Shown here: positions 1 through 49,890 of the stretch, one piece after another | Layout: each line of letters starts with the position of its first letter | Position numbering within the stretch: position 1 is the stretch's first letter | Sequence record: NC_049853.1 | DNA: 49,890 nt | Source: Escherichia phage Henu8 | Strand: one strand, 5' to 3' | The notes under the pieces: generated by a model | What the model saw: the letters and a program-made list of their open reading frames with translations, nothing else | Told to the model about the DNA's origin: nothing | Database searches by the model: none | Translations under genes and position numbers: made by a program

Positions 1-180
1 CGCAATCATTGACAATCATGGTTGGATCTGCAAAGGCAGCGCCGCATTCATGATCCATATCCATTTCACCAAGCGCATCATCAAGCGTCCTGATCTTATA
101 TGCCACTTCAAGCGCGGCCTCTTTATTCAGTCCGGCATCTTCTGCTTTTTGCAGTCGCTCAAAAAAACCGTCTTGACTCA
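1..180 (-). CDS. hypothetical protein, partial (C-terminus beyond window start)
   Basis: Minus-strand ATG at 180 preceded by AAGGAG SD (revcomp of 184-189); open frame runs to window edge; N-term MSQDGFFERLQKAEDAGL... Confidence 0.45.
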
Positions 181-290
181 TCTAATAAACTCCTTAATAA
201 CAGCAATAATAATTACAAGCCCAGCAGTAAAAACAAGCAAACCCACAAGGCCAATCATAACACCAAATAAAATATCAAGCGTCTTAATCA
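177..290 (-). CDS. small hydrophobic peptide (37 aa, single predicted TM)
   Basis: Minus ATG at 290, translation MIKTLDILFGVMIGLVGLLVFTAGLVIIIAVIKEFIR; stop TGA overlaps ATG of downstream gene (ATGA coupling); below ORF-track size cutoff. Confidence 0.35.
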
Positions 291-303
291 TTTATTCACC
301 ATT

Positions 304-329
304 GATAAAACGGGAGGCGGCAACCTCCC
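304..329 (-). terminator. putative rho-independent terminator after gene 339..566
   Basis: GGGAGG-N6-CCTCCC hairpin followed on minus strand by GTTTTAT. Confidence 0.4.
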
Positions 330-338
330 ATTGATTAA

Positions 339-566
339 TCATACAGCCTTCCAGCTTTCAATAAACATGCTGTTTTCTTCCAGAAGTTTAATCAATTCTT
401 CGCGTGTATATTTGCGGATTTTACTACCAGGATGCGAGCCAACAACAAACACACCTTTACCACTCGTGATTGTTAACTGGTTGATTACGCAAGATTTATC
501 CATCTTAATGGCGACGCGGTGATGTGCATCAACAGTGTGCATTATGTTAGTGACTTTGGCTTTCAT
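339..566 (-). CDS. hypothetical protein (75 aa)
   Basis: ORF track; GAGGA SD 7 nt upstream of ATG; preceded by conserved promoter motif. Confidence 0.6.
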   Translation of the reverse strand: MKAKVTNIMHTVDAHHRVAIKMDKSCVINQLTITSGKGVFVVGSHPGSKIRKYTREELIKLLEENSMFIESWKAV

Positions 567-598
567 TATGCGATCCTCATTAGTTGTAGATGCGATTA

Positions 599-642
599 AT
601 ATACCAATCAGCAGCGCATCGTTTTTAACAAAAAGTGCTATT
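599..642 (-). promoter_or_regulatory. conserved phage promoter motif + -10 (TATATT)
   Basis: Minus-strand AATAGCACTTTTTGTTAAAAAC at 621-642 followed 16 nt downstream by TATATT; contains stop TAG of gene 638..928. Confidence 0.5.
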
Positions 643-928
643 CAACAACAGATCCAGTTAAAGAGATAAGCTGCCTTGTGATCTTGTGTCTGCGATACTG
701 GCGCGCAACAACCGGAAGATTTTCACCGCTTTGATGACCGAAGCAGATCGGCAACTCACCCTCAATAGAGCGGAATCCGCCAAATTCAAGATCCCGCACT
801 GGCTTTGAGCGCCACGCTTCAATAAATCCGCGTTCGTCACGCGTGATATAGCGGTATATGTTCGGGAGGGGCAATTGTATCCCCTCAAAATCCACGGTAT
901 CTGTATAGCTGTAAAACTTAGAACTCAT
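638..928 (-). CDS. hypothetical protein (96 aa)
   Basis: ORF 638..988 trimmed to internal ATG at 928 which has GGAG SD and overlaps stop of upstream small ORF. Confidence 0.5.
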   Translation of the reverse strand: MSSKFYSYTDTVDFEGIQLPLPNIYRYITRDERGFIEAWRSKPVRDLEFGGFRSIEGELPICFGHQSGENLPVVARQYRRHKITRQLISLTGSVVE

Positions 929-1070
929 AGTCAACAACTCCAAATTCGTTAACAATTTGCGCCTTATAGAAGCCGCCATTTTTCGCAAGGTTGTAGCAGG
1001 CCGCTACAGTTTCAAATTCGCGCACTTCAGGCTGGCTGTTTTCGTGTTCCCAGGTGATCAGAGTAACCAT
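918..1070 (-). CDS. hypothetical small protein (50 aa)
   Basis: Manual translation MVTLITWEHENSQPEVREFETVAACYNLAKNGGFYKAQIVNEFGVVDYEF; GAGGA SD 7 nt upstream; stop overlaps next start; not in ORF track (<60 aa). Confidence 0.45.
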   Translation of the reverse strand: MVTLITWEHENSQPEVREFETVAACYNLAKNGGFYKAQIVNEFGVVDYEF

Positions 1071-1103
1071 TTTCAAATCCTCGCATTCGTTGTCGATGTG
1101 TGT

Positions 1104-1150
1104 AATGTACAGGAATACGAGGATTGAGTTTTAACAAAAAGTGCTATTTA
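1104..1150 (-). promoter_or_regulatory. conserved phage promoter motif + -10 (TACATT)
   Basis: Minus-strand TAAATAGCACTTTTTGTTAAAAC (1128-1150) with stop TAA of gene 1148..1414 embedded; 18-nt spacer then TACATT. Confidence 0.45.
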
Positions 1151-1414
1151 GTCGATAAGTTCAATTTCTGGCAATCCGGTTGATGGATGCTTGACACAAA
1201 ATGCAAGCGGCTCATTGAACATGCCGCCATAGAATCCCAGCGCAGCCAGATCATCACCTTCAACGAATACCAGGTTTCCGCTACGGCTAACGTGCGACAC
1301 GTTGACGACAACCGGAAAATCACGGTTTTTAAATTCAGGGCGAAGGCCGTAACAACCACTATTTAGGAGCCTGGCCTTTCTTTTTACTGGAACAGGTGCA
1401 TTCATTTTAGCCAT
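1148..1414 (-). CDS. hypothetical protein (88 aa)
   Basis: ORF track; start overlaps stop of upstream gene (operon coupling). Confidence 0.6.
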   Translation of the reverse strand: MAKMNAPVPVKRKARLLNSGCYGLRPEFKNRDFPVVVNVSHVSRSGNLVFVEGDDLAALGFYGGMFNEPLAFCVKHPSTGLPEIELID

Positions 1415-1646
1415 GTTTAACCGCCTTCAAAACATCACATGATTCGTTAATAAATTTTGCCATGCGCTTATCATCACCAACAGGGATTAGCGCGTTAAAC
1501 TCGCGCTTGCTACTGAATACCGTCACTTTATGGAATGATGCGAACGGCATCGACGGGAACTCGACTGTTTGCGTCAAGATCCGCAATCCCATCTTTTTGG
1601 CCCTTACCTGGGCCTCGGCAAGTTCAAAATCCACTTCACTAATCAT
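1407..1646 (-). CDS. hypothetical protein (79 aa)
   Basis: ORF track; 4-nt overlap with upstream gene 1643..1915. Confidence 0.6.
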   Translation of the reverse strand: MISEVDFELAEAQVRAKKMGLRILTQTVEFPSMPFASFHKVTVFSSKREFNALIPVGDDKRMAKFINESCDVLKAVKHG

Positions 1647-1915
1647 TTCTTGATCTCCTCAGCAATAAACTTCAATACCTGGCGCAAGAAAACTTCGTTG
1701 TTGATAGTCGCTGGCAATTCTTCTTTCACTTCTTGCGGCAGGTAAACGTTGCCATGCCAGGTCAAGCAATCGTAGTTGATGCGATAAGAGCAAAGCCACT
1801 CGCAATCGTTATCCGCTTCCCAAATGCAGAGTTGCAGAACATCACCGAAATCCTCAACAGTCAGATCCAGACCGTGACGCTTTGCGAAGTTGAAAGTGGT
1901 TTTGCTGATGTTCAT
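1643..1915 (-). CDS. hypothetical protein (90 aa; Cys/Trp-rich)
   Basis: ORF 1643..1954 trimmed to ATG at 1915 (GGGGA SD 5 nt upstream); promoter motif immediately upstream. Confidence 0.5.
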   Translation of the reverse strand: MNISKTTFNFAKRHGLDLTVEDFGDVLQLCIWEADNDCEWLCSYRINYDCLTWHGNVYLPQEVKEELPATINNEVFLRQVLKFIAEEIKK

Positions 1916-1952
1916 TGCTGTCCCCTGAATGGTATCTCGTTTCGATGTGTGC

Positions 1953-1998
1953 ATTATGCCGAATCCAGTCAGGCACGTTTTAACAAAAAGTGCTATTT
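1953..1998 (-). promoter_or_regulatory. conserved phage promoter motif + -10 (CATAAT)
   Basis: Minus-strand AAATAGCACTTTTTGTTAAAAC at 1977-1998, 18-nt spacer, CATAAT (revcomp of 1953-1958). Confidence 0.5.
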
Positions 1999-2247
1999 CT
2001 CAACTGGCGATTATTCAAACTATTCCATTAATCAGGAATAACAGGAATAACTCATTCGCGATCACCTGGATTGTGAGACTTTGAGTTTGGTCAATTTTAA
2101 TCAGTTGATTAACTTTTTGTGTGGAGGGGATAGAGAAACGCGGCCCTCTTGCGTCCTTTCCGGCAATCCTGGCGCGCGCATCTGTTATTTCTGTTCCCTG
2201 CGTTATCGCAATCAAGCCTCCGCACTTTTAGATAACAGAATCGGCGT

Positions 2248-2470
2248 TCATCAACAAAAAGAACAAAATAAAATTTATATATATACCCATAAAATCAATA
2301 AGTTAGTTATATATGTATTTATATTTGTTATTTACTGTTGAGCTTGTTCTATGGGTATATGGTGGAGTGGTATTGTTTGTGGTGATATGTATGTGTGATT
2401 GTATATTTTTTAATCAATTGTGATGTGTGGTGATTTTTGTATGTATATATATAGGTATGGGGCAATCCTC
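2248..2470. repeat. TA/TG-rich element, copy A (homologous to 31921-32150)
   Basis: Shared blocks CAAAAAG.AACAA.AATA, ATATATATAC, AAATCAATAAGTTAG, GGTGATTTTT; many GTGAT/TGTGA units; sits in a ~590-bp region without a convincing ORF. Confidence 0.55.
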
Positions 2471-2585
2471 CGTCAACCAAGTCAACAAGGTCATTTTTAA
2501 CAGAAAAACCAATTACTTAACTGAAGCATTTTGTTATCTTTAAACGCGCCACATTCCAAAAATTGTTATTAAAACACAAAATATA

Positions 2586-2614
2586 TTGACATGTATGAAA
2601 GGCAAGGCAATAAT
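2586..2614 (+). promoter_or_regulatory. sigma70-like promoter (TTGACA-17-AATAAT)
   Basis: TTGACA at 2586-2591, 17-nt spacer, AATAAT at 2609-2614, upstream of first plus-strand gene. Confidence 0.5.
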
Positions 2615-2650
2615 GCATCCAGTTTAAACGCAACAAAAGGAGTAGACGCC

Positions 2651-3121
2651 ATGAGCGAAGAAAATATTAGCACCATGTCGCGTAGTGAGTTCTGCGATAT
2701 GCTTCGCAGCCTTGGCGCGGCAATTGGTAGCGGCGAGCGTAACAATGTATTCATGCCAGCACTTTTCTTGTGCGCTAACGTGGAGAACGGCGACGCAATT
2801 ACAGCATCGTACATGCGCCAGGTTGTCAACCGTGTGCCAGAAGTAAAGCAAAAAGGCGTGATCAGCATTAAGCGAAAGGTGACTGATGAGGGTGATGGCT
2901 TTGTGTTTACGCTCACTGAAGCCAAAAGCAAGCCTCGCGTGCTGACTGGAGACGATATAGCGAAACTTGAAATCAAGTGGCGAGCAAAGTTTATTGCTCA
3001 ACTTCTGAAAACTCAGCCGAGAATCAGCGATCTTGAAGGCGAGCGCCTGGAGGGTGCGGCAATCGCACTTGAGCGAATGAATGAAATGCTTAACGAGATG
3101 GTAAAGATGGGGGATGAATAA
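2651..3121 (+). CDS. hypothetical early protein (156 aa)
   Basis: ORF 2591..3121 trimmed to ATG 2651 with AAGGAG SD; the 2591 ATG lies inside the promoter -35. Confidence 0.6.
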   Translation: MSEENISTMSRSEFCDMLRSLGAAIGSGERNNVFMPALFLCANVENGDAITASYMRQVVNRVPEVKQKGVISIKRKVTDEGDGFVFTLTEAKSKPRVLTGDDIAKLEIKWRAKFIAQLLKTQPRISDLEGERLEGAAIALERMNEMLNEMVKMGDE

Positions 3122-3381
3122 TGAATAAGGCATTAATTGGAGTTTTGGTTGCAATCGCTACCCTGACCGGATGCGAAAAGGCATCTGAATCAACAGTTGT
3201 CGTAGGCGTGAGGTCGGATTTTAAAGTCGGTCGCCTGTTTACTGTTGATGGATGCACTGCGTACCGATTCTATGACAACGGTCGAGCAATCTATTACACC
3301 AATTGTAATGGCGCAACGGATAGCACATACCGGAGCGGCAAAAACGTAATGCACCAACAAGTCACAACAGATGTTAAATAG
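3121..3381 (+). CDS. putative lipoprotein (86 aa)
   Basis: N-terminus MNKALIGVLVAIATLTGC = signal peptide plus lipobox (LTGC); GGGGGA SD. Confidence 0.6.
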   Translation: MNKALIGVLVAIATLTGCEKASESTVVVGVRSDFKVGRLFTVDGCTAYRFYDNGRAIYYTNCNGATDSTYRSGKNVMHQQVTTDVK

Positions 3382-3421
3382 CACTTTTTGTTAAAACGCC
3401 AGGTGCAAATCCTGGCATAAT
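3376..3421 (+). promoter_or_regulatory. conserved phage promoter motif + -10 (CATAAT)
   Basis: AAATAGCACTTTTTGTTAAAAC (stop TAG embedded), 18-nt spacer holding inverted repeat GCCAGG..CCTGGC, then CATAAT at 3416-3421. Confidence 0.55.
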
Positions 3422-3453
3422 AGCCTCATCGAAACGAGATTGAGGAAAACAAA

Positions 3454-3639
3454 ATGGCACGTCGCATCACCAAAGACCTTAAAGTCCTGAACAAAGAAAA
3501 CGTAGTTAAAATCCTGGTCATCTGGGGATACAACGAAGAAACAGCAAAGCAGAAGGTAGAGGCAGGTTATGACCTGGCTGTAAAAGCAATGCCAAACGAC
3601 GACGCCAAAGGCATTGCAAACTATGTGGCTTTCTTTTAA
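3454..3639 (+). CDS. hypothetical protein (61 aa)
   Basis: ORF track; GAGGAAA SD. Confidence 0.55.
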   Translation: MARRITKDLKVLNKENVVKILVIWGYNEETAKQKVEAGYDLAVKAMPNDDAKGIANYVAFF

Positions 3640-3654
3640 TTAGCGGGTGAATAA

Positions 3655-3840
3655 ATGAAAACGAAATTAGTCCATAAATCAGAAATCAAGATCGGCGATA
3701 CTGTGATTCACAACGGCGAGCTTAGAACTGTTGGCAAAGAGTCAATAAGCCACGATGAATTTATGGGGATCTTGTTGTTCGGTGACTCTTATCGGTTGGG
3801 CTATAAAATGGTTGAGCTTGTGGAAGAGGTCAAATTCTAA
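3655..3840 (+). CDS. hypothetical protein (61 aa)
   Basis: ORF track; stop TAA directly abuts promoter motif. Confidence 0.55.
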   Translation: MKTKLVHKSEIKIGDTVIHNGELRTVGKESISHDEFMGILLFGDSYRLGYKMVELVEEVKF

Positions 3841-3884
3841 ATAGCACTTTTTGTTAAAACGCCAATCTAAAAACCTGGCATAAT
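3841..3884 (+). promoter_or_regulatory. conserved phage promoter motif + -10 (CATAAT)
   Basis: ATAGCACTTTTTGTTAAAAC at 3841-3860, 18-nt spacer, CATAAT 3879-3884; followed by conserved leader ACATAGGGCGGC. Confidence 0.55.
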
Positions 3885-3925
3885 GCATCACATAGGGCGG
3901 CACGGGCCGCAGTAACGAGGATAAT

Positions 3926-4111
3926 ATGATGAAATGCTTCACCACAAAAACAGAATGCGAAACCTATATCAAAGCCCAATATGGGGAATGTGCCTTTCAG
4001 GTTGGCGTAATATTCGCCTATCGCGTCAAGCCAATCGAAGCGAAGGCTTTTGGCGACCTGGTTGAAGGTTCATACATGGCCAGTAACGAGTTCGACGAGG
4101 TAACGCGTTGA
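3926..4111 (+). CDS. hypothetical protein (61 aa)
   Basis: ORF track; GAGGA SD. Confidence 0.55.
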   Translation: MMKCFTTKTECETYIKAQYGECAFQVGVIFAYRVKPIEAKAFGDLVEGSYMASNEFDEVTR

Positions 4112-4320
4112 TGAACTACATCCCAAAATGCCTCAGGGGGACACCTAAGGCAAAAACGAAGCCGCGCAGGCAGGCGATAAAGGAAGCCCAAGTGGCGGCG
4201 TTCAATCAGGCAATTAGCGTCGTGCTGGACAAGTGCCGAATTGAAAAATCTGAAAGGATGAAAGCGAACATGTACGCCGCAGTAAGCGAAATAGCGCGAC
4301 TGCGAGACAGTGTTAAATAG
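4108..4320 (+). CDS. hypothetical basic protein (70 aa)
   Basis: ORF track; ATGA overlap with upstream gene. Confidence 0.55.
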   Translation: MMNYIPKCLRGTPKAKTKPRRQAIKEAQVAAFNQAISVVLDKCRIEKSERMKANMYAAVSEIARLRDSVK

Positions 4321-4378
4321 CCAACCATGCCCCACTTCACGTTGGGCCAATAACTAATAACAGAGGTAAAATTCTGAA

Positions 4379-4422
4379 TAGCATTTTTTGTTAAAACTCA
4401 AAAACGATAACCAGGCATAATA
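4379..4422 (+). promoter_or_regulatory. conserved phage promoter motif + -10 (CATAAT)
   Basis: ATAGCATTTTTTGTTAAAAC at 4379-4398, 18-nt spacer, CATAAT 4417-4422; followed by leader ACATAGGGCGGC. Confidence 0.55.
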
Positions 4423-4474
4423 AATAACATAGGGCGGCGCGGCGTCGCCCACAAAACCAATCAGGAGAAACACC

Positions 4475-5362
4475 ATGTTAAAACTTGCTAACATTAAATT
4501 TCCGATCACCTTCGAATCTCGCGGCGTTGGTCACTTCATGTTTTCCGACGAAAATACATGCACTAAGTTTAACGAATACGGCAAGCCTGATGTTTCAACA
4601 ATGGAGATTGAGAACTTCATTGATGCGCATAACAAGCACTACAACTCACTCAAAGACTACGCCTACGCAATGCCAGGCTATACATGTTTCCACTACAAGC
4701 CATATAAAGGCCAGGTGCTTCCAGTTCGCTCACCAGAACGCGCAGAGATTCATACGGTCGAGATGAAAACCTGCGACTACAAGAAATTGTGGTGCTTAAA
4801 CGTGGATAATATCAAGTATCCGATTGTTTTTCATTGTGGCGGTTCAACAATCAGGTACACATCTCGCGACAATGGCGTTTATAGCGATGGTCAGAAATCC
4901 GAGTTGAAAGTTGATTTCTTTGTTAATGGTCATAACAAATTCAATCCACACAACGAAAAAGATAAGGTGTATTACGTGGAAGATATTACAAAACACTTGT
5001 TTGGAGAAACTCCATTCGGCGGCGGAAAGACGTCAATTCAACAAATCATTGGCGAGGAGATCCACAAGGCAGCCGTTAAAATGAAAGCGCCTGGAGGCTG
5101 GCGTATTGACAAGAGCGCCTTTGCCTATCAAGAAATCGTAACTCAGGGCGCAATTGAACATATGCCAGTTGCAGCCACGCTAAAAGGCGTCCAAATTGCT
5201 GATGGCGCATGGTTTGAATTAACGGCAAAACCAAAGACGATCGAGATTCATGATGACGTTGTTATTCTTCTTCTTCACTATGGCAGCGCGAAAAGCCGGA
5301 CGGTTGCAGGAGAGATCAGCATCAAGCGCGGAACGATGGTTAAGTGGAAGGTTAAAGTGTAA
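4475..5362 (+). CDS. hypothetical protein (295 aa)
   Basis: ORF track; AGGAGA SD; no motif recognised by eye. Confidence 0.65.
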   Translation: MLKLANIKFPITFESRGVGHFMFSDENTCTKFNEYGKPDVSTMEIENFIDAHNKHYNSLKDYAYAMPGYTCFHYKPYKGQVLPVRSPERAEIHTVEMKTCDYKKLWCLNVDNIKYPIVFHCGGSTIRYTSRDNGVYSDGQKSELKVDFFVNGHNKFNPHNEKDKVYYVEDITKHLFGETPFGGGKTSIQQIIGEEIHKAAVKMKAPGGWRIDKSAFAYQEIVTQGAIEHMPVAATLKGVQIADGAWFELTAKPKTIEIHDDVVILLLHYGSAKSRTVAGEISIKRGTMVKWKVKV

Positions 5363-5405
5363 ATAGCACGAATTGTTAAAACTCAAATGTGGGGCCAGGT
5401 ATAAT
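5363..5405 (+). promoter_or_regulatory. conserved phage promoter motif (variant) + -10 (TATAAT)
   Basis: ATAGCACGAATTGTTAAAAC following stop TAA; 17-nt spacer; TATAAT at 5400-5405. Confidence 0.5.
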
Positions 5406-5435
5406 GGCCTCACTTTCAACGAAGGGGATAAAGCG

Positions 5436-5681
5436 ATGATTATTGAACAGCATTTTCTTTGCGTTAAGAGCAATAGACCATTCTTCACGCCTGGAAAGAT
5501 GTACCAGGGCAAGAAGAATGGCAAGGACGGTCATTCTTATCACGTCCATTGCAATAACGGTAGCAAGTTCTACCTGAATGGATGCGGCGGCACTAAGATT
5601 ATGGCATTTGATCACGTAATTGCTGAATTTGAGCAAATCACCGACGCTGAATTTGAGGAAGTGAAAGATGGAAACAAATAA
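5436..5681 (+). CDS. hypothetical protein (81 aa)
   Basis: ORF 5373..5681 trimmed to ATG 5436 (AGGGGA SD; upstream ATG would sit inside promoter). Confidence 0.55.
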   Translation: MIIEQHFLCVKSNRPFFTPGKMYQGKKNGKDGHSYHVHCNNGSKFYLNGCGGTKIMAFDHVIAEFEQITDAEFEEVKDGNK

Positions 5682-5889
5682 GCGCGTTAAGCACAAGTTT
5701 ATTGATAATCATGGCGATGCACTTGAGGTATACAAGTTCGGCGATCGCGTGTTTATTGATGGCACGTTTCAAGGTGGAAGTATGCCGGATTTTAGGTCGA
5801 TACTCACCATTGACCAGGTGCGCAAGCTGGCGGATAAGTTAAATGATCTGGCAGATGAAATCGAATACAAGCAAATTCATTTTAATTGA
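5668..5889 (+). CDS. hypothetical protein (73 aa)
   Basis: ORF track; GAGGAAG SD; overlaps upstream gene. Confidence 0.55.
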   Translation: METNKRVKHKFIDNHGDALEVYKFGDRVFIDGTFQGGSMPDFRSILTIDQVRKLADKLNDLADEIEYKQIHFN

Positions 5890-5900
5890 TAGGTTTTATA

Positions 5901-6440
5901 ATGAAAAAATACGAATTTGAACTTTGGGGCAGTAAATACCATTTTTCCACGAGCAAGCCGATTGTTATCGTTGACCTGGACGGCACGTTATCAGACGGAA
6001 CGCATCGCTTGCACCTGCTTCCGAAAGAAGATTTGCACCTTACAGAAAGCTGGTCTGAGTTCAATAAGGCGGCTGTTGGCGATTCGCCGATTAAGAGCAC
6101 GGTTGCAGTGGTTAACGGTTTGTGGATGTCAGGATTTGCCATCGTTATCCTGACCGGACGCAGCGATGAAGTGATGGCTGACACCTGCGACTGGTTAAAT
6201 TATAACGGCATCAAGTACGATGCGTTAATCATGCGCCGCAAGGAAGACAACCGCAAAGACACAATCATCAAAGAAGAAGTATTGCGCGCTATCGGACTGG
6301 AAAACATTGTGTGCGCTTTTGATGATTCGCCGAACGTGGTTAAGCACTTCCGCAGCCTGGGAATCACAACCTATCAGGTCACGGAATACGACAAGCCACA
6401 TAATCATATCCAATCGCATGGCGTGGAGGAATTGAAATGA
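5901..6440 (+). CDS. HAD-superfamily phosphatase (polynucleotide 3'-phosphatase-like)
   Basis: N-terminal VIVDLDGTL (DxDGT HAD motif I), later GRS and terminal FDD motifs. Confidence 0.6.
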   Translation: MKKYEFELWGSKYHFSTSKPIVIVDLDGTLSDGTHRLHLLPKEDLHLTESWSEFNKAAVGDSPIKSTVAVVNGLWMSGFAIVILTGRSDEVMADTCDWLNYNGIKYDALIMRRKEDNRKDTIIKEEVLRAIGLENIVCAFDDSPNVVKHFRSLGITTYQVTEYDKPHNHIQSHGVEELK

Positions 6441-6622
6441 CCTGGTTACTTGTATTTTTAGTTGTTTTCTTTTATATTTCAGGATTATTCATCTTCCGCG
6501 CATTGGTTAAAGAGTGTGATTGCACTGATAAAGATCAGCCTCTTGTTCTGATGTTCTGGTTTGTGTGGTTTTGGGTGGCGCTTTACCAGATTGTACGGGA
6601 TGAAAGCGGCTTTAAGTGGTGA
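6437..6622 (+). CDS. small membrane protein (61 aa, two hydrophobic segments)
   Basis: ORF track; GGAGGA SD; LLVFLVVFFYISGLFIF and LVLMFWFVWFWVALY segments. Confidence 0.5.
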   Translation: MTWLLVFLVVFFYISGLFIFRALVKECDCTDKDQPLVLMFWFVWFWVALYQIVRDESGFKW

Positions 6623-6817
6623 TTCTTACTATAGCGCATTCATGCAGTGCGCTATGTTTGAGATAACAACATGAGATCATGAAGATGCGAAACTTCGAAA
6701 AAATCGTATCCAAAAAGAAGCGATACAGCTACCACGAGCACCAAGAGATGAATCAACGCTATCGCAATAAGCGCCAGCGCAAAGGTAAACATTACGGTAA
6801 ACATGGAGAAAATCAAT

Positions 6818-7408
6818 ATGAAACGCGACATTATCATTCTTAACGGACCGCCAGGAGTTGGCAAAGATACGCTTGCGGCATACTTAACGGGTCATCGTTA
6901 CGCAGCGGTTAAAGCGTCTTTTAAACAGCCTATGTTCGATATTGCATTCTCCATGCTTGGCGTTTACAGATATGACGAGTTCATTGATCTGTATAACGAC
7001 CGCGAGCAGAAAGAAAAGCCTCAAGCAATCTTGCAAGGCAAGTCTCCGCGACAATTCATGATCTGGATTAGTGAAGAAGTCATGAAGCCGGCTTTTGGCG
7101 AGCAATATTTTGGGAATCGCATGGTTGAGCAAGTACACGAGATGTACAGAGATTTGGCTGTTGTAATTAGCGATGGCGGATTCCCTGAAGAAATCAAGCC
7201 GCTCGTTAAGGCAGGCCATGAAGTTCACATTTGCCGACTGCATCGCGAAGGTTTCACGTTTGATGGCGATTCGCGAAACTATATTGACCTGAGCGGATAC
7301 CATCACCGCGTCAAGCATTACGACTTCACAATGACTGATGGCGAGCCAGAAAAGACTGTTGACGAGATCATCAAAACTGTCCAGTGGAAACACATTAAGA
7401 TCAAATAG
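6818..7408 (+). CDS. P-loop nucleotide kinase (dNMP kinase / polynucleotide kinase-like)
   Basis: Walker A GPPGVGKDT near N-terminus; GGAGA SD before ATG 6818 (trimmed from 6803). Confidence 0.6.
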   Translation: MKRDIIILNGPPGVGKDTLAAYLTGHRYAAVKASFKQPMFDIAFSMLGVYRYDEFIDLYNDREQKEKPQAILQGKSPRQFMIWISEEVMKPAFGEQYFGNRMVEQVHEMYRDLAVVISDGGFPEEIKPLVKAGHEVHICRLHREGFTFDGDSRNYIDLSGYHHRVKHYDFTMTDGEPEKTVDEIIKTVQWKHIKIK

Positions 7409-7448
7409 CACGAATTGCTAAAAGCGGGGCGCAATGCCTCGCTATAAT
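7405..7448 (+). promoter_or_regulatory. conserved phage promoter motif (variant) + -10 (TATAAT)
   Basis: AAATAGCACGAATTGCTAAAAG with embedded stop TAG; 18-nt spacer; TATAAT 7443-7448. Confidence 0.5.
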
Positions 7449-7479
7449 GCAAACACCAATCAACGAGAGGAATTGGAAC

Positions 7480-7881
7480 ATGTTAGAGCTTAACGACATT
7501 CGCGTTGGAACAAAATTTCGCGTAACCTGGGCAGATGAATATTGCGGCGTTAGCAGGGGGCAGGTTGTTACGGTGGATAGTATTTATCGCGGATGCAGCA
7601 AAGACTTTCGCCGCCCACGCATCAAGAATGGCTATATCATTACTCGCCGTTTTGGCTTTGATCATTATTGCGTAGTGGCGACTCAAGGAGTTTTGATTGA
7701 GCTTCAGCGAATCAGCGATCATCGCGGCTGTCATGTCAAAACAACGAAGATACCATCTCAGCGATCGCGATACGATGCGCGCAGGATGCGCAGGCTTGCA
7801 CGAAACGCGATCAAGTTCAAAAAGCATGGTGGTAACTTTTACCGAATGTACAAAGGGATTGCGCGAAATGCTGGAAAATAA
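7480..7881 (+). CDS. hypothetical basic protein (133 aa)
   Basis: ORF 7447..7881 trimmed to ATG 7480 (GAGAGGA SD); the upstream ATG overlaps the -10 box. Confidence 0.55.
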   Translation: MLELNDIRVGTKFRVTWADEYCGVSRGQVVTVDSIYRGCSKDFRRPRIKNGYIITRRFGFDHYCVVATQGVLIELQRISDHRGCHVKTTKIPSQRSRYDARRMRRLARNAIKFKKHGGNFYRMYKGIARNAGK

Positions 7882-7980
7882 CAACAACGCAACCAATCCA
7901 AAGCCGCCATTTGATTTTCATGAAATCATGATTGTGTTATTCTTGATTCTCTTAGTTGTTTATTCAGTGAGGGCCGCAAT

Positions 7981-8244
7981 ATGGTTTTTAATGCACTAAA
8001 ACGAATCTTTAAACCTGAATACCGGATCGTTGCTTGCACAGAATGTAAGATTTATTACCTGCAACGCCGCCGCGTTATTAGTGGGGATTGGGAATATCTT
8101 ACGGATGATGCTTTCGGCTTTTGGGCTATGGAGTTCAATAGCTACAGCGAAGCGCGTGAATACGCTAAAAAGTTGCACAAGTTCAGACCTTACAAGCTGC
8201 GTTTGCTGGTTGTCAAAAAATGCGATGTGTGGGATCACGAATGA
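7981..8244 (+). CDS. hypothetical protein (87 aa, Cys-x2-Cys pair)
   Basis: ORF track; GAGGG SD. Confidence 0.5.
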   Translation: MVFNALKRIFKPEYRIVACTECKIYYLQRRRVISGDWEYLTDDAFGFWAMEFNSYSEAREYAKKLHKFRPYKLRLLVVKKCDVWDHE

Positions 8245-8420
8245 AAAGAGTAATTATCATTTTTATTGCCCTTATCGCTGGTTGCTACCTGGCATATAAT
8301 TATAGCGGCATTGTTGAGTCAATCGGCGGGTTGATTATCTTCATGGCTGGCGGGTATGCTGGCTATTATGATGGATTCGAAAACGGAAAGCGTTACATGC
8401 TGACCGGAAAAAAGAAGTAA
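8241..8420 (+). CDS. small membrane protein or lipoprotein (59 aa)
   Basis: ATGA overlap with upstream stop; MKRVIIIFIALIAGCY (possible lipobox IAGC) and Gly-rich hydrophobic segment. Confidence 0.45.
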   Translation: MKRVIIIFIALIAGCYLAYNYSGIVESIGGLIIFMAGGYAGYYDGFENGKRYMLTGKKK

Positions 8421-8463
8421 TGTTAACCGCGCCGCTTCGGTGGCGCTAAAAGGAGGAAACAAA

Positions 8464-8751
8464 ATGGCTAAAAGCAATCGTAAAATGTTGATTAACGCAT
8501 TCGAAAAGGCGGCGTTTGAGCGTGGTTGGAATGACTCATTTCACACGGCAAACTGTATCCGCCGTTACGGATTCAAGAATTGCCGCTCATGGGCGCGTCA
8601 AATGGCTTCATGGTATGATCTTGATGCACATTACCTTGATATGGATTGCGCCCTGGTTGAAATGATTGAGCAGGCCGCACTAGAGGATCGACCATTAACG
8701 CAATCTGATTTTGACGATTTTGTGCGCGATGAAATCTATTACATGAGCTAA
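8464..8751 (+). CDS. hypothetical protein (95 aa)
   Basis: ORF 8440..8751 trimmed to ATG 8464 with AAAGGAGGAAA SD. Confidence 0.6.
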   Translation: MAKSNRKMLINAFEKAAFERGWNDSFHTANCIRRYGFKNCRSWARQMASWYDLDAHYLDMDCALVEMIEQAALEDRPLTQSDFDDFVRDEIYYMS

Positions 8752-8794
8752 TAGCACTTTTTGTTAAAACTTCCGCGAGGGCATTTGTTAAAGT
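8751..8794 (+). promoter_or_regulatory. conserved phage promoter motif + weak -10 (TAAAGT)
   Basis: TAATAGCACTTTTTGTTAAAAC with stop TAA embedded; 18-nt spacer; TAAAGT. Confidence 0.35.
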
Positions 8795-8826
8795 GTCCTC
8801 ATTGAAGCGAAGCAGAGGAAATCAAA

Positions 8827-9039
8827 ATGAAAATTCGAATCACCAGGGTTGACATTGACCGCAATGACGGAAGCATTACCCTTGAGCAATGCGGATTCAA
8901 AGTTGGTGACATTGTAGAGGTTGACGGATTCTTTCGCGATGGTTCTTACTGCGTGTTAGCAATCCGCAACACGGAAGAAATTCGAATCGGTGATAACATC
9001 GGCGTAAACCATGACGAATGCGAGGTAGTAGAGGAATGA
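8827..9039 (+). CDS. hypothetical protein (70 aa)
   Basis: ORF track; GAGGAAA SD. Confidence 0.55.
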   Translation: MKIRITRVDIDRNDGSITLEQCGFKVGDIVEVDGFFRDGSYCVLAIRNTEEIRIGDNIGVNHDECEVVEE

Positions 9040-9344
9040 TCACGATTAACCTTTCAGAAGAGCAAGCAAAGAAACTCCTGCATGCTGTAGGTTCTCGTGC
9101 ACTTTGCGGATCAACTGATGAAATGATGATTGATCATGAGGTTGCAAGGGAGCTTTTTACTCAGCTTGAGCAAAAATTCTCACCACGTCCGACTGACACG
9201 GCAGAAACTGCAAAATGGCTTGCTGAGAATGGATACACGGCTTTAAAAGTTCATAACTGGAAGCGAAAGAATGAAAGCATGGAGTCGGCATTTGCCAATT
9301 ACGCCAAATCAGTTGCAAAGCAGGTAACGGAGAAATATAAATGA
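9036..9344 (+). CDS. hypothetical protein (102 aa)
   Basis: ORF 9018..9344 trimmed to ATG 9036 (ATGA overlap with upstream stop). Confidence 0.5.
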   Translation: MITINLSEEQAKKLLHAVGSRALCGSTDEMMIDHEVARELFTQLEQKFSPRPTDTAETAKWLAENGYTALKVHNWKRKNESMESAFANYAKSVAKQVTEKYK

Positions 9345-9655
9345 TTTACATTCACTACTACCATATCGGGACAAACGAAAACAAGCAGGAGCGCAGAACA
9401 ATTTGTGACACGCTCGACGATGCGAAATCACAGCAACAGGTTTTAGGCGGTGTAATTCAGGCTTTTGAGCCAGTGGAAGACATAGAGTACCGAGAGCACT
9501 TGAAAGAGATTTTTGTTGATGAAATTTCATCACTAATCGACGACATGACAAATCACGGGCCTGGTTCTCCGTGGGAAGAAGCTGGATCGACGGAGTGGGA
9601 TTGTGCTAAGGTTGCAACGCTTAACAACTTTCGTGAGTTGCTCGACGATTTTTAA
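9341..9655 (+). CDS. hypothetical acidic protein (104 aa)
   Basis: ORF track; GGAGA SD; about 22 Asp/Glu versus 8 Lys/Arg by manual count. Confidence 0.55.
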   Translation: MIYIHYYHIGTNENKQERRTICDTLDDAKSQQQVLGGVIQAFEPVEDIEYREHLKEIFVDEISSLIDDMTNHGPGSPWEEAGSTEWDCAKVATLNNFRELLDDF

Positions 9656-9725
9656 TTAAAATTGAATGCCTCATACAGCGAACAGGACGCATTTTGACGA
9701 GGCATTTTTTAGGTAAGGTGATTCA

Positions 9726-9854
9726 ATGGATAACTACATAAAACCGTCGCAGTGGTGCGCACAGAAGCAAGAGGAAGCATTAGAGCGCGGAGATACTGAA
9801 ACAGCAATGCACTATTTCGAAATGTACAACTTGTGGAAGGGTAGAGGTCTGTAA
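9726..9854 (+). CDS. hypothetical small protein (42 aa)
   Basis: Manual: AAGGTG SD, ATG 9726, MDNYIKPSQWCAQKQEEALERGDTETAMHYFEMYNLWKGRGL; stop TAA overlaps ATG of next gene; below ORF-track cutoff. Confidence 0.45.
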   Translation: MDNYIKPSQWCAQKQEEALERGDTETAMHYFEMYNLWKGRGL

Positions 9855-10084
9855 TGTTTGGAATGAACGAAGCACAATTCAACGCTGCAAAACGCCAGGC
9901 TAAGAAGTGCGGCGAGGCAATGAAGGCGGATGTTGAAAAGCGCGGGAAGTATGTTGATGAAGTTATGAAGGGCATTATTGCCGAACATTACCAGCCAGTT
10001 GCGCCAATGCTGACAATTACCCAATTCATCTGGTTGTGTGGTTATCTTCGTGGTAGATGGGGAAACGCATTTGACCGCGAATGA
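9854..10084 (+). CDS. hypothetical protein (76 aa)
   Basis: ORF track; translationally coupled to upstream small ORF. Confidence 0.55.
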   Translation: MFGMNEAQFNAAKRQAKKCGEAMKADVEKRGKYVDEVMKGIIAEHYQPVAPMLTITQFIWLCGYLRGRWGNAFDRE

Positions 10085-10231
10085 TTGACAACGATTTCCT
10101 GATTGGTTAGCATATTCAGCGTTTACATAAGAGCGGCATTAGTGCCGAACGGGTGGCGCGGTTGCCACGCAACAACGGCGATATGCAGGTTTTTACCGTA
10201 AGACGTATCGCCTTTTTTTATAGGTGAATAT

Positions 10232-10465
10232 ATGGAAAAGTACAAATTAACTTTCATGTTTAATGGCATGGTGATGAATCCCTTAAATGGTTACGCTTGC
10301 AATAGCTTTTCTGTTACCGTTAATGAGGATGAAATTGATGATGATGGAAAATTCATTCGAATTGGTGAATACTTGTACCCAGTGCACAATATCAATTGCA
10401 TCAAACGCGAGATCGTAAAAGATGAAGTACAATGTAAGGTTGACGATCAGGCGAATGGGGCGTAA
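10232..10465 (+). CDS. hypothetical protein (77 aa)
   Basis: ORF track; AGGTGA SD; preceded by TTGACA-17-TAGCAT promoter-like sequence at 10087-10115. Confidence 0.55.
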   Translation: MEKYKLTFMFNGMVMNPLNGYACNSFSVTVNEDEIDDDGKFIRIGEYLYPVHNINCIKREIVKDEVQCKVDDQANGA

Positions 10466-10607
10466 TTGCTCGTCATGTAGACAGAGTTTTGAATGTGAGG
10501 TTGAGGCGCGCGGAGAGCTTGAGGCAGCAGCAAGAGCAAAAGAGTTGTCCGGCGCTAATCAAGACACTCACCAGTTTTCAATAGATCTTGTAAGGAAAAT
10601 ATCATGA
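10422..10607 (+). CDS. hypothetical Cys-rich small protein (uncertain start)
   Basis: ORF track; overlaps upstream gene by 44 nt, no clear SD; end coupled to next gene. Confidence 0.35.
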   Translation: MKYNVRLTIRRMGRNCSSCRQSFECEVEARGELEAAARAKELSGANQDTHQFSIDLVRKIS

Positions 10608-10843
10608 GTTCTGTAATTATTGGTTTGGTTGCTTTAATCATTGGTGTTCTAATCGGCTTTGTCGCTGTATCTTTCGTGGTGGCTGTTGGTGTTCGCTATA
10701 AGTCAAAAAAAGGTGAATTTGCTTTAGCGTTTTGGGATGAAGAGCAGAAAGTTTGGCAGGTTCGCGGTCACTATTTATCAATCGGTGGCAGGATTCACAG
10801 CACTATGAAAACAAATCCAGAAAAAGTAAAATACAAGTATTGA
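10604..10843 (+). CDS. membrane protein (79 aa, N-terminal TM)
   Basis: ORF track; AAGGA SD; MSSVIIGLVALIIGVLIGFVAVSFVVAVGV hydrophobic N-terminus. Confidence 0.55.
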   Translation: MSSVIIGLVALIIGVLIGFVAVSFVVAVGVRYKSKKGEFALAFWDEEQKVWQVRGHYLSIGGRIHSTMKTNPEKVKYKY

Positions 10844-10850
10844 CCAACTA

Positions 10851-10875
10851 CCCGCCAAATGGCGGGTTTTTTATT
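10851..10875 (+). terminator. rho-independent terminator
   Basis: CCCGCC-AAAT-GGCGGG hairpin followed by TTTTTTATT. Confidence 0.6.
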
Positions 10876-10923
10876 GCCTGCAATTTGTCTATAATGAGGC
10901 TTTGTTATAAAGGAGGGCGCATT

Positions 10924-11445
10924 ATGGCTAAAAACGTTGAGCCAGCAGTAAAGGCTTGCAATTTTAAAAAACTATATAATAAGCAATATGGCGATATAGC
11001 AAAAATGACAAAGGCGCACAAGTACACGCCGGAGCAGGTATTTGATCTGGCTGTCCGTTACTTTACTTGGGCTGAGGAAAACCATATACAGGCTGCGGAA
11101 ACGGCATCCTTTCAGGGTGACGTATACGAAAGCAAGATTCACAAGCCGCGCGTGTTCACCTTAAACGGATTCCGCTTATTCGCTGGCCTTTCTGCTTCCG
11201 TGCTTGAAAAATGGCGACGCGAGCCAGGATTCAGCGATGTTATGGACTTTATCGACGGAGTTGTTTACGAGCAAAAATTCCAGCTTGCCGCAAACAATAT
11301 TGTTAACGCAGGATTCATTGGTAAAGAGATCGGCATTGAAAAGCCAGCTACCGTTACCATTGAGAATAACACAAGCGCCAGCGTTGACGCTGTAACGGCG
11401 GAGGAAGTCAAAGAGGCGGTAATTGACATTCTGGAGAAGATATAA
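10924..11445 (+). CDS. terminase small subunit (by position)
   Basis: ORF 10753..11445 trimmed to ATG 10924 with AAGGAGG SD; immediately upstream of and overlapping the large terminase ATG. Confidence 0.5.
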   Translation: MAKNVEPAVKACNFKKLYNKQYGDIAKMTKAHKYTPEQVFDLAVRYFTWAEENHIQAAETASFQGDVYESKIHKPRVFTLNGFRLFAGLSASVLEKWRREPGFSDVMDFIDGVVYEQKFQLAANNIVNAGFIGKEIGIEKPATVTIENNTSASVDAVTAEEVKEAVIDILEKI

Positions 11446-13013
11446 TGCTAATTTGGGAAGACTTAACAGCGGCGCAAAAACGCGCCGTTAAGGAAATGAG
11501 CGAATATTCATTCGAAAAGATGATCCGCATTTGGTTTCAACTTCTCCAGGGGCAAAGGTTCTTAGGAAACTGGCATTTCAGTTACCTATGCAGCGAAGTT
11601 GAAAAAATCATCAAAGGCGAGTCACAGAATGTAATTTTCAACATAACGCCAGGCAGTGGTAAAACAGAGATATTCTCGATCCACATGTCACCTTATGCGT
11701 CATTGAAAAGTAAGAAGGTGAGAAATCTTAATTTGTCGTTTAGTGATGGCCTTGTCCAGCAGAACAGCAACCGCATCAAAGAGATTATTGGTTCTCCAGA
11801 ATGGCAGGAGCTATGGCCTGGAAAGCTGGCAAAGGCGAGCGCAAAGGATTTGATTGTAACCGATGGCGGCAAGGTTAAATTGCAAGTTAACTCGCGTTCT
11901 ATCGGTGGTCAGGTTACTGGTCTGCGTGGCGGCTACATGGACGGTGGATTTACTGGTATGCTGGTTCTTGATGATCCAGACAAGCCGGATGATATGCTTT
12001 CTAAGGTGAAGAGAGAAGCCGGACACATGCGCCTAAAGAACACGGTGCGATCGCGTCGAATGAAGGACACCACGCCAATTGTGATGGTTCAGCAACGTCT
12101 ACACGTCAATGATTCAACATGGTTCATGACAAACTGCGGCATGGGCGGCATCCAGTTTAAGGTGGTCAGTATTCCGGCGCTCGTTACTAAGGAATATCGC
12201 GAAACGCTTCCTGATTGGTTAAAGCCTGAGTTTGATCGCGATGTTTTGTCCAGTAAGCCAGTGATGATTGATGGCGTTGCTCATTATTCATTCTGGCCTG
12301 CTAAAGAGAGCGCTGAGGAATTACTTGCACTTCGCAATGCTGATCCTTACACGTTCGCTAGTCAGTATCAGCAACAGCCTGTTGCGCTTGGCGGTAACGT
12401 GTTTAAAACAGAGTGGTTTCAGTATTACGGCAGCAGCGAGAAATGCACGCTACCAAAACCGGATCGCTTTGAATATACATTTATCACGGTTGATACCGCA
12501 CAGAAAACAGGGGAGCTTAACGACTACTCCGTGATCTGTTATTGGGGGATGTATAAAGATCGCGTTTACTTCATTGATGGTGTTCGCGGAAAATGGGAAG
12601 CACCAGACCTTGAGACTAATTTTGTTGCGTTCGTTAATCAGTGCTGGAAGCGCAATAAAGAATGCGGAACGTTGCGAAGGATTCATGTTGAAGATAAGTC
12701 ATCTGGCACTGGCTTGATTCAGAGCGCAGCGAAAAAAATCATGATCAAGATCAATCCCGTTCAGCGAGATAAAGATAAGGTTACGCGAGCAATGGACGCA
12801 GCGCCAGTAATGCGCGCCGGACGCGTGGCACTTCCAGAATCGCATCCTATGCTGGCTGAAATACTTGCTGAGGTTGCGGCGTTCACATTCGATGATTCGC
12901 ATCCTAATGATGATATTGTTGATAACATCATTGATGCGGTTAACATTGAAATGAACATGGCAGATGATCCGGTTGGAAGAATGAAAAAATTGGCAGGCTT
13001 GCGGAACAAATAG
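11445..13013 (+). CDS. terminase large subunit
   Basis: 522 aa; N-terminal ATPase with Walker A-like PGSGKT and Walker B-like VLDDPD, then nuclease-sized C-terminal half. Confidence 0.75.
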   Translation: MLIWEDLTAAQKRAVKEMSEYSFEKMIRIWFQLLQGQRFLGNWHFSYLCSEVEKIIKGESQNVIFNITPGSGKTEIFSIHMSPYASLKSKKVRNLNLSFSDGLVQQNSNRIKEIIGSPEWQELWPGKLAKASAKDLIVTDGGKVKLQVNSRSIGGQVTGLRGGYMDGGFTGMLVLDDPDKPDDMLSKVKREAGHMRLKNTVRSRRMKDTTPIVMVQQRLHVNDSTWFMTNCGMGGIQFKVVSIPALVTKEYRETLPDWLKPEFDRDVLSSKPVMIDGVAHYSFWPAKESAEELLALRNADPYTFASQYQQQPVALGGNVFKTEWFQYYGSSEKCTLPKPDRFEYTFITVDTAQKTGELNDYSVICYWGMYKDRVYFIDGVRGKWEAPDLETNFVAFVNQCWKRNKECGTLRRIHVEDKSSGTGLIQSAAKKIMIKINPVQRDKDKVTRAMDAAPVMRAGRVALPESHPMLAEILAEVAAFTFDDSHPNDDIVDNIIDAVNIEMNMADDPVGRMKKLAGLRNK

Positions 13014-13043
13014 CACGAATCGACAAACCAATATATAATCAAA

Positions 13044-13069
13044 GGCTGGTAAATCCAGCCTTTTTTATT
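13044..13069 (+). terminator. hairpin plus T-run (terminator or attenuator) between terminase and portal
   Basis: GGCTGG-TAAAT-CCAGCC followed by TTTTTTATT; preceded by TATAAT at 13034-13039 and a degenerate copy of the promoter motif. Confidence 0.45.
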
Positions 13070-13081
13070 GGAGGAAAGATA

Positions 13082-14362
13082 ATGAGTAAATCACGAATCG
13101 TTAAGGCTGATGGCTATAACGAGATCTTTAAAGGCGAGAATTGCAAATCGCGAGTAGAGCAACCATTCTACATGCAATCAATGCCATACAAGACACTTGC
13201 TGACTTTTACGAAAAAGACGGCCTGGCAAAAAGGGTTATTGACGTAGTACCAGAGGAAATGGTTTCCCCTGGCTTCACGGTTGACGGCGTGGCAGACGAG
13301 GCAGCATTTCGTTCTTTGTGGGATGAGAAGCGATTGAATGCAAAAATTATTGATGCGCTTTGCTGGTCGCGTTTGTTTGGTGGATCTGCAATCATTGCTC
13401 TTGTTCAGGATGGGCGAGCGCTCAAATCACCTGTAAAGCCTGGTGCCATGTTGGAGGATGTGCGAGTTTACGATCGCTATCAGATTCGCGTTGAAGCGCG
13501 CGAAACTAATCCCCGCAAGGTTCGCTATGGTGAGCCAGTGCTTTACACTGTAACGCCAGGCGGAGACTTGCCGGAATACCAGGTACACTACACGCGAGTT
13601 TGCATTATCGACGGTGAGCGGATACCTAACGCAAAGCGACGCAGCAATGACGGCTGGGGTGAGTCAGTTCTTAACAAGCGGCTTGTTGAGGCTATTGTTG
13701 ATTATAACTATTGTGAAACATTAGCGACGCAATTATTGCGGCGGAAGCAGCAGGCAGTATGGAAGGCTAAAGGACTTGCTGACTTGTGCGATGATGAAGA
13801 AGGTGTTAGCGCGGCACGCTTGAGACTTGCGCAGGTTGACGATGAGGGCGGAGTAGGCAAGGCCATTGGTATTGATGCGGAGGATGAGGAATATGATGTT
13901 CTTAACTCTGACATTAGCGGCGTTGATTCTTTTCTGGAAAAGAAAATGGATCGCGTAGTTTCCCTTTCAGGTATTCATGAAATCATCCTGAAAAATAAAA
14001 ACGTTGGCGGCGTTAGCGCAAGCCAAAACACGGCGCTTGAAACATTCTATAAACTTATTGAGCGAAAACGCGTCGAGGATTACAAGCCTATCCTTGAATT
14101 TCTATTGCCGTTCATCATTAGTGAGCAGGAGTGGAGCATTGAGTTTTCACCATTGAGCGTGCCTAGCGATAAAGATCAGGCTGAAATTCTTAATAAGAAT
14201 ATCGACTCAATCAGCAAGGCTATTGATGGTCAGTTCCTTGATGTTGAAGAAGCGCGCGACACGTTGCGAGCAATCGCCCCAAGCGTTAAACTAAAGGACA
14301 CTAATAAAATCAAGCTGCCGGAGCCAACGGAGCCGGAGCCAGGCACACAGGGGAATGAGTAA
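13082..14362 (+). CDS. portal protein
   Basis: 426 aa directly after the large terminase; GGAGGAAAG SD; acidic C-terminus. Confidence 0.65.
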   Translation: MSKSRIVKADGYNEIFKGENCKSRVEQPFYMQSMPYKTLADFYEKDGLAKRVIDVVPEEMVSPGFTVDGVADEAAFRSLWDEKRLNAKIIDALCWSRLFGGSAIIALVQDGRALKSPVKPGAMLEDVRVYDRYQIRVEARETNPRKVRYGEPVLYTVTPGGDLPEYQVHYTRVCIIDGERIPNAKRRSNDGWGESVLNKRLVEAIVDYNYCETLATQLLRRKQQAVWKAKGLADLCDDEEGVSAARLRLAQVDDEGGVGKAIGIDAEDEEYDVLNSDISGVDSFLEKKMDRVVSLSGIHEIILKNKNVGGVSASQNTALETFYKLIERKRVEDYKPILEFLLPFIISEQEWSIEFSPLSVPSDKDQAEILNKNIDSISKAIDGQFLDVEEARDTLRAIAPSVKLKDTNKIKLPEPTEPEPGTQGNE

Positions 14363-15126
14363 TGAAAGTGAAGGGCGTCGTTAAACAATGGCGCTTTCCT
14401 GAAGCAAGCGAGCGGCAATTTAGCCGCTCAATTCAGGAGGCAATTAGAGATCTTGTGGTTCTCATGCGCAAGCGAACAAAAGCGATGAAGTTTGACGCAA
14501 CAGATAATGAGATCAACAGCGCAGAAGATGAAATTAACAGCCTGGCAACTGACCTTATAGCTGGCATTATTTCAACTCTTCCGGCAATCGCGTTGACCAT
14601 CTATAAATTCAATGCGAAGCAGTTTATCAATGTTGCCAAGTCAACTGGCGGAAAGGATAATACGGCGGTAATTGTTTTGATCGCGGTTGGCGCTAACGCT
14701 AACGAGGATTGGTATCAGACGCTCTACGGTCAATGGCACGGGCTTACAGAATCATCGCTAAGGAAGTTATTCACAAACATTGTTTCTGATTGGTCAACAA
14801 ACATTCGCAATGCAAACTTTCGCGGAAGCAATGATAAACAGGTTAATGATCTTGCAGAAAAGAGATTTGCTGTTTATAGCTCTTGGGGCAAAACAAGATC
14901 AGAAAACATTATCGGCGCGTGGAATAGTCGCCTGATGCGCCAGCGCCTTTATGATGCTAAGGTGACTCATTATTTCTGGCATGGAATGTTAGATGATAGA
15001 GAGCGCTTGCAGCATGTGTTATGGGAAGGTAAAAGAATAGCGCTTGATGCAATTCATGATTTCCCTGGTGAGCCGTGGGGTTGCCGTTGCTGGGCGATTC
15101 CAGATTGGAATAATAAAGGAGAGTAA
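14362..15126 (+). CDS. head morphogenesis / minor capsid protein
   Basis: 254 aa; start overlaps portal stop; position portal to scaffold. Confidence 0.45.
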   Translation: MKVKGVVKQWRFPEASERQFSRSIQEAIRDLVVLMRKRTKAMKFDATDNEINSAEDEINSLATDLIAGIISTLPAIALTIYKFNAKQFINVAKSTGGKDNTAVIVLIAVGANANEDWYQTLYGQWHGLTESSLRKLFTNIVSDWSTNIRNANFRGSNDKQVNDLAEKRFAVYSSWGKTRSENIIGAWNSRLMRQRLYDAKVTHYFWHGMLDDRERLQHVLWEGKRIALDAIHDFPGEPWGCRCWAIPDWNNKGE

Positions 15127-15130
15127 ATTA

Positions 15131-16243
15131 ATGAAGGCAAAACAAAGATTTGATAGCGTCCAGGTTAAGGCGCATTTTGATGATAATGGCTTTTTAGTGG
15201 ATCGCCCAATTGTGGCGCGAATTGGCTTGCAGGAGTACCGCACACCGTATGGAATCAGACGAGAGTTCCGTCCAGCGTCCGAGGTGTTCAAGGCTGATTC
15301 CCTTGCTACGTTCGCAGGCAAGCCGATCACTATCGGTCACGTCACAGTGACGCCAGATAATGCGGATCAGGTTGTTGTTGGTTCATGCGCTGGTGCTGGT
15401 GTTCCAAATGGTGTTGGCGTTGAAGTTCCGTTAAGCATTTACTCAAAGCGAGCAATTGAGAGCGCAAAAAAGAAAGACACGGCGGAAATTTCAGTTGGTT
15501 ACACATCGGTTGATATTGACAAGCCAGGCTGGGGTAATAATAAAACCGGTGATTACTTGTTTGAGGAAGATCTAAAGGAAGACTGGGAGCCTGATTCTCC
15601 TGATTGGGTTAAATTTGACGCCATTCAGACGAATATCCGTGTTAATCACATTGCACTTGTCTTTCGCGGTCGTGCTGGCATTGCCAAATTAAATCTTGAT
15701 AGTGAACAGGATTTTCCGTATAGTGACGAGGTTCTAAATGACAAAGGAGATGAGGAAATGACAGTAAAAATTAAACTTGATGGCGCGGTAGAATTTGATG
15801 TTCCAAAGGCCGTTGCTGATCATATTGAGGCGTTAAAGGCAGATGCAAAAGCTGCAACCGAAAAAGCTGATGGCCTTGAGGCCGAGCGCGACGCCCTGAA
15901 AACTAAAGTCGATGGCATTCCGGCGCAGATTGCAGAAGCTGTTAAGAAGGCAAAGACTGACGCAGAAGAACACGCCAAGCTGGTTGCAGATGCAACTGAA
16001 ATTGGCATCAAGTGTGACGGCTTGGACGCTAAAGCGATCAAGGTTGCTTACGTCAAAGAAGTCACTGGCGCTGATATTTCAGAAAAAGCCGATGCATATA
16101 TTGAAACAGCTTTTGACCTTGCGAAGCAGTCTGATAAAATGGCGGCGCAGCGTAAATCTGTTAAGGGCGATTCTTTCGAATCTGGCAAGGGTGAAAAAAC
16201 CGACTCCCTTGATCCGACTGCGCGTTTGAAAAAACTTAAATAA
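15131..16243 (+). CDS. capsid scaffolding protein (possibly protease-scaffold)
   Basis: Trimmed to ATG 15131 (AAAGGAGAG SD); C-terminal Ala/Lys/Glu-rich coiled-coil-like region typical of scaffolds. Confidence 0.5.
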   Translation: MKAKQRFDSVQVKAHFDDNGFLVDRPIVARIGLQEYRTPYGIRREFRPASEVFKADSLATFAGKPITIGHVTVTPDNADQVVVGSCAGAGVPNGVGVEVPLSIYSKRAIESAKKKDTAEISVGYTSVDIDKPGWGNNKTGDYLFEEDLKEDWEPDSPDWVKFDAIQTNIRVNHIALVFRGRAGIAKLNLDSEQDFPYSDEVLNDKGDEEMTVKIKLDGAVEFDVPKAVADHIEALKADAKAATEKADGLEAERDALKTKVDGIPAQIAEAVKKAKTDAEEHAKLVADATEIGIKCDGLDAKAIKVAYVKEVTGADISEKADAYIETAFDLAKQSDKMAAQRKSVKGDSFESGKGEKTDSLDPTARLKKLK

Positions 16244-16255
16244 GGAGAAATAAAC

Positions 16256-16768
16256 ATGGCTACAATTGGAGCAAGTTATTTTGCTGTAATGTCTCGTGCG
16301 TTACCTGGTCAGGTTTCTGACACTTCAGCTTATAATATTGATGGCGCTTGTGTTCTTGAGAATGCGGCAGGCAATCAGAATCAGTCTGTTTTTGTTGGTG
16401 TGGCGGTCCAGCATGGCGGCGTTGATGCGATGGGTAATAAACTGATCAAGCCTATGGCGGCAAGCGGCAAGGCTTACGGCGTTGCAATTCGATCTCACTT
16501 TCAGACAACTTCGGCTGAAGGTCGAATGATTTATGAATCTGGCGGCGGAATCAACGTAATGACTGAAGGGCGTGTTTGGATGTTGGCTAAAGACGCATCC
16601 GCGCCAGCGTTCGGCACTACAATCAAGCTGTCTGATGATGGTCAGGTTGATACAGGGTCTGGCACTATCGAAACAAACTGGATCGCAACTGGTGACTTTA
16701 CCGAGTTTCAAGGCTTGAAGCTGGTAGAGGTTCAGGTGCAAAAAGTTCCGGCAGTTTCAGCAGGTTAA
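16256..16768 (+). CDS. head structural protein (candidate decoration protein), paralogue 1
   Basis: 170 aa; AAGGAGA SD; shares GVAV...G.VWML...AP.FG...DG motifs with the next gene. Confidence 0.5.
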   Translation: MATIGASYFAVMSRALPGQVSDTSAYNIDGACVLENAAGNQNQSVFVGVAVQHGGVDAMGNKLIKPMAASGKAYGVAIRSHFQTTSAEGRMIYESGGGINVMTEGRVWMLAKDASAPAFGTTIKLSDDGQVDTGSGTIETNWIATGDFTEFQGLKLVEVQVQKVPAVSAG

Positions 16769-16775
16769 TAAATAT

Positions 16776-16800
16776 GGCGCTCACTGAGCGCCTTTTTTAT
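16776..16800 (+). terminator. rho-independent terminator
   Basis: GGCGCTC-ACT-GAGCGCC hairpin followed by TTTTTTAT. Confidence 0.55.
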
Positions 16801-16813
16801 ATTTGGGGTTATC

Positions 16814-17248
16814 ATGAGTGATTATTCAGTCATTGTTGGCGCTGAGTCGCCAGGGTGCATGGTCGATTCTTCAATAATGGTGATTAACGGATCTTTCGTG
16901 TGCGGAGATGAATTTATTGCGCCAGGTAAGATTGTGCGACTATCACATATAACAAATGGATACAAAATAGCAAGTGTTAATGGTGATCTCGTTATTGGCG
17001 TGGCAGTAAGACCGCCGGACTCGTGCATATATGAGGAGGGTGATCCAGTTAATGTGGTTAGTAGAGGTAGTGTGTGGTGCTTAACTTCTGAGAGCGAAGC
17101 GCCAGAATATGGAGATAAAGTATTTGTAACGCAAGATGGAGATGCGGCATACAGTGAAGGCGACTTGCTGAATGGTTGGATCTTTACTGGCGAACATGTA
17201 AAGGTTGATCGTGATTCATATATTGTCGGGGTAAGCATTAGCGCATAA
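16814..17248 (+). CDS. head structural protein, paralogue 2
   Basis: 144 aa; compare GVAVRPPD...GSVWCLTSESEAPEYGDKVFVTQDGD with GVAVQHGG...GRVWMLAKDASAPAFGTTIKLSDDGQ in 16256..16768. Confidence 0.5.
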   Translation: MSDYSVIVGAESPGCMVDSSIMVINGSFVCGDEFIAPGKIVRLSHITNGYKIASVNGDLVIGVAVRPPDSCIYEEGDPVNVVSRGSVWCLTSESEAPEYGDKVFVTQDGDAAYSEGDLLNGWIFTGEHVKVDRDSYIVGVSISA

Positions 17249-17331
17249 CACAAAATTATGTTGCACGTTTAACAAAAAATGCTATCATTGGGGCGTTACA
17301 TACTAACAGCCTTTATATATGGAGGAAGAAA

Positions 17332-18306
17332 ATGGAAAAAGAAAAATTTGATCAGCTAGATGCGGATATTGTTTCTAGCCATCTGGCTACTCGCGGCGTT
17401 AAGGGTGATGCTTCTGATATGGGTATCTGGACGGCGCAAGAGCTTCACAAGATCCGCTCAACTGCTTACGAGAAAGAGTATCCGGCTGGTTCAGCGCTTC
17501 GTGTGTTCCCTGTAACTAATGAGCTTTCTGATACTGATAAGACTTTTGAATATCAGATGTTTGACAGGGTTGGTTACGCAAAAATTATCGCTGATTACAC
17601 CGACGATCTGCCAACTGTTGACGCTTTAATGTCAAGCGAGTTTGGCAAGGTGTTCCGCCTGGGTAATGCGTTCTTGATCTCCATTGACGAAATCAAGGCT
17701 GGTCAGCGCACTGGTAAGAGCCTTTCCACTCGCAAGGCAAACGCAGCGCAAAACGCTCATGATCAGGAAGTTAACCGCCTGGTGTTTAAGGGTTCAAAGC
17801 CGCATAAGATTCTTTCGGTGTTTGAACACCCTAACCTGACAAAGATCGTGTCAACTGGATGGTTGAGCAACGATGAGAACACCAAGTTCCCCGAGACGGC
17901 TTCGGACGATCTTGAAAAGGCGATCGAAACCATCGAGAAGATCACCAATGGTCAGCACCGCGCAACCAATATCCTGATCCCGCCGTCTATGCGCAAGGTT
18001 CTTTCCGTTCGAATGGAAAACACCACTGAAAGTTATCTGGAATACTTCCAGAAACAAAACAGCGGAATCACCATTGACTCAATCGCAGAGCTTGAGGATA
18101 TTGATGGCACAGGAACTAAAGGTTGCCTGGTATATGAGAAAGACCCGATGAACATGTCGATCGAAATTCCAGAAGCATTTAACATGCTTCCGGCGCAACC
18201 AAAAGATCTGCATTTCAAAGTTCCGTGCACTTCAAAATGTACTGGCCTGACGATTTACCGTCCGTTTACGCTAGTGCTTATTACTGGCTTGAAAAAATCA
18301 GGTTAA
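17332..18306 (+). CDS. major capsid protein
   Basis: 324 aa; strong SD TGGAGGAAG; own promoter region and terminators on both sides; position and size fit an HK97-fold MCP. Confidence 0.65.
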   Translation: MEKEKFDQLDADIVSSHLATRGVKGDASDMGIWTAQELHKIRSTAYEKEYPAGSALRVFPVTNELSDTDKTFEYQMFDRVGYAKIIADYTDDLPTVDALMSSEFGKVFRLGNAFLISIDEIKAGQRTGKSLSTRKANAAQNAHDQEVNRLVFKGSKPHKILSVFEHPNLTKIVSTGWLSNDENTKFPETASDDLEKAIETIEKITNGQHRATNILIPPSMRKVLSVRMENTTESYLEYFQKQNSGITIDSIAELEDIDGTGTKGCLVYEKDPMNMSIEIPEAFNMLPAQPKDLHFKVPCTSKCTGLTIYRPFTLVLITGLKKSG

Positions 18307-18318
18307 TCGTATAACATT

Positions 18319-18350
18319 GGGGAATCCTTAACTGGATTCCCTTTTTTATT
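18319..18350 (+). terminator. rho-independent terminator after capsid gene
   Basis: GGGGAATCC-TTAACT-GGATTCCC hairpin followed by TTTTTTATT. Confidence 0.65.
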
Positions 18351-18362
18351 GGAGGTTATGAA

Positions 18363-18635
18363 ATGGCTAAAGAAAAAACTGTAACGCTAAAGGTTTCCGG
18401 CGTGTGCCTTATCATTGTTGATGGGGAGCATTATCATCCAGGCAAAGAGTTTGACGTAGAAGAATCAAAATTGAAAACAAGCGCGTTTGAATATCTAATT
18501 GCAAAAGGCGATCTGGAGGTTAAAGACAACTCAGCATTGAACGAAGAAATCAAACAGAGCGCAGCAAGCAAACGTAAAAAAGACCCACGAGAGGGCAAGA
18601 GCAAAGCCGAACTTGAAGACGGCGGCATCTATTAA
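18363..18635 (+). CDS. hypothetical structural-module protein (90 aa)
   Basis: ORF track; GGAGG SD; Lys/Glu-rich C-terminus. Confidence 0.5.
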
Positions 18636-18682
18636 TAAAGAGGGCGCTTATAGCGCCCTTTGTCATATCTGGAGGAAACAAA

Positions 18683-19099
18683 ATGGTTGATGAATTTTTC
18701 ACTGACGCAGAAATCACGCAGCAAATCGTAAAATTAGCGCCACCGATGAAGCAGATTGATCCAGATTTAATGGTGGCATGGATTGAGCTTGCAAAGGAGT
18801 TTGTTTGCAAGAAGCGGTTTAAAGAGTCATATCCTAAAGCGGTTGCCCTTTATACTTTGCACCTTATGACGCTTGACGGAGCTATGAAGCAAGAAGGGGA
18901 AAGCGTAGAGAGTTACTCGCGGCGCGTGGCGTCATTTTCCCTGACTGGTGAATTTAGCCAGACATTTGATCGCGTGTCCGGCGATTCAAGCGGAAAAGAG
19001 ATTAGACAAACTCCGTGGGGCAAAATGTATGAGACGTTAAATAGAAAAAAAGGCGGTGGATTTGGCCTTGTTACTGGATTTCGGAGGCGCTGCAAATGA
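18683..19099 (+). CDS. head-tail connector / adaptor protein
   Basis: 138 aa; GGAGGAAAC SD; position between capsid and tail genes. Confidence 0.45.
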
Positions 19100-19467
19100 A
19101 CTATAACGAGATCGCAAGAATGGCAACCGAAGGAATTAACTTCTTTAGTGATAGCAACGGTGAGTTTAAGTGCATAACGCAGCGTGGAAGCGTTGAAATC
19201 ATCGGAGGCGAAGAAGTACAAAAGCCAGAGATTAGTGTAATGATTAAAGGTTTAATTCGCTCCCCAAAAGTACGCGAGGTTGACGGCGAGACAATACGAG
19301 TAACCGATAAGCTGGGAGTTTTTAACAATAAGGTTGAAATTAAGAACGGGTATCATATTGATGTTGATGGTGAATTATATGTTGTAGTTGAAGCAAGACC
19401 AATCAGACAAACCAATGTCACAGTTGCTTATCGGCCTATTTTGAGAAGGATTTCCGTGCATGGCTAA
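19096..19467 (+). CDS. head-tail joining protein
   Basis: 123 aa; overlapping start/stop with neighbours. Confidence 0.4.
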
Positions 19468-19903
19468 AAACTACACGATAAGGGAATTTCACGGCAACAT
19501 TGATGCGTGGATAAACGCCGTTGATAATGGACTAAAAGATTGCGTGGAATTGTTCGCCGAAAAAGTACACACAGATTTGGTTAAGCGTTCTCCGGTAGAT
19601 ACTGGTCGTTACCGTGCAAACTGGCAGGTAACAGCAAACAAGCCGCCATTGTATGCGCTTAACCAGTACGATAAGCACGGCGACAAAACGATCGCGGAAG
19701 GCAAGCGCGCCATATACGCAATATTACGAGGTGGCGGAGCAGTAAGAGCCATTTATTTTTCCAACATGCTTATTTATGCTAACGCGCTTGAGTACGGTCA
19801 TTCAAAACAAGCGCCAGCGGGTGTGCTTGGGATTGTAGCTGTTAAGTTGAGATCTTATATGGCTGAAGCAATAAAAGAGTCGAGGGCTAAAAATGCACTA
19901 TGA
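19460..19903 (+). CDS. neck / tail completion protein
   Basis: 147 aa; overlaps neighbours; by position. Confidence 0.4.
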   Translation: MAKNYTIREFHGNIDAWINAVDNGLKDCVELFAEKVHTDLVKRSPVDTGRYRANWQVTANKPPLYALNQYDKHGDKTIAEGKRAIYAILRGGGAVRAIYFSNMLIYANALEYGHSKQAPAGVLGIVAVKLRSYMAEAIKESRAKNAL

Positions 19904-20291
19904 ATTAATGCTATCGGCGCGTAAGGCGCTGGCGACTGAATACGAAAGCAGATTCATGATCGCTTATGAAAACGTAGAGTTTACGCCACCTGGTGACGGT
20001 TCGCCGTGGTTGAAGTTTGACTATACCGAAGTTGACACAGAATACTTGTCATTGGATCGCAAATGCGTTTCTTATATCGGAATGATTCAGGTTGGTATTG
20101 TGTTTCCACCAGGTTACGGAACTGACAGGCCGCGTGTTCTAGCTAAAGAGATTGCGCAATTCTTTTACGATGGTAAAATGTTGGAGCACGGTTATATATA
20201 TGAGGGTGCAAGAGTTCACAAACCGCTCAAGAGTGAAAGCGGATGGCTTCTCCCTATAAGGTTTTATGTTCGAATTGAAAAAAAGGAGTAA
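19893..20291 (+). CDS. tail terminator / completion protein
   Basis: 132 aa; immediately upstream of the major tail gene. Confidence 0.4.
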   Translation: MHYELMLSARKALATEYESRFMIAYENVEFTPPGDGSPWLKFDYTEVDTEYLSLDRKCVSYIGMIQVGIVFPPGYGTDRPRVLAKEIAQFFYDGKMLEHGYIYEGARVHKPLKSESGWLLPIRFYVRIEKKE

Positions 20292-20296
20292 AAATT

Positions 20297-20959
20297 ATGC
20301 ATTTACCAAATGGATCGCAAATTTTCGTTGAGAGCAATCGCGGAAGCGAAATCCAAGCAACAGCAGTGTCAAACGCTAAAGATCCTGTATTCACCGTTGC
20401 ATCTGGCGGCACTGCGTACAAGAAAGGTGATTATGTTATCATCACTGCGTCTTCTTGGGGTAAGCTAATTGATCGCGTTATGCGTGTAAAGAATAACGGT
20501 GAAGAAACGAGCGTGACTCTTGAAGGTGTAGATACTACTGATCAGAACGTTTTCCCGTCTGGCGGTACTGCATCTTTTGCCAAAATTGATGCATGGACTG
20601 AGATCCCTTGCGTTCAGGACTTGTCGCAGGACGGCGGCGAACAGCAATACTACACTTATCAGTGTTTGGCAGACGATCAGGAACAGCAGTTACCTACCTA
20701 TAAGAGCGCCGTTTCTCTTACCTACACTTTTGCGCACGAATACGATAACGCGATCTATCCGTTACTTCGTGCAGCAGATGAATCCGGCGCTGTGACGGCG
20801 CTTCGTATGTATGTACCAAAAGCAAAAGAGATGCGTTGCTGGGCTGGTGTACTTTCGTTTAACGAAATCCCGCAGACCACAGTTAACGAAATGGAAACTG
20901 TTTCCCTGTCTGTATCCCTGAAAGGTCGATTCACCTTCCTACCTTCTCAAGTAGCATAA
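20297..20959 (+). CDS. major tail protein
   Basis: 220 aa; AAGGAG SD; followed by a strong terminator and then the chaperone and tape-measure genes. Confidence 0.6.
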   Translation: MHLPNGSQIFVESNRGSEIQATAVSNAKDPVFTVASGGTAYKKGDYVIITASSWGKLIDRVMRVKNNGEETSVTLEGVDTTDQNVFPSGGTASFAKIDAWTEIPCVQDLSQDGGEQQYYTYQCLADDQEQQLPTYKSAVSLTYTFAHEYDNAIYPLLRAADESGAVTALRMYVPKAKEMRCWAGVLSFNEIPQTTVNEMETVSLSVSLKGRFTFLPSQVA

Positions 20960-20965
20960 TCACAA

Positions 20966-20990
20966 GGGGCGTTGCGCCCCTTTTTTTGTT
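20966..20990 (+). terminator. rho-independent terminator after major tail gene
   Basis: GGGGCG-TTG-CGCCCC hairpin followed by T7. Confidence 0.65.
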
Positions 20991-21058
20991 ACTGTACAAT
21001 CAAGCTACACGATTCATAATCAATTCTTTTAACAAAAAGTGCTATCAAGGGGAAAGAA

Positions 21059-21376
21059 ATGTCAAAAATGAAATTGACGATTGGGCCGCTTCCTGACTTT
21101 AAATTACCAGTGAAATTTGCAATGCCTAACGGAGAAGATCAAACAATTATCTTCACAGTTCGCCACCGCAAAACAAGTGAGATTCACGAGCGCTACACGT
21201 CAGATACTCCAATGAGCGATGTTGAAATGATCACCTTCCTTGCTTCCGGTTGGAATCTTGATGATGAATTTAACGAAGAAAATATTAAACAGCTTCTTGA
21301 TTACTACCCAGCGACAGCAATCGGATTAACTAGCGCATACATGAAAGCGCTTGCGGGGCAGCGAGTAAAAAACTAA
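21059..21376 (+). CDS. tail assembly chaperone (G-like)
   Basis: 105 aa, immediately upstream of the tape-measure gene; ends in slippery heptamer A AAA AAC. Confidence 0.65.
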   Translation: MSKMKLTIGPLPDFKLPVKFAMPNGEDQTIIFTVRHRKTSEIHERYTSDTPMSDVEMITFLASGWNLDDEFNEENIKQLLDYYPATAIGLTSAYMKALAGQRVKN

Positions 21377-21687
21377 AAAGGGCGGTTTACCTGTTTTATC
21401 AGAAACCGCCGACAGATGCAGAGCTTGAGGCCGTTGGCCTTACAAGGGCAGACTATGAAGGGGAAGATCCGCCAGAGGTTATATTTGATGAAAGCATGAT
21501 GCAATCATGGGATATATTTTGCGCAATGCAAACGCAATGGAGATGTTCTGGCGGTGGCGCTTACGGGTTTGATTATAATGTCTTGCCTATGCTTTTTGAG
21601 ATTTACAAGGTTGAGGATCGCGAGATGGCGCTAAACGACTTGCGAATCATGGAGCAAAAAGCACTTGAAATGATGCATTCAAAATAA
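21059..21687 (+). CDS. tail assembly chaperone frameshift product (GT-like), -1 slip at 21367-21373
   Basis: A_AAA_AAC in zero-frame register just before stop; the -1 frame stays open from 21373 to 21687 with no independent start signal. Confidence 0.55.
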
Positions 21688-21710
21688 GCGCCTACGGGCG
21701 CTTTTTTATT
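21686..21710 (+). terminator. rho-independent terminator-like hairpin
   Basis: AAGCGCC-TACG-GGCGCTT followed by TTTTTATT. Confidence 0.5.
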
Positions 21711-21726
21711 ACCTGGAGGATTAATA

Positions 21727-24399
21727 ATGTCAGAACAATACGCAGGCTTGACGCTTGGGGTTGATGTTTCTCAACTCAACAATGCTGTAAAGTCTTTGCA
21801 GCAATTCAAGAAGGCAAACGACGACGCAAAGGGAAGCGTTGAGAGTTTTGTTGATTCAGAGGTTGTTGCAAGACAAAGAGCCAAACAACTGGCTGAGGAA
21901 TTGGCAAAGCAGAAGCAAGAATTTAAAGCAATTCAGTCGGCAATAGATCCGACAGCAAGCAAAATGGATAAGTTGCGCCAGGCAGCAACACAGCTTGATG
22001 CGCTTTGGAAAAAAGGAATTGTGCCGGATGATACATTCTTTGAGTTAGGATCAATTCTTGAGACGCAGCAAAACAAACTGATCGCAACTAAAAAGGCGCT
22101 AACTGAAGAAGGCCGCGCGGCGCTTGAGGAAGCAAAAAACAAGGCAAGGGCAGAGGCTGAGGCAAGAAAGTTTATTGCGGCATTGCAGGCGCAAGCTGAC
22201 GCAGCGGAAAAAACAAAATCAGAGCTTGTCGAAATGAGAGCCGCACAACTTGGAGTTAGTGCAGAGGCAGCGCCATTTATTGCAAAAATGAAGGAGCAGG
22301 AAAAACAAGCCTCAAAACTTGGCGTTTCTATGGGGCAGTACAAGCAAGCAATGGCGCAATTGCCAATGCAGATCACTGACGTTGTTACTTCTCTTGCTTC
22401 AGGTATGCCAGTATGGATGATCGCAATCCAGCAGGGTGGGCAAATCAAGGACTCATTCGGCGGTGTTGCTAATACGTTTAAAGCGCTAATGACATTTGTC
22501 ACGCCTTTAAGTGTAGGAATGACGGCGCTGACTGGTGCTCTTGGTTATGCTGCATATAATGCATACAAAGCAAATGCACAATTGAAGGAGATCACAAAAA
22601 CCGTTCAGGAGGCAACTGGTCTTTCCGGTGATTTTGCGGAGCGGATTGCAACTGGAATCCAGGCGCTATCTGACAAGACATGTGAGAGCGCCGACAATCT
22701 GGCAAAGGCATACATAAGCACTAAGGATGGAGCAACCGAGGCAATACAAAAACTCGTCGATGTTGGATTTACCTATGACGAAGCAAAGGCAAAAGTAAAC
22801 GAATACAAAAACGCATCAAGTTTTGTAAGTCTTAACAATGAAATTGCTGATCACAAAAACAAGGTTCTTGAGCTTGGCGATTCATGGTATGCGGTCTTAA
22901 AAGCAAAACGTGATTATGCTTCACCGTCCGGTGGTCTGTTGGGGAAAGAGCTTGGTTATGTGAATCCAATGCTGCAATTTGCGAAGAACACCTATGAGGA
23001 TATAGGAAAGATCGTAAAAGATGCGAATAAGGATATGGCGGAACGAGCAGCACGCATCGACAGAGAAAACCTTTCCTTAAACAGAGTTCGAGCGGCGCAA
23101 GAGGCTTTAAATAAAGCCATAGAGGATCAGAAGAACGTAGCAAGGACAGCAGACGAAGAATTGAAAAAGCGCGCGGCTGAGAACGTGGAGTTCAGGCGAA
23201 AAGAGCTTGAGGAGGCGAAGAAGGCGCAGCAGCAAAAGGAGAAAGTTGGTGGAGTTGTAAAAGCACCAACAGAGCATCTTGATAAGGAGCTATATGTTCT
23301 CAAGGCGCAACTTGAAACGCTGAAAGAGCACCGAACTGTAAATGATGTTATTTCACGCCAGAGGCAATCTTTGTGGAGCATTGAAAAGCAGATCCAGATC
23401 CTTGAGGAAGCGCAAAGTAAACGCAAGCTGACAAAAGCGGAACAGGCGTTACTAAACGAGCAAAAAGCAGTTATTGCTATGGCAAAAGAAAAGGCAGAGA
23501 TAGGCGATCAGATTGTTTTGCAACAGAGAAAGAACAAGCAATACCAGGAAGGGCTTAAATTCATTCAGCAAACATCAGATGCTATTGACGCTATGAACTT
23601 GCGACAGTCTGGAGCTACAGATCTGCAAATCCAGCGAGAGCTTGAGTTGAAGAAGTTGCGAACTGATTATGTTGCTGGCGGCGGTAGTATCGACGATGAA
23701 ATTTATCAGCAGATGGAAGCAAAGCTGAAGGAGTATTACGCCACTGAGGATCAGCTTAGAAATAACTGGATTGCAGGAGCAAAAAACGCATGGGAGGTTT
23801 ACGGACAAGATGCAATGGATATGTACGGCAACGTGCAAGATATTGCAAGCGAGGCGCTCAACGGTCTAACCAACCAAATGGCTACATTCCTTGCAACAGG
23901 AAAGGCAAACTTTAAGAGCTTCGCAACGTCAATCATCCAAATGATTATCCAGATGATCACGAAGATGGTTATCTTTAATGCCATATCTGGTGCGATTGGA
24001 GGTGACACTTGGACGATTGGAAGCCTTCTTAAAAATGTTGGATTTGCAACTGGTGGATACACTGGCGACGGCGGGAAGTATGAGCCAGCAGGTGTTGTCC
24101 ATAAAGGCGAGTTTGTCATGACAAAGGAGGCCACGAAGCGGATCGGAGTTGGAAATCTTTACAAAATGATGCGCGGTTATGCAAATGGCGGCGTTGTTGG
24201 CGGCACTTCATACACTGGCGGCGGAGTTTCATCTGGAGCAACAAATCTTAATATTGGCGGGATCAGCGTTGATATTAACAACGGAAGCGATCCGAAAGGG
24301 TTGGAGACTGGCGTAAAAATGATTTTCACTGATATGATTAAGCGTTCCTGTACGCAGGGTGGGGAAGTTTACGAATTTGTTATGTCTAAGCGGGGGTGA
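21727..24399 (+). CDS. tail tape measure protein
   Basis: 890 aa, Ala/Gln/Lys/Glu-rich coiled-coil sequence, hydrophobic segment, Gly-rich C-terminus; follows G/GT. Confidence 0.85.
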
Positions 24400-24752
24400 T
24401 AGTGAAACTTGAGCAATTCAAATGGTGCACGCAAACGCAAGGAGGCGGCGGCACTATGACCACATCAAATAACGACAGGGAAATCTCATTTGGTAATGGT
24501 TACACTCAGGTTGCGTCAGGAGGGTTTAACACGGTACGCAGGGAGTTTTCCATTGTCTATGTTGGCAAGGATTACAGAGACGTTGTTGACTTCCTGAATG
24601 GACACAGGCTGAAGCCGTTTTTATGGTTTATGCCTGACGGTCAACCTGGTCTATTCAGGGTAAAATCTGGTAGCGTTGGATTAACTCCAATATCAGCAAC
24701 CGTTCAGGAAGTGAAAGCAACATTTACTGAGCAATTTACATCAATGCAATAA
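24396..24752 (+). CDS. minor tail protein (lambda M-like)
   Basis: 118 aa; GTG start overlapping tape-measure stop; first of an M-L-K-I-J-like series. Confidence 0.5.
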
Positions 24753-24756
24753 TTCA

Positions 24757-24782
24757 AGCCGCCTTTGTGCGGCTTTTTTATT
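24757..24782 (+). terminator. rho-independent terminator-like hairpin
   Basis: AGCCGC-CTTTGT-GCGGCT followed by TTTTTTATT. Confidence 0.5.
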
Positions 24783-24813
24783 GATGATACAATGCAAGAA
24801 AGGAGGTGCAATC

Positions 24814-25575
24814 ATGGCTAATGAAACAACAGGTCGCGCGGATCTTGAAAATTGTCTGCAAAGCCTTTACCCTGGCGAGATTATCACGCTAATTGAGATT
24901 GACGGCACAAAGTTTGGCGCAAACATTTACCGCATACACAATGAGAACATCTCATACACTGCGGAAGAATTATTGCAGGCGCGAGAAACTGGAGTTCTTC
25001 CGCCGAAAGAGATTACATTCCGTGGCGAGGTTTACGGCGCGCGCCCGTTTGGAATATCTGGAATCAACTTCACAAGCAACGGAAAGGCTGATAAGCCACA
25101 ATTGATACTATCAAACCTTGATAGCCAGGTGAGCGCGATGATTCGCAACTTTAACGGCATGATGCAAGCTAAGGTCACAATCTGGATCACGCCAGCGGAA
25201 TTAATGGGGAAAGATGGCAGCATTAAAGATGGAGCCTCAAGAAAGCTGGTTTACTACATTGAGCGCCCAAGCCATTACAATAGAATGATGGCGAAATTTG
25301 ACCTGACATCGCCTTATGATATGGATGGAATAATGATTCCTCCGCGAATAACTCAAAGCGTTTGTTATTGGGCGCAGCGTGGATGGTATCGAAGCGGAAA
25401 AGGTTGCGGATACAATGGATCGCGAATGTTTGACAAAGACAACAATCCTATAACCGATCCATCTCAAGACTTTTGCGCAGGAACTGTAACAGCGTGCAAA
25501 CTTCGTTTTGGTGCAGATAAGCAGCTTGATTTTGGCGGCGCACCAGTAGCAAGCCTGTTAAGGAGAAATCAGTGA
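24814..25575 (+). CDS. minor tail protein (lambda L-like)
   Basis: Trimmed to ATG 24814 (AAGGAGG SD); C-terminal Cys cluster (C-x...C-x...C-x5-C) as in Fe-S-binding L-type tail tip proteins. Confidence 0.6.
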   Translation: MANETTGRADLENCLQSLYPGEIITLIEIDGTKFGANIYRIHNENISYTAEELLQARETGVLPPKEITFRGEVYGARPFGISGINFTSNGKADKPQLILSNLDSQVSAMIRNFNGMMQAKVTIWITPAELMGKDGSIKDGASRKLVYYIERPSHYNRMMAKFDLTSPYDMDGIMIPPRITQSVCYWAQRGWYRSGKGCGYNGSRMFDKDNNPITDPSQDFCAGTVTACKLRFGADKQLDFGGAPVASLLRRNQ

Positions 25576-26306
25576 TGATTAGTGCAAAAATAAAACTTGA
25601 AATAATGCAGCACGTAAAAGATGAATACCCGCGCGAGGCGTGCGGGGTTATCACTCAAAAATCACGCGTGCAAAAATACCACCGCGTAACCAACGTGCAT
25701 GATGATCCTGAAAATCATTTTGAGATGAACGCAATTGAATACGTTGAGGCGTGTGAAAGTGGCGAGCTTATTGCTGTTGTGCATAGCCACACTGGAGACG
25801 GGGCAAGTACAATTCCAAGCGCCCATGATACATGCATGTGTGATGAGATGGGTGTTTCATGGGTTATTGTGTCATGGCCAGAAGGTGATATGAGAATAAT
25901 TGAGCCTGAATCTCGTCCTCTGATTGGTCGCCCGTGGTCGCTTGGGGCGTATGATTGCTGGGGGCTTATTATGGCATGGCACAAGCAACATGGCGTTATC
26001 CTGAATGATTTCAGGAAACCATATGAATGGTGGAAGCCTGAGCACGGCGAAAATCTTTACCAGGAAAATTATCTGAAAGAGGGTTTTGTTGAAACAGGAG
26101 AGCCGCCAAAACCTGGTGATATGGTTATCTTTCAGCTTTCCGCGCCAGTGTGGAATCATGCAGGCATTTATCTTGGCAACAATCAATTGCTTCATCATGC
26201 CTTTGGCAAGTTGTCAAGGGTTGATTTGTATTCTGGATGGTATCAGGAACATGCAAAAATGGTTTGTAGACATAAGGATCTGAAATATGACTTTGAAGGT
26301 AATTAA
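25575..26306 (+). CDS. tail assembly protein (lambda K-like; JAB/MPN + NlpC/P60)
   Basis: EACG...HSHTGDGAS (MPN/JAMM-like) followed by DCWG...H (NlpC/P60-like Cys-His); AAGGAG SD. Confidence 0.75.
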   Translation: MISAKIKLEIMQHVKDEYPREACGVITQKSRVQKYHRVTNVHDDPENHFEMNAIEYVEACESGELIAVVHSHTGDGASTIPSAHDTCMCDEMGVSWVIVSWPEGDMRIIEPESRPLIGRPWSLGAYDCWGLIMAWHKQHGVILNDFRKPYEWWKPEHGENLYQENYLKEGFVETGEPPKPGDMVIFQLSAPVWNHAGIYLGNNQLLHHAFGKLSRVDLYSGWYQEHAKMVCRHKDLKYDFEGN

Positions 26307-26883
26307 ATTATCTGGATCTTTAGGCCGAAGATTTGGAGTATTTCATAAGCTGGCTGTTGATTCATACCCCGAAGCAATACGCGCACTATCTTCGCAGGTG
26401 GAAGGATTCAAGGACTACATGCAAAGCGAAGTAGGATCGCGAATGCGTTACGCTGTATTTGTTGACGGTAAGAATGTAGGACAGCACGATGAAAAAGCGT
26501 GGCAATGCGCAAAGGAAGTGAGGATTATTCCAATCCCAACAGGTTCAAAGTCTGGCGGGTTGTTTCAGGTTGTTCTTGGCGCGGTTATTATGGCGACTGC
26601 ATTTTTCACTGGCGGCGCTTCACTTGCGTTAATGGGTGCTTTTGCATCGTCTGCCTTTATGATGGGTGGAGCAATGGTACTTGGCGGAGTAATGCAAATG
26701 ATCTCACCGCAGCAAGGAGGATCAAGATTGTCATCCCAATCAGCAGAAAACAAGCCGTCTTATGCTTTCGGTGGCGCTGTTAACACAACGGCAGCAGGAT
26801 ACCCAATACCATTGCCATATGGTCAAAGGACCGTCGGCGGAGCTATCTGGTCGGCTGGCAGCTATGCAGAGGACAAGGCTTAA
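26287..26883 (+). CDS. tail assembly protein (lambda I-like)
   Basis: 198 aa; overlaps the K-like gene; Gly/Ala-rich hydrophobic C-terminal half. Confidence 0.55.
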   Translation: MTLKVIKLSGSLGRRFGVFHKLAVDSYPEAIRALSSQVEGFKDYMQSEVGSRMRYAVFVDGKNVGQHDEKAWQCAKEVRIIPIPTGSKSGGLFQVVLGAVIMATAFFTGGASLALMGAFASSAFMMGGAMVLGGVMQMISPQQGGSRLSSQSAENKPSYAFGGAVNTTAAGYPIPLPYGQRTVGGAIWSAGSYAEDKA

Positions 26884-26892
26884 TATAAAAGA

Positions 26893-26918
26893 GTCGCGCG
26901 TTGCGCGGCTTTTTTTTT
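26893..26918 (+). terminator. rho-independent terminator-like hairpin
   Basis: GC-rich hairpin GCGCG-TTG-CGCGG followed by T8. Confidence 0.5.
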
Positions 26919-26963
26919 GCCCGTATAATTCAACAAATCAAATAGCACAAAAGGTGAAAAAGA

Positions 26964-29900
26964 ATGGCTGAAAATATGATAACGGGAAGTAAGGGTGGAT
27001 CATCAAAACCTTATGTTCCGAAAGAGATGGAAGATAACCTGATCTCAATCAACAAAATCAAAATCCTTCTTGCCGTTTCCGATGGCGAGTGCGATCCAGA
27101 TTTTACACTTCGCGATCTGTATCTTGATGATGTTCCGGTAATTGCAGACGACGGAACTGTTAACTACCAGGGTGTGAAAGCTGAATTTCGACCTGGAACG
27201 CAGACGCAAGATTACATCCAGGGGTTTACTGACACATCAAGCGAAGTGACGCTGGCGCGTGACATTACGACGACAAATCCTTATGTAATTTCTGTAACCA
27301 ACAAAACATTATCGGCTATCAGAATAAAAATGCTAATGCCAACAGGCATTAAGCAAGAGGATAACGGCGATCTTGTGGGTGTTAAGGTCACTTATGCTGT
27401 TGATATGGCTGTTGACGGAGACTCTTACAAAGAAGTATTGCGAGACACCATCGAAGGTAAAACACGTTCAGGTTACGACAGAAGCCGAAGGATTGACCTT
27501 CCGGCATTTAATGATCGCGTATTGCTTAGGGTTAGAAGGGTTACGGCAGACAGCGCATCATCTCGCGTTACTGATTTGATTAAGCTACAAAGTTACGCTG
27601 AGGTTATTGATGCAAAATTCCGTTATCCTCTGACTGGTCTTGTTTACGTTGAATTTGACAGCGAATTGTTCCCAAACCAGATCCCTAACATTTCAATAAA
27701 GAAGAAATGGAAGCTGATTAATGTACCAAGCAACTATGACCCTGTATCTAGAGAGTATAGAGGTTCATGGGATGGAACGTTCAAGAAAGCGTGGTCGAAT
27801 AATCCGGCGTGGGTGCTTTATGACATTATCACAAACCAGCGATATGGATTAGATCAGCGAGAACTTGGTGTACAGGTTGATAAATGGAGTCTTTACGAGG
27901 CGGCGCAATACTGCGATCAGAAAGTTCCTGACGGGAAAGGCGGTACAGAGCCGCGTTATCTATGCGACGTTGTGATTCAAAGCCAGATTGAGGCTTATCA
28001 GCTTATTCGTGATATTTGCTCAATCTTCAGAGGCATGAGCTTTTGGAATGGAGAGAGCTTGTCAATCGTCATTGATAAGCCGCGCGATCCGTCGTACATC
28101 TTCACAAATGACAATGTTGTTGATGGTGATTTTCAGTACACAACAGCAAGTGAAAAGAGCATGTACACGCAGTGCAACGTGACGTTCGATGACGAACAAA
28201 ACATGTATCAGCAGGACGTAGAGGGCGTATTCGACACAGAGGCCGCATTGCGATTTGGATACAATCCTACAAGCATAACCGCGATCGGATGCACACGCAG
28301 GAGTGAGGCTAATCGGCGCGGTCGATGGATACTAAAAACCAACTTGCGCAGCACTACGGTAAACTTTGCTACTGGACTGGAAGGCATGATCCCATCAATA
28401 GGTGATGTGATTGCTATTGCTGACAATTTTCACAGCAGCAACCTTAAATTAAACCTATCAGGGCGCGTGATGGAAGTTTCCGGCTTGCAGGTGTTCGTTC
28501 CATTTAAGATTGACGCGCGACCAGGTGATTTCATTATCATCAACAAGCCGGACGGAAAGCCAGTTAAGCGCACAATCTCAAAAGTAAGCGGCGACGGAAA
28601 AACCATTGAACTAAACATTGGGTTTGGGTTTGAAGTTAAACCGGATACAGTTTTTGCAATCGACCGCACTGATATTGCATTGCAGCAATACGTTGTAACG
28701 AGTATCGGCAAAGGTGATGATGATGATGAATTTACATACTCCATCACGGCTGTTGAATATGACCAGAACAAATACGACGAGATTGATTACGGAGTAAACA
28801 TTGACGACAGGCCAACTTCAGTTGTCCAGCCTGACACAATGGCAGCACCGGAAAACGTGCAAATATCCTCATACTCGCGAATTGTCCAGGGTGCAAGCGT
28901 TGAAACAATGGTTGTGTCGTGGGATAAAGTACCTTACGCATCGCTGTATGAAATGCAATGGCGAAAAGGTGATGGCAACTGGCTGAATACACCACAGACC
29001 GCAAACAAAGAAATTGAGGTTGAAGGTATTTATTCAGGAAACTACCAGGTAAGGGTTAGATCTGTTTCCGCTTCAGGTTCTACTTCTCCGTGGTCCAGAA
29101 TTGTGACAGCATCACTGACTGGTAAGGTAGGAGAGCCAGGCGCGCCAGTTAACTTAACAGCATCCGACAATGAAGTGTTTGGCATTCGTGTTAAGTGGGG
29201 GATGCCAGAGGGGAGCGGGGACACGGCATACATTGAGCTTCATCAGTCGCCGGATGGAACGGCTGAAAACTCAAGCCTGCTAACGCTGATCCCGTATCCA
29301 CAATATGAATACTGGCACGGTACGCTTCCGGCTGGTCATGTTGTCTGGTATAGAATCCGCAGCGTTGACAGAATAGGCAACGTTTCCGGCTGGACTGATT
29401 TTGTTAGAGGCATGGCTTCAGATGATGTTGAGGCTGTTTTAGGAGATATTCTTGATAAGATTTTTGATACTGAAGCAGGTCAGGATCTTAAAGAGAACGC
29501 CATTGACAGTGCAAACAAGATAAAGGACCAGGCTCAAGCAATCATCCAGAATGCTCTTGCTAATGATGCTGATATTAAGTGGACGCGAGTACAAAATGGA
29601 AAGAGAAAGGCTGAATATGGTCACGCTCTTGAACTTATAGCCACAGAGACTGAGGCACGAGTTACGCAGATTGAAGAGTTGAGGGCGTCAATCGACGAGG
29701 ATATTGTTTCAAGCATAAAGACAGTGCAGGAGGCTATAGCCACAGAATCTGAAACGCGATCAACTCAAATAAATGCTTTGGATTCAAAATTCACAACTGA
29801 AATTGACGGTGTAAAACGCGATACAGCCGCAAGCATTAATCAGGTGAATCAAACCATTGCCAATGAGTCAGAATCGCGCGCGCAGGCCGTTAACGCGCTT

Positions 29901-30542
29901 GATGCGAAGTTCACAAAGGAGATCGAAGATTTAAACGGAGTCATTAAGACTGAGGTTGAGGCTAACATCTCTGAAGTGAAACAGGCTATCGCTAACGAGA
30001 CAGAAGCAAGGGTGCAGGCTGACCAGGCGTTAACAGCTAAATTTGGAGACGTTGAATCTGCATTATCTCAAAAACTTGATTCGTGGGCTGGCGTGTCGTC
30101 TGTTGGTGCTAAATACTCAATGAAATTGGGGTTAACATACAACGGTCAACAGTACAGCGCGGGGATGGTGATGCAGCTTTCGCAGAGTTCATCCGGCCTT
30201 ATTTCGCAAATTTTGTTTGATGCGAACAGGTTCGCCATCATGACAAGTTCGACTGGCGGGGTGTATACGCTGCCTTTCGTGGTGGAAAATAACCAGGTAT
30301 TCATTAACAGCCTGTTAGTTAAAAACGGTTCAATTACAAATGCTATGATCGGTAATTATATTCAGTCGAATAACTTTGTTGCCAATCAGCAGGGTTGGAG
30401 GCTGGATAAAAACGGCAGATTTGAGAACTACGGTTCTACATCTGGAGAAGGGGCCATGAAGTTGACAAACGAAACGATAAGTGTACGAGACGCAAACGGG
30501 CGCTTGCGTGTTCAGATTGGTAGGCTTACTGGTACTTGGTAA
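26964..30542 (+). CDS. tail tip / host specificity protein (lambda J-like)
   Basis: 1192 aa, last and largest tail gene; fibronectin-III-like middle region; C-terminal ~35-aa coiled-coil repeats (...TE.R.TQI..L...I... IA.ESE.R...). Confidence 0.8.
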   Translation: MAENMITGSKGGSSKPYVPKEMEDNLISINKIKILLAVSDGECDPDFTLRDLYLDDVPVIADDGTVNYQGVKAEFRPGTQTQDYIQGFTDTSSEVTLARDITTTNPYVISVTNKTLSAIRIKMLMPTGIKQEDNGDLVGVKVTYAVDMAVDGDSYKEVLRDTIEGKTRSGYDRSRRIDLPAFNDRVLLRVRRVTADSASSRVTDLIKLQSYAEVIDAKFRYPLTGLVYVEFDSELFPNQIPNISIKKKWKLINVPSNYDPVSREYRGSWDGTFKKAWSNNPAWVLYDIITNQRYGLDQRELGVQVDKWSLYEAAQYCDQKVPDGKGGTEPRYLCDVVIQSQIEAYQLIRDICSIFRGMSFWNGESLSIVIDKPRDPSYIFTNDNVVDGDFQYTTASEKSMYTQCNVTFDDEQNMYQQDVEGVFDTEAALRFGYNPTSITAIGCTRRSEANRRGRWILKTNLRSTTVNFATGLEGMIPSIGDVIAIADNFHSSNLKLNLSGRVMEVSGLQVFVPFKIDARPGDFIIINKPDGKPVKRTISKVSGDGKTIELNIGFGFEVKPDTVFAIDRTDIALQQYVVTSIGKGDDDDEFTYSITAVEYDQNKYDEIDYGVNIDDRPTSVVQPDTMAAPENVQISSYSRIVQGASVETMVVSWDKVPYASLYEMQWRKGDGNWLNTPQTANKEIEVEGIYSGNYQVRVRSVSASGSTSPWSRIVTASLTGKVGEPGAPVNLTASDNEVFGIRVKWGMPEGSGDTAYIELHQSPDGTAENSSLLTLIPYPQYEYWHGTLPAGHVVWYRIRSVDRIGNVSGWTDFVRGMASDDVEAVLGDILDKIFDTEAGQDLKENAIDSANKIKDQAQAIIQNALANDADIKWTRVQNGKRKAEYGHALELIATETEARVTQIEELRASIDEDIVSSIKTVQEAIATESETRSTQINALDSKFTTEIDGVKRDTAASINQVNQTIANESESRAQAVNALDAKFTKEIEDLNGVIKTEVEANISEVKQAIANETEARVQADQALTAKFGDVESALSQKLDSWAGVSSVGAKYSMKLGLTYNGQQYSAGMVMQLSQSSSGLISQILFDANRFAIMTSSTGGVYTLPFVVENNQVFINSLLVKNGSITNAMIGNYIQSNNFVANQQGWRLDKNGRFENYGSTSGEGAMKLTNETISVRDANGRLRVQIGRLTGTW

Positions 30543-30585
30543 AATCAAAGCGGGGCATTTGCCCCGCATTTATGGAGGTTTAATA

Positions 30586-30891
30586 ATGGCTGAATATGGT
30601 GTTTCAACGTGGGATGCTAACGGGAAGTATAACAACTACGGAATCAAGCCAGTTTCCGTTGTTGGTGTCATTAGCCTTGCCGCTGGTCAGACAAGCGGAT
30701 CGTGGAGCTTTAGCATTCCAAGTGGTTTTAAGGTTGGGTATGTTGTTTCACTTGATGAAGGTGCCAGGGGAGTTGGAAGGGAAATAGTAGCATCTGGAAA
30801 TACAATAAGAATTAATCCTACATCGTCAATTGGTGCAAATAGGTATTCTTCTTCAAAGTGCGAGTTAGTTGTTTTTCTTGAGAGGGTTTAA
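30586..30891 (+). CDS. hypothetical tail-associated protein, MAEYG paralogue 1 (101 aa)
   Basis: Trimmed to ATG 30586 (GGAGG SD); N-terminus MAEYGVSTWDANGK. Confidence 0.5.
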   Translation: MAEYGVSTWDANGKYNNYGIKPVSVVGVISLAAGQTSGSWSFSIPSGFKVGYVVSLDEGARGVGREIVASGNTIRINPTSSIGANRYSSSKCELVVFLERV

Positions 30892-30892
30892 A

Positions 30893-31534
30893 ATGGCTGA
30901 GTATGGAGCAATGTTATCTTTATCAAATGGGAATCCATTTGTCACACCAAAATCAACGCCATTTTGCTTATATGGCAAGTACACTTATTCATCTTCAGGT
31001 ACTTCTGCCTATCATAGTGCAAGCGCAAATATACCAGTAAACCAATCTTATCCATGCATGGCATTTATAAAAACAACAAACACACAGCAGCCAACTGCAT
31101 TAATAGCTTACAGGAATGGTGGCAACATTTATGTAAACGGAGGCAATCCATACGGGCAATCATTTACAATGACTGTTTATATATTTGCCATATTCCCTCA
31201 AACTCTACCCAAATATGGTATGGCTATATGGGATGCAAGCGGAAAGTTGGTTTTAACTAATGAAAGCAGGGTGCTAACAGATCTTGTTACAATTGGTACT
31301 CCTGGTTCTTCAGGTGGAACGAATATAGATCAAACGTTATCTGGTTCTTATGCCGTTTGCCCTTCAAGGCTTGGTGCGGTTATAGGTATGGGCGCTTCTG
31401 ACATATATACATCATGCAGGTATAATGGTTCAAGCACAAGGATCGGTGCAGCAAGGACAACGCCAGGAACAGGTTCTATAACAAATAACGGAAATTCAAT
31501 AATTGCAATAAAGACTGATATTTACGACCAATGA
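30893..31534 (+). CDS. hypothetical tail-associated protein, MAEYG paralogue 2 (213 aa)
   Basis: Trimmed to ATG 30893; N-terminus MAEYGAML and internal KYGMAIWDASGK repeat matching paralogue 1; Ser/Gly/Thr/Asn-rich. Confidence 0.5.
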   Translation: MAEYGAMLSLSNGNPFVTPKSTPFCLYGKYTYSSSGTSAYHSASANIPVNQSYPCMAFIKTTNTQQPTALIAYRNGGNIYVNGGNPYGQSFTMTVYIFAIFPQTLPKYGMAIWDASGKLVLTNESRVLTDLVTIGTPGSSGGTNIDQTLSGSYAVCPSRLGAVIGMGASDIYTSCRYNGSSTRIGAARTTPGTGSITNNGNSIIAIKTDIYDQ

Positions 31535-31566
31535 AAAAAGGGGCTTTCGCCCCTTTGTTTTTATTT
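31534..31566. terminator. bidirectional rho-independent terminator between convergent genes
   Basis: A-run, GGGGC-TTTC-GCCCC hairpin, T-run. Confidence 0.65.
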
Positions 31567-31792
31567 ACAGACTGCAATCAGCGTTTTTAAAGTTATCAAT
31601 ACTTACCCACTGAAAATTAAACGGATAGCCAGCCTTAACAAGAGTGCGTTCGCCAACTCGCTTTACTCCAAAAATAGCAACTGAATACTGCATACCGCTA
31701 TTTTCATAAATAGCCGTGCATTCACGCTTAGGCATATTTGCACATCCAGTCAGGGCAATGGCTGCAATCAAAACGGCGATTAACTTTTTCAT
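31565..31792 (-). CDS. cor: Cor-like superinfection-exclusion lipoprotein
   Basis: 75 aa; MKKLIAVLIAAIALTGC signal peptide plus lipobox; GAAGGAG SD; convergent with tail genes and driven by its own promoter. Confidence 0.55.
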   Translation of the reverse strand: MKKLIAVLIAAIALTGCANMPKRECTAIYENSGMQYSVAIFGVKRVGERTLVKAGYPFNFQWVSIDNFKNADCSL

Positions 31793-31823
31793 CTTGGTAT
31801 CTCCTTCGTTGTTGTTGGTTGCA

Positions 31824-31867
31824 ACTATACACGATCTTGCGATTGGCGTTTAGCAAAAAGTGCTATT
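31824..31867 (-). promoter_or_regulatory. conserved phage promoter motif (variant) + -10 (TATAGT) for the cor-like gene
   Basis: Minus-strand AATAGCACTTTTTGCTAAAC, 18-nt spacer, TATAGT. Confidence 0.5.
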
Positions 31868-31920
31868 CTTGTTCTTTTTGTTATCCTGTGTTCTCAAATC
31901 TGCGGAGTCTTAAATTTAGC

Positions 31921-32150
31921 TCAAAAAGTGAACAACAATAGAGCGCAATGCATACAGATAAATATATATACATACATATAAATCAATAAGTTAGTAGTAT
32001 ATATATTCATGTTTGTTCTTTATTGTTATCTATGTTTTGTGTGATTTTGTGTGTCTGGTGATTTTTCTGTGATTATGCATGTGTCAGTGGTTATGTGTGT
32101 CTATATATCTATATCCGGCGCAAATGGAGGAACAAGAGAACAAAAATACA
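31921..32150. repeat. TA/TG-rich element, copy B (homologous to 2248-2470)
   Basis: Same shared blocks as copy A (AAATCAATAAGTTAG, ATATATATAC, GGTGATTTTT, GTGAT units); in a ~500-bp region without an ORF. Confidence 0.55.
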
Positions 32151-32237
32151 ACAAAGGTATTTATCAATCACTTACATGTGAATTTTGTTATCCAATTCTC
32201 CTAGAACGTTGTTAGAACAGAAAAAACAAAATAACCA

Positions 32238-32265
32238 TTGACTAAACGCATTAAATAGCTAAAAT
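32238..32265 (+). promoter_or_regulatory. sigma70-like promoter (TTGACT-16-TAAAAT)
   Basis: TTGACT 32238-32243, TAAAAT 32260-32265, upstream of the exonuclease gene. Confidence 0.5.
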
Positions 32266-32294
32266 GCAGGCATACCAACCAACGAGGGAAAATC

Positions 32295-33356
32295 ATGAAT
32301 AAGTTTATGGCGTACACCAGCGAAGAAATGAGTAACGAGCTTTATCACGATCCAGAAGCGTGGACGGCTGATTATGTTAGCGGTTCAAGCCTGGCAGAGA
32401 TTTACAGCACATGCCCGGCAGCGTGGAAGTTCAAGCCGCGTGATGACAAGAGCAAGGCGCTAGTTTTCGGTACGCAGTCGCATACCAACTTTGAAAGCAA
32501 GGAGCTTTTCGAAAAAACCTATCGCCGTGCGCCAGCGCCAGAAGACTTTAAGGATCTGATAACCAGCCAAACGGCGCTTGCTGCAAAGCTAAAGTCATTT
32601 GGCCTGAAAGGTACAACAGGAAAGACTTACCCTGAACTTATAAAAATGATGGTTGACTGCGGAGAAGACCTTAACGTCATGTGGTTAATCGACATGATCG
32701 CAGAAAGTCAGGCCAGGGCCGATGGGGTTCAGTTAATCGAAGCTAAAGATTACGATTCGTGCGTGGCAATGCGCCAGGTTCTGGAATCAATACCGGAACA
32801 TAACGCATGTATGAATAGCAAGACGGCACAACGTGAATTATCGTTGTTCGGTGAAATTAACGGCGTAAAAGTCAAAGTGCGATGCGATCACGTTGACGTA
32901 ACAAAGAACGTCACCGCAACGCTGATTGATGGTTACGATGAAAAAGGTCAGCCGATTTGCCGCGATATTATTTATCCAGAAGCTATTGTGATCACTGACT
33001 ACAAAACAACAATGAGCGCTAATCCTGTTGAGTTTATGCGCCTGGCTTACAATCACGGCTATTATTTGAAAATGGCGTTGCAATGTGATTTATTCAGAAA
33101 GGCGTATCCAGAAGAAAATCGACCTATAGTTGTGCGACTGTTAGCGCAAGAGAAGAAAGAGCCTTATTTGCCGTTGGCTTTCCGCATGAACAGTGAGCAA
33201 TTGAAGATAGGGCGCATTCAGTACATGAGCGTAATTAACCAGTTTGCCATGTGCCAGCAACATGACGTTTGGCCTTCGTATTCAAACGGCGAGCCGGAGG
33301 TTTGCCTTGATACTCCTGATTGGGTGCGACGCCAGTTTAAGCAATATCTTATTTAA
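32295..33356 (+). CDS. recombination exonuclease (PD-(D/E)XK family)
   Basis: 353 aa; ...VITDYKT... (D-x-K core) after acidic residues; first gene of an exonuclease, Erf, SSB series. Confidence 0.6.
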   Translation: MNKFMAYTSEEMSNELYHDPEAWTADYVSGSSLAEIYSTCPAAWKFKPRDDKSKALVFGTQSHTNFESKELFEKTYRRAPAPEDFKDLITSQTALAAKLKSFGLKGTTGKTYPELIKMMVDCGEDLNVMWLIDMIAESQARADGVQLIEAKDYDSCVAMRQVLESIPEHNACMNSKTAQRELSLFGEINGVKVKVRCDHVDVTKNVTATLIDGYDEKGQPICRDIIYPEAIVITDYKTTMSANPVEFMRLAYNHGYYLKMALQCDLFRKAYPEENRPIVVRLLAQEKKEPYLPLAFRMNSEQLKIGRIQYMSVINQFAMCQQHDVWPSYSNGEPEVCLDTPDWVRRQFKQYLI

Positions 33357-33437
33357 ACAGCACAAATAGCTAAACAAATGAAAAATGCGGTGTTATAATT
33401 CACCGCATAAGTTAACAACAAGCGTAAGGAAATAAAC

Positions 33438-33716
33438 ATGGAAAACAAACAAGTGTCAGAGGTAGCAGTTCATATCAATAATTTTGCAACTGGGATGGCT
33501 ATGTTGCTTCGTGACTTTGTGGCGCCGCTTGATCCAACGGCAGGCGCAGAAGAAATGGAGTACATCAGAAAAGTAATGGATGCAGTCGATAACGTCGTAC
33601 TTGTTGCAACAATGAGCGAAGACAACGAGGAAGCAATCAAGGCGGTAAAAGAAAGTTCTGATCGCATGATGGAAAATATGATTAAATTACATACCAAAGA
33701 AGAAACAAAACATTAA
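33438..33716 (+). CDS. hypothetical acidic protein (92 aa)
   Basis: ORF track; AAGGAAA SD; TATAAT at 33394-33399 upstream. Confidence 0.5.
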   Translation: MENKQVSEVAVHINNFATGMAMLLRDFVAPLDPTAGAEEMEYIRKVMDAVDNVVLVATMSEDNEEAIKAVKESSDRMMENMIKLHTKEETKH

Positions 33717-33761
33717 CAGCAATAAGGCGGCGAAAGCCGCCATTAATTACGGGAATTAATC

Positions 33762-34418
33762 ATGAAACTATCAGAGCAATTCGACAAGGTTTTACCAGCA
33801 CTGCATAAGGCGCGTAGTTTGTTTGTAAAGGTGAAGAAGGATAAGCAAAACACGCACCTCAAAAACCGTTACGCAACGCTTGATTCCGTACTTGATGCAA
33901 TCACTCCAGCATTGAATGATAACGAGCTAATGTTGATGCAGGACATGATTGAAAGCGAACAACCAAACAGAATCAAGGTTGAGACAACAGTTCTTCATGT
34001 TTCCGGTCAGTGGGTGAAATTTTACGCAGAGCTACCAATCGTTAAAAACGATCCTCAAGGTGTCGGATCTGCATTCACATACGCACGTCGTTATGCAGCA
34101 GCAGCTGCATTTGGCTTAAGCCAGGCAGACGATGATGCGCAGATTGCCGTTAAATCTGCAAACGACTGGAAGCGTGACATTGAGAAATGCGAAAGCGTAA
34201 ACGAATTACAAGAAGTGCTCAAATCAGCATGGAAGGCAAGCGATCCGGCAAGCAAGCAGGTAATTAAAGAGCATTACGAAAAACGCAAAGCAGAGCTTGA
34301 GATCGGAAAAGCACGAGGATTTAATCCAGCGCAACCAAAACAAAATCTTGCCGCTCAAGACGTTGACACAAAAAACGACGAGCAAGTAAAATCACAAAGT
34401 ATCACTGATTTTGAATAA
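33762..34418 (+). CDS. erf: ssDNA-annealing protein (Erf-like)
   Basis: 218 aa; sits between exonuclease and SSB; N-terminal region resembles Erf-type annealing proteins as recalled from memory. Confidence 0.55.
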
Positions 34419-34425
34419 TTGACAT

Positions 34426-34447
34426 GGGGCGCTTGCGCCCCTTTCTT
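34426..34447 (+). terminator. terminator-like hairpin
   Basis: GGGGCGC-TT-GCGCCCC followed by TTTCTT. Confidence 0.45.
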
Positions 34448-34462
34448 ACAGGAGTATAAAAC

Positions 34463-34915
34463 ATGCATATTATTACTGGTGAGATCCGAAAAGAGCCGCG
34501 AGTAAAGCAAATGCCTAACGGCAGCACACTTTATGTGGTTGAACTTTCAGAGCGATACAAAGATAAAGATGGAAACTGGCAATATACAAACTACAGTTTC
34601 TTTTTTAATGCCAAAACAGAAGGTCTTAATGGTTGGTATGCTGAGGCGTTCCAGGTTGGCAAGGTTATTTCTGTATCTTGCGACACGCTGCGCATTGAGA
34701 CGCGTGAATATAACGGAAAGATGTATTCAAGTTTAATGCCAGGAGGATTTGCAAATCTTATCTTCAGTCAGCGCGGGGAAAGCCAGCAACAATATCAGCA
34801 GCGAACGCAAGGAGGATGGGGCCAACCACAACAACAGAATCAACCGCAACAACCGCAACAGCCAAGACAAAGCAATCAGCCTCCTATGGACTTTGACGAC
34901 GACATTCCTTTCTGA
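34463..34915 (+). CDS. ssb: single-stranded DNA-binding protein
   Basis: 150 aa; Gln/Pro/Gly-rich linker and acidic C-terminal tail DFDDDIPF typical of bacterial and phage SSB. Confidence 0.85.
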   Translation: MHIITGEIRKEPRVKQMPNGSTLYVVELSERYKDKDGNWQYTNYSFFFNAKTEGLNGWYAEAFQVGKVISVSCDTLRIETREYNGKMYSSLMPGGFANLIFSQRGESQQQYQQRTQGGWGQPQQQNQPQQPQQPRQSNQPPMDFDDDIPF

Positions 34916-34945
34916 TCAACAAAGGGGCATTACGCCCCTTTTTCA
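34915..34945. terminator. bidirectional terminator between convergent ssb and minus-strand cassette
   Basis: A-rich, AGGGGC-ATTAC-GCCCCT hairpin, T5. Confidence 0.6.
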
Positions 34946-35187
34946 CTTTCAGCCATCCCAAGCACGGCAATAACCTTAACAGCAATTCGCTTTGCAAGTT
35001 CAGTTTGATGAGCGTTAAGTTTCCCAGTGGTCATTATTGACAACATTCCGCTCATACTTCCAAGCCCGTTAAAATCTGACATTGCCGATTTCATGATTGA
35101 TATTGGTGAGTGACCTTCATCAGCTATTGTGTGCGCTCTCTCTGACAGGTCTTTAACTACCTGATCAATTCCTTCACTTTTCGTCAT
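34930..35187 (-). CDS. hypothetical protein (85 aa), second gene of cassette
   Basis: ORF track; AAGGA SD; hydrophobic/Gly-Met-rich middle (GLGSMSGMLSIMTTG). Confidence 0.5.
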   Translation of the reverse strand: MTKSEGIDQVVKDLSERAHTIADEGHSPISIMKSAMSDFNGLGSMSGMLSIMTTGKLNAHQTELAKRIAVKVIAVLGMAESEKGA

Positions 35188-35223
35188 TTGCTTTTCCTTC
35201 AGGAGTTGATTGCTGTTATGGCA

Positions 35224-35313
35224 TTACAGGCCACCAACAGCACCGCCAAGACCAGCCGCGCCAGCTTCGCCACCAAAACCACCACCAGTAGGGAGTAAAG
35301 TCATATCTGACAT
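35224..35313 (-). CDS. Gly/Ala-rich small peptide (29 aa)
   Basis: Manual: minus ATG at 35313 with AGAGGAA SD 7 nt upstream; MSDMTLLPTGGGFGGEAGAAGLGGAVGGL; below ORF-track cutoff. Confidence 0.45.
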   Translation of the reverse strand: MSDMTLLPTGGGFGGEAGAAGLGGAVGGL

Positions 35314-35452
35314 AGTAAATTCCTCTTTGACGTTAAAAAAAATTAAAATTAAAAAAAGTTTGCAACATTTATGTTACGACAAAGAGTATGCGCCTAACTG
35401 TCAGGAATAGATATAAAACATTTGTAAGCGATATGTCAGCAAATGGCATAAA

Positions 35453-35484
35453 GACGAAAAAAGGCGCAGCCTAAACCGCGCCTT
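35453..35484 (-). terminator. rho-independent terminator after tail fibre gene
   Basis: Minus strand: AAGGCGC-N10-GCGCCTT hairpin followed by T-run. Confidence 0.65.
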
Positions 35485-35498
35485 GTGGTTATTTTTTG

Positions 35499-37799
35499 TT
35501 AACTCTCAAGAGTTGTTGGCTTGTTGATCAATGCAGAAACAACCGCTTTCAGTTCTGCAACCTCCTTTTCAAGTTTGCTTATGCGATCATCGCTTTCACG
35601 GCACACTTTCACCAGCAATCCAGTAACAGCGCCATAATCAACAGATAAGAATCTTTCCTCGCCAACTAACTGATTTCCATCCTTAGTTGGACCAGCAAGA
35701 TCCGTGTACTGAGTGAATCCGCCAACCGCTTCCGGTATTGCCTCCATTACTTCTTGAGCAATTACCCCAGCATAAGGTAAACCATTCTCCTTAAGCGTGT
35801 AAGTGTATCCGCTCATTTTGCGCAATGATTCAGTTGCGTTCTCAATCTCCTCAATGTTGTCCTTAAGATCTCTGTCAGATGCTTGATTGAATGCTGTCGC
35901 ATTTACATGGCCGTTAACTTGAAGATACTTTGAGTTATCTTTATTTAACTGACAGTAAAAACCCCACCCAGGGCCGTTATCGAAAGACCACTCAATAACT
36001 GACGGTCGATCGTTACCGTTCCCCCACAATGAGAAGGTTGCAGGATTTGATGAGTTACCATCATTAAGCATTTTGAAATACTTGCCACTCGGTCGGTCGA
36101 TCTCCAAGCTAGACGCCTGGATATATGCTTTTCCCGCAAAGTTCTTAGTCCCCAGCACAACCCCGTCGGTGTGCAATTCAACCTTAGAGGACGTAATATC
36201 GTTCAGGAACAGTGCGCTAGTACCGGTGTCCTTCCCTAAAAACCAAAGACGTGTTCCTGCTGAGTTGTACCCTGTTACGTGCAGTGGTTGGTTGTTTGTT
36301 GACGCTGTTCCGTCGATCCGGAAGCCACCATTAGCGGTTGTAACTTTAATGCTGGGTACGGTCATAGCAAATGTGCCACTGGCTGCAAGACCGTTATACG
36401 CGATCAGCTTGTTGTCATATGCAATCTCACCATTGTCCCTTAATTGCAAGAATTTATTAGATACTGAGTTGGAAACAGATACATCATTAGGCCATGTGCG
36501 AAGAACTGCGCGCTTTCCGTTCCCTCTAGCCTCCACCGAAGAGCCAGCAACAACATTGTTACCAATAATTTCACCACCAAAAGAAACGTCTCCGCCTGGA
36601 GTGAGTAACATGCATCTTTTGATCAGCGCTGAATTGTTTCTATAAGAATAGATCGCGTAATTCGGGCCATAAAAGCCAGCCCTAAAACCAGGTTGACCGT
36701 CAGCGGATAGGTAAACAGTCCAGCAACCACTACTAGATTCATCCGACGAACGTTGAATTTTTACCGCGTCTTGACTTCCTTTGAATAATTGAGAGCCAAC
36801 AAAAGTGTTTGAAACATTTAGACCAGGAGCATCAAGATTCTTTCTTGCTCCAGGAGCATTTTTCGCACCTGTTCCACCTTTATTTATTGGCAAAGCTACA
36901 TCAGATTTCGATGTAGAATCCCACATCCCCCAATCGCCATTATTTTTTACGAAAATCCGCTTTGTTCCATCAGCACTTGAAACAACAGTTTCACCATTTA
37001 CATCATTGCCTTGCAATAATCTGTCTACGCTTAGGTTTTTTCTTGCTTCACCTTTATCTTCGACATCGCTAAGGTTGTTGTTTTTGTTAAGAATATTTGC
37101 AGGATTTATGCTATCTGCATATTCTTTCGCCTTATCTTCAGAAGCCTTAGCGGCATTTTTTGAATCCAGAGCATCAGAAGCAGATCTTGCAGCTTCGCTC
37201 TTGCTTGCATTGGCTGAATTCTCTGAATTTTTGGCATTTGTCTCCGACGTCTTTGCTGCATTCTGAGAAGCGAGCGCAGCATCCTGAGAATTTTTAGCGG
37301 CATTCTTGCTTGCATTGGCTGCATTTTCAGATGCTTTAGCGTTAGTCTCCGATGCTTTAGAGTTTGTCTCCGAAGTCTTTGCGGCGGCAGCGCTTTGTTT
37401 TGCTGATTCAGCGCCTTGCTTGACTTGATTTACAAGATCTTTCAATCCTTCAAGATCAAAGTCTCTAAAAAATTCAATTGCATCCGCGATCTCTGTTTCT
37501 TTGCTTTGATAGTAACGCAATGTTTCAGCTACATCTTGAGCAAGACCATCAACAGTTATTGAGTCATGAAGTAAGATCGCGTAATTTGAACGGGTAACTA
37601 CCGCGCCACCAGTTGTAATTGCACGAATGCTTGTATCGTTAATAACTTCAGTTATCACGGCAATCTGCAACGGCTGAGTTAAAAATACAATAGTTGCACC
37701 AGGGCGAATGAGCGTTAGTTGCTCTCGCCATTTTGTGTCGTATCCAGTGATATAACCTTGCGCGTCCATTGACGCTTGTCCTGTTCTGTAAATTGCCAT
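35499..37799 (-). CDS. tail fibre protein with C-terminal intramolecular chaperone (S74-like) domain
   Basis: Trimmed to ATG 37799 (GGAGA SD); Ala/Ser/Asn-rich tandem repeats ([22 protein letters not shown]...); C-terminal [15 protein letters not shown]...[17 protein letters not shown]. Confidence 0.75.
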
Positions 37800-37860
37800 G
37801 CGCTTTCTCCAATGTTGCATGTTAATGTCAATGAAGATAATAGCATTTGCTAAGGCCAAA

Positions 37861-37883
37861 AAAAACCCCGCAATGCGGGGTAA
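37861..37883 (-). terminator. rho-independent terminator after primase gene
   Basis: Minus strand: CCCCGC-ATT-GCGGGG hairpin followed by T8. Confidence 0.65.
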
Positions 37884-37897
37884 AGTAGCAGTGACAT

Positions 37898-38830
37898 TTA
37901 GAGAATTGATTCAGGTTTGAAAACCTTCCTCTCTATCCCTTGCCTGTAATTATCATTAATCGGCATCATAATTTCAAGACCTCTTTCCTCTGCGGCAATG
38001 ATAGCGTCACGATCTGTGCTCTTACAGACAACTCGCATTCTTCTGTTGCCTTTATACCTGTAAGCCACAATCTCAATGTTAGTCGCATCAAAGCAGGCCC
38101 AAACCTCTTGACCAGTTGCAAGGTGAATATGTTGCGCATCAATCCAGTCAACGCAAAGATAGATAGTCTTATCTGTGCTTCCTGTTCTCACAACCGACCC
38201 GCGCGTGTAATCCTTAGCGAGAAAAGATTTATTTCCTTCTTCATCAATGAAAAGCACATTGCACATTTCATCATCAATCTCATCTGAGTGTACCAGGTAA
38301 CATGGCAACGCGTGAATGTATCGACCATCTTTAACGCCGCATTCATAATAACCATCTTCAGGCGGATATATCCCTTCATATGTACTTAACGGCGTGCGAT
38401 CAAATTTTAGTGTTTTTGACATAACGCGCTCGCAGCATTCATGGCTTGCCTGTTTCCCAAACGAATAACCAGAATCACGAGATACTCGCTTATTTGCCTT
38501 GATCCTATAGTCCTGAGGAACTTTTCCAAGAAAGCGGCCCAAAATATTGATCACTTCGCCGTAAGGTTCTCCGGTTAGCTTCATGATCCAACCAATTCCA
38601 GTATCGTTTCCGCACACATTGCAGATAGCGCCGCCGTCGCCTTTTTTATCTCCAAGTTTATCAGTCCATCTAAAGCGATCCTTTCCGCCGCAGTGTGGGC
38701 AAGATTGATGCTTGCCGTTAAAAACTTCATTTGGAAGACCGCAAATACTTTGTAGCGCCTCACGCCATAATCCCTGCATATATGGGAGAACATCTTCCTT
38801 TTGATAAACCATAAAGTTTTCGTTGTTCAT
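37898..38830 (-). CDS. putative DNA primase (zinc-ribbon)
   Basis: Trimmed to ATG 38830; CPHCGG...CNVCG zinc ribbon near N-terminus; position adjacent to the helicase. Confidence 0.5.
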
Positions 38831-38885
38831 ATGCACCTCAAACAAAAAAGCCTGACAGATGATAACATCATGCCAGGCATTGTTT

Positions 38886-39359
38886 TTAGCAATTAGTGCT
38901 TTCAGGTTTATACAGGAATCCGCCAGGCTCATAATCTGACATTCTTACCACTCGCAACATTTCACGCTTATCACATCTCTTTGTGAGCGGTTTGCCATTG
39001 GAATCAAATCGCAGATCTGGACGGCAGAATGACGCGCGATAGCCTTGACAGCCATACTTTTTGTAATCGTTATGCACCTTTTGAGCGCCAGCGGCTGAAA
39101 TCATACCGCGAACTCGCCACTGATTTACAGTTTGCTGGCTAACGTTAAGACGTTTTGCCATTGCTGACACACTTCCGTAATACTCAATAAGGATGTCAAG
39201 TCTCGCTTTTAGTCCGGCGCGCACTTCATCTTTTAAAACATAGTATCCAGTAGGGCGCTTGCGCTTCTTCTTATCTTTACCCCGTCGAGTTCCGTTATTG
39301 CCATTAATTGTGCGCTTGTCAATCTTGCCAGTTGATACTGCGATTCGCTGTTCTTTCAT
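38886..39359 (-). CDS. HTH DNA-binding protein
   Basis: 157 aa; GGAGA SD; helix-turn-helix-like AKRLNVSQQTVNQW; basic Lys/Arg-rich N-terminus. Confidence 0.55.
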   Translation of the reverse strand: MKEQRIAVSTGKIDKRTINGNNGTRRGKDKKKRKRPTGYYVLKDEVRAGLKARLDILIEYYGSVSAMAKRLNVSQQTVNQWRVRGMISAAGAQKVHNDYKKYGCQGYRASFCRPDLRFDSNGKPLTKRCDKREMLRVVRMSDYEPGGFLYKPESTNC

Positions 39360-39372
39360 TACTCATTCTCCA

Positions 39373-39415
39373 ATAGCATTTTTTGTTAAACGATGATTTA
39401 ATGATTGTGTATTAT
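39373..39415 (+). promoter_or_regulatory. conserved phage promoter motif + -10 (TATTAT), divergent region
   Basis: ATAGCATTTTTTGTTAAAC, 18-nt spacer, TATTAT 39410-39415. Confidence 0.5.
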
Positions 39416-39448
39416 ACACGCCAAATGGCATTACTCAAAGGTTTTAGA

Positions 39449-41488
39449 ATGATTCCAAACATTGAAAAGCAAATATCAGCACTTGGTGAAGCGGTAATTA
39501 AATCCATTCAGGAGCGATTCACTGTTGGCGATATTGTGCCTTACCCTTACCAGTGCGTTGCATACGCTGAGATCGCAAGGCGTATGAAAAATTATGAGCA
39601 TCCATTCTTTGTTAAAGCGTCCGTATCGGCTGGCAAAACATTGATGTTTGCAATGGTTGCTCACCAGTGCCGGAAAATGGGATTGAAAATGATGGTCCTT
39701 GCTCGCCAGGCTGAGATTGTGGATCAGGATTCTGAAGAGATAACAAATCTTGGAGTGCCGAACTCCATCTATTGTGCAGGACTGAAGACAAAAAGCGCAT
39801 ACTTTCCGATCGTTGTTGGTTCTGAGGGAACTGTAGTTAATGGGCTGTTTAAAGCGCTTGGCGACTATGTTCCGCACGTTATCGGTATTGACGAGTGTCA
39901 CCAGGTGGATTGGGAAGATCTTGCCGACGCAATAGAGAAAGACGAATCATTTTTACAAATGACGACGAAGAAAGGCGAAAAAGTACCAAATCCAGATTAT
40001 GACATAACGAGCGATAACGAATGCAAAGAGTTCCTGATTGGTGAGGATGGCTTGCCAATGGAGGGAACAGGCCGCACACAATACACTGTCATTATCATGG
40101 AAATGATGCGCCGCTGCCGGAAAACATATGGTCATGAACTGCGCATATTTGGAATGACTGGATCGGAGTTTCGCGGCTTAGTCCCGATCTTGGTGGAAGA
40201 CAAAAAACAGAAAGGATTCTGGCGTGAACAGGTTACTAATATTGACACCAACTACCTGATCAAATTCGGTTCTGTTGTGCCAACAAATTTTGGCGACGTT
40301 GGCGATCTAGGGTATGACCTTTCAGAGTTTGAGGCATCCAGTGAGGATGGAGTTGCAGACTTTGACGCTAAAACGCTTCGCAGGATGGAACAAAAAATTC
40401 ATGAAGAAGCTACCATGACAAAGCGCATCATGGCGAAAGTTCACGAGATCTGTAAAAAACGCAACGGCGTACTTGTGACATGTGCAGGAGAAAGGCATTG
40501 CAAAGAGGCAGCGGCATCATTGCCACCTGGAACGACTTACAGGATCATTACTGGTAAGACTGGCGACAACCAGCGCAAGGAGTGGTTGAAAGAAGCATAC
40601 GAGGGAAAGGTAAAATACATCTTCCAGGTTCAGGCGCTAACTACTGGCGTTAACGTGCCGTTTTGGGATACGTCTGTTATTCTGCGTAAGATTGGATCGC
40701 TAACTTTGCTGATTCAGCTTTTAGGACGCGGAATGCGACTTCTTAAGAAATGGCATAAGGAACAAGGATTCAAGAAAGATGATCACCTTGTTATGGATTT
40801 TTCAGGAACGATGGACGAGTTAGGTGAGCTTTATTTTGACCCGATACTGGAACAGGCGCAACATCAGAAGCGATTCAGGAACGGTAAAGATCCGAAGCCT
40901 TGTCCTGTTTGTGGAACTCTTAACAGCTATTATGCTCGTCGTTGTATGCACGTAGACGAAAACGGCAACAGATGCGAGTGGTTCTTTAAATTCAGGACAT
41001 GTGATGATCAGATTGACCCGCGCACTAAAAAGATTATTCATCGAGGCTGTGGAACTAAAAATGATATTGCGGCCAGGGTGTGCAGACATTGCGACATGTC
41101 ATTGATTGACCCTAACGAGAAGTTAAGCGGAAAGCACTACACAAAAAACGACTGGTTCCAGGTGCAATCTTTCTCGGTTGACATGACGAAAAACCAGAAA
41201 GGGATAATATTTAATTATGAGCTTTCCGATGGCATAGACACTTTCAGGGCGAGAGAGATATTTTTCCCTGAATCTGAGAGCCAAATTTGCCGCGCAAAAT
41301 GGCGAAGCGTTGCTCTTAAGCACATACCAGATCGCCGTGTTGCTGGCATGGTGGCGAGCTATCGTAATGCACGTAAAATCATGCAATATGTGAATCACAT
41401 CATGCCACCATCGCGTGTAACTCACCGCAAGACTAGCAAGGGTGAAGATAATTTGTACAAGAAGGACTTTAATTATGGCAATGACTGA
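39449..41488 (+). CDS. ATP-dependent helicase (SF2, DECH box) with C-terminal zinc-ribbon region
   Basis: Trimmed to ATG 39449; Walker A-like SVSAGKT, DECH motif, C-terminal CPVCG...C...CEW...C...C..C..CRHC cysteine cluster. Confidence 0.7.
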   Translation: MIPNIEKQISALGEAVIKSIQERFTVGDIVPYPYQCVAYAEIARRMKNYEHPFFVKASVSAGKTLMFAMVAHQCRKMGLKMMVLARQAEIVDQDSEEITNLGVPNSIYCAGLKTKSAYFPIVVGSEGTVVNGLFKALGDYVPHVIGIDECHQVDWEDLADAIEKDESFLQMTTKKGEKVPNPDYDITSDNECKEFLIGEDGLPMEGTGRTQYTVIIMEMMRRCRKTYGHELRIFGMTGSEFRGLVPILVEDKKQKGFWREQVTNIDTNYLIKFGSVVPTNFGDVGDLGYDLSEFEASSEDGVADFDAKTLRRMEQKIHEEATMTKRIMAKVHEICKKRNGVLVTCAGERHCKEAAASLPPGTTYRIITGKTGDNQRKEWLKEAYEGKVKYIFQVQALTTGVNVPFWDTSVILRKIGSLTLLIQLLGRGMRLLKKWHKEQGFKKDDHLVMDFSGTMDELGELYFDPILEQAQHQKRFRNGKDPKPCPVCGTLNSYYARRCMHVDENGNRCEWFFKFRTCDDQIDPRTKKIIHRGCGTKNDIAARVCRHCDMSLIDPNEKLSGKHYTKNDWFQVQSFSVDMTKNQKGIIFNYELSDGIDTFRAREIFFPESESQICRAKWRSVALKHIPDRRVAGMVASYRNARKIMQYVNHIMPPSRVTHRKTSKGEDNLYKKDFNYGND

Positions 41489-41894
41489 TAAAGGCGATTA
41501 TCTGGAGTTTTACGAAAGAGATCCGACGGATACGCTAAAGGAGGAATCACACCAGATCGGGGCGTTTCAATGGTTAACTTATGCTCATCATGAATTGCTG
41601 GCATGGCATACGAAAAACGAGGGTGACAAGGGGATCGCCACCGCAATGATGGATCAGCAAGCCGGACTCGTTAAGGGCGTAAGTGATTTTATCATCCTGA
41701 TTGGATTAAAAGGCCGTTACCCTTTCGCGGCTATTGAGATGAAACGCGTCAATAAGTCTGGCAAGGGAAAGGCTTCACCAGTCAGCAAGGATCAAAAAGC
41801 CTTCTTGCGCCGCGTGCGTGAGCTTGGCGGATTCGCTGCCGTAACATACGGATACAAGCAATTTATGATCGCGGTCGAATACATGATGAAATAG
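41475..41894 (+). CDS. VRR-NUC-type nuclease (PD-(D/E)XK)
   Basis: Trimmed to ATG 41475; ...VSDFIILIG...AAIEMKR... (D...E-x-K) core. Confidence 0.55.
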   Translation: MAMTDKGDYLEFYERDPTDTLKEESHQIGAFQWLTYAHHELLAWHTKNEGDKGIATAMMDQQAGLVKGVSDFIILIGLKGRYPFAAIEMKRVNKSGKGKASPVSKDQKAFLRRVRELGGFAAVTYGYKQFMIAVEYMMK

Positions 41895-41934
41895 CACTTT
41901 TTGTTAAAACAGGCGCGAAGGATTGCGCCATAAT
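41891..41934 (+). promoter_or_regulatory. conserved phage promoter motif + -10 (CATAAT)
   Basis: AAATAGCACTTTTTGTTAAAAC with stop TAG embedded; 18-nt spacer with inverted repeat GGCGC..GCGCC; CATAAT 41929-41934. Confidence 0.55.
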
Positions 41935-41968
41935 AACACCAGTTCAACAGGCAACAGGTAATTAAGAA

Positions 41969-42670
41969 ATGAGTAAAGAAACTGAAGTGACATTTGAACA
42001 AATAGAACGAGAAACATTCATTGGCAATGCTCTTGCTACTGGAGGCCATTACCAGGCCGTTAAACCAAATCAATATTATAAAGTCACTGGCAACCGCTAT
42101 AACGGCAGCAATACGCCGGACGTTGTGCGAGATTTGTGGTCTACGCCGTCTGAGCTTGTCGCATGGATGGAAATCGAATACGGTGATTATGACATCGACG
42201 CGGCGGCAAGCAAAGAAAATGCTGTATGTGAAAAATTCTACAGCAAGGAAACAAATTGCTTAAAGCGTTGGTGGGGTAGTAATAAGCATATATGGCTTAA
42301 TCCACCGTACAGCAATATTACGCCATTTGTTAAGAAGGCGATTGAGCAAATGGAGCACAACAACCAGATCGACATTCTGTTACCTTGCGACACATCGACA
42401 GGATGGTTTTATGAGGCACAACAGAAAGCAGCGGAAATAATCTGGATCACTGGCGAAGTTTACCAGGAGGACGGAACAGAATATTCCCGCACCGGACGCC
42501 TGGCGTTCACTTCAGCGCTTACAGGTAAACCAGTGCAGGGTAACAATAAAGGAAGCGTTATTTTCATCATGCGCGAACTTAAAGAAGGTGAGCAGCAGAA
42601 AACGCGATACGTTAAAATCAGCGACATTTGCCCTTCAGTGGCAGATCGTCGCGCACGGAAACGGAGCTAA
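41969..42670 (+). CDS. dam: DNA N6-adenine methyltransferase (phage Dam-type)
   Basis: 233 aa; NPPY catalytic motif (WLNPPYSN). Confidence 0.75.
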   Translation: MSKETEVTFEQIERETFIGNALATGGHYQAVKPNQYYKVTGNRYNGSNTPDVVRDLWSTPSELVAWMEIEYGDYDIDAAASKENAVCEKFYSKETNCLKRWWGSNKHIWLNPPYSNITPFVKKAIEQMEHNNQIDILLPCDTSTGWFYEAQQKAAEIIWITGEVYQEDGTEYSRTGRLAFTSALTGKPVQGNNKGSVIFIMRELKEGEQQKTRYVKISDICPSVADRRARKRS

Positions 42671-42674
42671 AACC

Positions 42675-42932
42675 ATGCAGAAAGAAAGAAGAGTTTTACT
42701 TAATGAATATGGCGAATTTCTTTTGTATCGCGCTATGGTATGCGATGCGCTTGATAAAAACCCCAACGTGAAAAAGATGATTGATTGCGATCCGTGGGAA
42801 TTTTCAAGCGCATTAGATATGAGCTTTGAGGAGACAAAAAAACTCCCGCTTGAAAAATGGAACGAGCAAATCAGAAATGACATGCAAGAATTTGTCGATT
42901 CGTGGAATTTTCAGCACGGAATGATCCACTAA
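42675..42932 (+). CDS. hypothetical protein (85 aa)
   Basis: ORF 42588..42932 trimmed to ATG 42675 just after the dam stop. Confidence 0.45.
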   Translation: MQKERRVLLNEYGEFLLYRAMVCDALDKNPNVKKMIDCDPWEFSSALDMSFEETKKLPLEKWNEQIRNDMQEFVDSWNFQHGMIH

Positions 42933-42975
42933 TAGCACTTTTTGTTAAAACGCCCGGCCTTGTGTCGGGCATAAT
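42932..42975 (+). promoter_or_regulatory. conserved phage promoter motif + -10 (CATAAT)
   Basis: TAATAGCACTTTTTGTTAAAAC with stop TAA embedded; 18-nt spacer; CATAAT 42970-42975. Confidence 0.55.
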
Positions 42976-43007
42976 TATTTCATCAAAACGAACAAGAGGA
43001 AAATAAA

Positions 43008-43187
43008 ATGGTTGTTTACGATCCACGCGCTTTTAAAATTGCTCAAGAAGTTTCACGCGAATCTGTTGCTGGCGGTTCGGTTAACGGCTATCAGTTTGAT
43101 TGGTCGGCAGCAATGACCTTGCTTAAGGTTGCATATGGTCACGCGCCAATTGAAACAGCGGAGGAATATTATAAGCATGAAGGTTGA
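43008..43187 (+). CDS. hypothetical protein (59 aa)
   Basis: Manual: AGAGGAAAA SD, ATG 43008, MVVYDPRAFKIAQEVSRESVAGGSVNGYQFDWSAAMTLLKVAYGHAPIETAEEYYKHEG; below ORF-track cutoff. Confidence 0.5.
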   Translation: MVVYDPRAFKIAQEVSRESVAGGSVNGYQFDWSAAMTLLKVAYGHAPIETAEEYYKHEG

Positions 43188-43419
43188 ACAAGGTAGGCAG
43201 GCCGTATGGGATCACGCAAAGGAGTGCGGGATCTCCGAAGACATAGCCAGGATAGCGAAATATTTTGATATTGCTGACATAAGCATTATCAGCGGAGACA
43301 AAATGACATTTCTCAATGAGCGACCGCGCAAGATGCATCGCGTACCTGCAATACCAACAAAGATTGATTTCAAAGAGGCTATGGCGAAAATTCGCGATCC
43401 GCGCAAATACTACAAATGA
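43177..43419 (+). CDS. hypothetical protein (80 aa)
   Basis: ORF 43129..43419 trimmed to ATG 43177 (GGAGGA SD); overlaps upstream stop. Confidence 0.5.
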   Translation: MKVEQGRQAVWDHAKECGISEDIARIAKYFDIADISIISGDKMTFLNERPRKMHRVPAIPTKIDFKEAMAKIRDPRKYYK

Positions 43420-43509
43420 GGATTATTATCATGTGGCGTTTGTTACTTTTGCCCTTACCTGTTATGATGGCGATCTCTATTGTATACGTTGTAATAATGA
43501 GAGCGTGAC

Positions 43510-43983
43510 ATGTGGAGTAAGATATTAAAATACGAAAATGGAATTTTAATCTGGAAGATTAAAACAAGAAAAGTGAATCCTGGAGATGTTGCTGGATGTA
43601 AAAATAGCAGGGGATATATAGTTTTTAACTATAAAGGGAAACAATATAGGGCGCACCGTGTTATTTGGCAAATTCACAACGGGGATATTCCGTCAAACAT
43701 GGAGATTGATCACATAAACCATGATAAAACTGACAACAGGATCGAAAATCTTAGGCTTGTTGATAGAACAGAAAACGGACGCAATCAGTCAAGGAGAAAT
43801 GACAATTCCAGTGGTTTTTGTGGTGTTCATTGGCACAAACCATTATCAAAATGGTGTGCAAGAATTAGGGTGAATGGTAAACTTGTGCATCTTGGATATT
43901 TTGATAAACTTGATGATGCAAAAATAGCAAGGATTGAAGCCAATAAAAAGTTTAACTTTCACGAAAATCACGGGGGAGAATAA
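43510..43983 (+). CDS. HNH homing endonuclease with AP2-like DNA-binding domain
   Basis: 157 aa; AHRVIWQIHNGDIPSNMEIDHINHDKTDNRIENLRLV (HNH core) then GVHWHKPLSKWCARIRVNGKLVHLGYFD (AP2-like); AT-rich coding sequence. Confidence 0.8.
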   Translation: MWSKILKYENGILIWKIKTRKVNPGDVAGCKNSRGYIVFNYKGKQYRAHRVIWQIHNGDIPSNMEIDHINHDKTDNRIENLRLVDRTENGRNQSRRNDNSSGFCGVHWHKPLSKWCARIRVNGKLVHLGYFDKLDDAKIARIEANKKFNFHENHGGE

Positions 43984-43988
43984 TTGCA

Positions 43989-45101
43989 ATGAAAATTAAA
44001 ATAAGCGATGAACAATTTATCAATGAGCGCAAGCAGGGAAAGACATATAAGCAGATCGCTAATGAGTATGGCATGAACGTTCGCAGCATTGAGCGACGAG
44101 CGGCACGATTAGCAAAGCAAGGTAAAGTTACAACCATCGGATCGCCTGGTTTTGGTGTTACTGGAGAATCAAAGCTAATTGATAAAGATGGCAATGTGGT
44201 TATGACATGGATTAAGACAAGTAAGGACCGCGAACAGTTAGAAGCATTAATGCAGGCCGCTATGGATGCATTTAGCGAAGAAGTTCCTAGACTTGATCCG
44301 CAACCAGAATCAAAAAAGGATTATAGCGAGACGTTATCACTGTATCCGATCTTTGATATGCACTTGGGCGCAATGGCGCATAAGCATGAATGCGGCGAGA
44401 ATTGGGATACAGCAACAGCAGAGCGCGTAATGAATAATTTCATTGATTATTCCATCCAGTGCGCGCCGGATAGTGAAAAGGCTGTTTTGCTGATTGGTGG
44501 TGACATGCTGCATAGTGACGGCTTGGAAGCAGTGACACCTGCAAGCGGTCACGTATTGGATCAAGATAGTCGATACGCAAAACTTGTTTATGTTGCCATA
44601 CGGTCAGTGCGTAGAGCAATTACAAAGCTGTTATCAAAACACAAAAACGTCGAGATTCAGATCATTGAAGGCAACCACGACCAAAGCGGCATGATCTGGT
44701 TGCGCGCAGCAATGGCGGCAGCATATGAGAATGAGCCGCGAGTGCATGTTGATGTTTCTCCGCGAGTAGTTCATCACACACAATATGGCAAAACATTCCT
44801 GGCATACCATCATGGGCATACTATCCGCAAGCCTGAAACATTACTAATGATGTGCGCGGCAGACTGGCGCGAAGACTTCGGAAATTCAAAAATGATGTAT
44901 GCTCACGTAGGGCACTGGCATCATCAGACAGTAACTGAAACAAGCCTTGGTATTGTTGAAGTGCATAGCACTATGGCGGCAAAAGATGCATATGCGGCGC
45001 GCGGTGGATGGCGTTCTCGTCGCCGTGCGGCTGTTATTGTTTATGATAAAGAATACGGAGAAGTAGGGCGATTTATGCATTATCCAGAAATGGCTGGTTG
45101 A
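43989..45101 (+). CDS. calcineurin-like metallophosphoesterase with N-terminal HTH
   Basis: 370 aa; GGDMLH ... GNHD ... GHWHH metallophosphatase motifs; N-terminal KTYKQIANEYGMNVRSIERR HTH-like. Confidence 0.65.
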   Translation: MKIKISDEQFINERKQGKTYKQIANEYGMNVRSIERRAARLAKQGKVTTIGSPGFGVTGESKLIDKDGNVVMTWIKTSKDREQLEALMQAAMDAFSEEVPRLDPQPESKKDYSETLSLYPIFDMHLGAMAHKHECGENWDTATAERVMNNFIDYSIQCAPDSEKAVLLIGGDMLHSDGLEAVTPASGHVLDQDSRYAKLVYVAIRSVRRAITKLLSKHKNVEIQIIEGNHDQSGMIWLRAAMAAAYENEPRVHVDVSPRVVHHTQYGKTFLAYHHGHTIRKPETLLMMCAADWREDFGNSKMMYAHVGHWHHQTVTETSLGIVEVHSTMAAKDAYAARGGWRSRRRAAVIVYDKEYGEVGRFMHYPEMAG

Positions 45102-45144
45102 ACTTTTAATCATTAAAATATAAATATAAATCATCAATTTAATT

Positions 45145-45176
45145 GGGCGTGGCATTTTGCTTCGCCCTTTTTTTAT
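45145..45176 (+). terminator. rho-independent terminator before lysis cassette
   Basis: GGGCG-N13-CGCCC hairpin followed by T7. Confidence 0.55.
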
Positions 45177-45247
45177 TCCTTTTTGTGCGTTCAATGGTTA
45201 GGATACAATCAATTAATTGTTGACTTTTATATACAGGAGATCTAATC

Positions 45248-45463
45248 ATGAAAGATTTTTTAAACGCTGCAACTTCCGGCACTGGCGGCGCGTCAATCAC
45301 TGGCGCGGTAACTGGTCAAACAACCATTGCAATAGCCAGCTTCGTTTTGATGGCTGCATTTGGTATGTGGGGCGCTTATCTTCGCTGGCGTGATAGTAAG
45401 GCGCTACGTGACGCGCTTGAATGCGGTGATATTAAGAAAGCTATTGAGATCAGAGGTAAATAA
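45248..45463 (+). CDS. holin
   Basis: 71 aa; AGGAG SD; hydrophobic core with charged C-terminus; directly upstream of the endolysin. Confidence 0.65.
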
Positions 45464-45951
45464 TGAGTATAAAACAAAGAGTGACCGCTGCGGCTTTTGG
45501 CGTTGCTCTTGCCCTTACTTCTCCGCTACTGGAGGAAATAGAAGGAGTAAAACATAAGCCTTACAAAGATATTGCTGGGATATGGACGGTTTGCGCCGGA
45601 ATAACTGGACCTGACGTAATACCAGGCAAAACGTACACACAAAGAGAGTGCGATGCGCTACTGGCAAAGCATATCAAGATCGCAAAGGATGAAGTTGATA
45701 AACGTGTGAAGGTTGACATTCCTGATACAATGCGCGCGGCGATGTATTCATTCACATACAATGCTGGCACTGGTGCTTTTAGAAATTCAACTATGCTTAA
45801 GCTGATTAATAACGGTCGTTATATGGAAGCGTGCAATCAGTTATGGCGATGGACAAAATACACCAATCCAAAAACAGGAAAGAAAGAAACGTCTAAAGGA
45901 CTGCGCAACCGCCGCGCGGTGGAATTTAAATATTGCATTAAGGATCTGTAA
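45463..45951 (+). CDS. endolysin (lysozyme-like muramidase), possible SAR N-terminus
   Basis: 162 aa; E-x8-D-x5-T catalytic triad spacing ([19 protein letters not shown]); N-terminal Gly/Ala-rich weakly hydrophobic segment [17 protein letters not shown]. Confidence 0.8.
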
Positions 45952-45953
45952 TC

Positions 45954-46340
45954 ATGAGAAAGTTATCAGCAATCGCGATCGCTGTTATTTTGTCTGGATG
46001 TTCAAGCGTTACGCCACTGACCGGATTGATAGGAAGCAAGCCTGAGATAACAGCACAGGCAGGAGCAGAGAACGTAAAGCAGACCGTTGGCGTTACCGCA
46101 AAGCAGGACACCAGTACAAAACAGGAAACTACAATAAAGGAATCTGCGGTTGATAAGGTGGACACGTCCAGCAAGAAGGATTTCACTACATCAACCATTC
46201 AGGCTAACACCATCAAGGCTGATAAAATCCAGGTCGTGCAAGGTAATAACGGCAGATGGTACGACCCCATAATCATATGCGTGGTTGTGCTCATTGTGCT
46301 GATTTGGCTTTACTGGAGGGAAAAGAAAAAGGAGGCTTAA
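45954..46340 (+). CDS. unimolecular spanin (lipoprotein with C-terminal TMD)
   Basis: 128 aa; lipobox ILSGC at N-terminus; C-terminal TMD PIIICVVVLIVLIWLYW plus basic tail; last gene of the lysis cassette. Confidence 0.7.
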   Translation: MRKLSAIAIAVILSGCSSVTPLTGLIGSKPEITAQAGAENVKQTVGVTAKQDTSTKQETTIKESAVDKVDTSSKKDFTTSTIQANTIKADKIQVVQGNNGRWYDPIIICVVVLIVLIWLYWREKKKEA

Positions 46341-46356
46341 CGCCTCCTTTGTTATT
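46321..46356. terminator. bidirectional terminator between lysis cassette and convergent minus-strand operon
   Basis: A-run, AGGAGGC-TTAAC-GCCTCCT hairpin, T-rich. Confidence 0.55.
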
Positions 46357-46546
46357 CAATACGCTTTACAGTAACCAACAAAACGCCGTCCTCATCACAC
46401 AAATTATGCTCTGATATATCAAACGCTCGCATGTCAGAATGAATGAGCGTTAACATTGCGTGCATGAAATCGTCATGTGAGATTGAACTTACGGCGCAGA
46501 ACTTCAATATTTTGTCTATTAGCATTTGACGTAAACAATTCTTCAT
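46352..46546 (-). CDS. hypothetical protein (start uncertain)
   Basis: ORF track; overlaps 3' end of upstream gene by 74 nt, internal ATGs possible. Confidence 0.3.
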   Translation of the reverse strand: MKNCLRQMLIDKILKFCAVSSISHDDFMHAMLTLIHSDMRAFDISEHNLCDEDGVLLVTVKRIE

Positions 46547-46865
46547 CGCTCATTTCTCCGATCCGTAAAACATCCCTTACCCATTCGTTTTGCATACCTT
46601 CAAGGCTGTAAAGTTCAAACGAGAAAGGGCGATTTGCCGATCCTTTCTTACACCAGAACTTTCCACCAACTCCATCAAGATAACCAGCGGTCATCATTCT
46701 TGCGCAAAACTCTTTTGAAACAGCAGTCGCAAACATTCTCGGCGTAAACCCTGCGGCCCTTGCGAGCCGCTCACATTCTCTATGCTGAAATATAAATTTT
46801 GCTATATGTTGACGTGTAAACCATTCGAATGACTCACACCAGCGATACAGATCCAGAAGAAACAT
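46473..46865 (-). CDS. hypothetical protein (130 aa)
   Basis: ORF 46473..46871 (GTG) trimmed to first ATG 46865; GGGGTGA SD; overlaps stop of upstream gene. Confidence 0.5.
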   Translation of the reverse strand: MFLLDLYRWCESFEWFTRQHIAKFIFQHRECERLARAAGFTPRMFATAVSKEFCARMMTAGYLDGVGGKFWCKKGSANRPFSFELYSLEGMQNEWVRDVLRIGEMSDEELFTSNANRQNIEVLRRKFNLT

Positions 46866-46867
46866 AA

Positions 46868-48451
46868 TCACCCCAACAATGTTGGATTTACGAAAACAAC
46901 GCCATTAATCACACAAATATAATTTCTTTCTTCAAGCATCGGCAGCAGTTGCGTTTCCATGCGCTTCATTACGCCAGCCTGACCAACAAACGGCTTAACT
47001 TTTCGTGCTGCCTCATATATGGCGCGCACATTCAAGATTCCCTTATTAGCCTTGCCGTGTCGAGTGATGATCTCGATTAGTTTACCCATTTCAGCATCAT
47101 CACCAGCGTAGCCAGAAGCGTTGGCGGCGCTAATGTATGTTTTGCTCAACTCGCTAAACATCAGTAATGCTTCCTGAACGGTTTCAACTTCAATCTCTTT
47201 CGACTTCTGAGGGTATCCGCCAGGATTAAACCAGTTGCGGATAGTGTGCAAAACTGAAGCAATCCTGATCACCTGCTTATCCATTTTGCCAAGCGCGCCG
47301 CGCAGCATTGTATGCGAATACTTTCCTCCATCGGCAAGGTGCGGCTCCATCTCCTGACGAGCCATGTTAAGCACTCGCATTGCTGATTTGCTGATCTTAA
47401 GCTGGATGTTTGATTCGCTCATGATGTTATGGATCAGCTTAAAATATTGACTTTTCAGTTCTCCATCAACAGGCTCATAAGTCGAATCACCGTTATCATC
47501 AACAAACTTTCTACGGCCTAAAAATGATTCCTCACGTACAAGCAAATAACGCTCACTTACACCGATACCGCGCGATCCTGCATCCATGATGGCATTGATT
47601 GTTTCATCCTGGGCAATTACGGCCATACAGCCAAGAGCTTTAAAACTCATATTGTTGTCAGCGTTTGCACGAGCTATAGAAACATGACCATGATCCCATG
47701 CTTTTAGCACAAGTTCGCTGTTGGTTTTACGTTCGCTATTGGCATATGTCAGACCTAAAAGGCTGTTAATACTCGTTGCCTCGTCTGAAATTACAGCAAA
47801 GTTTCCCTGGCGGTTGTTGATTCTTGCAAGTCCTTCCGGCGTTGTGTCTGAGACAGGGAAAACAATGTCACACATCTTTTCCAGCTTTTCTTCCAGATCT
47901 TCTTTCTCCTGGTACAGAGATTCCATATCAGCTCCGGAACGCTCGCTTTTCATTTCCTTTGCAAGACCTGCCAACTTTGCCTGAATCTTTTTTCGTTCCT
48001 TCTTTCGCTGATCATTAATTCTTTCCACCTCAGCAACCATAGGAGCAAGTGCCAGGCTGTTAACGGCAGATTTACCAGTTGAAGGAGGCTGACTTGTAAC
48101 AACATAAAGAGCGGTCGGCTGATCCGTTCCGTGATACTCAACAGTGAAGCGTCCAAGCATTGCAGCAGACACGCAGCCGATAAAATGCATATATGCCGAT
48201 GATTCAGGGAACTGAACTGATCGAGCAATGTTGCGCGCCAACTTTCCAACAACATCAACATCATTGCCAAGAGAAATTACAGGGTAGCGATCGTTTCCGT
48301 TATTAACATCATTAACCTCACCCCAAAAGCTGGACGATTGACGGTATCCGTTTGCCTGAATGGACACGCGCACCGGAGACAATCCTTGTGCATCAGCTAA
48401 TTCGATAATTTGTTTTGGTGTTAGTTTATTGGTTTCAAACGAAAAATTCAT
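46868..48451 (-). CDS. large early P-loop protein (527 aa, function unknown)
   Basis: Trimmed to ATG 48451 (AAGGAG SD, 9-nt spacer); Walker A-like TSQPPSTGKS; Lys/Glu-rich coiled-coil segment. Confidence 0.6.
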   Translation of the reverse strand: MNFSFETNKLTPKQIIELADAQGLSPVRVSIQANGYRQSSSFWGEVNDVNNGNDRYPVISLGNDVDVVGKLARNIARSVQFPESSAYMHFIGCVSAAMLGRFTVEYHGTDQPTALYVVTSQPPSTGKSAVNSLALAPMVAEVERINDQRKKERKKIQAKLAGLAKEMKSERSGADMESLYQEKEDLEEKLEKMCDIVFPVSDTTPEGLARINNRQGNFAVISDEATSINSLLGLTYANSERKTNSELVLKAWDHGHVSIARANADNNMSFKALGCMAVIAQDETINAIMDAGSRGIGVSERYLLVREESFLGRRKFVDDNGDSTYEPVDGELKSQYFKLIHNIMSESNIQLKISKSAMRVLNMARQEMEPHLADGGKYSHTMLRGALGKMDKQVIRIASVLHTIRNWFNPGGYPQKSKEIEVETVQEALLMFSELSKTYISAANASGYAGDDAEMGKLIEIITRHGKANKGILNVRAIYEAARKVKPFVGQAGVMKRMETQLLPMLEERNYICVINGVVFVNPTLLG

Positions 48452-48480
48452 TGATGATAACTCCTTTTTTTGATGCGGCA

Positions 48481-48525
48481 ATAATACCGCACCAATGCTA
48501 CCCGCATTTAACAAAAAATGCTATT
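48481..48525 (-). promoter_or_regulatory. conserved phage promoter motif + -10 (TATTAT)
   Basis: Minus-strand AAATAGCATTTTTTGTTAAA with stop TAG of gene 48521..48742 embedded; TATTAT about 20 nt downstream. Confidence 0.45.
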
Positions 48526-48742
48526 TGATCCGCTCTATGCTAACTAAGATTTTTTCTGGTTCCCTTGCGCTATTGCAATGCGCGGTTACAGAATCAGCAA
48601 AATCAAAGTAAAGTGATTTGTGATATGATAATCCAATCAGCCACCCAACCATTGTTTTCTTTATTGGCCTGACTATATCGCCAGGCTTGAAGGTTTTTGT
48701 TGCCGAATGAGTCACCTTATAGCGATATTCAGCCTTGATCAC
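48521..48742 (-). CDS. hypothetical protein (73 aa, GTG start)
   Basis: ORF track; GTG overlapping TGA of upstream gene; GAGG 10 nt upstream. Confidence 0.45.
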   Translation of the reverse strand: MIKAEYRYKVTHSATKTFKPGDIVRPIKKTMVGWLIGLSYHKSLYFDFADSVTAHCNSAREPEKILVSIERIK

Positions 48743-49125
48743 TTATACATAGCCTCAAACAAATGACAGCCACCAGCGGAAAATCCAACTTCTTCGCGGT
48801 ATAGCGTCCAGCGGTCGCCAGCTTCATCAAACACATAACCAGCAACAGCGCCAAGCGCGCGGCCTTGCTCAATCTGGTAGCGCTTTCCTTCTTTGAAATG
48901 CTTTTTACACGGGATCTTGTGATCTACAAAGGTGCATTTAATTGTTTTTGTCTTGATATGACGATAGTCAGATTCAACAGCGTTTTGCCACTTGCTACCC
49001 TTTGTAATGCTCTTTACCTGGAATTGTTCCAACTCGATCACATCATCGCTACCAGCAATTTTTTCGTATACAGCTTTATAACGACAGTTCATCAAAACGT
49101 TGGTTTTATTGCAGATAACTTTCAT
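48739..49125 (-). CDS. hypothetical protein (128 aa)
   Basis: ORF track; AAGGAG SD; preceded by promoter motif. Confidence 0.55.
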   Translation of the reverse strand: MKVICNKTNVLMNCRYKAVYEKIAGSDDVIELEQFQVKSITKGSKWQNAVESDYRHIKTKTIKCTFVDHKIPCKKHFKEGKRYQIEQGRALGAVAGYVFDEAGDRWTLYREEVGFSAGGCHLFEAMYK

Positions 49126-49156
49126 CGTTTATTTCTCCTTTCGTTTCGGTGAAGTG

Positions 49157-49200
49157 ATTATGCCAGGCTTTTACACCTGGCTTTTAACAAAAAGTGCTAT
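49157..49200 (-). promoter_or_regulatory. conserved phage promoter motif + -10 (CATAAT)
   Basis: Minus-strand AAATAGCACTTTTTGTTAAAAG with stop TAG embedded; 18-nt spacer with GCCAGG..CCTGGC inverted repeat; CATAAT. Confidence 0.55.
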
Positions 49201-49890
49201 TTTGCGTTTGCTTCAAAGACGGCGCGAGCAAAACCGCGCGGTGTGAGGGAGCGGATCATCTTTGTGCGAGATGATTTTCCGCCAGTTTTGACCCAACCAG
49301 GATTATCCTTGTTGTCCTCTTTCGGAAGGATTGTTGCGCGCGGAGGAATAACAAATCCGTTTCCAGTCCAAAGGCATGTTTTCTTAAAGTACCGATCCCG
49401 CGCCGGAATAATATCAGGAAAGTCGGGATGTTTATCATCTTCCGACAGATAGCCAGCATAATCGCACGGATGGAACGTATAATCAGGCTTGCGCCATAGC
49501 GTTGACAGCTTGCCTACAGGATTCTCTATCATGTACGGAACACCGAAATAATCAGCAATTTGCGCAGCAATTTTGCAAGTGTCGGCGGCCTCATCCTGGA
49601 ACGCTGGATTCTCAAGGCGTTTTTTGGTCCAATGGCGAGATCCGCTATTTGCAAGGTCAGTGCACGGCGGAAATGCCATAATGAAATCAGGCTTGCCCCA
49701 ATTTTCAAGTTTTGCGGTATATTTGAATAGCTCATCAATCCACACATTAACGTAAAAAATATTATCATGGATTATGCGCACTGACTGGTAATCACCGTGA
49801 TCGCCACCGTCAGAATTAAAGCAAATGCATTTATATCCAGCATCAGCCCAATCTTTAACGGCTTTACCAGATCCATCAAACAAAGAGAAT
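49197..49890 (-). CDS. DNA methyltransferase-like protein (C5-cytosine MTase-like PC and ENV-like motifs), partial, N-terminus beyond window end
   Basis: Open to window edge; FPPCTDLANSG (PC motif-like) and MIENPVG (ENV-like) about 45 aa apart. Confidence 0.4.
   Translation of the reverse strand, partial: FSLFDGSGKAVKDWADAGYKCICFNSDGGDHGDYQSVRIIHDNIFYVNVWIDELFKYTAKLENWGKPDFIMAFPPCTDLANSGSRHWTKKRLENPAFQDEAADTCKIAAQIADYFGVPYMIENPVGKLSTLWRKPDYTFHPCDYAGYLSEDDKHPDFPDIIPARDRYFKKTCLWTGNGFVIPPRATILPKEDNKDNPGWVKTGGKSSRTKMIRSLTPRGFARAVFEANAK

Follow-up and report, generated by a model that had tools for sequence, protein, structure and literature searches.

A probable FhuA-type allele of an exchangeable receptor-recognition cassette between the J-like tail tip gene and cor of Escherichia phage Henu8

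The two consecutive genes that follow the J-like tail tip gene of Escherichia phage Henu8 (NC_049853.1, of which the whole 49,890-nucleotide stretch is here called the window), together with the convergent cor gene, are best read as the FhuA-type allele of a receptor-recognition cassette that is exchanged among small siphophages, a reading that, mechanism included, is given a probability of about 0.72. In this mechanism the product of gene 2 would be a monomeric receptor-binding protein (RBP) with two beta-sandwich domains, where loops at one end, the 'tip', bind the outer-membrane transporter FhuA and the opposite 'base' sits on the C-terminus of the trimeric J fibre. The product of gene 1 would be a second small beta-sandwich virion protein in the same tail-tip assembly, a putative complex with gene 2 and J, and would be made in step with gene 2, the start codon of which lies 1 nt beyond the gene 1 stop. 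A short block, YG-h-x-h-W-D-A-x-G-K, is predicted to form a beta-hairpin that opens each module, and the three hairpins (one in gene 1 and two in gene 2) would most likely make up the base that docks on J, which would account for their conservation while the remainder diverges with receptor specificity. Finally, Cor would block FhuA from the periplasmic side after infection.

The coordinates of these features are collected in Table 1. Both proteins begin with MAEYG, just as the preliminary description had it, with the coordinates exact, and gene 1 is preceded by a GGAGG 7 nt 5' of its ATG. The G+C-rich hairpin between J and gene 1 lies at a site equivalent to the terminator between ST33 and ST32 in the T1 record, and that record also has a terminator at the position matching the one between gene 2 and cor.

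Table 1. Features of the cassette and its flanks in the window
Feature	Positions	Strand	Remarks
J-like central tail fibre / tail tip protein	26964-30542	+	1192 aa; phrog_31 E 0
G+C-rich hairpin, J/gene 1 gap	30550-30567	.	7-bp all-GC stem
Block differing from KarlJaspers	30557-31741	.	gene 1, gene 2, mature part of cor
Gene 1	30586-30891	+	101 aa; ATG 30586, TAA 30889-30891
Hairpin motif copy 1	30592-30627	+	gene 1 residues 3-14, EYGVSTWDANGK
Gene 2	30893-31534	+	213 aa; ATG 30893, stop 31532-31534
Hairpin motif copy 2, degenerate	30899-30937	+	gene 2 residues 3-15, EYGAMLSLSNGNP
Hairpin motif copy 3	31211-31246	+	gene 2 residues 107-118, KYGMAIWDASGK, start of second domain
Bidirectional intrinsic terminator, gene 2/cor	31537-31556	.	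8-bp stem, T-run on both strands
cor, superinfection-exclusion lipoprotein blocking FhuA	31565-31792	-	75 aa; phrog_1119 1.9e-28

Both genes belong to established families. Gene 1 matches phrog_557 (E 1.6e-29), which includes T1 gp32, N15 gp22 and phi80 gp22, and gene 2 matches phrog_425 (E 7.7e-69), which includes T1 gp31, N15 gp23 and phi80 gp23, in each case at full length; neither has a family in Pfam or NCBIfam. Among 1.84 billion representatives searched, no protein fuses the two, and the gene 1 family always stands alone at about 100 aa, the few long matches being repetitive giant proteins. The linkage is strict: in each of the 80 IMG/VR loci where a gene 2 relative occurs, a gene 1 relative sits immediately 5' of it, and cor is also present in 79. 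The Henu8 cor product scores 70.5 bits with NCBIfam NF047972 ('phage exclusion lipoprotein Cor'; cut-off 31) and carries the lipobox LTGC.

The AlphaFold2 (AF2) model of gene 1 (pLDDT 88, falling to 61-73 in the N-terminal 20 residues) has six predicted strands, at 24-31, 38-41, 48-55, 65-70, 73-78 and 92-100, and its Foldseek matches in BFVD are weak and confined to small phage beta proteins. That of gene 2 (pLDDT 92.8) is all-beta with two domains, the N-terminal one having predicted strands at 25-33, 41-48, 55-62, 69-75, 78-85 and 92-99. A PDB sequence search found no relatives, and Pfam DUF6453 (PF20051), against which Rtp44 scores 1.4e-113, matches neither gene up to E 10. The gene 2 model nevertheless shares its fold with the LptD-type RBP solved in complex with its receptor (9RPT chain C), and gene 2 matches phrog_1265, the Rtp44/LptD-RBP family, in hmmscan at E 1.6e-5. 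Support for direct FhuA binding by PHROG 425 proteins comes from AlphaFold models by other groups. Gene 2 is presumed to encode the FhuA-binding RBP, and gene 1 a small beta-sandwich tail-tip virion component that partners it.

What, then, of the database names, which are 'outer membrane protein' for PHROG 557 and 'membrane associated protein' for PHROG 425? Neither protein has a signal peptide, lipobox, transmembrane helix or beta-barrel, their maximal 19-residue Kyte-Doolittle means are 0.93-1.05 as against 1.71 in the Cor signal peptide, and the AF2 models are small soluble sandwiches; the names are wrong. These names, together with those in RefSeq and the constant linkage to cor, have nonetheless lent some colour to the idea that the two proteins sit in the host membrane and aid Cor in superinfection exclusion, and a Sie-related function was proposed in PMC13164509, where no structural matches had been found. 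This is the least probable of the alternatives, as the membrane-targeting features are absent, the confident soluble all-beta models include a fold match to a solved RBP, homologues are detected in purified virions, the genes are transcribed with the late tail genes and convergently to cor with a bidirectional terminator in between, and LptD-type loci consist of an RBP and a lipoprotein only.

The virion evidence comes from mass spectrometry of vB_EcoS-95 (PMC6340994), a phage of another genus with a BtuB-type allele, in which _0084 (22.0 kDa) and _0085 (10.0 kDa, 55% coverage) were detected by 2-3 peptides per protein; these match, respectively, the phrog_425-type and phrog_557-type ORFs beside J. 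By analogy, both cassette proteins of Henu8 are likely to be virion components. Receptor use is likewise assigned by proxy. The nearest relative with a tested receptor, JLBYU41, is 97.1% identical over 30400-31900 and is FhuA-dependent by experiment (PMC10373560), and the JLBYU09 gene 2 matches at 100% identity, so close a resemblance suggesting that Henu8 also depends on FhuA. More widely, PMC13164509, where it cites Wietzorrek et al. 2006, gives T1, phi80, N15, HK022 and ES18 as FhuA users with this cassette, and in the BASEL and 255-phage screens the locus tracks receptor class (PMC8594841; 10.64898/2026.04.02.716166). The proposed location of receptor-binding or host-range functions between the tail tip gene and cor agrees with the 'bona fide RBP locus' placed downstream of gpJ by Maffei et al. 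2021 (PMC8594841) and in bioRxiv 10.64898/2026.04.02.716166.

That the cassette is exchanged as a unit is seen in KarlJaspers (Bas06), a member of the same genus that uses BtuB. In blastn the window is 94.2% identical to KarlJaspers up to position 30556 and 95.3% identical from 31742, with a different allele between these flanks and with the right-hand junction lying within the signal-peptide coding region of cor. Against pSf-1, which carries an LptD-type single-chain RBP, the left break falls at 29567 inside J and identity is back at 31740. Base composition agrees with such a history, the gene 1-gene 2 region having a GC content of 40.4%, at the 5th percentile of 949-nt windows (mean 44.2%, sd 1.85), and GC3 being 0.32 in gene 1 and 0.27 in gene 2 but 0.44 in J and 0.50 in recE; the lower GC3 is consistent with horizontal exchange of the module. 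Both the AT-richness and the exchange suggested from first inspection of the letters are upheld.

The same comparison bears on whether J could itself be the true FhuA binder, with genes 1 and 2 helping to assemble or stabilise the tail tip, as chaperones or other accessory factors, and never touching the receptor. Lewis et al. 2023 take J as the RBP of JLBYU41 (PMC10373560), FhuA-predictive k-mers are also found in the C-terminal tip of J (bioRxiv 2026), and J ends in PF09327, the LamB-binding domain family in lambda (1.9e-40, tip domain, aa 1034-1166; the other Pfam matches are PF24801 and PF13550). However, J of the BtuB-dependent KarlJaspers is 89-97% identical to the very last residue and yet the cassette differs, the gene 2 fold is that of an RBP solved with its receptor, and homologues of both proteins remain in mature virions, which together make receptor binding by J quite unlikely. 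Because the J proteins are closely similar and the cassettes are not, specificity is, as far as sequence comparison can tell, carried by the cassette rather than by J. The last 100 or so residues of J, presumed to be the docking site of the cassette proteins, are 89% identical in KarlJaspers, 83% in vB_EcoS-95, 70% in T1, 60% in phi80 and 51% in pSf-1. The map published for T1 lacks residues 821-1172 of J.

The feature that connects the two genes is the hairpin motif. As had been noticed initially, the block of gene 1 recurs inside gene 2, EYGVSTWDANGK and KYGMAIWDASGK being identical at 7 of 12 residues. BLASTP of gene 1 against gene 2 aligns 14 residues (E 6e-4, single comparison). When profiles of 93 gene 1 and 95 gene 2 relatives are compared, 18 columns align (E 5.5e-5), or 12 if the gene 2 side is restricted to its C-terminal half (E 2.3e-5); for the N-terminal half, which holds the degenerate copy 2, hhalign gives 15 columns (E 1e-3). 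In a search of all 886 six-frame ORFs of the window, a motif HMM built from gene 1 N-termini has the internal site of gene 2 as its best non-self match (E 0.016, next 2.7), in the opposite direction the E value is 0.052 (next best 1.1), and hairpin-like strings at the J C-terminus score non-significantly. In the DNA, identity reaches 75% between the two motif-coding stretches (36 nt) and 84% between the two start regions (25 nt). The sharing thus exceeds chance, although it is limited to the short block, which is conserved within both families. The recurring unit is the hairpin motif that opens each module, at the N-terminus of gene 1, at the N-terminus of gene 2 and in the middle of gene 2.

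The preliminary description went further, taking gene 2 for an N-terminal domain joined to another copy of gene 1; by extension, a recent tandem duplication would have made its C-terminal half a complete gene 1 copy. Such an event would explain the common MAEYG start, the 12-residue block and the short DNA stretches of 75-84% identity, but sequence and profile alignments end after 12-18 residues, and past its hairpin gene 1 finds no counterpart in the C-terminal half of gene 2 in either BLASTP or profile-profile comparison. In the predicted models, moreover, the strand pattern of gene 1 is unlike that of the C-terminal domain of gene 2 and more like that of the N-terminal one, and the arrangement of two genes plus motif is old, being found in T1, phi80, Klebsiella Weberviruses and the BtuB and YncD alleles. 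With similarity ending so soon, a make-up of one domain and a gene 1 copy is not established for gene 2; whole-domain duplication was rejected, as the motif alone aligns, and a recent duplication is very improbable.

The motif glycines are among the few invariant columns between receptor classes. In copy 1, G5, D10 and G13 are invariant in the FhuA, BtuB and YncD alleles; in copy 2 (pLDDT 70-77) G5 and G13, and in copy 3 (model strands 111-113 and 119-122) G117, are invariant across receptor classes. All four classes, FhuA, BtuB, YncD and LptD, have three copies of the motif per cassette, carried by bas06_0025 and 0024 in the BtuB class, by bas10_0026 and 0025 in the YncD class, and on a single chain in the LptD class (Rtp44, pSf-1 gp83 and the Oekolampad RBP). 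In the Oekolampad RBP the copies are at residues 2-14, 121-132 and 214-228, and all three fall inside the segments 1-25, 113-142 and 206-234 that are missing from the cryo-EM model (PMC12685063). This occurrence of three hairpins per cassette in four receptor classes, coinciding with the gaps in the Oekolampad map, is the one new point. Module-level hhalign between gene 1 and Rtp44-type modules gives E 0.005-0.05, no better than reversed-sequence controls, and the module-level scores that would point to a single repeated domain behind the hairpins do not exceed such controls either. Turns of the D/N-x-N-G type are common, so convergence could account for part of the similarity between classes.

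It is tempting to go a step beyond the cassette reading and view genes 1 and 2 as a split version of the LptD-type single-chain RBP, with the three hairpins as a socket of pseudo-threefold symmetry that receives the trimeric J end and hence a universal adaptor for swapping FhuA, BtuB, YncD and LptD binders, a tentative idea given rather worse than even odds. The docking of the hairpins on J in the main reading finds support in LptD-type RBPs, in which Black et al. place the conserved residues and the N-terminus at the 'base', the proposed tail-attachment side, though they describe two, not three, sandwiches (PMC13035648), and in JLBYU60, where AF2-Multimer predicts that a gene 2-like monomer contacts all three spike chains (PMC12309495). 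A different use of the trimeric spike was put forward by Matusiak et al. 2025, in which gene 1 alone would be a homotrimeric Ig-like cap, like the C-terminal receptor-binding domain of lambda J, and form a second, alternative tail tip that implies two virion sub-populations or a second receptor. Gene 1 is indeed a small beta sandwich with a homologue in virions, and AF2-Multimer gave a stable complex of spike and trimer for JLBYU60 (PMC12309495), but the multimer models in that study always gave the end of the spike preferentially to the gene 2-like protein, gene 1 is never seen without gene 2, and the cassette total of 314 aa matches the length of the single-chain RBPs (311-321 aa), so that a separate gene 1 tip is unlikely.

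The locus and its receptor role are already known from the literature. What is added here are corrected names, the relatedness of the FhuA, BtuB and LptD binders, virion status, and the thrice-repeated hairpin as the probable attachment surface; the swap junctions are also pinned exactly, at 30557 and 31741. The cassette sets which outer-membrane protein a T1-like phage uses and so offers an obvious starting point for predicting and redesigning host range, and the hairpin socket, if true, would provide a rule for cut sites when moving receptor specificity between phages.

Among known systems the closest are the J-cor pairs of T1, phi80, N15/HK022-like prophages and Dhillonviruses, all FhuA users, and genes 1 and 2 are this same pair. 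T1 gp32/gp31/Cor, N15 gp22/gp23/Cor, phi80 gp22/gp23/Cor and the HK022 pair have PHROGs 557, 425 and 1119 in common with Henu8, and the order of J, small gene, larger gene and cor is found in T1 (ST33-32-31-30), phi80 (21-24), PaulFeyerabend and HK/mEp lambdoid phages. The T1 cassette agrees with that of Henu8 in gene order after J, in sizes and in terminators. Gene 2 shows 56% identity to T1 ST31 (tblastn) and 61% to phi80 PHI80_23, and near-identical copies of the cassette are present in JLBYU09/41, aaroes, grams and other Hanriverviruses. Although cor is convergent here and in T1 and co-directional in lambdoid prophages, there is no essential difference between these cassettes and that of Henu8.

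With the BtuB allele (KarlJaspers bas06_0025/0024/0026; vB_EcoS-95 gp84/83/85) the small protein still matches phrog_557 (5e-22), the larger one phrog_425 (1.5e-44) and the lipoprotein is Cor-like (4e-11), and the C-terminal 'AI...YD' end is shared with Henu8. Both this and the YncD allele (IsaakIselin bas10_0026/0025/0024), where a signal-peptide protein replaces the Cor-like lipoprotein, have three hairpins as here and a small gene directly preceding the larger, but their proteins are only 20-25% identical to those of the window, they serve different receptors and the whole cassette is inverted relative to J. The LptD-type RBPs (Rtp44, Oekolampad, PDB 9RPT; DUF6453, phrog_1265) bear their hairpins on a single polypeptide of about 310-320 aa rather than split over two of 101 and 213 aa, use another receptor, have loci of RBP and lipoprotein only, and have had the J C-terminus exchanged along with the RBP. 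A recent preprint calls the FhuA, BtuB and LptD binders unrelated, but they are related, FhuA and BtuB through their PHROGs and FhuA and LptD through their fold. T5 pb5, by contrast, is a single 640-aa protein at a different locus, unrelated in sequence and without similarity in any search made, and yet in pb5/Llp, too, a trimeric fibre carries a monomeric RBP that binds FhuA, and a lipoprotein in the periplasm blocks this receptor (PMC9586334).

The window comes from a T1-like phage of E. coli in the genus Hanrivervirus. Over 30400-31900 it shares 97.1% identity with the Escherichia phages JLBYU09 and JLBYU41 and 95-96% with aaroes, grams and damhaus. Across J-to-recE it is matched at 93-96% identity by eighteen 'Campylobacter phage' records (GenBank MG065636-MG065687, host Campylobacter jejuni), whose host label looks doubtful; contaminating coliphages may be its source. 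Two small genes, gene 1 and gene 2, lie between the tail tip gene J and the superinfection-exclusion lipoprotein gene cor, and the T1 annotation has the same hairpin and terminator arrangement around its own cassette. The longest open reading frame call for gene 1 reaches a GTG at 30481, running into the end of J (30481-30585); the real start is ATG 30586, because the family N-terminus is conserved and a GGAGG is present. In a 139-aa database protein (P0103) a PF09327 J end runs into the N-terminal 44 residues of a gene 1 relative; a frameshift or a gene-calling error at this junction, and not a natural fusion, probably accounts for it.

Features of the J-to-cor locus
Feature	Position	Strand	Description
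J homologue	26964-30542	+	1192 aa; phrog_31; PF24801, PF13550, PF09327
G+C-rich hairpin	30550-30567		between J and gene 1
Gene 1	30586-30891	+	101 aa; ATG with GGAGG 7 nt upstream
Gene 2	30893-31534	+	213 aa; starts 1 nt past gene 1 stop
Bidirectional terminator	31537-31556		between gene 2 and cor
cor	31565-31792	-, convergent	NCBIfam NF047972, 70.5 bits against a cut-off of 31

Gene 1 falls in PHROG 557 and gene 2 in PHROG 425, with no family for either in Pfam or NCBIfam, and their homologues are T1 ST32/ST31, phi80 gp22/gp23 and N15 gp22/gp23. Relatives of gene 2 occur in 348 phage records, including T1, phi80, many HK/mEp lambdoid phages, Dhillonviruses and Klebsiella Weberviruses. In all 80 IMG/VR loci with a gene 2 relative, the gene immediately before it on that strand is a gene 1 relative, and 79 of the 80 also have cor. 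The pair also directly follows J in the Klebsiella Webervirus vB_KpnS_Call (L004 2188-3160; gene 2 32% identity), where no cor is annotated within ~2.5 kb downstream and a lateral tail fibre gene is found instead; the Klebsiella Webervirus receptor carries no FhuA annotation. The gene 1 profile additionally matches giant repetitive proteins (P0298, P0308, P0317, P0323 and others; E 1e-14 to 1e-4) of up to 4211 aa and with up to 19 matched stretches, an indication that large surface proteins contain repeats of a comparable small beta sandwich or that the match is compositional.

Both proteins begin with MAEYG, exactly where the preliminary description placed them, and the block that it saw recurring, from gene 1 residues 3-14 (EYGVSTWDANGK) to gene 2 residues 107-118 (KYGMAIWDASGK), is real, if short, and is conserved within both families. 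A single BLASTP comparison of the two proteins aligns 14 residues (E 6e-4) and nothing else, and at the DNA level the copies share 75% identity over 36 nt. With hhalign, 93 gene 1 relatives match 95 gene 2 relatives over 18 columns (E 5.5e-5), the gene 2 C-terminal half alone over 12 columns (E 2.3e-5) and the N-terminal half over 15 columns (E 1e-3), and the two halves of gene 2 have no significant match to each other. In motif HMM searches of the 886 six-frame open reading frames of the window, each site is the top non-self match of the other (E 0.016 and 0.052; runners-up 2.7 and 1.1). The reading of gene 2 as a fusion carrying a second copy of gene 1 is nonetheless wrong in detail, as the alignments cover only 12-18 columns.

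AlphaFold2 models built with family alignments predict two all-beta domains in gene 2 (25-99 and 131-207; pLDDT 92.8) with a hairpin at 111-122, and a six-stranded sandwich in gene 1 (24-100; pLDDT 88); the first 20 N-terminal residues are less confident in gene 2 and have pLDDT 61-73 in gene 1. Sequence agrees weakly with structure, gene 2 matching at E 1.6e-5 phrog_1265, to which Rtp44 and the LptD-type receptor-binding proteins (RBPs) belong. A 2026 paper found no structural matches for the two proteins and guessed at a superinfection-exclusion role (PMC13164509). Neither protein has a signal peptide or hydrophobic segment and, judged from sequence, they are not membrane proteins. The virion proteome of the Warwickvirus vB_EcoS-95 contains 'unknown' _0084 (22.0 kDa) and _0085 (10.0 kDa, 55% coverage) beside the 132-kDa J (PMC6340994). 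The two post-J open reading frames of this phage encode a 'membrane associated protein' of 204 aa (22.0 kDa) and an 'outer membrane protein' of 92 aa (10.0 kDa, beginning MAEYGYAIYDEQGR); its lipoprotein is 10.4 kDa. The 204-aa and 92-aa products share 63% and 73% identity with bas06_0024 (204 aa; phrog_425, 1.5e-44) and bas06_0025 (91 aa; phrog_557, 5e-22) of phage KarlJaspers, homologue evidence that the small, gene 1-type partner is a virion rather than a membrane protein.

Henu8 is not alone in carrying the hairpin block. In every receptor class the block opens the gene 1-like protein, the gene 2-like protein and the second domain of the latter, therefore giving three per cassette in all.

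Hairpin motif copies by receptor class
Class	Phage or proteins	Motif copies
FhuA	window, T1, phi80, PaulFeyerabend, Klebsiella phage Call	gene 1 N-terminus; gene 2 N-terminus; mid gene 2
BtuB	bas06_0025 / bas06_0024	MAYGYAIYDEQGR; MYGMQITKPDGS; HGIAFYNSAGQ
YncD	bas10_0026 / bas10_0025	MPGLQAWDASGN; SGFEVRNNAGV; SGYLDVFDASGN
LptD (single chain)	Rtp44	MAQGIYIDLNDGR; GQGIYVADSTDF; GPGINIFNSNNQ

Summed protein lengths are alike (314, 295 and 318 aa in the split types against 311-321 aa in the single chain), and very few columns are invariant across classes, the motif glycines being some of them. The copies of the Oekolampad RBP, at residues 2-14, 121-132 and 214-228, each fall inside one of the segments (1-25, 113-142 and 206-234) that are missing from the cryo-EM model and were rebuilt by its authors (PMC12685063). 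In Black et al. the N-terminus and conserved residues of the LptD-type RBP sit at a 'base', on the side away from the receptor-binding loops, where the tail is proposed to attach (PMC13035648). Among split-cassette phages the conservation of J is higher at its extreme C-terminus than elsewhere: the last ~100 aa (30240-30542) are, whatever the receptor, 89% identical in KarlJaspers, 83% in vB_EcoS-95, 70% in T1 and 60% in phi80, the last falling to 37-45% further up, whereas in pSf-1, with its single-chain LptD-type RBP, this stretch is replaced. Motif count, lengths, invariant glycines, cryo-EM gaps, 'base' placement and J conservation lead us to infer that the hairpins would form a surface docking on J, with gene 1 providing the third in trans. 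The J C-terminus itself holds hairpin-like strings, GWRLDKNGRF and ISVRDANGRLRV, that are not significant with the motif HMM. Module-by-module profile comparison gave scores not above reversed-sequence controls, and no fused gene 1-gene 2 protein occurs among 1.84 billion representatives.

The suggestion of a horizontally exchanged receptor or host-range module is borne out by phages with different receptors. KarlJaspers (Bas06), of the same genus, uses BtuB (10.64898/2026.04.02.716166) and is 94-95% identical to the window up to 30556 and from 31742 onward; in between its cassette, with the Cor-like lipoprotein bas06_0026, is inverted. The two J proteins remain 89-97% identical right to their ends, which rules J out as the source of the receptor difference, and from these genome comparisons receptor specificity appears to be carried by the cassette. 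Unlike the window with its two-gene pair, pSf-1 (also Hanrivervirus) has a single-chain LptD-type RBP, and its left break moves into J at 29567, so that the J end was exchanged along with it. In both comparisons the right-hand junction lies inside the conserved signal-peptide/lipobox coding part of the lipoprotein gene, homology resuming at 31740-31742 in the 5' end of cor (31740-31792, minus strand). Three otherwise different lipoproteins (window, KarlJaspers, pSf-1) have MKKLIAVLIAA(I/V)ALTGC in common, and this signal peptide may be the recombination site. The AT-richness first remarked on is confirmed: the region has a GC content of 40.4%, which ranks at the 5th percentile of 949-nt windows (mean 44.2, sd 1.85), and GC3 is 0.32 in gene 1 and 0.27 in gene 2, compared with 0.44 for J and 0.50 for recE. 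Within the whole window, GC is lowest over a stretch that begins in the 3' half of gene 2, spans cor and continues into the intergenic region beyond it (949-nt windows starting at 31126-31501 and reaching ~32450). The 500-nt interval between cor and the recE-like gene (31793-32294) is 33% GC, and a promoter-like site, TTGACT-16-TAAAAT, at 32238-32265 is directed towards the exonuclease gene.

How, then, does this cassette compare with those already described? PMC13164509, citing Wietzorrek et al. 2006, already ties FhuA use to this cassette, and the FhuA dependence of JLBYU41 is experimentally established (PMC10373560). The slot downstream of gpJ has been called a 'bona fide RBP locus', its alleles corresponding to the receptor used, be it FhuA, BtuB, YncD or LptD (PMC8594841; 10.64898/2026.04.02.716166), and modelling in 2025 put forward the ~11-kDa and ~21-kDa products following the spike gene as receptor-binding proteins of the tail end that had escaped detection (PMC12309495). 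Novelty is low, since loci of this kind have been described and the present copy is virtually identical to those of published phages. What remains of interest is (i) the three-hairpin rule, (ii) the predicted fold link between an FhuA-type protein and a solved LptD-type RBP, and (iii) the evidence for the small partner as a virion protein, which together sharpen a testable model for how interchangeable receptor binders are plugged onto one tail tip.

Follow-up and report, generated by a model that had tools for sequence, protein, structure and literature searches.

Escherichia phage Henu8 is a virulent, T1-like phage of the genus Hanrivervirus (Tempevirinae, Drexlerviridae). It has been proposed as a therapeutic phage. 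The window analyzed here is the whole stretch of its sequence record (NC_049853.1; 49,890 bp, G+C 44.17%), and it carries two small lipoprotein genes on opposite strands, cor and a gene of the DUF4884 family (Table 1). Both open reading frames were found where a sequence-only reading of the same DNA had placed them. Length and G+C content equal those given in the Henu8 paper, and our ORF coordinates agree, for every ORF compared, with its table, in which ORF45 (31,565-31,792, minus strand, 75 aa) is listed as "Cor superinfection exclusion protein" and ORF6 (3,121-3,381, 86 aa) as "DUF4884 domain-containing protein". The closest phage records (JLBYU09, JLBYU41, damhaus, aaroes, grams, and others; 94-97% DNA identity to Henu8) also annotate the homologue of the first gene as a superinfection exclusion protein, and relatives' records likewise annotate the second as DUF4884. 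Both genes are therefore already annotated in the literature, and cor in Henu8 is a known, ordinary copy. A rule-based lipobox scan, run from every start codon in all six frames, returned five candidate ORFs genome-wide, three of which are real lipoprotein genes: cor, the DUF4884 gene, and the gene for a unimolecular spanin (u-spanin). Comparison with relatives gave dN/dS values of 0.09-0.45 for the two small lipoprotein genes, indicating purifying selection on both.

Table 1. Features of the Henu8 genome discussed in the text, in order of position
Feature	Position	Strand	Evidence or remarks
Consensus sigma-70 promoter of the second-lipoprotein operon, TTGACA-17-AATAAT	2586..2614	+	11 of 12 positions matched
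First gene of the two-gene operon, 156 aa from ATG 2651	2651..3121	+	PHROG 4841, E 1.2e-26; RBS aaaggag 2637-2643
DUF4884-family lipoprotein, 86-aa precursor	3121..3381	+	PHROG 6360, E 4e-11; PF16225; LTGC, Cys18
J-like tail tip protein, 1192 aa, first gene of the cassette	26964..30542	+	68% identical to T1 J; annotated in relatives as tail protein or J-like
gp22-like protein, 101 aa, FhuA-type receptor locus	30586..30891	+	PHROG 557, E 1.6e-29
gp23-like protein, 213 aa, FhuA-type receptor locus, candidate receptor-binding component	30893..31534	+	PHROG 425, E 7.7e-69
Intrinsic terminator, bidirectional, separating cor from the convergent tail genes	31537..31556	both	8-bp GC-rich stem, T-runs on both strands
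cor, 75-aa precursor of exclusion lipoprotein Cor	31565..31792	-	NCBIfam NF047972, PHROG 1119, identity to T1 Cor, annotation in the Henu8 paper
Shine-Dalgarno sequence of cor, AAGGAG	31801..31806	-	Strong site, read from the sequence; conserved in relatives; 8 nt 5' of the ATG
Promoter-like element of cor: GCACTTTTTGCTAAA, 19-nt spacer, TATAGT	31824..31863	-	One of 16 motif copies
Holin	45248-45463		
Endolysin	45463-45951		
T1 gp11-type unimolecular spanin	45954-46340		PHROG 1804, E 3e-48; lipobox and C-terminal transmembrane helix

At the level of sequence, the product of cor is a Cor ortholog. It matched the NCBIfam equivalog NF047972 ("phage exclusion lipoprotein Cor") with 70.5 bits against a cut-off of 31, over residues 1-73 of 75, and it matched PHROG 1119 with an E value of 1.9e-28. 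By tblastn, it aligned with T1 Cor over 75 of 75 residues at 56% identity, and its identities to the Cor proteins of phi80, HK022, and N15 were 34-36%. The precursor begins with MKKLIAVLIAAIALTGC, followed by ANMPKRE, and our rule-based test recognized a lipoprotein signal peptide in it: MKK, a hydrophobic stretch, the lipobox LTGC with Cys17 as the lipid-attachment residue, Ala at position +2, and no inner-membrane retention residue. Because the +2 and +3 residues are Ala-Asn, the protein lacks the Asp that would lead to Lol avoidance. The Pfam model LPAM_1 scored 18.5 bits, slightly below its cut-off of 20. In an alignment with the proteins of T1, phi80, and N15, the invariant positions include C17, C25, C73, and G55-Y56-P57-F58 (GYPF), and the second and third of these cysteines fall at positions 9 and 57 in mature numbering. 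T1 Cor (AAP49969, ORF30), which is also 75 aa long, thus shares the lipobox, the cysteine pair, and GYPF with Henu8 Cor; among Hanriverviruses, the Cor proteins of damhaus, JLBYU09, and JakobBernoulli are 93-97% identical to it, with the same 75 aa and the same layout. Cor is also present in E. coli prophages, in contrast to the DUF4884 gene, which had no DNA match in 5,426 complete E. coli genomes. The sequence-only reading had likened this gene to the Cor/Llp exclusion lipoproteins, and that assignment is borne out, more strongly than had been claimed, by the family match and the identity to T1 Cor; it is further backed by the neighboring genes, which form with cor the J, gp22-like, gp23-like, cor cassette of the FhuA phages T1, phi80, and N15.

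The gene order in Henu8 is J, the 101-aa gene, the 213-aa gene, cor on the opposite strand, and exoVIII. The arrangement in T1 matches in order and orientation, with J, genes of 101 and 229 aa, a convergent cor, and exoVIII. The 101-aa protein has 60% identity with T1 ORF32 and 69% with phi80 gp22; for the 213-aa protein, the values are 56% (T1 ORF31) and 61% (phi80 gp23). The partner genes of phi80 cor are as in Henu8 (61-69% identical). In phi80 and N15, cor is co-directional with J-gp22-gp23 and expressed from the prophage, whereas Henu8 is virulent and its cor is convergent. The claim that cor lies directly after the tail tip module needs a refinement: the gene belongs to the same host-recognition cassette, but the genes at 30586-30891 and 30893-31534 separate it from J. 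Between the convergent genes, the RNA of the terminator folds with -15.4 and -14.0 kcal/mol on the two strands (z-scores -3.9 and -3.0). According to the KanT1 paper, the cor cassette tracks FhuA use across BASEL phages and small siphophages. From the adjacent gp22- and gp23-like genes, we predict that FhuA is almost certainly the receptor of Henu8. Resistance through loss of fhuA and cross-exclusion with T1, T5, and phi80-type phages are accordingly to be expected. For FhuA phages of the T1-like and lambdoid kinds, Cor and the genes that accompany it are textbook knowledge, and their value here is predictive.

The orientation of cor demands that it have its own promoter, as the sequence-only reading had proposed, but the element that we found is not of the canonical type. 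A search at normal and at relaxed thresholds returned no canonical sigma-70 promoter upstream of cor; a phage motif followed by TATAGT stands there instead. This 15-nt motif (GCACTTTTTGYTAAA) occurs in 16 copies in the genome, compared with 0.6 expected, and a variant of it precedes cor. Most copies are followed at a fixed distance of 19-20 nt by a -10-like hexamer and then by a ribosome-binding site and an ATG. Motif copies are kept at equivalent positions in three other Hanriverviruses, the promoter-like element of cor is conserved in damhaus and JLBYU09, and in KarlJaspers one copy precedes a minus-strand BtuB cassette. A literature search for the repeated 15-nt sequence gave no match. The phage also encodes a regulator of its own at about 38.8-39.3 kb. 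We conclude that cor is probably transcribed from a copy of this repeated promoter-like motif. In this respect, Henu8 and its genus, with the phage motif and non-canonical spacing, differ from T1, which has a canonical promoter (TTGCAA-17-TACAAT) at the equivalent site upstream of cor. By sequence, the two lipoprotein genes of Henu8 also differ in promoter type: the promoter at 2586..2614 is the best intergenic sigma-70 match in the genome, and it is conserved in KarlJaspers, JakobBernoulli, and JLBYU09. It is solely from this consensus promoter that we infer the "early block" status that the second lipoprotein gene had been given.

The second lipoprotein gene is the distal member of a two-gene operon. 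The published start of the upstream gene (2591) falls within the promoter and is lost in JLBYU09; we place the start at the ATG given in Table 1. The ATG of the lipoprotein gene and the TAA at the end of its neighbor overlap in the sequence TAATG, which suggests that translation of 3121..3381 is coupled to that of its neighbor. The precursor begins with MNKALIGVLVAIATLTGC, followed by EKASE, with Glu at position +2 after the lipobox cysteine, and its mature part has conserved Cys45 and Cys62 and the motif RLFTVDGCTAYRF...YYTNC. The Pfam family PF16225 (DUF4884) matched the Henu8 protein with 24.1-24.8 bits (E about 2e-5), which is under the gathering cut-off of 30, but it was matched by 95 of 97 collected and aligned relatives and was carried by 120 of 120 among the matches listed in a profile search. 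A profile of relatives of the Henu8 protein found 1410 representative relatives among 1.8 billion representative proteins. Across the family, the lipobox cysteine is invariant, and it is accompanied by two more cysteines and the core motif LF.VDGC.VYRF.D...YFT.C.G, which follows the lipobox. BLASTP and profile-profile comparison aligned this protein with Cor over the signal peptides only, in agreement with the earlier view that the two lipoproteins are unrelated.

All DUF4884 contexts that we inspected are virulent phages: Drexlerviridae, Serratia myophages, Pantoea and Pseudomonas phages, a 351-kb jumbo-phage-like contig, and contigs that carry replication and recombination genes of the T4 type. 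A protein-level search of plasmids and a DNA-level search of 5,426 complete E. coli genomes gave no match to the gene. Apparent DUF4884 fusion proteins contain an internal lipoprotein signal, look like merged or mis-started ORFs, and gave no functional clue. An NCBIfam search with the Henu8 protein returned no match, and profiles built for this protein gave chance matches only against the PDB. With 24 close homologues as input, a first AlphaFold2 model remained weak, at pLDDT 64; a Foldseek search with it against the PDB returned nothing. A second model, of the mature domain with 97 diverse homologues, reached pLDDT 83.6 and predicts a six-strand antiparallel beta sheet; we found no solved structural relative of this sheet, and a BFVD search returned family members only. 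In our reading, the DUF4884 protein is a real, dispensable accessory lipoprotein that is unrelated to Cor and most likely has its anchor in the outer membrane, on the periplasmic side.

To compare the two lipoproteins across phages with different receptors, we used phages for which receptors have been measured (BASEL supplement: JakobBernoulli, FhuA; KarlJaspers and FritzSarasin, BtuB; JeanPiccard, LptD) and determined identities to Henu8 proteins by local tblastn for JakobBernoulli, KarlJaspers, JLBYU09, and Rtp, the last represented by its first 4 kb only. In the Hanrivervirus JakobBernoulli (FhuA), identities were 89% for J, 93% for Cor, 70% and 59% for the gp22- and gp23-like proteins, and 94% for the DUF4884 protein. 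In the Hanrivervirus KarlJaspers (BtuB), J is 98% identical despite a different receptor cassette: the gp22- and gp23-like genes are absent, a three-gene minus-strand cassette stands in place of the FhuA-type genes, and the Cor-like protein is only 37.5% identical, while the DUF4884 protein is 95% identical. JLBYU09, the closest relative, has 99% identity in J, 97% in Cor, and 97% and 100% in the gp22- and gp23-like proteins, and it lacks the DUF4884 gene. The DUF4884 proteins of FritzSarasin (BtuB) and JeanPiccard (LptD) are 89.5% and 56% identical to that of Henu8. In Rtp (LptD predicted), the homologue is rtp3 (56%), which follows a distant homologue of the Henu8 upstream ORF near the left end of the genome. 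Thus, Cor moves with the receptor module and the second lipoprotein does not. Because the DUF4884 protein is nearly the same in FhuA and BtuB phages, diverged in Rtp, and absent from JLBYU09, we conclude that it does not serve to block the receptor that the phage itself uses; the suggestion that it might be a second receptor-targeting lipoprotein fails, at least as regards that receptor. Divergence between Henu8 and JakobBernoulli is uneven, being far smaller in Cor than in the gp22- and gp23-like proteins, so the specificity of Cor is not certain from its neighbors.

Several exclusion lipoproteins offer a comparison for Henu8 Cor. The Cor proteins of the temperate phages phi80, N15, HK022, and mEp167, which belong to the same family, have been found by experiment to inactivate FhuA (lysogenic-conversion exclusion). 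According to published models, Cor and Llp belong to a single predicted fold family. T5 Llp (PDB 8A60 chain B, with FhuA) is, like predicted Cor, a small outer-membrane lipoprotein with a disulfide linking N- and C-terminal parts; that disulfide (C11-C58) is needed for FhuA binding, and the cysteine pair of Henu8 Cor (mature residues 9 and 57) mirrors it. In sequence, the similarity between the two is marginal: phmmer aligned Henu8 Cor with T5 Llp (8a60_B) over the full length, weakly (E 0.23), and Llp was not among the matches of a six-sequence Cor profile at E <= 10. The partners differ as well, since Llp goes with the receptor-binding protein pb5 and Henu8 Cor has the gp22- and gp23-like genes (PHROG 557 and 425) beside it, not pb5. 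Rtp45 of phage Rtp (PDB 9RPS), which acts on LptDE, resembles Cor in being a small, disulfide-bonded lipoprotein that is encoded at the receptor locus after J and matched to the receptor, but it has another receptor and another fold, and its sequence matches Cor over the signal peptide only (E 0.4). An AlphaFold3 model of the KanT1 Cor-FhuA complex has Cor docked on the periplasmic side of FhuA. A 2026 preprint calls the molecular mechanism of Cor proteins not yet elucidated, our literature search found no report of a solved Cor-FhuA complex structure, and a J Virol 2023 paper on FhuA phages contains nothing on Cor.

Taken with the family match and the synteny, these comparisons make it very probable that Henu8 cor encodes a T1-like, FhuA-blocking Cor and that the DUF4884 protein is an unrelated accessory lipoprotein acting on another target. 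Most likely, to judge from sequence, Henu8 Cor blocks FhuA from the periplasmic side. From the observed homology, gene anatomy, synteny, and distribution, we infer the localization, disulfide, FhuA binding, exclusion, and timing as follows. A Cys25-Cys73 disulfide would join the N- and C-terminal ends of a small domain rich in beta structure, on the pattern of T5 Llp. Once mature (59 residues), Cor would bind the periplasmic face of FhuA, the predicted receptor, and FhuA bound in this way would no longer be usable for phage adsorption. Such a block would prevent superinfection of the infected cell and would spare progeny from loss on FhuA-bearing debris. The bidirectional terminator would insulate cor from the convergent late tail genes. 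The DUF4884 lipoprotein, for its part, would be made from the host-type consensus promoter and would act away from the phage's own receptor.

Other readings of the two genes have to be weighed against this one. The Cor/Llp family includes BtuB-linked members, and Henu8 Cor might accordingly block a receptor other than FhuA: KarlJaspers, a BtuB phage, has the distant Cor-like gene described above, and the KanT1 paper points to Cor-like proteins among BtuB phages. Henu8 Cor is, however, much closer to the protein of the FhuA phage JakobBernoulli, and also closer to that of T1, than to the BtuB-type protein, and the gp22- and gp23-like genes beside it are those of the FhuA phages T1, phi80, and N15; we regard a different receptor as very unlikely. 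That one or both small lipoproteins are lysis proteins, as outer-membrane components of a spanin, is hardly credible. The PHROG matches to Rz-like spanins that might suggest it are weak and confined to the signal peptide (E 0.1-0.3), neither protein has a C-terminal membrane helix, and neither gene is embedded in or adjacent to an Rz-like gene. The complete lysis cassette of Henu8 (holin, endolysin, and u-spanin) lies elsewhere, at 45248-46340, and we reject the spanin reading for both.

A more serious contender holds that both lipoproteins are exclusion factors, with the DUF4884 protein blocking a second outer-membrane protein, used by heterologous phages, or a step after adsorption. The protein carries no inner-membrane retention signal, its gene is under purifying selection and sits behind a strong host-type promoter, from which it is probably made immediately after infection, and the family recurs in many unrelated virulent phages, always amid early or DNA-metabolism genes. 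The known exclusion lipoproteins Cor, Llp, and Rtp45 are likewise small, disulfide-bonded, and beta-rich. Even so, the DUF4884 protein has no sequence or fold similarity to any of these three, its gene adjoins no receptor-binding gene, it does not vary in step with the receptor cassette (94-95% identity in FhuA and BtuB phages, 56% in an LptD phage), and it is missing from the closest relative. Its core motif is kept across phages of Escherichia, Serratia, Pantoea, and Pseudomonas, a pattern more readily explained by a conserved target than by a surface receptor that varies, and the two papers that we found to mention DUF4884 give no functional data for it. On balance, a second blocker is unlikely, and we retain the reading in which Cor blocks FhuA and the DUF4884 protein is an accessory lipoprotein with another target.

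As to what that target might be, we offer tentatively, and with more doubt than conviction, that the DUF4884 proteins form a widespread class of early lipoproteins of virulent phages, located in the periplasm, directed at a conserved component of the envelope independently of the receptor, and built on a beta-sheet fold without a solved relative. Under that reading, they might hinder the entry of other phages in general or shield the envelope of the infected cell. The DUF4884 family is the sole lead here that is worth an experiment, and the Hanriverviruses supply natural controls for it, since some of them have the gene and others lack it, and their receptors differ.

The window contains 16 copies of the motif (aATA)GCACTTTTTGYTAAA, where 0.6 would be expected by chance. 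Most copies have, at a fixed 19-20 nt after the motif, a -10-like hexamer (CATAAT, TATAGT or TATTAT) with an RBS and ATG further downstream; a GC-rich palindrome often stands between the motif and the hexamer. The TTGTTA of the motif is separated from the -10-like hexamer by ~22 nt, more than a normal sigma-70 promoter allows. JLBYU09, the closest relative, shares the copies, as do JakobBernoulli and KarlJaspers, so that they are conserved in all three phages. We did not find the motif in the 11-kb stretch of T1 that we examined, nor its sequence in the published literature. The motif looks like a class of promoter that is specific to the phage.

Two of the minus-strand copies, at 17268-17282 and 21028-21042, are antisense within the plus-strand block of structural genes, and their -10-like hexamers are poorer. 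Possible roles for these two copies are antisense transcription and a site for binding of a regulator. At the left end, an RBS and ATG stand downstream of each of the minus-strand copies at 1130 and 1979 (at ~1068 and ~1911, minus strand). The published Henu8 table has no gene at either position, and small minus-strand ORFs are annotated nearby in JLBYU09; Henu8 may have unannotated small genes here.

Coordinates of the motif copies, the lysis genes and the further lipobox ORFs
Feature	Position	Strand	Remarks
Motif copies, minus strand	624, 1130, 1979, 17268, 21028, 31849, 38885, 48507, 49183	-	
Motif copies, plus strand	3381, 3844, 4381, 8754, 39376, 41894, 42935	+	
Holin	45248-45463		upstream of unimolecular spanin
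Endolysin	45463-45951		between holin and unimolecular spanin
Third lipoprotein: T1 gp11-type unimolecular spanin	45954-46340	+	lipobox LSGC, C-terminal membrane helix
Fourth lipobox-like ORF, 59 aa	8241-8420	+	lipobox IAGC

Comparison of the receptor module, cor included (26964-31792), with KarlJaspers (16041-20814) and JakobBernoulli (16040-20752) shows that the module is sharply mosaic. KarlJaspers J is 98% identical to that of Henu8, with a completely different, BtuB-type cassette. In JakobBernoulli, the exclusion lipoprotein Cor is 93% identical, with gp22- and gp23-like proteins that are only 70% and 59% identical. The gp22/23-like proteins of Henu8 are nearer to their phi80 than to their T1 counterparts, while for Henu8 Cor it is T1 Cor that is nearer than phi80 Cor. 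Taken across the module, these identities place recombination breakpoints at two positions, one downstream of J and the other separating the receptor genes from cor.

The early lipoprotein gene, which encodes a DUF4884 protein, is absent from JLBYU09 (~3283-3970 compared with window 3121-3381), although this phage is otherwise the closest relative; the gene upstream is kept at 74% identity. The lipoprotein gene is therefore dispensable and has been either inserted or deleted within the early region. The upstream gene, ORF5, likely starts at ATG 2651 rather than at the published ATG 2591: The latter falls within a consensus promoter (TTGACA-17-AATAAT) and is replaced by ACG in JLBYU09, while ATG 2651 is preceded by the RBS aaaggag and is the start chosen by the BASEL annotators.

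Among the other lipobox ORFs, the 59-aa ORF resembles a small membrane protein more than it does a lipoprotein.

Approximately 18 unannotated GenBank records named "Campylobacter phage" (MG065636-MG065687, host given as Campylobacter jejuni) are ~95% identical to Henu8 across the cor region, and 7 of them also have the DUF4884 gene. These records appear to be T1-like coliphages, either mislabelled or present as contaminants.

Follow-up and report, generated by a model that had tools for sequence, protein, structure and literature searches.

Background

In the pSC101 and R6K gamma origins, an IHF site is located in the AT-rich part, between the initiator sites, and both origins are dependent on DnaA boxes. 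Satellite phage P4 possesses two separated cis elements, ori and crr, which have short iterons (TGTTCACC) in common and are both bound by one replication protein; in P4, primase, helicase and origin binding reside on a single polypeptide. SaPI origins have an AT-rich centre flanked on each side by two or more short iterons, which run in opposite directions; the iteron sequence varies by lineage, and the iterons are bound by a self-loading AAA+ helicase carrying a winged helix at its C-terminus, accompanied by a separate primase (PMC9371898). Two origins were described in Bacillus phage SPP1, a pac-type siphovirus of ~44 kb, in which oriL and oriR each comprise repeats and an AT-rich unwinding element, gp38 binds both, and dA+dT-rich islands represent the strongest compositional bias of the genome (PMC6316719). 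Furthermore, oriR was proposed to stall forks, leading to concatemer synthesis by way of exonuclease, annealase, SSB and resolvase (PMC6316719).

Here we analyse one stretch of 49,890 nucleotides of Escherichia phage Henu8 (NC_049853.1), which we refer to as the window. The 501 bases around the locus under study share 97% identity with Escherichia phages JLBYU09 and JLBYU41, and 90-97% with many records of Hanrivervirus (Drexlerviridae, Tempevirinae), and on nucleotide identity the window is that of a Hanrivervirus, a T1-like Drexlerviridae phage. Its gene order agrees with T1, TLS and Rtp, and it looks like a single complete T1-like genome, circularly permuted. T1 belongs to the seven classical T phages, and T1-like phages are often met as contaminants, as candidates for therapy and as transducing phages. 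No replication origin was found in them in previous work (PMC7718038, PMC11447400). For TLS, only a 21-nt intergenic repeat without known function was described, and no iteron-like repeats anywhere in the genome (PMC11447400). This repeat (families D1/D2) occurs in 17 copies in the window, one of which adjoins the element considered below (Table 1).

Results

Two copies of one intergenic element

A sequence-only reading of the window had proposed that the element at 31921-32150 (copy B) duplicates another at 2248-2470 (copy A), and alignment bears this out. The two are 76% identical over 129 nt (2271-2396 versus 31960-32084; blastn, E ~1e-13), and their Smith-Waterman score of 55 compares with 13.3 +/- 2.1 for 300 dinucleotide-preserving shuffles (z=20); judged by these alignments, copies A and B are true paralogues. 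The similarity reaches, more weakly, into the promoter-proximal module and the promoters, and the order of the parts is common to both copies, as is their orientation relative to the downstream operon. In T1, too, the two copies are significantly alike (z=8.6), and those of Rtp, as well as those of Klebsiella phage 1513, are visibly so on side-by-side reading. Across phages, the element remains alignable at ~70% identity where the adjoining exonuclease gene stands at 77%, which indicates constraint on this non-coding DNA. A search of 5,426 E. coli genomes and 72,556 plasmids gave no copy, and hence no indication that a satellite or plasmid has borrowed the element. An exact scan of IMG/VR with AAATCAATAAGTTAGT, a 16-mer common to both copies, returned 113 contigs, mostly unrelated, as the word is too A/T-rich for specificity. 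A third-ranked AT-rich region of the window (~45041-45264) was considered and rejected: it is unrelated to either copy and constitutes an ordinary terminator-plus-promoter gap.

Copy B is contained in a 502-bp non-coding gap and, as the same reading had it, is flanked by the leftward cor-like gene and by the promoter of the exonuclease-Erf-SSB module. The cor-like gene, encoding a lipoprotein, corresponds by synteny to T1 Cor, and its annotation in JLBYU09 is superinfection exclusion. Copy A is contained in a 696-bp gap with leftward small genes on one side and rightward early genes on the other, and both copies are placed inside early-promoter control regions. The distance from copy B to the primase gene is ~6 kb in Henu8; only in Klebsiella phage 1513, where the gene order around copy B is rearranged, does copy B directly follow the primase gene. 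Copy A is ~3.3 kb away from the gene of a DUF3987 protein, along a leftward operon that wraps around the window ends.

The neighbourhood of copy A also bears on packaging. The T1 and TLS records start, by their authors' choice, at the pac end; their first positions align to window positions 2085 and 2076, respectively, ~190-200 bp left of the TA core of copy A, and an IHF core match is found within a palindrome at 2098-2110. The elements might then be pac sites for the small terminase subunit, with repeats and an IHF site as in lambda cosB or P1 pac. However, both record starts fall outside the duplicated segment, nothing at copy B corresponds to the sequence around 2033-2130, which only copy A has, copy B is ~30 kb away with no second packaging series reported in the literature found, and the TLS pac was merely restriction-mapped, hence with low precision. 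We therefore regard a packaging role of the elements as very improbable; since 2085 and 2076 lie in a segment absent from copy B, pac is more likely an A-specific segment beside the duplicated element than the element itself.

Table 1. Features of the two elements and their surroundings (positions in the window)
Feature	Position	Strand	Details
75-aa lipoprotein gene (cor-like)	31565-31792	leftward	left neighbour of copy B
T1-family 21-nt intergenic repeat aaATAGCACnnnTTGnTAAAA	31846-31868	-	oriented toward cor-like gene; adjoins element, outside duplicated core
Left motif block TTGTTCT, TTGTTATC, TGTTCTC	31869-31895	+	inverted repeats I5/I6 with right block
TA-rich imperfect palindrome, copy B	31947-32021		inverted repeat I3; arms 31947-31971 and 31997-32021
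IHF core match AATCAATAAGTTA	31981-31993	+	perfect versus consensus WATCAANNNNTTR; palindrome centre
GT-rich block	32031-32100	+	83% G+T; GTGAT at 32041, 32058, 32069; conserved unit GTGGTGATTT
Distal TA block, then G+C-containing segment CCGGCGCAAATGG	32091-32128		inverted repeats I1/I4
Right motif block AGGAACAA-GAGAACAA	32128-32148	+	GAACA-type; inverted relative to left block
Promoter-proximal module	32162-32193	+	IHF core match TATCAATCACTTA 32162-32174, then TTTTGTTATCC 32183-32193
Sigma-70 type promoter of exonuclease-Erf-SSB module, TTGACT-16-TAAAAT	32238-32265	+	-35 hexamer invariant in 10 phages
PDDEXK exonuclease gene	32295-33356	rightward	right neighbour of copy B, followed by Erf and SSB
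Copy A	2248-2470	+	same anatomy: palindrome arms, IHF core, GT-rich block, GTGAT units
Early promoter downstream of copy A, TTGACA-17-AATAAT	2586-2614	+	11/12 consensus positions

Anatomy of the element

The central TA-rich palindrome, a candidate DNA unwinding element, has 25-nt arms in copy B that are 76% complementary and enclose a centre of 25 nt; its counterpart arms in copy A occupy 2258-2283 and 2308-2333. The palindrome centre of copy A carries the identical IHF core sequence (2293-2305), and in both copies the shared 16-mer includes this perfect core consensus. Together with the two core matches listed in Table 1, it provides three perfect matches to WATCAANNNNTTR in A/T-rich context, which are predicted IHF sites. 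The window contains 10 core matches versus 4.5 expected, four of them in the two intergenic regions. Conservation of these matches across genera is partial, the central one being absent from T1, phage 1513 and Changchunvirus.

On the side of the downstream operon, a T-rich stretch precedes the GT-rich block in both copies. The block of copy A (2342-2411) is 81% G+T on the plus strand, and the blocks of the two copies are the two most G+T-rich plus-strand 70-mers of the window; among the phages compared, the block is specific to Tempevirinae and missing from T1, Rtp and phage 1513. The distal TA block forms an inverted repeat with 31957-31981, and ATCCGGCGCAAAT is conserved in cross-genus alignment A2. 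The outer blocks appear in the cross-genus alignment as TTTTGTTCC-N3-4-TGTTCAC on the left and GTGAACAA-GGAACA on the right. Finally, in both A and B, a further ~100 bp along, there follow a second IHF-type site, then ATTTTGTTATC, and then a near-consensus promoter. Both parts of this promoter-proximal module are conserved across genera and recur upstream of the copy A promoter (direct repeat D5). The promoter beyond copy B is the only sigma-70 consensus match in the 502-bp gap that faces a neighbouring gene, and the T1 record has a promoter annotated at the equivalent place.

The extreme G+T strand bias of the blocks would suit sites of recombination entry, at which easily opened, GT-rich DNA would permit strand invasion by Erf, exonuclease and SSB, or by RecA, without a dedicated initiator, and so feed recombination-dependent replication or concatemer formation. 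RecA prefers GT-rich DNA, T1 concatemers form by recombination, and copy B is always directly upstream of the exonuclease-Erf-SSB module. Yet the phages that lack the GT-rich block keep the TA core and the flanking motifs, and the lineage-specific motifs described below point to a sequence-specific binding protein, for which a passive hotspot has no need. We accordingly give recombination entry only a slim chance.

Within the GT-rich block, the sequence-only reading had singled out the GTGAT/TGTGA units, comparing them to half-sites of dimeric regulators such as CRP or to iterons. Clusters of GTGAT are indeed real and unique to copies A and B, nowhere else in the window being home to at least three same-strand units in 50 nt. 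However, the units are irregularly spaced, by 17 and 11 nt in copy B and by 13, 25 and 10 nt in copy A (2382, 2395, 2420 and 2430), and the ten-phage alignment retains only one of them across genera, GTGGTGATTT at ~32055-32064, and this in no more than part of the Tempevirinae: Hanriver-, Changchun- and Warwickvirus as well as KLB26 have it, Tlsvirus and T1 do not. For the rest of the block, composition is conserved and the units are not. The likeness to CRP and other dimeric-regulator sites consists in the TGTGA word occurring several times in the element, which differs from them in that its units are without a palindromic partner at N6, irregular in spacing and all on one strand. Neither copy contains TGTGA-N6-TCACA with up to two mismatches, and genome-wide such pairs are as frequent as by chance (22 versus 25.8). 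The broader notion that short repeats indicate where proteins bind stands, but the evidence does not bear out the specific reading of GTGAT/TGTGA. The suggestion of iterons is right in spirit and mistaken in the units, since the motifs with iteron-like or operator-like behaviour are AAGAACAA/TTGTTMT, not GTGAT.

Some records (PHB17, LL5, T1) have small hypothetical genes annotated across the region, and Henu8 has a 54-codon ORF at 32051-32215, so that the element might be taken for a small protein-coding gene or for a non-coding RNA gene. The annotated genes nevertheless differ in place and frame between records, the cross-genus alignment shows gaps of 1-2 nt, and several stop codons interrupt all six frames. 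As for an RNA, folding z-scores are +0.11 and -0.09 on the two strands, and there is no Rfam match at gathering thresholds in the whole window. Neither kind of gene is suggested by the surroundings, as no promoter-like site reads into the element, and we find a gene of either type scarcely credible.

Low duplex stability conserved across genera

When nearest-neighbour stacking energies were computed for each 100-mer, the least stable ones of the window were 2253-2352 (z=4.81) and 31952-32051 (z=4.78), with the next at 3.29. Both copies also display the highest density of TA steps, 20 per 100 nt versus a mean of 5.4. In each of the seven genera checked, the two 100-mers of lowest stability fall into the same two syntenic gaps; the genera are represented by Henu8 (Hanrivervirus), T1, TLS, Rtp, Rogue1, Klebsiella phage 1513 and Cronobacter phage ESP2949-1. 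Over these seven genomes, the top two reach z = 3.8-5.9 and the third-ranked only 3.2-3.6 in five of the seven, the margin being narrower in Rtp and ESP2949-1. Low stability is retained even where the sequence has diverged past blastn detection, as in T1, which blastn failed to retrieve with either element. What is shown by observation is the anatomy of the elements, how far it is conserved, and the statistics on it.

Other properties of the DNA are ordinary. Static curvature according to the wedge model ranges from z -2.4 to +0.6 at the elements, and cumulative GC skew tracks gene orientation only and is uninformative. Neither intergenic region contains a DnaA box (TTATCCACA, up to one mismatch), nor is there a GATC cluster, with one GATC per intergenic region versus 5.45 per kb genome-wide, which argues only against an origin resembling oriC.

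Lineage-specific words around the core

The two gaps, amounting to ~2% of each genome, were subjected to a k-mer enrichment test. In T1, all six genomic copies of TGTAACA fall into the two gaps, as do all six of TCCGCGG in Rtp and all eight of GGTAAGAT in Klebsiella phage 1513 (p=9e-14), while TLS has GTGAACA there in four of eight cases. The corresponding words of Henu8 are AAGAACAA (3/5), TTGTTCT (5/11) and TTGTTAT (6/22). The word differs from lineage to lineage while its places stay the same; it is almost confined to the two gaps and is present in both copies within a phage.

Furthermore, the distances of these motifs from the core centre agree between copies A and B, an indirect hint that one protein may bind both, and inverted pairs of the motifs bracket the core. 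In phage 1513 the words are located at -73 (minus strand) and +39/+40 (plus strand) from the core centre in both copies; in Henu8, they are at -35 (minus) and +30 (plus) in copy A and at +31 (plus) in copy B, and AAGAACAA/TTGTTMT is found on both sides in opposite orientations. In copy B, the outer blocks (31869-31895 versus 32128-32143) are opposed and an inner inverted pair likewise brackets the core; the arrangement in copy A is less regular. Words that vary by lineage and yet match between the two copies of a phage are what one would expect of binding sites for a sequence-specific DNA-binding protein encoded by the phage. In copy A of T1, an inverted TGTAACA pair, GTGTAACAC...GTGTTACA, is positioned over the -10/+1 region of the early promoter.

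Candidate partner proteins

Among the proteins of Henu8 are a zinc-ribbon primase, a Cro/C2-like HTH protein whose gene adjoins that of the primase, an SF2 helicase and a DUF3987 protein of 548 aa, in addition to Erf, SSB, the PDDEXK exonuclease and a VRR-NUC nuclease. The DUF3987 gene occupies 46868-48514, the primase gene 37898-38932, the gene of a 157-aa HTH protein 38886-39359 and that of the first early protein 2651-3121. Annotation of the T1-family primase points to similarity with P4-type alpha primases. From an alignment of 31 sequences, AlphaFold gives a confident model of the DUF3987 protein (pLDDT 86.4, pTM 0.84), and in a Foldseek comparison with the PDB, MCM replicative helicases occupy the top of the list throughout (probability 1.00, E from 3e-5), with TM-scores of just ~0.33, so that the match is to the MCM fold class and not to a close relative. 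In the model, the C-terminus (helix-strand-helix-helix-strand-strand) looks like a winged helix. A sequence search of this protein against the PDB gave nothing significant, nor did any sequence similarity to SaPI Rep come to light. Its C-terminal region is well conserved between lineages with different motifs and is, for this reason, not an obvious determinant of specificity. The putative recognition helix of the HTH regulator, in turn, varies between lineages, and the first early gene product, encoded next to copy A, is only 13-38% identical between them.

These proteins are also the candidate regulators if A and B are paralogous control regions of early transcription, in which the lineage motifs would be operators or activator sites for a phage regulator that turns the early operons on or off, either the Cro/C2-like HTH protein or the fast-evolving first early gene product. 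Such a role, which we regard as possible though on the whole doubtful, is ranked as the main rival to an origin. Each copy is located between leftward and rightward units, ~250 bp upstream of a near-consensus sigma-70 promoter, and the promoter-proximal module (the IHF-like site and ATTTTGTTATC) is common to A and B and kept across genera. Moreover, the inverted pair in copy A of T1 covers the promoter itself, HTH proteins with lineage-variable recognition helices are encoded, and a phage without its own RNA polymerase needs such regulators (PMC11447400). IHF sites and flexible TA-rich DNA could furthermore offer an architecture for looping, or for the sensing of supercoiling, between divergent promoters. 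However, an operator does not require 100 bp of the least stable DNA of the genome, which is nevertheless conserved in seven genera; the core is 220-320 bp from the promoter, beyond the range of an UP element; the curvature is ordinary; and most motif copies bracket the core, not the promoters. Transcriptional control is in any case compatible with origin function, because origins embedded in promoter regions are common.

Discussion

The conserved meltability, the opposed flanking motifs, the IHF-type site, the presence of an MCM-like helicase and a primase, and the occurrence in two copies lead us to rank first the reading that A and B are paired unwinding elements with flanking iterons, of the type found in replication origins. 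We hold it tentatively, at somewhat less than an even chance, and from these features we infer protein binding, core melting and origin activity. Against it, both copies are housed in control regions of early operons, so that the shared motifs could be operators, and neither copy adjoins the helicase or primase gene in Henu8.

If the elements are origins, a phage protein would bind the flanking motifs and IHF would bend the TA-rich core, whose opening might be aided by negative supercoiling from the divergent early promoters. The MCM-like AAA+ helicase and the zinc-ribbon primase would then enter the opened core, with the GT-rich, strand-biased flank on the side of the downstream operon. The two copies could represent either two origins, or one origin and a second initiator-bound site. 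The latter option follows the model for oriR of SPP1, in which a stalled fork brings about the switch to recombination-dependent concatemer synthesis; here, the second site would be directly upstream of the exonuclease-Erf-SSB genes.

A further-reaching version, which we consider unlikely as a whole, would extend this to all Drexlerviridae including T1. These phages would replicate from two sites, one being an origin and the other a programmed fork barrier before the exonuclease-Erf-SSB genes, with fast-evolving, lineage-specific iterons around the genome's two easiest-melting sites read by the MCM-like self-loading helicase or by an HTH partner. The barrier would switch replication to recombination-dependent concatemer synthesis, as was proposed for SPP1 oriR.

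The paired element was not found in the searchable literature. Elements of this kind are familiar, but the occurrence of one throughout the Drexlerviridae appears not to have been described, and the two copies are the first concrete candidates for replication origins of this phage family. They provide two precise places for experiments, of ~200 bp each. If confirmed as origins, they would define the start of replication for an entire phage family and tie a bacterial-virus MCM-like helicase to its loading site, and the lineage motifs would open a way to study how replication specificity is kept when related phages co-infect. If they turn out to be switches of early transcription instead, the operators of a temporal regulator would be identified in phages without their own RNA polymerase.

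Several known systems resemble the Henu8 elements in part. As in SaPI origins, opposed motif blocks bracket the least stable core, and the phage encodes an MCM-like AAA+ protein as well as a primase. In contrast, the SaPI origin is single and immediately downstream of rep, whereas Henu8 has two copies, neither next to the helicase gene; moreover, the Henu8 core is longer (~170 bp with the GT-rich flank) and includes an IHF-type site. This site, inside the AT-rich part of the element, is reminiscent of the pSC101 and R6K gamma origins, which however need the DnaA boxes that are absent here, and the IHF-type site is not present in every Drexlerviridae lineage. With regard to P4, the Tlsvirus motif GTGAACA/TGTTCAC is like the core of the P4 iteron, a likeness of only 7 nt that could be due to chance. 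It is not general either, as the motifs of T1, Rtp and phage 1513 differ, and the functions united on one polypeptide in P4 are distributed over separate genes in Henu8.

The comparison with SPP1 concerns the genome as a whole. The two phages have no sequence relationship and infect hosts of different phyla; oriL is situated inside the initiator gene, whereas both Henu8 copies are intergenic, and SPP1 employs a DnaB-type helicase with a loader where the candidate helicase of Henu8 is MCM-like. Nevertheless, Henu8, like SPP1, is a pac-type siphovirus and has two similar elements composed of repeats and AT-rich DNA together with the same set of recombination genes (exonuclease, annealase, SSB and a resolvase-type nuclease), and if its elements are confirmed as origins, the two-origin logic of SPP1 would recur in an unrelated lineage on Gram-negative hosts.

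A likely pac region and repeats around copy A

Of the two paralogous TA-rich/GT-rich non-coding elements, only copy A is accompanied by the segment at 2033-2130, which has no counterpart at copy B and contains several short motifs, among them a palindrome with a match to the IHF core inside it (table). This segment is likely the pac region, since the records of phages T1 and TLS, whose position 1 was set at the pac end, begin at points that align to 2085 and 2076, respectively. Furthermore, copy A is flanked on either side by an exact 9-nt direct repeat, GGCAATCCT (2162-2170 and 2461-2469, spacing 299 bp), which is conserved in phage BEK7, and in phage Rtp TCCGCGGAA occupies comparable flanking positions of both copies.

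The genome is rich in GATC (272 sites, 5.45 per kb), but each of the long intergenic regions (1955-2650 and 31793-32294) holds only a single one. A 34-nt 'repeat_region' (3133-3166) is marked within the GT-rich block of copy B in the GenBank record of phage haarsle (L001); among the records compared, no other annotation covers the element, even in part. Over the copy B region, database matches also included 18 unannotated GenBank 'Campylobacter phage' records (MG0656xx; 93-96 % identity to this E. coli T1-like phage), whose stated host is C. jejuni and which look like coliphage sequences under a wrong host.

Features located in the window
Feature	Position	Strand	Remark
Tandem CAGGAATAA x2	2033-2050		copy A-specific segment
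GATC	2060		copy A-specific segment
Palindrome TTAATCA-GT-TGATTAA	2095-2110		copy A-specific segment
IHF core match	2098-2110		inside the palindrome
DUF7174 gene	2651-3121	+	first of the early genes that follow copy A
Large tail-fibre-like gene	35499-37859	-	leftward
DUF3987 'DNA helicase' gene	46868-48514	-	
21-nt repeat, example sites	3376-3396, 5361-5381, 31846-31868, 1976-1998, 49180-49202		

Candidate replication and DNA-binding proteins

The DUF7174 early protein, whose C-terminus shows a weak HTH_37 signal, is a candidate lineage-specific DNA-binding protein, with just 13-38 % identity between lineages whose other replication proteins share 55-80 %. The DUF3987 protein had no significant match in the PDB by sequence; its confidently modelled structure (pLDDT 86) is MCM-like AAA+ by fold, with an apparent C-terminal winged helix.

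Repeats elsewhere in the genome

The tail-fibre-like gene contains, at 37134-37385, imperfect tandem repeats spaced at 21, 42, 105, and 147 nt. The T1-family 21-nt intergenic repeat, already described for phage TLS (PMC11447400), occurs at 17 sites in the window. It may include a -35 element, because in Klebsiella phage 1513 TTGACT replaces TTGnTA in a copy that lies upstream of the exonuclease gene, and TATACT follows 17 nt later.

Follow-up and report, generated by a model that had tools for sequence, protein, structure and literature searches.

A minus-strand fibre gene between ssb and primase

In the genome of Escherichia phage Henu8 (NC_049853.1), a long minus-strand gene lies between a plus-strand ssb gene (34463-34915) and a minus-strand primase gene (37898-38932). 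Its features are collected in Table 1, with positions counted along the window, by which we mean the whole 49,890-nucleotide stretch of DNA that was analysed. Henu8, with a 49,890-bp genome, has been placed in Hanrivervirus (Drexlerviridae, Tempevirinae), and the published annotation carries the gene as ORF51, 'Tail fiber protein', minus strand, 35,499-37,820, 773 aa; its best match in the Henu8 gene table is JLBYU41, at 61.2% (PMC12210894). GC skew is negative over 35-39 kb, consistent with coding on the minus strand. Two plus-strand reading frames (36073-36645 and 36805-37266) run antisense inside the gene; judged by eye, they are by-products of a repetitive, compositionally biased coding strand and were discarded.

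Table 1. Features of the Henu8 fibre locus; positions refer to the window and residue numbers to the 766-aa product.
Feature	Position	Strand	Basis
Probable lateral tail fibre gene (Henu8 ORF51), 766 aa plus stop	35499..37799	-	ORF list, PHROGs match, Henu8 gene table
Shine-Dalgarno sequence GGAG, 7-nt spacer to ATG 37799	37807..37810	-	sequence reading; kept in 6/6 aligned phages
N-terminal virion-anchor domain, aa 1-124	37428..37799	-	DpK2 match; 93-97% nucleotide identity to Hanrivervirus relatives
Heptad-repeat rod, aa 128-232, 15 heptads, consensus A-S-E-N-A-A-K	37104..37418	-	lag-7 test, DNA repeat spacings
Linker/shaft, aa 233-414	36558..37103	-	ARKNL motifs at aa 252 and 318; DNA repeat D5
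Beta-rich distal region (probable receptor contact), aa 415-640	35880..36557	-	AlphaFold2 sub-model, fold matches
Peptidase_S74 intramolecular chaperone domain, aa 641-766	35502..35879	-	Pfam match, conserved Ser641/Lys646
Intrinsic-terminator hairpin, CCCCGC-loop-GCGGGG then T8	37865..37881	-	terminator scan; -15.3 kcal/mol, z -3.0
Candidate extended -10 element TGCTATTAT	37837..37845	-	conservation in six phages
Intrinsic-terminator hairpin, 15 nt past the fibre stop	35461..35484	-	terminator scan; -16.2 kcal/mol, z -2.9

The ORF51 protein matched 48 PHROG families at E ≤ 0.001, and the best 25 of these 48 all fell in the tail category, mostly as tail fibre proteins. The tail-fibre families gave a best E of 6e-93 and covered stretches from aa 1-131 to aa 1-228. 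A first-pass annotation of this DNA had described the gene as a tail fibre gene on the opposite strand inside the replication module, about 5 kb away from the main tail gene block. [quoted passage not shown] The same order of ssb/recombination genes, minus-strand fibre gene and primase was found in T1, JLBYU41, JLBYU09, damhaus and JLBYU26. In T1, the minus-strand gene ST26 ('tail fiber protein') is flanked by the primase and by ST27, which takes the place of ssb, and terminators are annotated there as well; T1 differs by an extra small ORF, ST25, between primase and fibre. Furthermore, the BASEL phage-collection paper (S1C Fig) describes a hypervariable lateral-fibre locus that is conserved at its 5' end only. 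The placement is thus the norm of the family and not a peculiarity of Henu8, and ORF51 has both the position and the strand that mark Drexlerviridae lateral fibres.

PHROG families, the Henu8 gene table and synteny across the family agree on a tail fibre, and we consider it highly probable (roughly 0.88) that ORF51 is the lateral (side) tail fibre of Henu8, a T1-like siphovirus. This mainly confirms the existing annotation: the gene is annotated in the published genome, and its unusual position, its hypervariability and its S74 domain were already documented as traits of the family. The details added here are the location of breakpoints in the coil, the variation of coil length by whole heptads, an extended -10-like motif that is conserved, and the lack of any sign of a depolymerase domain.

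Start codon and transcription signals

The longest minus-strand frame extends from the first TTG (35499-37859, 786 aa). This TTG start at 37859 was dropped because it sits at the end of the T-run of the upstream terminator, and the published 773-aa start at ATG 37820 was dropped because it is not conserved, being absent from JLBYU26 and A16a in an alignment of six phages. The arrangement GGAG-N7-ATG 37799 was common to all six, and DpK2, a homologue of solved structure, likewise begins MALYR. The 766-aa start was preferred on account of the conserved ribosome-binding site and ATG 37799, the unconserved ATG 37820 and the MALYR start of DpK2, and from the sequence 37799 rather than 37820 is likely to be the true start codon.

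The gene had also been described as bracketed by its own terminators. Indeed, a hairpin was found at either end, each about 3 standard deviations more stable than shuffled sequences. The upstream hairpin (37881-37865) separates the stop codon of the primase from the fibre start and ends the regulator-primase transcript; its stem and T-run are kept in the six phages, and its loop differs in the divergent JLBYU26 and A16a. The downstream hairpin has a 10-bp stem with 6 GC pairs, followed by a T-run.

Directly after the upstream terminator stands AAATGCTATTATCT, which contains TGCTATTAT, similar to an extended -10 element. Its flanks diverge, but AAATGCTATTATCT itself does not vary among the six aligned phages. 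A scan for promoters with the two-hexamer sigma-70 consensus came up empty between the upstream terminator and the start codon; the nearest minus-strand match, at 37977-37949, is within the primase gene and upstream of the terminator. TGCTATTAT has a single exact copy in the whole window and is thus not recognisable as a shared late-promoter motif. A dedicated promoter for the fibre gene at TGCTATTAT is a reasonable inference from this conservation. Upstream primase terminator, extended -10-like motif, ribosome-binding site, reading frame and terminator would then make up a transcription unit of the fibre's own. Such a separate unit, with a promoter and a timing of its own, may allow a virion protein to be made from within a run of genes for DNA metabolism.

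Anchor domain and heptad-repeat rod

The protein begins with the conserved virion-attachment domain characteristic of Drexlerviridae lateral fibres, which is beta-rich in the AlphaFold2 model and would dock the fibre on the tail. Among 30 aligned proteins, this anchor measured 124 aa in 22 (ORF51 included), 147 aa in seven and 114 aa in one. A homologue of solved structure is DpK2 of Klebsiella phage RAD2, a member of Drexlerviridae (7LZJ, 7VYV, 7VZ3). DpK2 is homologous to ORF51 over aa 1-174, a stretch that takes in the anchor and the first part of the coil (E ~1e-60), and it matches the tail appendages seen on RAD2 virions (PMC8552709).

Behind the anchor, the Ala/Ser/Asn-rich repeats that had been noted at about 37100-37420 proved accurate, and they resolve into 15 heptads at 37104-37418. 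Ser occupies position 2 in 13 of the 15 heptads and Ala position 6 in equally many. Self-identity at lag 7 was 0.449, compared with 0.157 in shuffled sequence (z 8.6; a value reached by none of 5000 shuffles), and lags 14, 21 and 28 gave peaks as well. At the DNA level, Tandem Repeats Finder returned just 2.1 copies of a 21-nt unit (37330-37373), because the DNA repeats are degenerate, at 69-80% identity. The repeat was therefore demonstrated at the protein level and with seeded DNA repeats; the seeded search recovered degenerate direct repeats of that identity over 37134-37385, with spacings of 21, 42, 63, 105 and 147 nt, all of them multiples of 21 nt.

AlphaFold2 predicted aa 117-229 as one long helix, which would give a rod of ~16-17 nm (113 residues at 0.15 nm each). 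In the equivalent part of DpK2, the cryo-EM density contains an extended N-terminal triple-helical bundle (PMC8552709). With this model and this analogy, a trimeric coiled coil is the natural reading of the rod: three chains would assemble into a trimer, and the ~15 heptads of aa 128-232 would form its alpha-helical shaft.

It had been proposed that the number of fibre repeats be compared among related phages. In the 30 aligned proteins it varied, and nearly always in whole heptads: the segment aligned to aa 125-243 mostly had a length divisible by 7 (77, 91, 98, 112, 119, 140, 182, 189 or 203 aa). Five lengths were exceptional (49, 90, 97, 107 and 111 aa), four of them not multiples of 7.

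Linker and beta-rich distal region

The full-length AlphaFold2 monomer had a mean pLDDT of 55.9, too poor for a fold search, and was used for the layout of helices and strands only. Confidence was low over aa 233-414. By comparison, aa 415-640 modelled alone gave an all-beta structure with a pLDDT of 86.6. Among predicted viral structures, the best fold matches of this sub-model were tail fibres, T4-type gp37 distal fibres and chaperone-domain proteins, with E from 4e-6 to 1e-3. A Foldseek search against the PDB returned no solved structure at E ≤ 0.001 and no beta-helix enzyme. The top PDB matches were OspA and CPAP, both extended beta proteins of a single layer, and the fibres T7 gp17 and T4 gp34, at a TM of ~0.2; homology to these four was rejected, and the match was read as that of an extended chain belonging to an intertwined trimer.

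These results bear on whether ORF51 could be an enzymatic tailspike, a polysaccharide depolymerase like DpK2 and the source of the Henu8 halo. The Henu8 paper reports a narrow plaque halo and counts ORF51 as one of three depolymerase candidates (PMC12210894), and over its N-terminal 174 aa ORF51 shares ~70% identity with the DpK2 depolymerase. The halo could point to some enzyme among the virion proteins. However, the similarity stops at aa 174, so that anchor and coil are all that the two share. DpK2 continues into a 10-rung beta-helix hydrolase (residues 317-642) and a beta-sandwich C-terminal domain, whereas ORF51 continues into a fibre-like beta region and an S74 domain. Pfam found no enzymatic domain in ORF51 at E ≤ 0.1. 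Of the ~400 aa between coil and S74 domain, the well-modelled aa 415-640 form a beta-meander that matches gp37-type fibres and not the right-handed parallel beta-helix with a catalytic site that marks depolymerase tailspikes; aa 233-414 are poorly modelled, and a small unrecognised domain could lie there. The S74 domain itself is uninformative on this point, since it is present on fibres and spikes alike. With the DpK2 match ending at aa 174 and neither an enzymatic domain nor a beta-helix seen, a depolymerase role is quite improbable, and ORF51 is unlikely to be the depolymerase sought by the Henu8 authors.

C-terminal S74 chaperone domain

The first-pass annotation had assigned the C-terminus to the self-cleaving intramolecular chaperones of phage fibres and tailspikes and had named an HMM search as a check. 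The search detected Peptidase_S74 (Pfam PF13884) at E 1.2e-13 and 51.6 bits (curated cut-off 22); the match spans aa 641-692 and profile positions 1-57 of 58. The domain opens S641-D-R-D-L-K646, with Ser and Lys five residues apart in the Ser-x4-Lys spacing of the catalytic pair, and S641, D642, L645 and K646 are conserved at ≥90% among 30 homologues. The region can be aligned to two self-cleaving domains, those of MYRF (7DC3) and S16 gp37 (6F45), and S641-DRDL-K646 falls on the SDRRIK motif of S16 gp37 and on the MYRF site. Chaperones of this family end in a long helix, which forms the central coiled coil of their trimer. In ORF51 the domain makes up the last 126 residues, within which AlphaFold2 placed a helix at aa 722-759 with low pLDDT (~35-61); because the full-length model is poor in the S74 part, at a pLDDT below 50, the S74 fold is read from the amino acid sequence.

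The founding proteins of this chaperone family, T5 pb1 and K1F endosialidase, have a C-terminal domain of 126-134 aa that starts with Ser-x4-Lys as in ORF51, and they have no detectable similarity to ORF51 outside it. In T5 pb1, Ser1264 and Lys1269 cleave the Thr1263-Ser1264 bond after the trimer has folded (PMC4690869). By analogy, the S74 domain of ORF51 would, as an intramolecular chaperone, drive the folding of the trimer and would then cut itself off at Ala640/Ser641 by means of Ser641 and Lys646. The predicted products are a mature chain of 68.2 kDa and a released chaperone of 13.8 kDa.

Mosaic structure of the fibre gene

Outside the fibre gene, Henu8 is closely related to other sequenced phages. 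The backbone (window 11000-35000) is 97.4% identical to JLBYU09 and JLBYU41 over 100% of its length, and 97% identity to JLBYU09 extends over 26 kb. At the megablast level, by contrast, no phage record covers 80% of the fibre gene. JLBYU09 is collinear with Henu8 at 96-97% on both sides of the gene but has nothing that corresponds to window 35549-37292, owing to an internal deletion in its fibre gene.

Nucleotide identity changes along the gene. The 5' end resembles the backbone, at 97% to damhaus over aa 1-142, 97% to JLBYU09 over aa 1-169 and 93% to JLBYU41 over aa 1-190. Farther on, aa 308-414 are 94% identical, and to damhaus only, and over aa 416-692 the identity is 79-81%, to JLBYU41, JLBYU26, A16a and welsh, a Dhillonvirus phage. 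At the 3' end, the final 50 nt together with the terminator return to 98% identity to JLBYU09. The distal part is thus itself a patchwork of segments. Homology to the backbone breaks off at aa 142, 169, 169, 184-200 and 190, and all five breakpoints are within the heptad-repeat DNA. This indicates an exchange of distal modules, across family lines too, on an anchor that remains part of the backbone.

The gene had been suggested to be an independently exchangeable receptor-binding cassette. Exchange is supported by these comparisons, but the exchanged unit does not run from terminator to terminator: the first 142-190 codons remain backbone-like (93-97%), and the distal part alone is swapped. 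Diversity would arise by intragenic recombination, mainly in the coil DNA, which would swap distal modules among Drexlerviridae and with Dhillonvirus fibres and alter the length of the rod by whole heptads. Taking this further, the heptad-repeat DNA (37104-37418) could be the recombination joint of the family, at which homologous but slippery 21-nt repeats allow modules to be swapped in register between Drexlerviridae and Dhillonvirus and set whole-heptad rod length, with the terminator and extended -10 pair insulating the timing of expression. It would refine what is known of modular fibres, and we advance it as a tentative proposal that may well prove wrong. If it is true, the terminator/extended -10 pair would give any incoming module the right expression timing.

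Relatives of the distal part include the Dhillonvirus fibres (welsh gp11, Gluttony and PC2), to which ORF51 is 56-62% identical at the protein level over aa 300-757 and 79% identical at the nucleotide level over aa 416-692. The Dhillonvirus anchor differs from that of ORF51, being 147 aa long, and in welsh the fibre gene is on the strand of the tail genes, directly after the gpJ, RBP and exclusion genes. The ORF51 allele is a new combination; its best full-length matches are 61-69% identical.

A rival reading is that ORF51 is a decaying remnant, no longer made or used, as in JLBYU09. The sister phage JLBYU09 has a broken copy, the BASEL paper reports lateral fibres to be dispensable on rough laboratory strains, and 1.43 kb has been lost just downstream of the fibre gene in the window; the three genes that follow the fibre in relatives and are absent from Henu8 gave no Pfam matches. 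In Henu8, however, the 766-codon frame is intact, the ribosome-binding site, the terminators and the catalytic Ser and Lys are conserved, and all domains are full length in comparison with 29 homologues. With frame and signals preserved in this way, a dead gene is hardly credible.

Role of the fibre in host recognition

As a lateral fibre, ORF51 would make the first, reversible contact with the host, its beta-rich distal part (to aa 640) touching a surface glycan. [quoted passage not shown] The receptor-binding role put forward by the first-pass annotation is upheld in so far as ORF51 is a host-recognition fibre; by analogy with the family, it is a lateral fibre for reversible contact and not the terminal receptor-binding protein.

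A terminal role would mean that ORF51 triggers irreversible adsorption and DNA ejection and alone sets the host range. Of all the virion genes it varies the most, in a genome that is otherwise 96-97% conserved, as would be expected of a host-range determinant. Yet the BASEL paper maps terminal receptor specificity in this family to small genes that directly follow the gpJ homologue, beside the superinfection-exclusion gene, and Henu8 has this locus at 30586-31792, downstream of its gpJ-like gene and including Cor (PMC12210894). In addition, the close relative JLBYU09 was isolated on K-12 despite its deleted fibre gene, which we count as support for the fibre being dispensable on rough K-12 strains. 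Given this locus and a viable fibre-deleted relative, it is very unlikely that ORF51 is the terminal receptor-binding protein, and by analogy that protein would be the product of a gene that directly follows the gpJ-like gene and neighbours Cor.

The lateral fibre reading is in keeping with the known fibres of this kind. T1 ST26 and SH6 ORF54 share with ORF51 the slot, the strand, a conserved anchor and a hypervariable remainder. SH6 ORF54, the positional counterpart on the minus strand and the second fibre of its phage, also has an S74 domain, was found in virions by LC-MS/MS with 42% coverage and is a chimera of T1virus and Hk578virus (now Dhillonvirus) (PMC5238451). Lateral fibre alleles are of help in predicting the O-antigen or LPS types that are within reach of a phage in therapy, a use that has been proposed for Henu8. 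For the engineering of fibre swaps in T1-like phages, a rod length quantised in heptads and breakpoints placed in the coil should be useful. T5 pb1 is likewise a lateral siphovirus fibre for reversible glycan binding, with 1396 aa and a bullet-shaped tip.

Start site and upstream region of the fibre gene

In the published Henu8 annotation, the lateral tail fibre gene (ORF51) starts at ATG 37820, which gives a protein of 773 aa. JLBYU26 and A16a lack this ATG, whereas all six phages of the upstream alignment keep a GGAG-N7-ATG arrangement whose ATG lies at 37799 in Henu8 (site 37797-37820). Further upstream, the segment that directly follows the primase terminator (table) was invariant in 6/6 phages while its flanks diverge, and it contains TGCTATTAT, an extended -10-like motif with a single occurrence in the window.

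Matches to the Henu8 fibre/primase region included the records labelled 'Campylobacter phage' A16a, A15b and A118. The A16a record (MG065636.1) is flagged UNVERIFIED, and Campylobacter as its host looks doubtful because the phage is classified under Hanrivervirus and has the same order of genes as Henu8 around the fibre gene.

Length variation in the fibre protein

Coil length was taken as the segment aligned to aa 125-243 of the fibre protein in an alignment of 30 homologues. Segments of 77, 91, 98, 112, 119, 140, 182, 189 and 203 aa, all whole heptads and frequently 21 aa apart, were found, with five exceptions to these lengths (49, 90, 97, 107 and 111 aa). In JLBYU09, the nearest backbone relative, the lateral fibre gene (JLBYU09 positions 36928-37774) carries an internal deletion and is annotated as two fragments; what remains is only ~aa 1-193 plus the C-terminal 76 aa. 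Such a deletion fits with the lateral fibre being dispensable on rough K-12 hosts.

Region downstream of the fibre gene

Directly downstream of the fibre gene, ~1.43 kb is absent from the window compared with JLBYU09, JLBYU41 and damhaus, in which it comprises three small minus-strand genes. The deletion junction lies near 35227-35234, at the short direct repeat GGCCTG. A Pfam search with the three lost proteins gave no match. JLBYU09_64, the 234-aa protein whose stub is listed in the table, is both Gly-rich and Cys-rich.

The hairpin beyond ssb (folding energy -13.6 kcal/mol, z -4.1) looks like a two-way terminator serving both flanking genes. In phage T1, a terminator is annotated on each strand at the equivalent spot, after ST27, the gene in the ssb position.

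Coordinates of sequence features on either side of the fibre gene
Feature	Position	Strand	Remark
AAATGCTATTATCT	37832-37850	minus	directly after primase terminator
Gly-rich 29-aa ORF MSDMTLLPTGGGFGGEAGAAGLGGAVGGL	35223-35312	minus	stub of JLBYU09_64
GC-rich hairpin	34921-34941		between convergent ssb (+) and 85-aa ORF (-)

Follow-up and report, generated by a model that had tools for sequence, protein, structure and literature searches.

A probable free-standing HNH-AP2 homing endonuclease gene at a presence/absence polymorphic site upstream of the phosphoesterase gene of Escherichia phage Henu8

The genome of Escherichia phage Henu8 (NC_049853.1; 49,890 nucleotides, analysed over its full length and referred to here as the window) carries on the plus strand, at 43510..43983, a 157-aa ORF with an ATG start that precedes a metallophosphoesterase gene. 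The locus raises the question of whether this ORF is a selfish mobile insertion that marks a polymorphic site between related phages, as the initial annotation proposed on finding an HNH core, an AP2-like domain and an AT-rich coding sequence, or a gene with a core function in the phage. The gene itself is already known. The protein encoded by 43510..43983 is identical to the database entry 'HNH endonuclease [Escherichia phage Henu8]' (QEA10106.1 / YP_009904961.1). Both RefSeq (YP_009904961.1) and the Henu8 paper record the gene as an HNH endonuclease, the paper as ORF 57 at 43,510-43,983 with 157 aa and a best match of 53.9% identity (PMC12210894). The sole speculation on ORF 57 by the Henu8 authors is its use as an antibiotic adjuvant (PMC12210894), a role to which the sequence gives no support. 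HNH-AP2 homing endonucleases of T1-like phages have likewise been described since 2004, including in a study by Magnani et al. 2004 that is taken here as cited in PMC10448857.

The ORF scan showed that the stop-to-stop frame of the HNH ORF opens at 43501, so that the ORF has no possible earlier in-frame start. The GC content of the gene is 35.4% (GC3 31%) compared with 44.2% for the window, which is approximately 3.2 standard deviations under the mean; 1.2% of 474-bp stretches are equally low in GC, and the AT-rich character attributed to the coding sequence is therefore borne out by the windowed GC check. Other low-GC islands (down to 32%) were seen in the window, none of them related to the HNH gene: one at ~1931-2785 is without a long ORF; one at 30711-31335 spans two ORFs after that of a 1192-aa tail protein; and one at 31471-32455 contains a 75-aa minus-strand ORF (31565..31792) with a lipoprotein-type signal (…LTGC) and is otherwise mostly non-coding.

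The gene order on the plus strand is helicase, VRR-NUC nuclease, Dam methylase, three small ORFs, a 30-aa ORF, the HNH gene, a 370-aa gene, holin, endolysin and spanin. The HNH gene ends 5 nt upstream of the 370-aa gene, which is located at 43989..45101 (plus strand), is intact and encodes a metallophosphoesterase with an HTH and an Mre11/SbcD-like part ('DNA repair exonuclease'; PHROG 704, 7e-151) that contains the motifs DMH, GDMLH, GNHD, HHGH and GHWH; the protein is 370 aa long in Henu8 versus 371 aa in phages with an empty site. Upstream, the small ORFs include phrog_2180, phrog_2817 and the 30-aa ORF. The gene thus does lie between small genes and the metallophosphoesterase gene, and the nearby helicase, VRR-NUC and Dam genes agree with its assignment to a DNA metabolism region.

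The 30-aa ORF is hydrophobic (MRIIIMWRLLLLPLPVMMAISIVYVVIMRA; 43416..43508, plus strand) and probably encodes a real small membrane protein. A single nucleotide separates its stop from the HNH ATG, and its ending is remodelled by the insertion. It overlaps the preceding stop (ATGA), is conserved between Hanrivervirus and Warwickvirus (mar001J1), and is annotated in only some relatives, being a gene in JLBYU09. A consensus scan showed no terminator adjoining the HNH gene that would be its own. The same type of scan gave six promoter-like sites compared with 9.3 for shuffled sequence, which is nothing above chance and not evidence either way; one of these sites, at 43440-43468, falls in sequence common to empty-site phages. 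Because the HNH ATG follows the upstream stop at a distance of 1 nt and the next ribosome-binding site is supplied by the final codons of the HNH gene, the gene appears to ride an existing operon, in which it would be expressed by translational coupling.

No Rfam family, including group I and group II introns, was found over threshold in the whole window, and an intron context was rejected on this basis; as both neighbouring genes are also intact, the description of the gene as free-standing is upheld. A terminase-associated HNH packaging factor was rejected as well, because no packaging gene is nearby and the gene is absent in most relatives. When phmmer and a 77-sequence profile were run against all six-frame ORFs of the window, no paralogue was found and the HNH gene matched only itself, indicating that it is the sole member of its family in the genome.

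Domain searches showed that Pfam HNH_3 (PF13392) matches aa 46-91 over the full length of the profile (1-46/46) with 76.4 bits against a cut-off of 24.8 (E=1.3e-21), and PHROG 99 'HNH endonuclease' matches with 3e-68. The clear HNH core claimed for the 157-aa ORF is thus present. This core (43645..43782, plus strand) is a beta-beta-alpha-metal nuclease of the His-Me finger type with D67, H68, N80 and N89, which are invariant in an alignment of 77 homologues, as are H49, N76, N92, G105 and H151. A sequence search of the PDB gave a sole, weak match (E=0.11) to I-HmuI (1u3e), and in this alignment D67/H68/N80/N89 pair with D74/H75/N87/N96 of I-HmuI. The core is preceded by an N-terminal beta-hairpin region (aa 1-45; 43510..43644, plus strand), which belongs to the segment superposable on I-HmuI. 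The AP2-like DNA-binding domain, predicted as a three-stranded sheet and a helix, covers aa 102-148 (43813..43953, plus strand). Pfam AP2 (PF00847) matches these residues with E=2.2e-4, but its score of 21.9 bits is under the gathering cut-off of 33.3; a precomputed PF00847 match is present in several of the 120 listed homologues.

An AlphaFold2 model was built on the 77-homologue alignment and had a mean pLDDT of 90.2. In the model, N-terminal hairpins (strands 6-9, 12-15, 37-41 and 44-47; pLDDT ~95) are followed by a beta-beta-alpha unit formed by strands 64-68 and 81-85 and helix 86-91 (pLDDT >90), a linker of lower confidence (92-105), and an AP2 part in which strands 106-109, 114-121 and 124-131 precede helix 134-147. 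Since the sequence search of the PDB had given only I-HmuI, the AP2 domain had to be sought by fold. Foldseek against the PDB ranked I-HmuI (1u3e) first (89 columns, probability 1.00), and the AP2 matches were TEM1 (7et5, rmsd 1.6 Å, 53 columns, probability 1.00; also 7et4) and AtERF1 (1gcc, rmsd 1.7 Å, 49 columns, 35% identity, TMt 0.63, probability 1.00). The E-values were modest (3e-3 to 4e-2) because each match covers one domain only. In our view, the predicted fold justifies the AP2 assignment, though it is under the Pfam sequence threshold: of the AP2-like domain proposed from the sequence, the fold is supported by the 7et5 and 1gcc matches and the confidence of the model, and the Pfam cut-off is not reached.

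The likeness to the plant AP2/ERF domains (AtERF1 1gcc and TEM1 7et5) consists of a three-stranded antiparallel sheet on one helix, with 28-35% identity over ~50 residues and an rmsd of 1.6-1.7 Å. However, the plant proteins are transcription factors, whereas the predicted domain in Henu8 is an accessory module of a nuclease and scores under the Pfam AP2 gathering threshold. The N-terminal 89 residues of the Henu8 protein are matched best by the structure of I-HmuI of Bacillus phage SPO1 (PDB 1u3e), which belongs to the same His-Me finger group (HNH_3) and whose catalytic Asp-His, structural Asn and metal-ligand Asn correspond one-to-one. The two proteins share ~25% sequence identity, and they differ in that the I-HmuI gene lies within a group I intron and its product has C-terminal DNA binding of the helix-turn-helix/NUMOD type, whereas the Henu8 protein is free-standing and carries an AP2-type domain. 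I-HmuI is reported to nick one strand of its target (Shen et al. 2004; Landthaler and Shub). His-Me finger group 2 has been described as taking in both I-HmuI and AP2-bearing proteins (PMC5714182).

Free-standing HNN-AP2 endonucleases are known from T1, Rtp, T5, RB16/RB43 and Xp10/Xop411/OP1 (Lee et al. 2007, PMC2248197). The Henu8 gene resembles them in combining an HNH_3-type 'HNN' core lacking Cys dyads with a C-terminal AP2-type domain, and in being free-standing, scattered, variably present and prone to degeneration; T1 belongs to the same phage group (Drexlerviridae). It differs from them in that the Henu8 lineage is at most 55% identical to any protein outside its own 14-member cluster in a set of 5.8 billion sequences, and in its site between the small ORF and the phosphoesterase gene, which is not used by the other members examined. 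The T4-type free-standing homing endonuclease genes (HEGs) of the Seg and Mob kinds home without an intron, and their carriers have protective substitutions near the insertion point. The Henu8 gene is similar to these in its intergenic location, its presence/absence polymorphism and an altered carrier allele near the insertion point. However, Seg proteins are GIY-YIG enzymes, and Mob proteins are of another HNH subgroup, His-Me group 1 (PMC5714182); neither kind has a sequence relationship to the Henu8 protein past the HNH motif.

The distribution of the gene was examined with a 2.7-kb query around it, which was searched against a phage collection of 50,697 records. The closest genomes in the collection were Hanriverviruses (Drexlerviridae, Tempevirinae; relatives of pSf-1). 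The result showed that approximately 30 close relatives match the query in two pieces, skipping ~470 bp, and that a full-length match across the query is found only in vB_EcoP_06, A118 and A123. Among the 40 phage records that have the 5′ end of the phosphoesterase gene in common, the HNH gene is carried by three and the other 37 have a clean empty site. At a DNA identity of at least 97%, the gene was present in 3 of the 50,697 records, always at the same site. Extra carriers at this site were found in Logan assemblies, and carriers are spread over five or more backgrounds that diverge somewhat from one another. In a set of 5.8 billion sequences, the HNH protein falls in a single cluster of 14 members, encoded on several dozen contigs; the closest other cluster shares 54% identity with it. 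Outside this lineage, the next-best proteins are at most 55% identical and are encoded at other loci, for example after the helicase gene in Webervirus MezzoGao, and relatives of the same family are found at many other loci in Drexlerviridae genomes.

Additional HNH_3 genes were noticed in Fulano1 (L010; 15569-16042, 16425-16898 and 18555-19055) and on the Logan contig SRR20950976_144961 (L013; 2585-3094 and 8051-8524). Extra HNH_3 sites in close relatives, such as the gap between the helicase and VRR-NUC genes and the minus-strand early block, are empty in the window; since relatives carry HNH_3 genes there, the window has empty alleles for several other homing endonucleases.

Alignment of the junctions showed that the segment absent in HEG-less relatives is 43503..43983 (plus strand), with the left breakpoint after 43502 (...ATAATGAGA/, the slash denoting the junction here and below). 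When filled and empty genomes are compared, homology ends after 43502 (...GTTGTnATAATGAGA) and is full again from 44007 (GATGAACAATTTATC...). The empty site reads ...ATAATGAGATAAGGAGAATTTTTGATGAAGCAAATCAAAATCACA/GATGAAC and the filled site reads ...ATAATGAGAGCGTGACATG[HNH]...GGGGGAGAATAATTGCAATGAAAATTAAAATAAGC/GATGAAC. On the left, the insertion turns the 30-aa ORF ending in ...MR and a stop into one ending in ...MRA and a stop, with the frame kept. On the right, the 3′ end of the insert is GGGGGAGAA TAA, and the last codons, GGG GGA GAA TAA, take over from the native AGGAG the role of Shine-Dalgarno sequence for the phosphoesterase gene. All five HEG-less genomes that were aligned have the same empty site, with its own stop codon and ribosome-binding site intact. 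The presence/absence comparison (three carriers versus 37 empty sites) confirms that the site is polymorphic among related phages, and the gene is neither universally conserved nor of matching composition, with 3/40 carriers and a GC content of 35.4% versus 44.2%. The view of the gene as a selfish mobile insertion is supported by the precise empty sites, the foreign composition and the family members at other loci, from which we infer cleavage and homing.

Sequence differences linked to the presence of the HEG lie at 43984..44006 (plus strand), a stretch that takes in the spacer and codons one to six of the phosphoesterase gene and forms a candidate immunity allele. In carriers the phosphoesterase gene starts with ATG AAA ATT AAA ATA AGC, and in empty-site genomes it starts with ATG AAG CAA ATC AAA ATC ACA. 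Relative to the empty-site start, the carrier allele shows three silent changes, one T>S replacement and the loss of one codon within 18-21 nt (counted by nucleotide, five positions are substituted and 3 nt are deleted within the gene's first 18 nt), followed by ~45 invariant bases. The exact carrier allele was present in all three carriers and in none of the 37 non-carriers among the 40 records, and the divergent copy on a 51.9-kb Logan contig (L019) has the same codon deletion together with the ATT, ATA and AGC changes. A 33-nt search for the exact carrier allele gave no match in IMG/VR and none in JGI metagenomes; the empty allele was found on five IMG/VR contigs.

When four carriers were compared with five non-carriers, fixed differences between HEG+ and HEG-less genomes were found only at 43967-44006, with none in the next 1,400 bp and none in ~860 bp leftward. 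A long co-conversion haplotype was rejected for this reason, and only the immediate junction is linked to the HEG. Clustered, mostly silent changes beside a HEG are expected if the enzyme recognises this stretch in empty genomes, and the carrier variant at 43984-44006 may therefore be a target-site immunity allele. The assignment of the target site is drawn solely from the position of the linked polymorphisms and should be read as putative; for some HNH and GIY-YIG HEGs, the cut falls tens to hundreds of bases away from the insertion point.

We consider it likely that ORF 43510..43983 is a free-standing, I-HmuI-like HNH_3 HEG fused to a C-terminal AP2-type domain, which would spread by cleavage and homing. 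In the proposed mechanism, HEG+ and HEG-less relatives would co-infect one cell, and the AP2 domain together with the N-terminal hairpins would bind the empty-site sequence around ...ATAATGAGATAAGGAGAATTTTTGATGAAGCAAATCAAAATCACA..., after which the HNH core would nick or cut near the bound site, the candidate target vicinity being ...GAGATAAGGAGAATTTTTGATGAAGCAAATC.... By analogy with I-HmuI, a single-strand nick is likely, which replication would then convert to a break. Recombinational repair from the HEG+ genome would copy the gene and a short flank into the recipient, and the altered sequence at 43984-44006 would shield the carrier from self-cutting.

Comparison of the window with individual genomes showed that identity to the carrier A118 is 96-99% only over ~42750-44250, is 78-84% leftward and falls to 73-84% rightward, whereas identity to the non-carrier KarlJaspers (MZ501090, whose empty site falls within ~34,400-34,700) is 93-98% in the flanks where A118 diverges. 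Against the carrier vB_EcoP_06, there is a 74% block at 43000-43250. Because the flanks are mosaic, the carriers do not form a simple clade or share one flank haplotype. This identity profile fits horizontal spread and is supportive but not decisive, as general recombination could equally have produced it; since mosaicism is widespread among these phages, the profile by itself is no proof of homing. HEGs at the boundaries of genetic exchange have been described (PMC10448857). These are sharp allele switches near the gene, within genomes that are otherwise 95-99% identical: at 42000-42750, A118 is 78-84% identical across the Dam gene region, and at 43000-43250, vB_EcoP_06 is 74% identical across a 59-aa ORF (phrog_2180). 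In addition, about 20 'Campylobacter phage' records (MG065636-MG065685, UNVERIFIED) are Tempevirinae that are ~89-93% identical to coliphages over the 2.7-kb query, and the Campylobacter host label of these records looks doubtful.

The copies of the gene bear on the possibility that it is a decaying HEG remnant that is no longer mobile, that is, an inert passenger with no current nuclease activity. In the A118 and A123 copies, an A-run has lost 1 nt, so that the protein ends after aa 137 and lacks the AP2 helix (P0124, 138 aa; A118, MG065675, L006 ~2478-2895; A123, MG065669), and not every copy need therefore be active. The extreme C-terminus also differs among copies, which end in GGE, in GR or, by read-through, in NNCNEN before the stop; in P0125, P0131 and P0132 (162 aa), the stop is lost and translation continues (…NNCNEN) into the 5′ end of the phosphoesterase gene. 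In Xanthomonas phages, HNN-AP2 genes have been reported to degenerate progressively (PMC2248197). However, the Henu8 copy is full length and keeps all residues that are invariant in the 77 homologues, its fold is predicted with confidence, and the changes from copy to copy are mostly synonymous: the ratio of synonymous to nonsynonymous changes is 6:1 against A118 (137 codons) and 7:5 against vB_EcoP_06, where the last six codons hold three of the five nonsynonymous changes. The counts are small, but the synonymous excess suggests that the protein is under selection. The frameshift shared by A118 and A123 may be either HEG decay or a sequencing error, since it lies in a homopolymer of UNVERIFIED records. 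Given these data, an inert remnant is an unlikely description of the Henu8 gene. Two further observations concern the same set of proteins. On L019 (3001-3489), the HNH and phosphoesterase genes overlap by 11 nt; and the idea that all four 162-aa members of the cluster are N-terminal chimeras was rejected, as their sequences show that only P0001 is one.

With an active homing endonuclease as the preferred reading, it could still be asked whether the nuclease is domesticated and serves the phage against competing phages or host DNA, rather than being purely selfish. The putative target is in a gene of co-infecting relatives, so that cutting would also harm competitors, and a host-directed role was raised in the Henu8 paper under 'antibiotic adjuvant' (PMC12210894). 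However, competitive exclusion is a by-product of homing and not an alternative mechanism, most sister phages do without the gene yet grow well, neither a terminase nor a defence-related gene adjoins, and nothing points to host targeting. Domestication is thus rather improbable, somewhat more so than decay.

The direction of the polymorphism was likewise considered, since the gene could be ancestral at the locus and deleted in most relatives rather than inserted in few. Presence and absence alone give no direction, precise loss is an accepted part of the HEG life cycle, and the spread of carriers over at least five somewhat divergent backgrounds would suit an old gene. Against this, the GC content of the gene is 9 points under that of the genome, the empty site with its intact stop and ribosome-binding site is the same in all five aligned HEG-less genomes, the nearest protein relatives are at unrelated loci and the carrier flank haplotypes are not monophyletic, so that ancestral presence is very improbable. 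It is scarcely credible that the protein is mainly an AP2-type DNA-binding regulator with a vestigial HNH domain: HEG AP2 domains have been co-opted as transcription factors (background in PMC10448857) and, according to a 2026 preprint, as CRISPR-silencing proteins, but the catalytic D-H, Asn and Asn are intact and invariant across the family and the locus behaves as an insertion polymorphism.

Another HNH_3 gene, encoding 161 aa and 38% identical, is present in Warwickvirus mar001J1 (L012 2618-3103, LR027388; to be compared with window 43416-43983) and in phage EC167, between an 80-aa gene and the 30-aa ORF, which places it ~95 bp upstream of the Henu8 site, across the 30-aa ORF. An apparent fusion gene was found on the Logan contig SRR20950976_144961 (L013 5001-5489; again compared with window 43416-43983). 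This contig has a mar001J1-type left flank and the first ~95 nt (~30 codons) of the mar001J1-type gene, including a 12-nt indel, and it switches at the shared CCTGGAGA to a Henu8-type nuclease and AP2 body of ~98% identity; the 30-aa ORF is absent. At the crossover, the sequence common to both parental types is only 8 nt long, which makes a k-mer assembly artefact unlikely; the fusion is seen on a single contig from one sample. It is thus conceivable, though doubtful at present, that two adjacent HEG sites precede the phosphoesterase gene and that the HEGs there can recombine.

The Henu8 HNH gene is of an ordinary and known kind; the value of the finding is mainly at the level of annotation, and it matters little past a good annotation of the locus. 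To the known gene, the analysis adds the exact insertion point, a likely target in the form of the empty-site sequence, and a candidate immunity allele of 18 nt. A homing experiment would be simple with cultured phages, namely Henu8 and the BASEL phage Bas06 KarlJaspers, and the locus is best excluded from Hanrivervirus phylogenies. If the fusion gene is real and functional, HEG–HEG recombination at this locus would delete a conserved phage gene and swap the N-terminal regions that contact DNA, and such an N-terminal swap could be a route to new target specificity.

Follow-up and report, generated by a model that had tools for sequence, protein, structure and literature searches.

The lysis cassette of phage T1 consists of genes 13 (holin), 12 (endolysin) and 11 (unimolecular spanin, or u-spanin), at 42878–43982 of NC_005833. 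T1 gene 11 complements the RzRz1 defect of lambda, and the LSGC lipobox of its product has been tested by substitutions (PMC6139136; reviewed in PMC7830690) and is functional in T1; this literature concerns gp11 itself and not the Henu8 gene discussed here. The gp11 family has been described as having a lipobox, a C-terminal transmembrane domain (TMD), no periplasmic Cys and a periplasmic domain predicted to form a short helix and at least four beta strands (PMC6139136). As to the other two genes, the Young laboratory's curation classes T1-family cassettes as a pinholin plus an endolysin of the SAR (signal-anchor-release) type (PMC6139136), the same reading is given for KanT1 and T1 (PMC13164509), and TLS Gp68 and T1 Gp12 have been described as predicted SAR endolysins (PMC11447400). 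The definitive test of a SAR endolysin is its release from the inner membrane upon depolarisation or by a pinholin (PMC9239132); an experiment of this kind with a T1-type endolysin did not turn up in the accessible literature, and the SAR status of these enzymes is a published prediction.

We analysed the lysis region of Escherichia phage Henu8 (NC_049853.1) within a window of 49,890 nucleotides, i.e. the whole stretch of DNA under analysis. The whole window is ~95% identical to published Drexlerviridae/Tempevirinae coliphages, and half of it is ~95% identical to damhaus and its relatives. The cassette DNA itself is 91–97% identical to dozens of deposited coliphages, including grams, PGN590, KarlJaspers (classified as Drexlerviridae; Tempevirinae; Hanrivervirus), vojen and JLBYU09. 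Near-identical GenBank records already name the three genes holin, endolysin and 'u-spanin', 'putative unimolecular spanin' or 'Rz-like spanin'. These T1-like phages grow on E. coli K-12.

Organization and boundaries of the Henu8 lysis cassette

Three plus-strand open reading frames (ORFs) exactly fill positions 45248–46340 and are tightly packed in the ORF list. The initial annotation had read them as a holin, an endolysin and a unimolecular spanin, and this reading is borne out by the ORFs themselves, by matches to PHROG and Pfam families and by the T1 orthologues. The genes, and the structures that flank them, are as follows:

45145–45174, + strand: terminator-like hairpin (45145–45167) and U-run, of the intrinsic type; RNA fold of −14.6 kcal/mol, z = −4.2, then UUUUUUU
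45248–45463, + strand: holin, 71 aa, orthologue of T1 gp13; PHROG 2877 'holin', 1.2e-35
45463–45951, + strand: endolysin, 162 aa, a GH24/T4-lysozyme-type muramidase of the R21 subgroup, orthologue of T1 gp12; PF00959 Phage_lysozyme, 8.9e-38
45954–46340, + strand: unimolecular spanin, 128 aa, orthologue of T1 gp11; PHROG 1804 'Rz-like spanin', 3.2e-48, end to end
46328–46350, no strand assigned: 9-bp GC-rich hairpin over the spanin stop codon; a match in the minus-strand terminator scan, folding with z = −3.3 (+ strand) and −4.0 (− strand)

By BLASTP, the holin, endolysin and spanin are 59%, 65% and 47% identical to T1 gp13, gp12 and gp11 (1e-29, 2e-83 and 1e-37, respectively). Like the PHROG and Pfam scores listed above, these values go well past anything expected by chance. 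Gene order is the same, and the protein sizes are 71, 162 and 128 aa in Henu8 and 71, 162 and 133 aa in T1. In both phages the holin stop and the endolysin start overlap by one base (42878–43093 and 43093–43581 in T1; 45248–45463 and 45463–45951 in Henu8), with the endolysin ATG and the holin stop codon of Henu8 sharing a base (TAATG) at 45463. The spanin ORF starts 2 nt past the endolysin stop. On inspection of the sequence, a Shine-Dalgarno-like purine run lies 6–9 nt 5′ of each of the three starts, with AGGAG 8 nt 5′ of the holin ATG. The three genes are a T1-type late lysis cassette, gene-for-gene orthologous to T1 13-12-11, and their identities as holin, endolysin and u-spanin are near certain. 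A search of NCBIfam gave no match for the holin, and matches only far below the curated cut-offs for the endolysin (BgtA, SpmX) and the spanin (RIFIN, TraV); in Pfam, neither the holin (DUF3262) nor the spanin (RIFIN, CCSMST1) had anything better than sub-threshold noise. The antisense ORFs within the cassette matched no phage protein family.

The surroundings of the cassette are also shared, both phages having an exonuclease gene upstream and a convergent helicase operon downstream. In T1, an HNH endonuclease gene and a standalone SH3 gene (DUF7244, ST14) lie between the exonuclease and the holin (PMC13164509), whereas in Henu8 the two are separated by a 146-bp spacer alone and there is no SH3 homologue. 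The upstream hairpin closes the preceding unit, the DNA repair exonuclease gene (43989–45101), and delimits the cassette on its 5′ side. An internal mismatch in the stem kept this hairpin from being picked up by a simple terminator scan; in T1, a terminator is annotated at the corresponding site, after ST16. At the other end, the hairpin over the spanin stop codon probably acts as a bidirectional terminator that separates the cassette from the convergent minus-strand genes, and an annotated T1 terminator also overlaps the end of gene 11. The promoter scan found no convincing promoter for the cassette: its sole consensus match, to sigma-70 at 45220–45249, ends inside the holin start codon and so cannot drive the gene, and it was rejected.

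Features of the u-spanin

The initial annotation described the third product as a single protein with an N-terminal lipoprotein signal (ILSGC) and a C-terminal transmembrane helix, i.e. the architecture of T1 gp11. Both elements were found:

45990–46001, + strand: spanin lipobox L13-S-G-C16, with I12 before it and Ser17 at +2; from motif reading
46266–46316, + strand: spanin C-terminal transmembrane helix PIIICVVVLIVLIWLYW, residues 105–121, then the basic tail REKKKEA; Kyte-Doolittle (KD) hydropathy 2.85, Wimley-White sum −16 (rough)

Hydropathy was scored, here and below, with Kyte-Doolittle values and with an approximate Wimley-White octanol scale; the numbers are rough. The lipoprotein signal, MRKLSAIAIAVI-LSGC, ends at Cys16, and the LSGC lipobox is common to T1 and Henu8. 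Under the Lol sorting rule, a lipoprotein in which the +2 residue after the lipidated Cys is not Asp goes to the outer membrane, and Ser17 would thus direct the spanin there. The only Cys residues are Cys16, in the lipobox, and Cys109, inside the TMD, and the periplasmic part has none.

These features were followed through 36 usable relatives from IMG/VR, T1 and KarlJaspers, which are 47–98% identical. Of these, 34 have LSGC or LTGC as their lipobox and the other two (L032 and L033) have IVAC, while Ser occupies the +2 position in all 36. All relatives have a C-terminal hydrophobic stretch and a basic tail, the TMD sequence itself varying freely. No periplasmic Cys occurs in 31 distinct mature sequences; mature length is 112–117 aa among the relatives, and an N-proximal motif, GSKPEITAQAGAENVKQ, is nearly invariant. 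A further IMG/VR entry (L038), an apparent 193-aa 'spanin' without a lipobox, comes from a contig that is scrambled, with segments present in duplicate and the endolysin and spanin frames fused, and was discarded.

The Henu8 protein is five residues shorter than T1 gp11, from which it differs most in the periplasmic region. It nevertheless matches the gp11 family in lipobox, +2 residue, C-terminal TMD, lack of periplasmic Cys, similarity and last-gene position. The comparison with gp11 drawn in the initial annotation is exact, since the two are orthologues at the same position of a syntenic cassette. On these sequence features, the predicted role of the third gene as a u-spanin is solid.

The lambda Rz/Rz1 proteins hold the same last place in the lysis cassette and have the job that the u-spanin would do. 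Unlike Rz/Rz1, the Henu8 spanin is one polypeptide with both an outer-membrane lipid anchor and an inner-membrane TMD; no lipoprotein ORF is embedded in its gene or overlaps it, its periplasmic part lacks Cys, and it shows no similarity to the lambda proteins. A two-component system had been set aside in the initial annotation, and rightly so: a pair made up of an i-spanin with its TMD at the N-terminus and an o-spanin lipoprotein from a gene of its own, whether separate, overlapped or embedded, was not found, the alternative-frame ORFs at 46150–46272 and 46256–46414 having neither a signal peptide nor a lipobox. Phage 21 and DLP12 differ from Henu8 in the same respect, as they carry a two-component embedded spanin (rzpD/rzoD).

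Could the third gene encode a generic phage lipoprotein, e.g. a Cor-like superinfection-exclusion lipoprotein, instead of a spanin? Residues 1–63 have a weak match to PHROG 1119 'Cor superinfection exclusion protein' (5.7e-05), and some GenBank records say just 'lipoprotein'. However, the match to the PHROG 1804 spanins is 43 orders of magnitude better and extends over the whole length, and the orthologous T1 gp11 does the work of Rz/Rz1 in complementation (PMC6139136). The C-terminal TMD and the place of the gene at the end of a lysis cassette also speak for a spanin. We regard a generic lipoprotein as extremely improbable, and treat the protein as a u-spanin below.

A T4-lysozyme-type endolysin with a SAR-like N-terminus

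Two parts of the endolysin bear on how the enzyme might be controlled:

45481–45531, + strand: endolysin SAR-like segment, residues 7–23; charge-free and weakly hydrophobic, with K4 and R6 before it and E24 and E25 after it
45541–45588, + strand: endolysin catalytic triad region, E27-x8-D36-x5-T42; regular-expression match

The lysozyme-type E-x8-D-x5-T spacing pointed out in the initial annotation is thus present, the three residues are invariant across 70 endolysin homologues, and R21 has the same triad. The closest solved relatives are full-length R21 (PDB 3hde, 2e-40), the phage 21 enzyme proven by experiment to be a SAR endolysin, and DLP12 RrrD (4zpu, 1.8e-39). The alignment with 3hde spans query residues 3–159, and thus covers the N-terminal SAR segment; the linker that leads to the catalytic domain in R21 (TGPSGN) is a 6-residue deletion in the Henu8 endolysin. 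Cys positions are identical in T1 and Henu8 (44, 63, 124 and 158), and as there is no Cys before residue 44, an R21-type mechanism fits better than the disulfide type of P1 Lyz.

The N-terminus reads MSIKQR, then a 17-residue charge-free run (V7–L23), then EEIE27G. The run has a mean KD of 1.84 and is 53% Gly/Ala/Ser/Thr, with six Ala and one Gly; the initial description of a Gly/Ala-rich, weakly hydrophobic N-terminus holds for the weak hydrophobicity and for Ala, but not for Gly. Characterised SAR segments are about 20 residues long and span the bilayer. That of R21 has 19 hydrophobic residues at a KD of 2.11 and 24 charge-free residues, compared with 17 residues at 1.84 in Henu8. Among homologues down to 57% identity, all 68 distinct N-termini have 1–3 basic residues followed by a charge-free run of 14–20 residues, with a median KD of 1.84; the shortest runs, of 14–15 residues, are found where some homologues have Lys at position 21. 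A list of SAR hallmarks is given in PMC9239132: basic residues come first, and after them a weakly hydrophobic stretch that carries no charge and abounds in small residues. The Henu8 N-terminus matches that list.

We modelled the enzyme with AlphaFold2 (AF2) using the alignment of 70 homologues (pLDDT 88.8). In this model residues 1–11 are disordered and residues 14–27 form the first helix of the fold, which runs directly into E27 (pLDDT 76–86). By Foldseek the best structural matches are full-length 4zpu and 3hde (TM 0.77–0.81), and the model fits these full-length structures better, in both rank and TM-score, than the truncated inactive R21 structure 3hdf. A single-sequence AlphaFold2 model (pLDDT 60, with residues 1–46 below 50) was uninformative and was not used. 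About half of the putative membrane segment therefore doubles as a helix in the structure of the active enzyme, which fits a refolding switch like that of R21.

The same first helix would also be expected under canonical lysis, where the endolysin would be soluble and cytoplasmic with its N-terminal stretch buried as that helix, the holin would have a single TMD and form large holes, and the u-spanin would act unchanged. The charge-free run is short for a membrane segment, all the more so in the homologues with 14–15 residues, and a 19-residue window over it has a KD of 1.29, below the usual TM threshold. In addition, a canonical endolysin accompanies the u-spanin in 17 of 46 cases (PMC6139136). 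Against this, residue 23 of the endolysin aligns with residue 12 of P22 lysozyme (chain 2anv), so that the Henu8 enzyme has ~11 extra N-terminal residues, among them the basic ones and the first of the charge-free run. In the alignment with R21, its N-terminus falls on the SAR domain, the plan of basic residues and then a charge-free run is kept in every one of the distinct homologues, and the Young laboratory's curation assigns a pinholin and a SAR endolysin to these phages (PMC6139136). Canonical lysis is, on balance, unlikely.

Export by a cleavable Sec signal peptide, with signal peptidase I cutting after A15-L-A17, would instead yield a free periplasmic enzyme that needs some other control. 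The n-region MSIKQR, the short h-region and the A-x-A at 15–17 have the form of such a signal; A15 is found in 68 of 70 homologues, and the product of cleavage would begin 10 residues ahead of the catalytic Glu. Yet at the −1 site (position 17) 15 of 70 homologues have Met or Val and T1 has Thr, so that there is no conserved cleavage site, and only ~8 weakly hydrophobic residues of h-region precede it. Cleavage would also take residues 14–17 off the first helix of the fold, and a constitutively secreted active muramidase would render the adjacent holin pointless. We consider such processing improbable.

The Henu8 endolysin is thus best described as a predicted SAR endolysin, which is well supported at the level of sequence, the caveats being a short segment that adjoins acidic residues and the catalytic helix. 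The wording 'possible SAR endolysin' in the initial annotation was pitched at a fitting level, given that R21 is the closest solved relative, that the N-terminal segment is part of the alignment and that the published classification agrees.

A pinholin-like plan in the holin

The holin, for which 37 relatives were found, has a 42-residue charge-free stretch (residues 4–45) that falls into two unequal parts:

45257–45316, + strand: holin candidate releasable TMD1, residues 4–23; charge-free, 75% Gly/Ala/Ser/Thr, KD 0.63
45326–45382, + strand: holin robust transmembrane helix, residues 27–45; KD 1.86, Wimley-White octanol sum −7.5 (rough)

The first part is rich in Gly, Ser, Thr and Ala and is barely hydrophobic, being too polar for a TMD to be called from hydropathy alone. 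The helix at 27–45 is followed by a net-basic C-terminal tail (+3), which would be cytoplasmic according to the positive-inside rule. The T1 GenBank record gives the holin a 'single transmembrane domain', and in view of this the call of two TMDs is not secure; the same entry also favours canonical lysis by a large-hole holin. The gene has a single start codon: no other start lies between the upstream in-frame stop and 45248, and Met does not recur before residue 35, so that a dual-start antiholin is absent. TLS-type relatives differ in this respect, having a dual-start motif (M-R-D-F-L-L-M) that is absent from the Henu8 holin (PMC11447400).

Class II pinholins of the S21 68 type have a first segment that is weakly hydrophobic and can be released, a second that is a stable TMD, and a basic C-terminus in the cytoplasm; a dual-start motif yields holin and antiholin, and their holes, of nanometre scale, do not let a folded endolysin through. 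We compared the protein with EssD, in which DLP12 has its orthologue of S21 68, the pinholin of phage 21. Both are 71 aa in length, and the best 19-mers of their weak and strong segments have KD values of 0.68 and 1.72 in EssD and of 0.68 and 1.86 in Henu8. The Henu8 holin differs from EssD in having neither a charged loop between the hydrophobic segments nor a dual-start motif, and BLASTP gave no alignment with S21/EssD even at E = 100. As the hydropathy plan is shared with EssD but there is no similarity, and the family is PHROG 2877, the protein may act like a pinholin and yet is not a member of the S21 family. It is probably a pinholin-like class II holin. Taking holin and endolysin together, lysis by a pinholin and a SAR endolysin is the best-supported reading, and a likely one.

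Discussion

The analysis gave the gene identities and their orthology, the motifs and their conservation, and the boundaries of the cassette. As a whole, these are best explained, and with good probability, by a T1-like lysis cassette in which a SAR endolysin, a pinholin-like holin and a u-spanin act in a three-step scheme. We infer from them how the endolysin would be tethered and released, what size of hole the holin would make and how the spanin would fuse the membranes.

In this scheme the endolysin would be exported by Sec and then held inactive in the inner membrane by segment 7–23, a tether lying behind K4 and R6. Because about half of this tether is the first lysozyme helix, which leads to E27, the active site could not form while the segment is in the bilayer. 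The 71-aa holin would meanwhile build up in the inner membrane and trigger at a set time, probably with small, pinholin-like holes, and its triggering would collapse the proton motive force. The SAR segment would then leave the bilayer, and the endolysin would refold as R21 does and cut the peptidoglycan. The u-spanin would receive its lipid at Cys16 and be sorted to the outer membrane, while its C-terminal helix would remain in the inner one. With the peptidoglycan mesh removed, the spanin would draw the two membranes together and destroy the outer one.

A more specific version of the SAR–pinholin scheme can be proposed tentatively. Here the T1-type endolysin may be a SAR enzyme of minimal form, with the first lysozyme helix itself as its tether, no linker, and E24, E25 and catalytic E27 at the membrane surface. 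The holin would be from an unrelated family that came to the pinholin plan on its own, with a small-xxx-small ladder in its releasable segment. Such a ladder (G11, A15, G19, G23) is conserved and sits in the candidate releasable segment; under this proposal it may belong to that segment and not to a hole-lining helix. If the minimal arrangement were true, membrane insertion and folding of the active site would be mutually exclusive without the larger rearrangement undergone by R21. We hold this version to be possible rather than likely.

The arrangement of the cassette, its interpretation and the prediction of a SAR endolysin with a pinholin have already appeared in print for T1, TLS and KanT1, and the annotation of near-identical genomes agrees, a point not made in the initial annotation. 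The cassette therefore matters little beyond its correct annotation, and it fits a typical Tempevirinae/T1-like phage that lyses its host by the published T1 scheme.

Upstream boundary of the lysis cassette

Between the exonuclease gene and the holin gene there is only a 146-bp spacer (window 45102-45247). A search for a standalone SH3 (DUF7244) gene, using tblastn with the T1 gene ST14 as the query, found none between these genes nor anywhere else in the window. The SH3 gene accompanies the lysis cassettes of Drexlerviridae widely, without being universal (2026 paper, PMC13164509), and we therefore place Henu8 among the phages that do without it. In this respect Henu8 differs from T1, which has ST14.

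We also examined the cassette for a promoter. A match to the sigma-70 consensus was found at 45220-45249 (TTGACT, an 18-bp spacer and AATCAT), and there was no other such match near the cassette. Since the 3' end of this match lies within the holin start codon, a translatable holin mRNA could not arise from it, and we rejected it as the cassette promoter.

Holin and spanin among relatives

In the Henu8 holin, a small-xxx-small ladder, G11-A15-G19-G23 (residues 11-23, window 45278-45316), lies within the N-terminal segment, which is weakly hydrophobic. Of the relatives listed, which range from T1 to TLS types, most retain the core G-G-[AS]-x3-[GS]-x2-T-G-[QE].

In two relatives (loci L032 and L033), the spanin signal is MKWLKLLYPFAVIIFACFIVAC-S; i.e. 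the lipobox reads IVAC rather than LSGC, and the signal peptide has one additional cysteine. This is a lipobox variant inside the T1 gp11 family. In a further locus (L038 374-2593, from the IMG/VR contig IMGVR_UViG_2974632794_000001), there are internal duplications of parts of the exonuclease gene and of the endolysin gene, and the endolysin and spanin reading frames are fused. We regard this contig as a probable assembly artefact and did not count it in the family statistics.

Some 20 unannotated records (H12 and H18-H23 among the phage-collection matches; MG0656xx) are labelled 'Campylobacter phage' with C. jejuni as the host. These records share 91-93% identity with the Henu8 lysis region; T1-like coliphages under this name look like contaminated or mislabelled records.

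Downstream junction

Beyond the spanin gene, two minus-strand genes gave near-full-length profile matches to conserved families of unknown function:

46352-46546, minus strand, 64 aa, PHROG 9539
46473-46871, minus strand, 132 aa, PHROG 2794

As called, these overlap by 74 nt. In phage KarlJaspers, the block that aligns to the 46352-46871 part of the window contains an annotated 195-nt gene, bas06_0051, equal in length to the PHROG 9539 gene.

Directly after the spanin terminator hairpin, at 46350-46353, the window lacks ~293 bp of KarlJaspers (L039 2767-3059), within which lies a gene:

KarlJaspers segment, minus strand, 73 aa, PHROG 10679, unknown function

A similar two-piece alignment was seen with grams, slyngel, EC147 and others. 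The ~293-bp difference represents an indel of an accessory gene, located at the operon junction.
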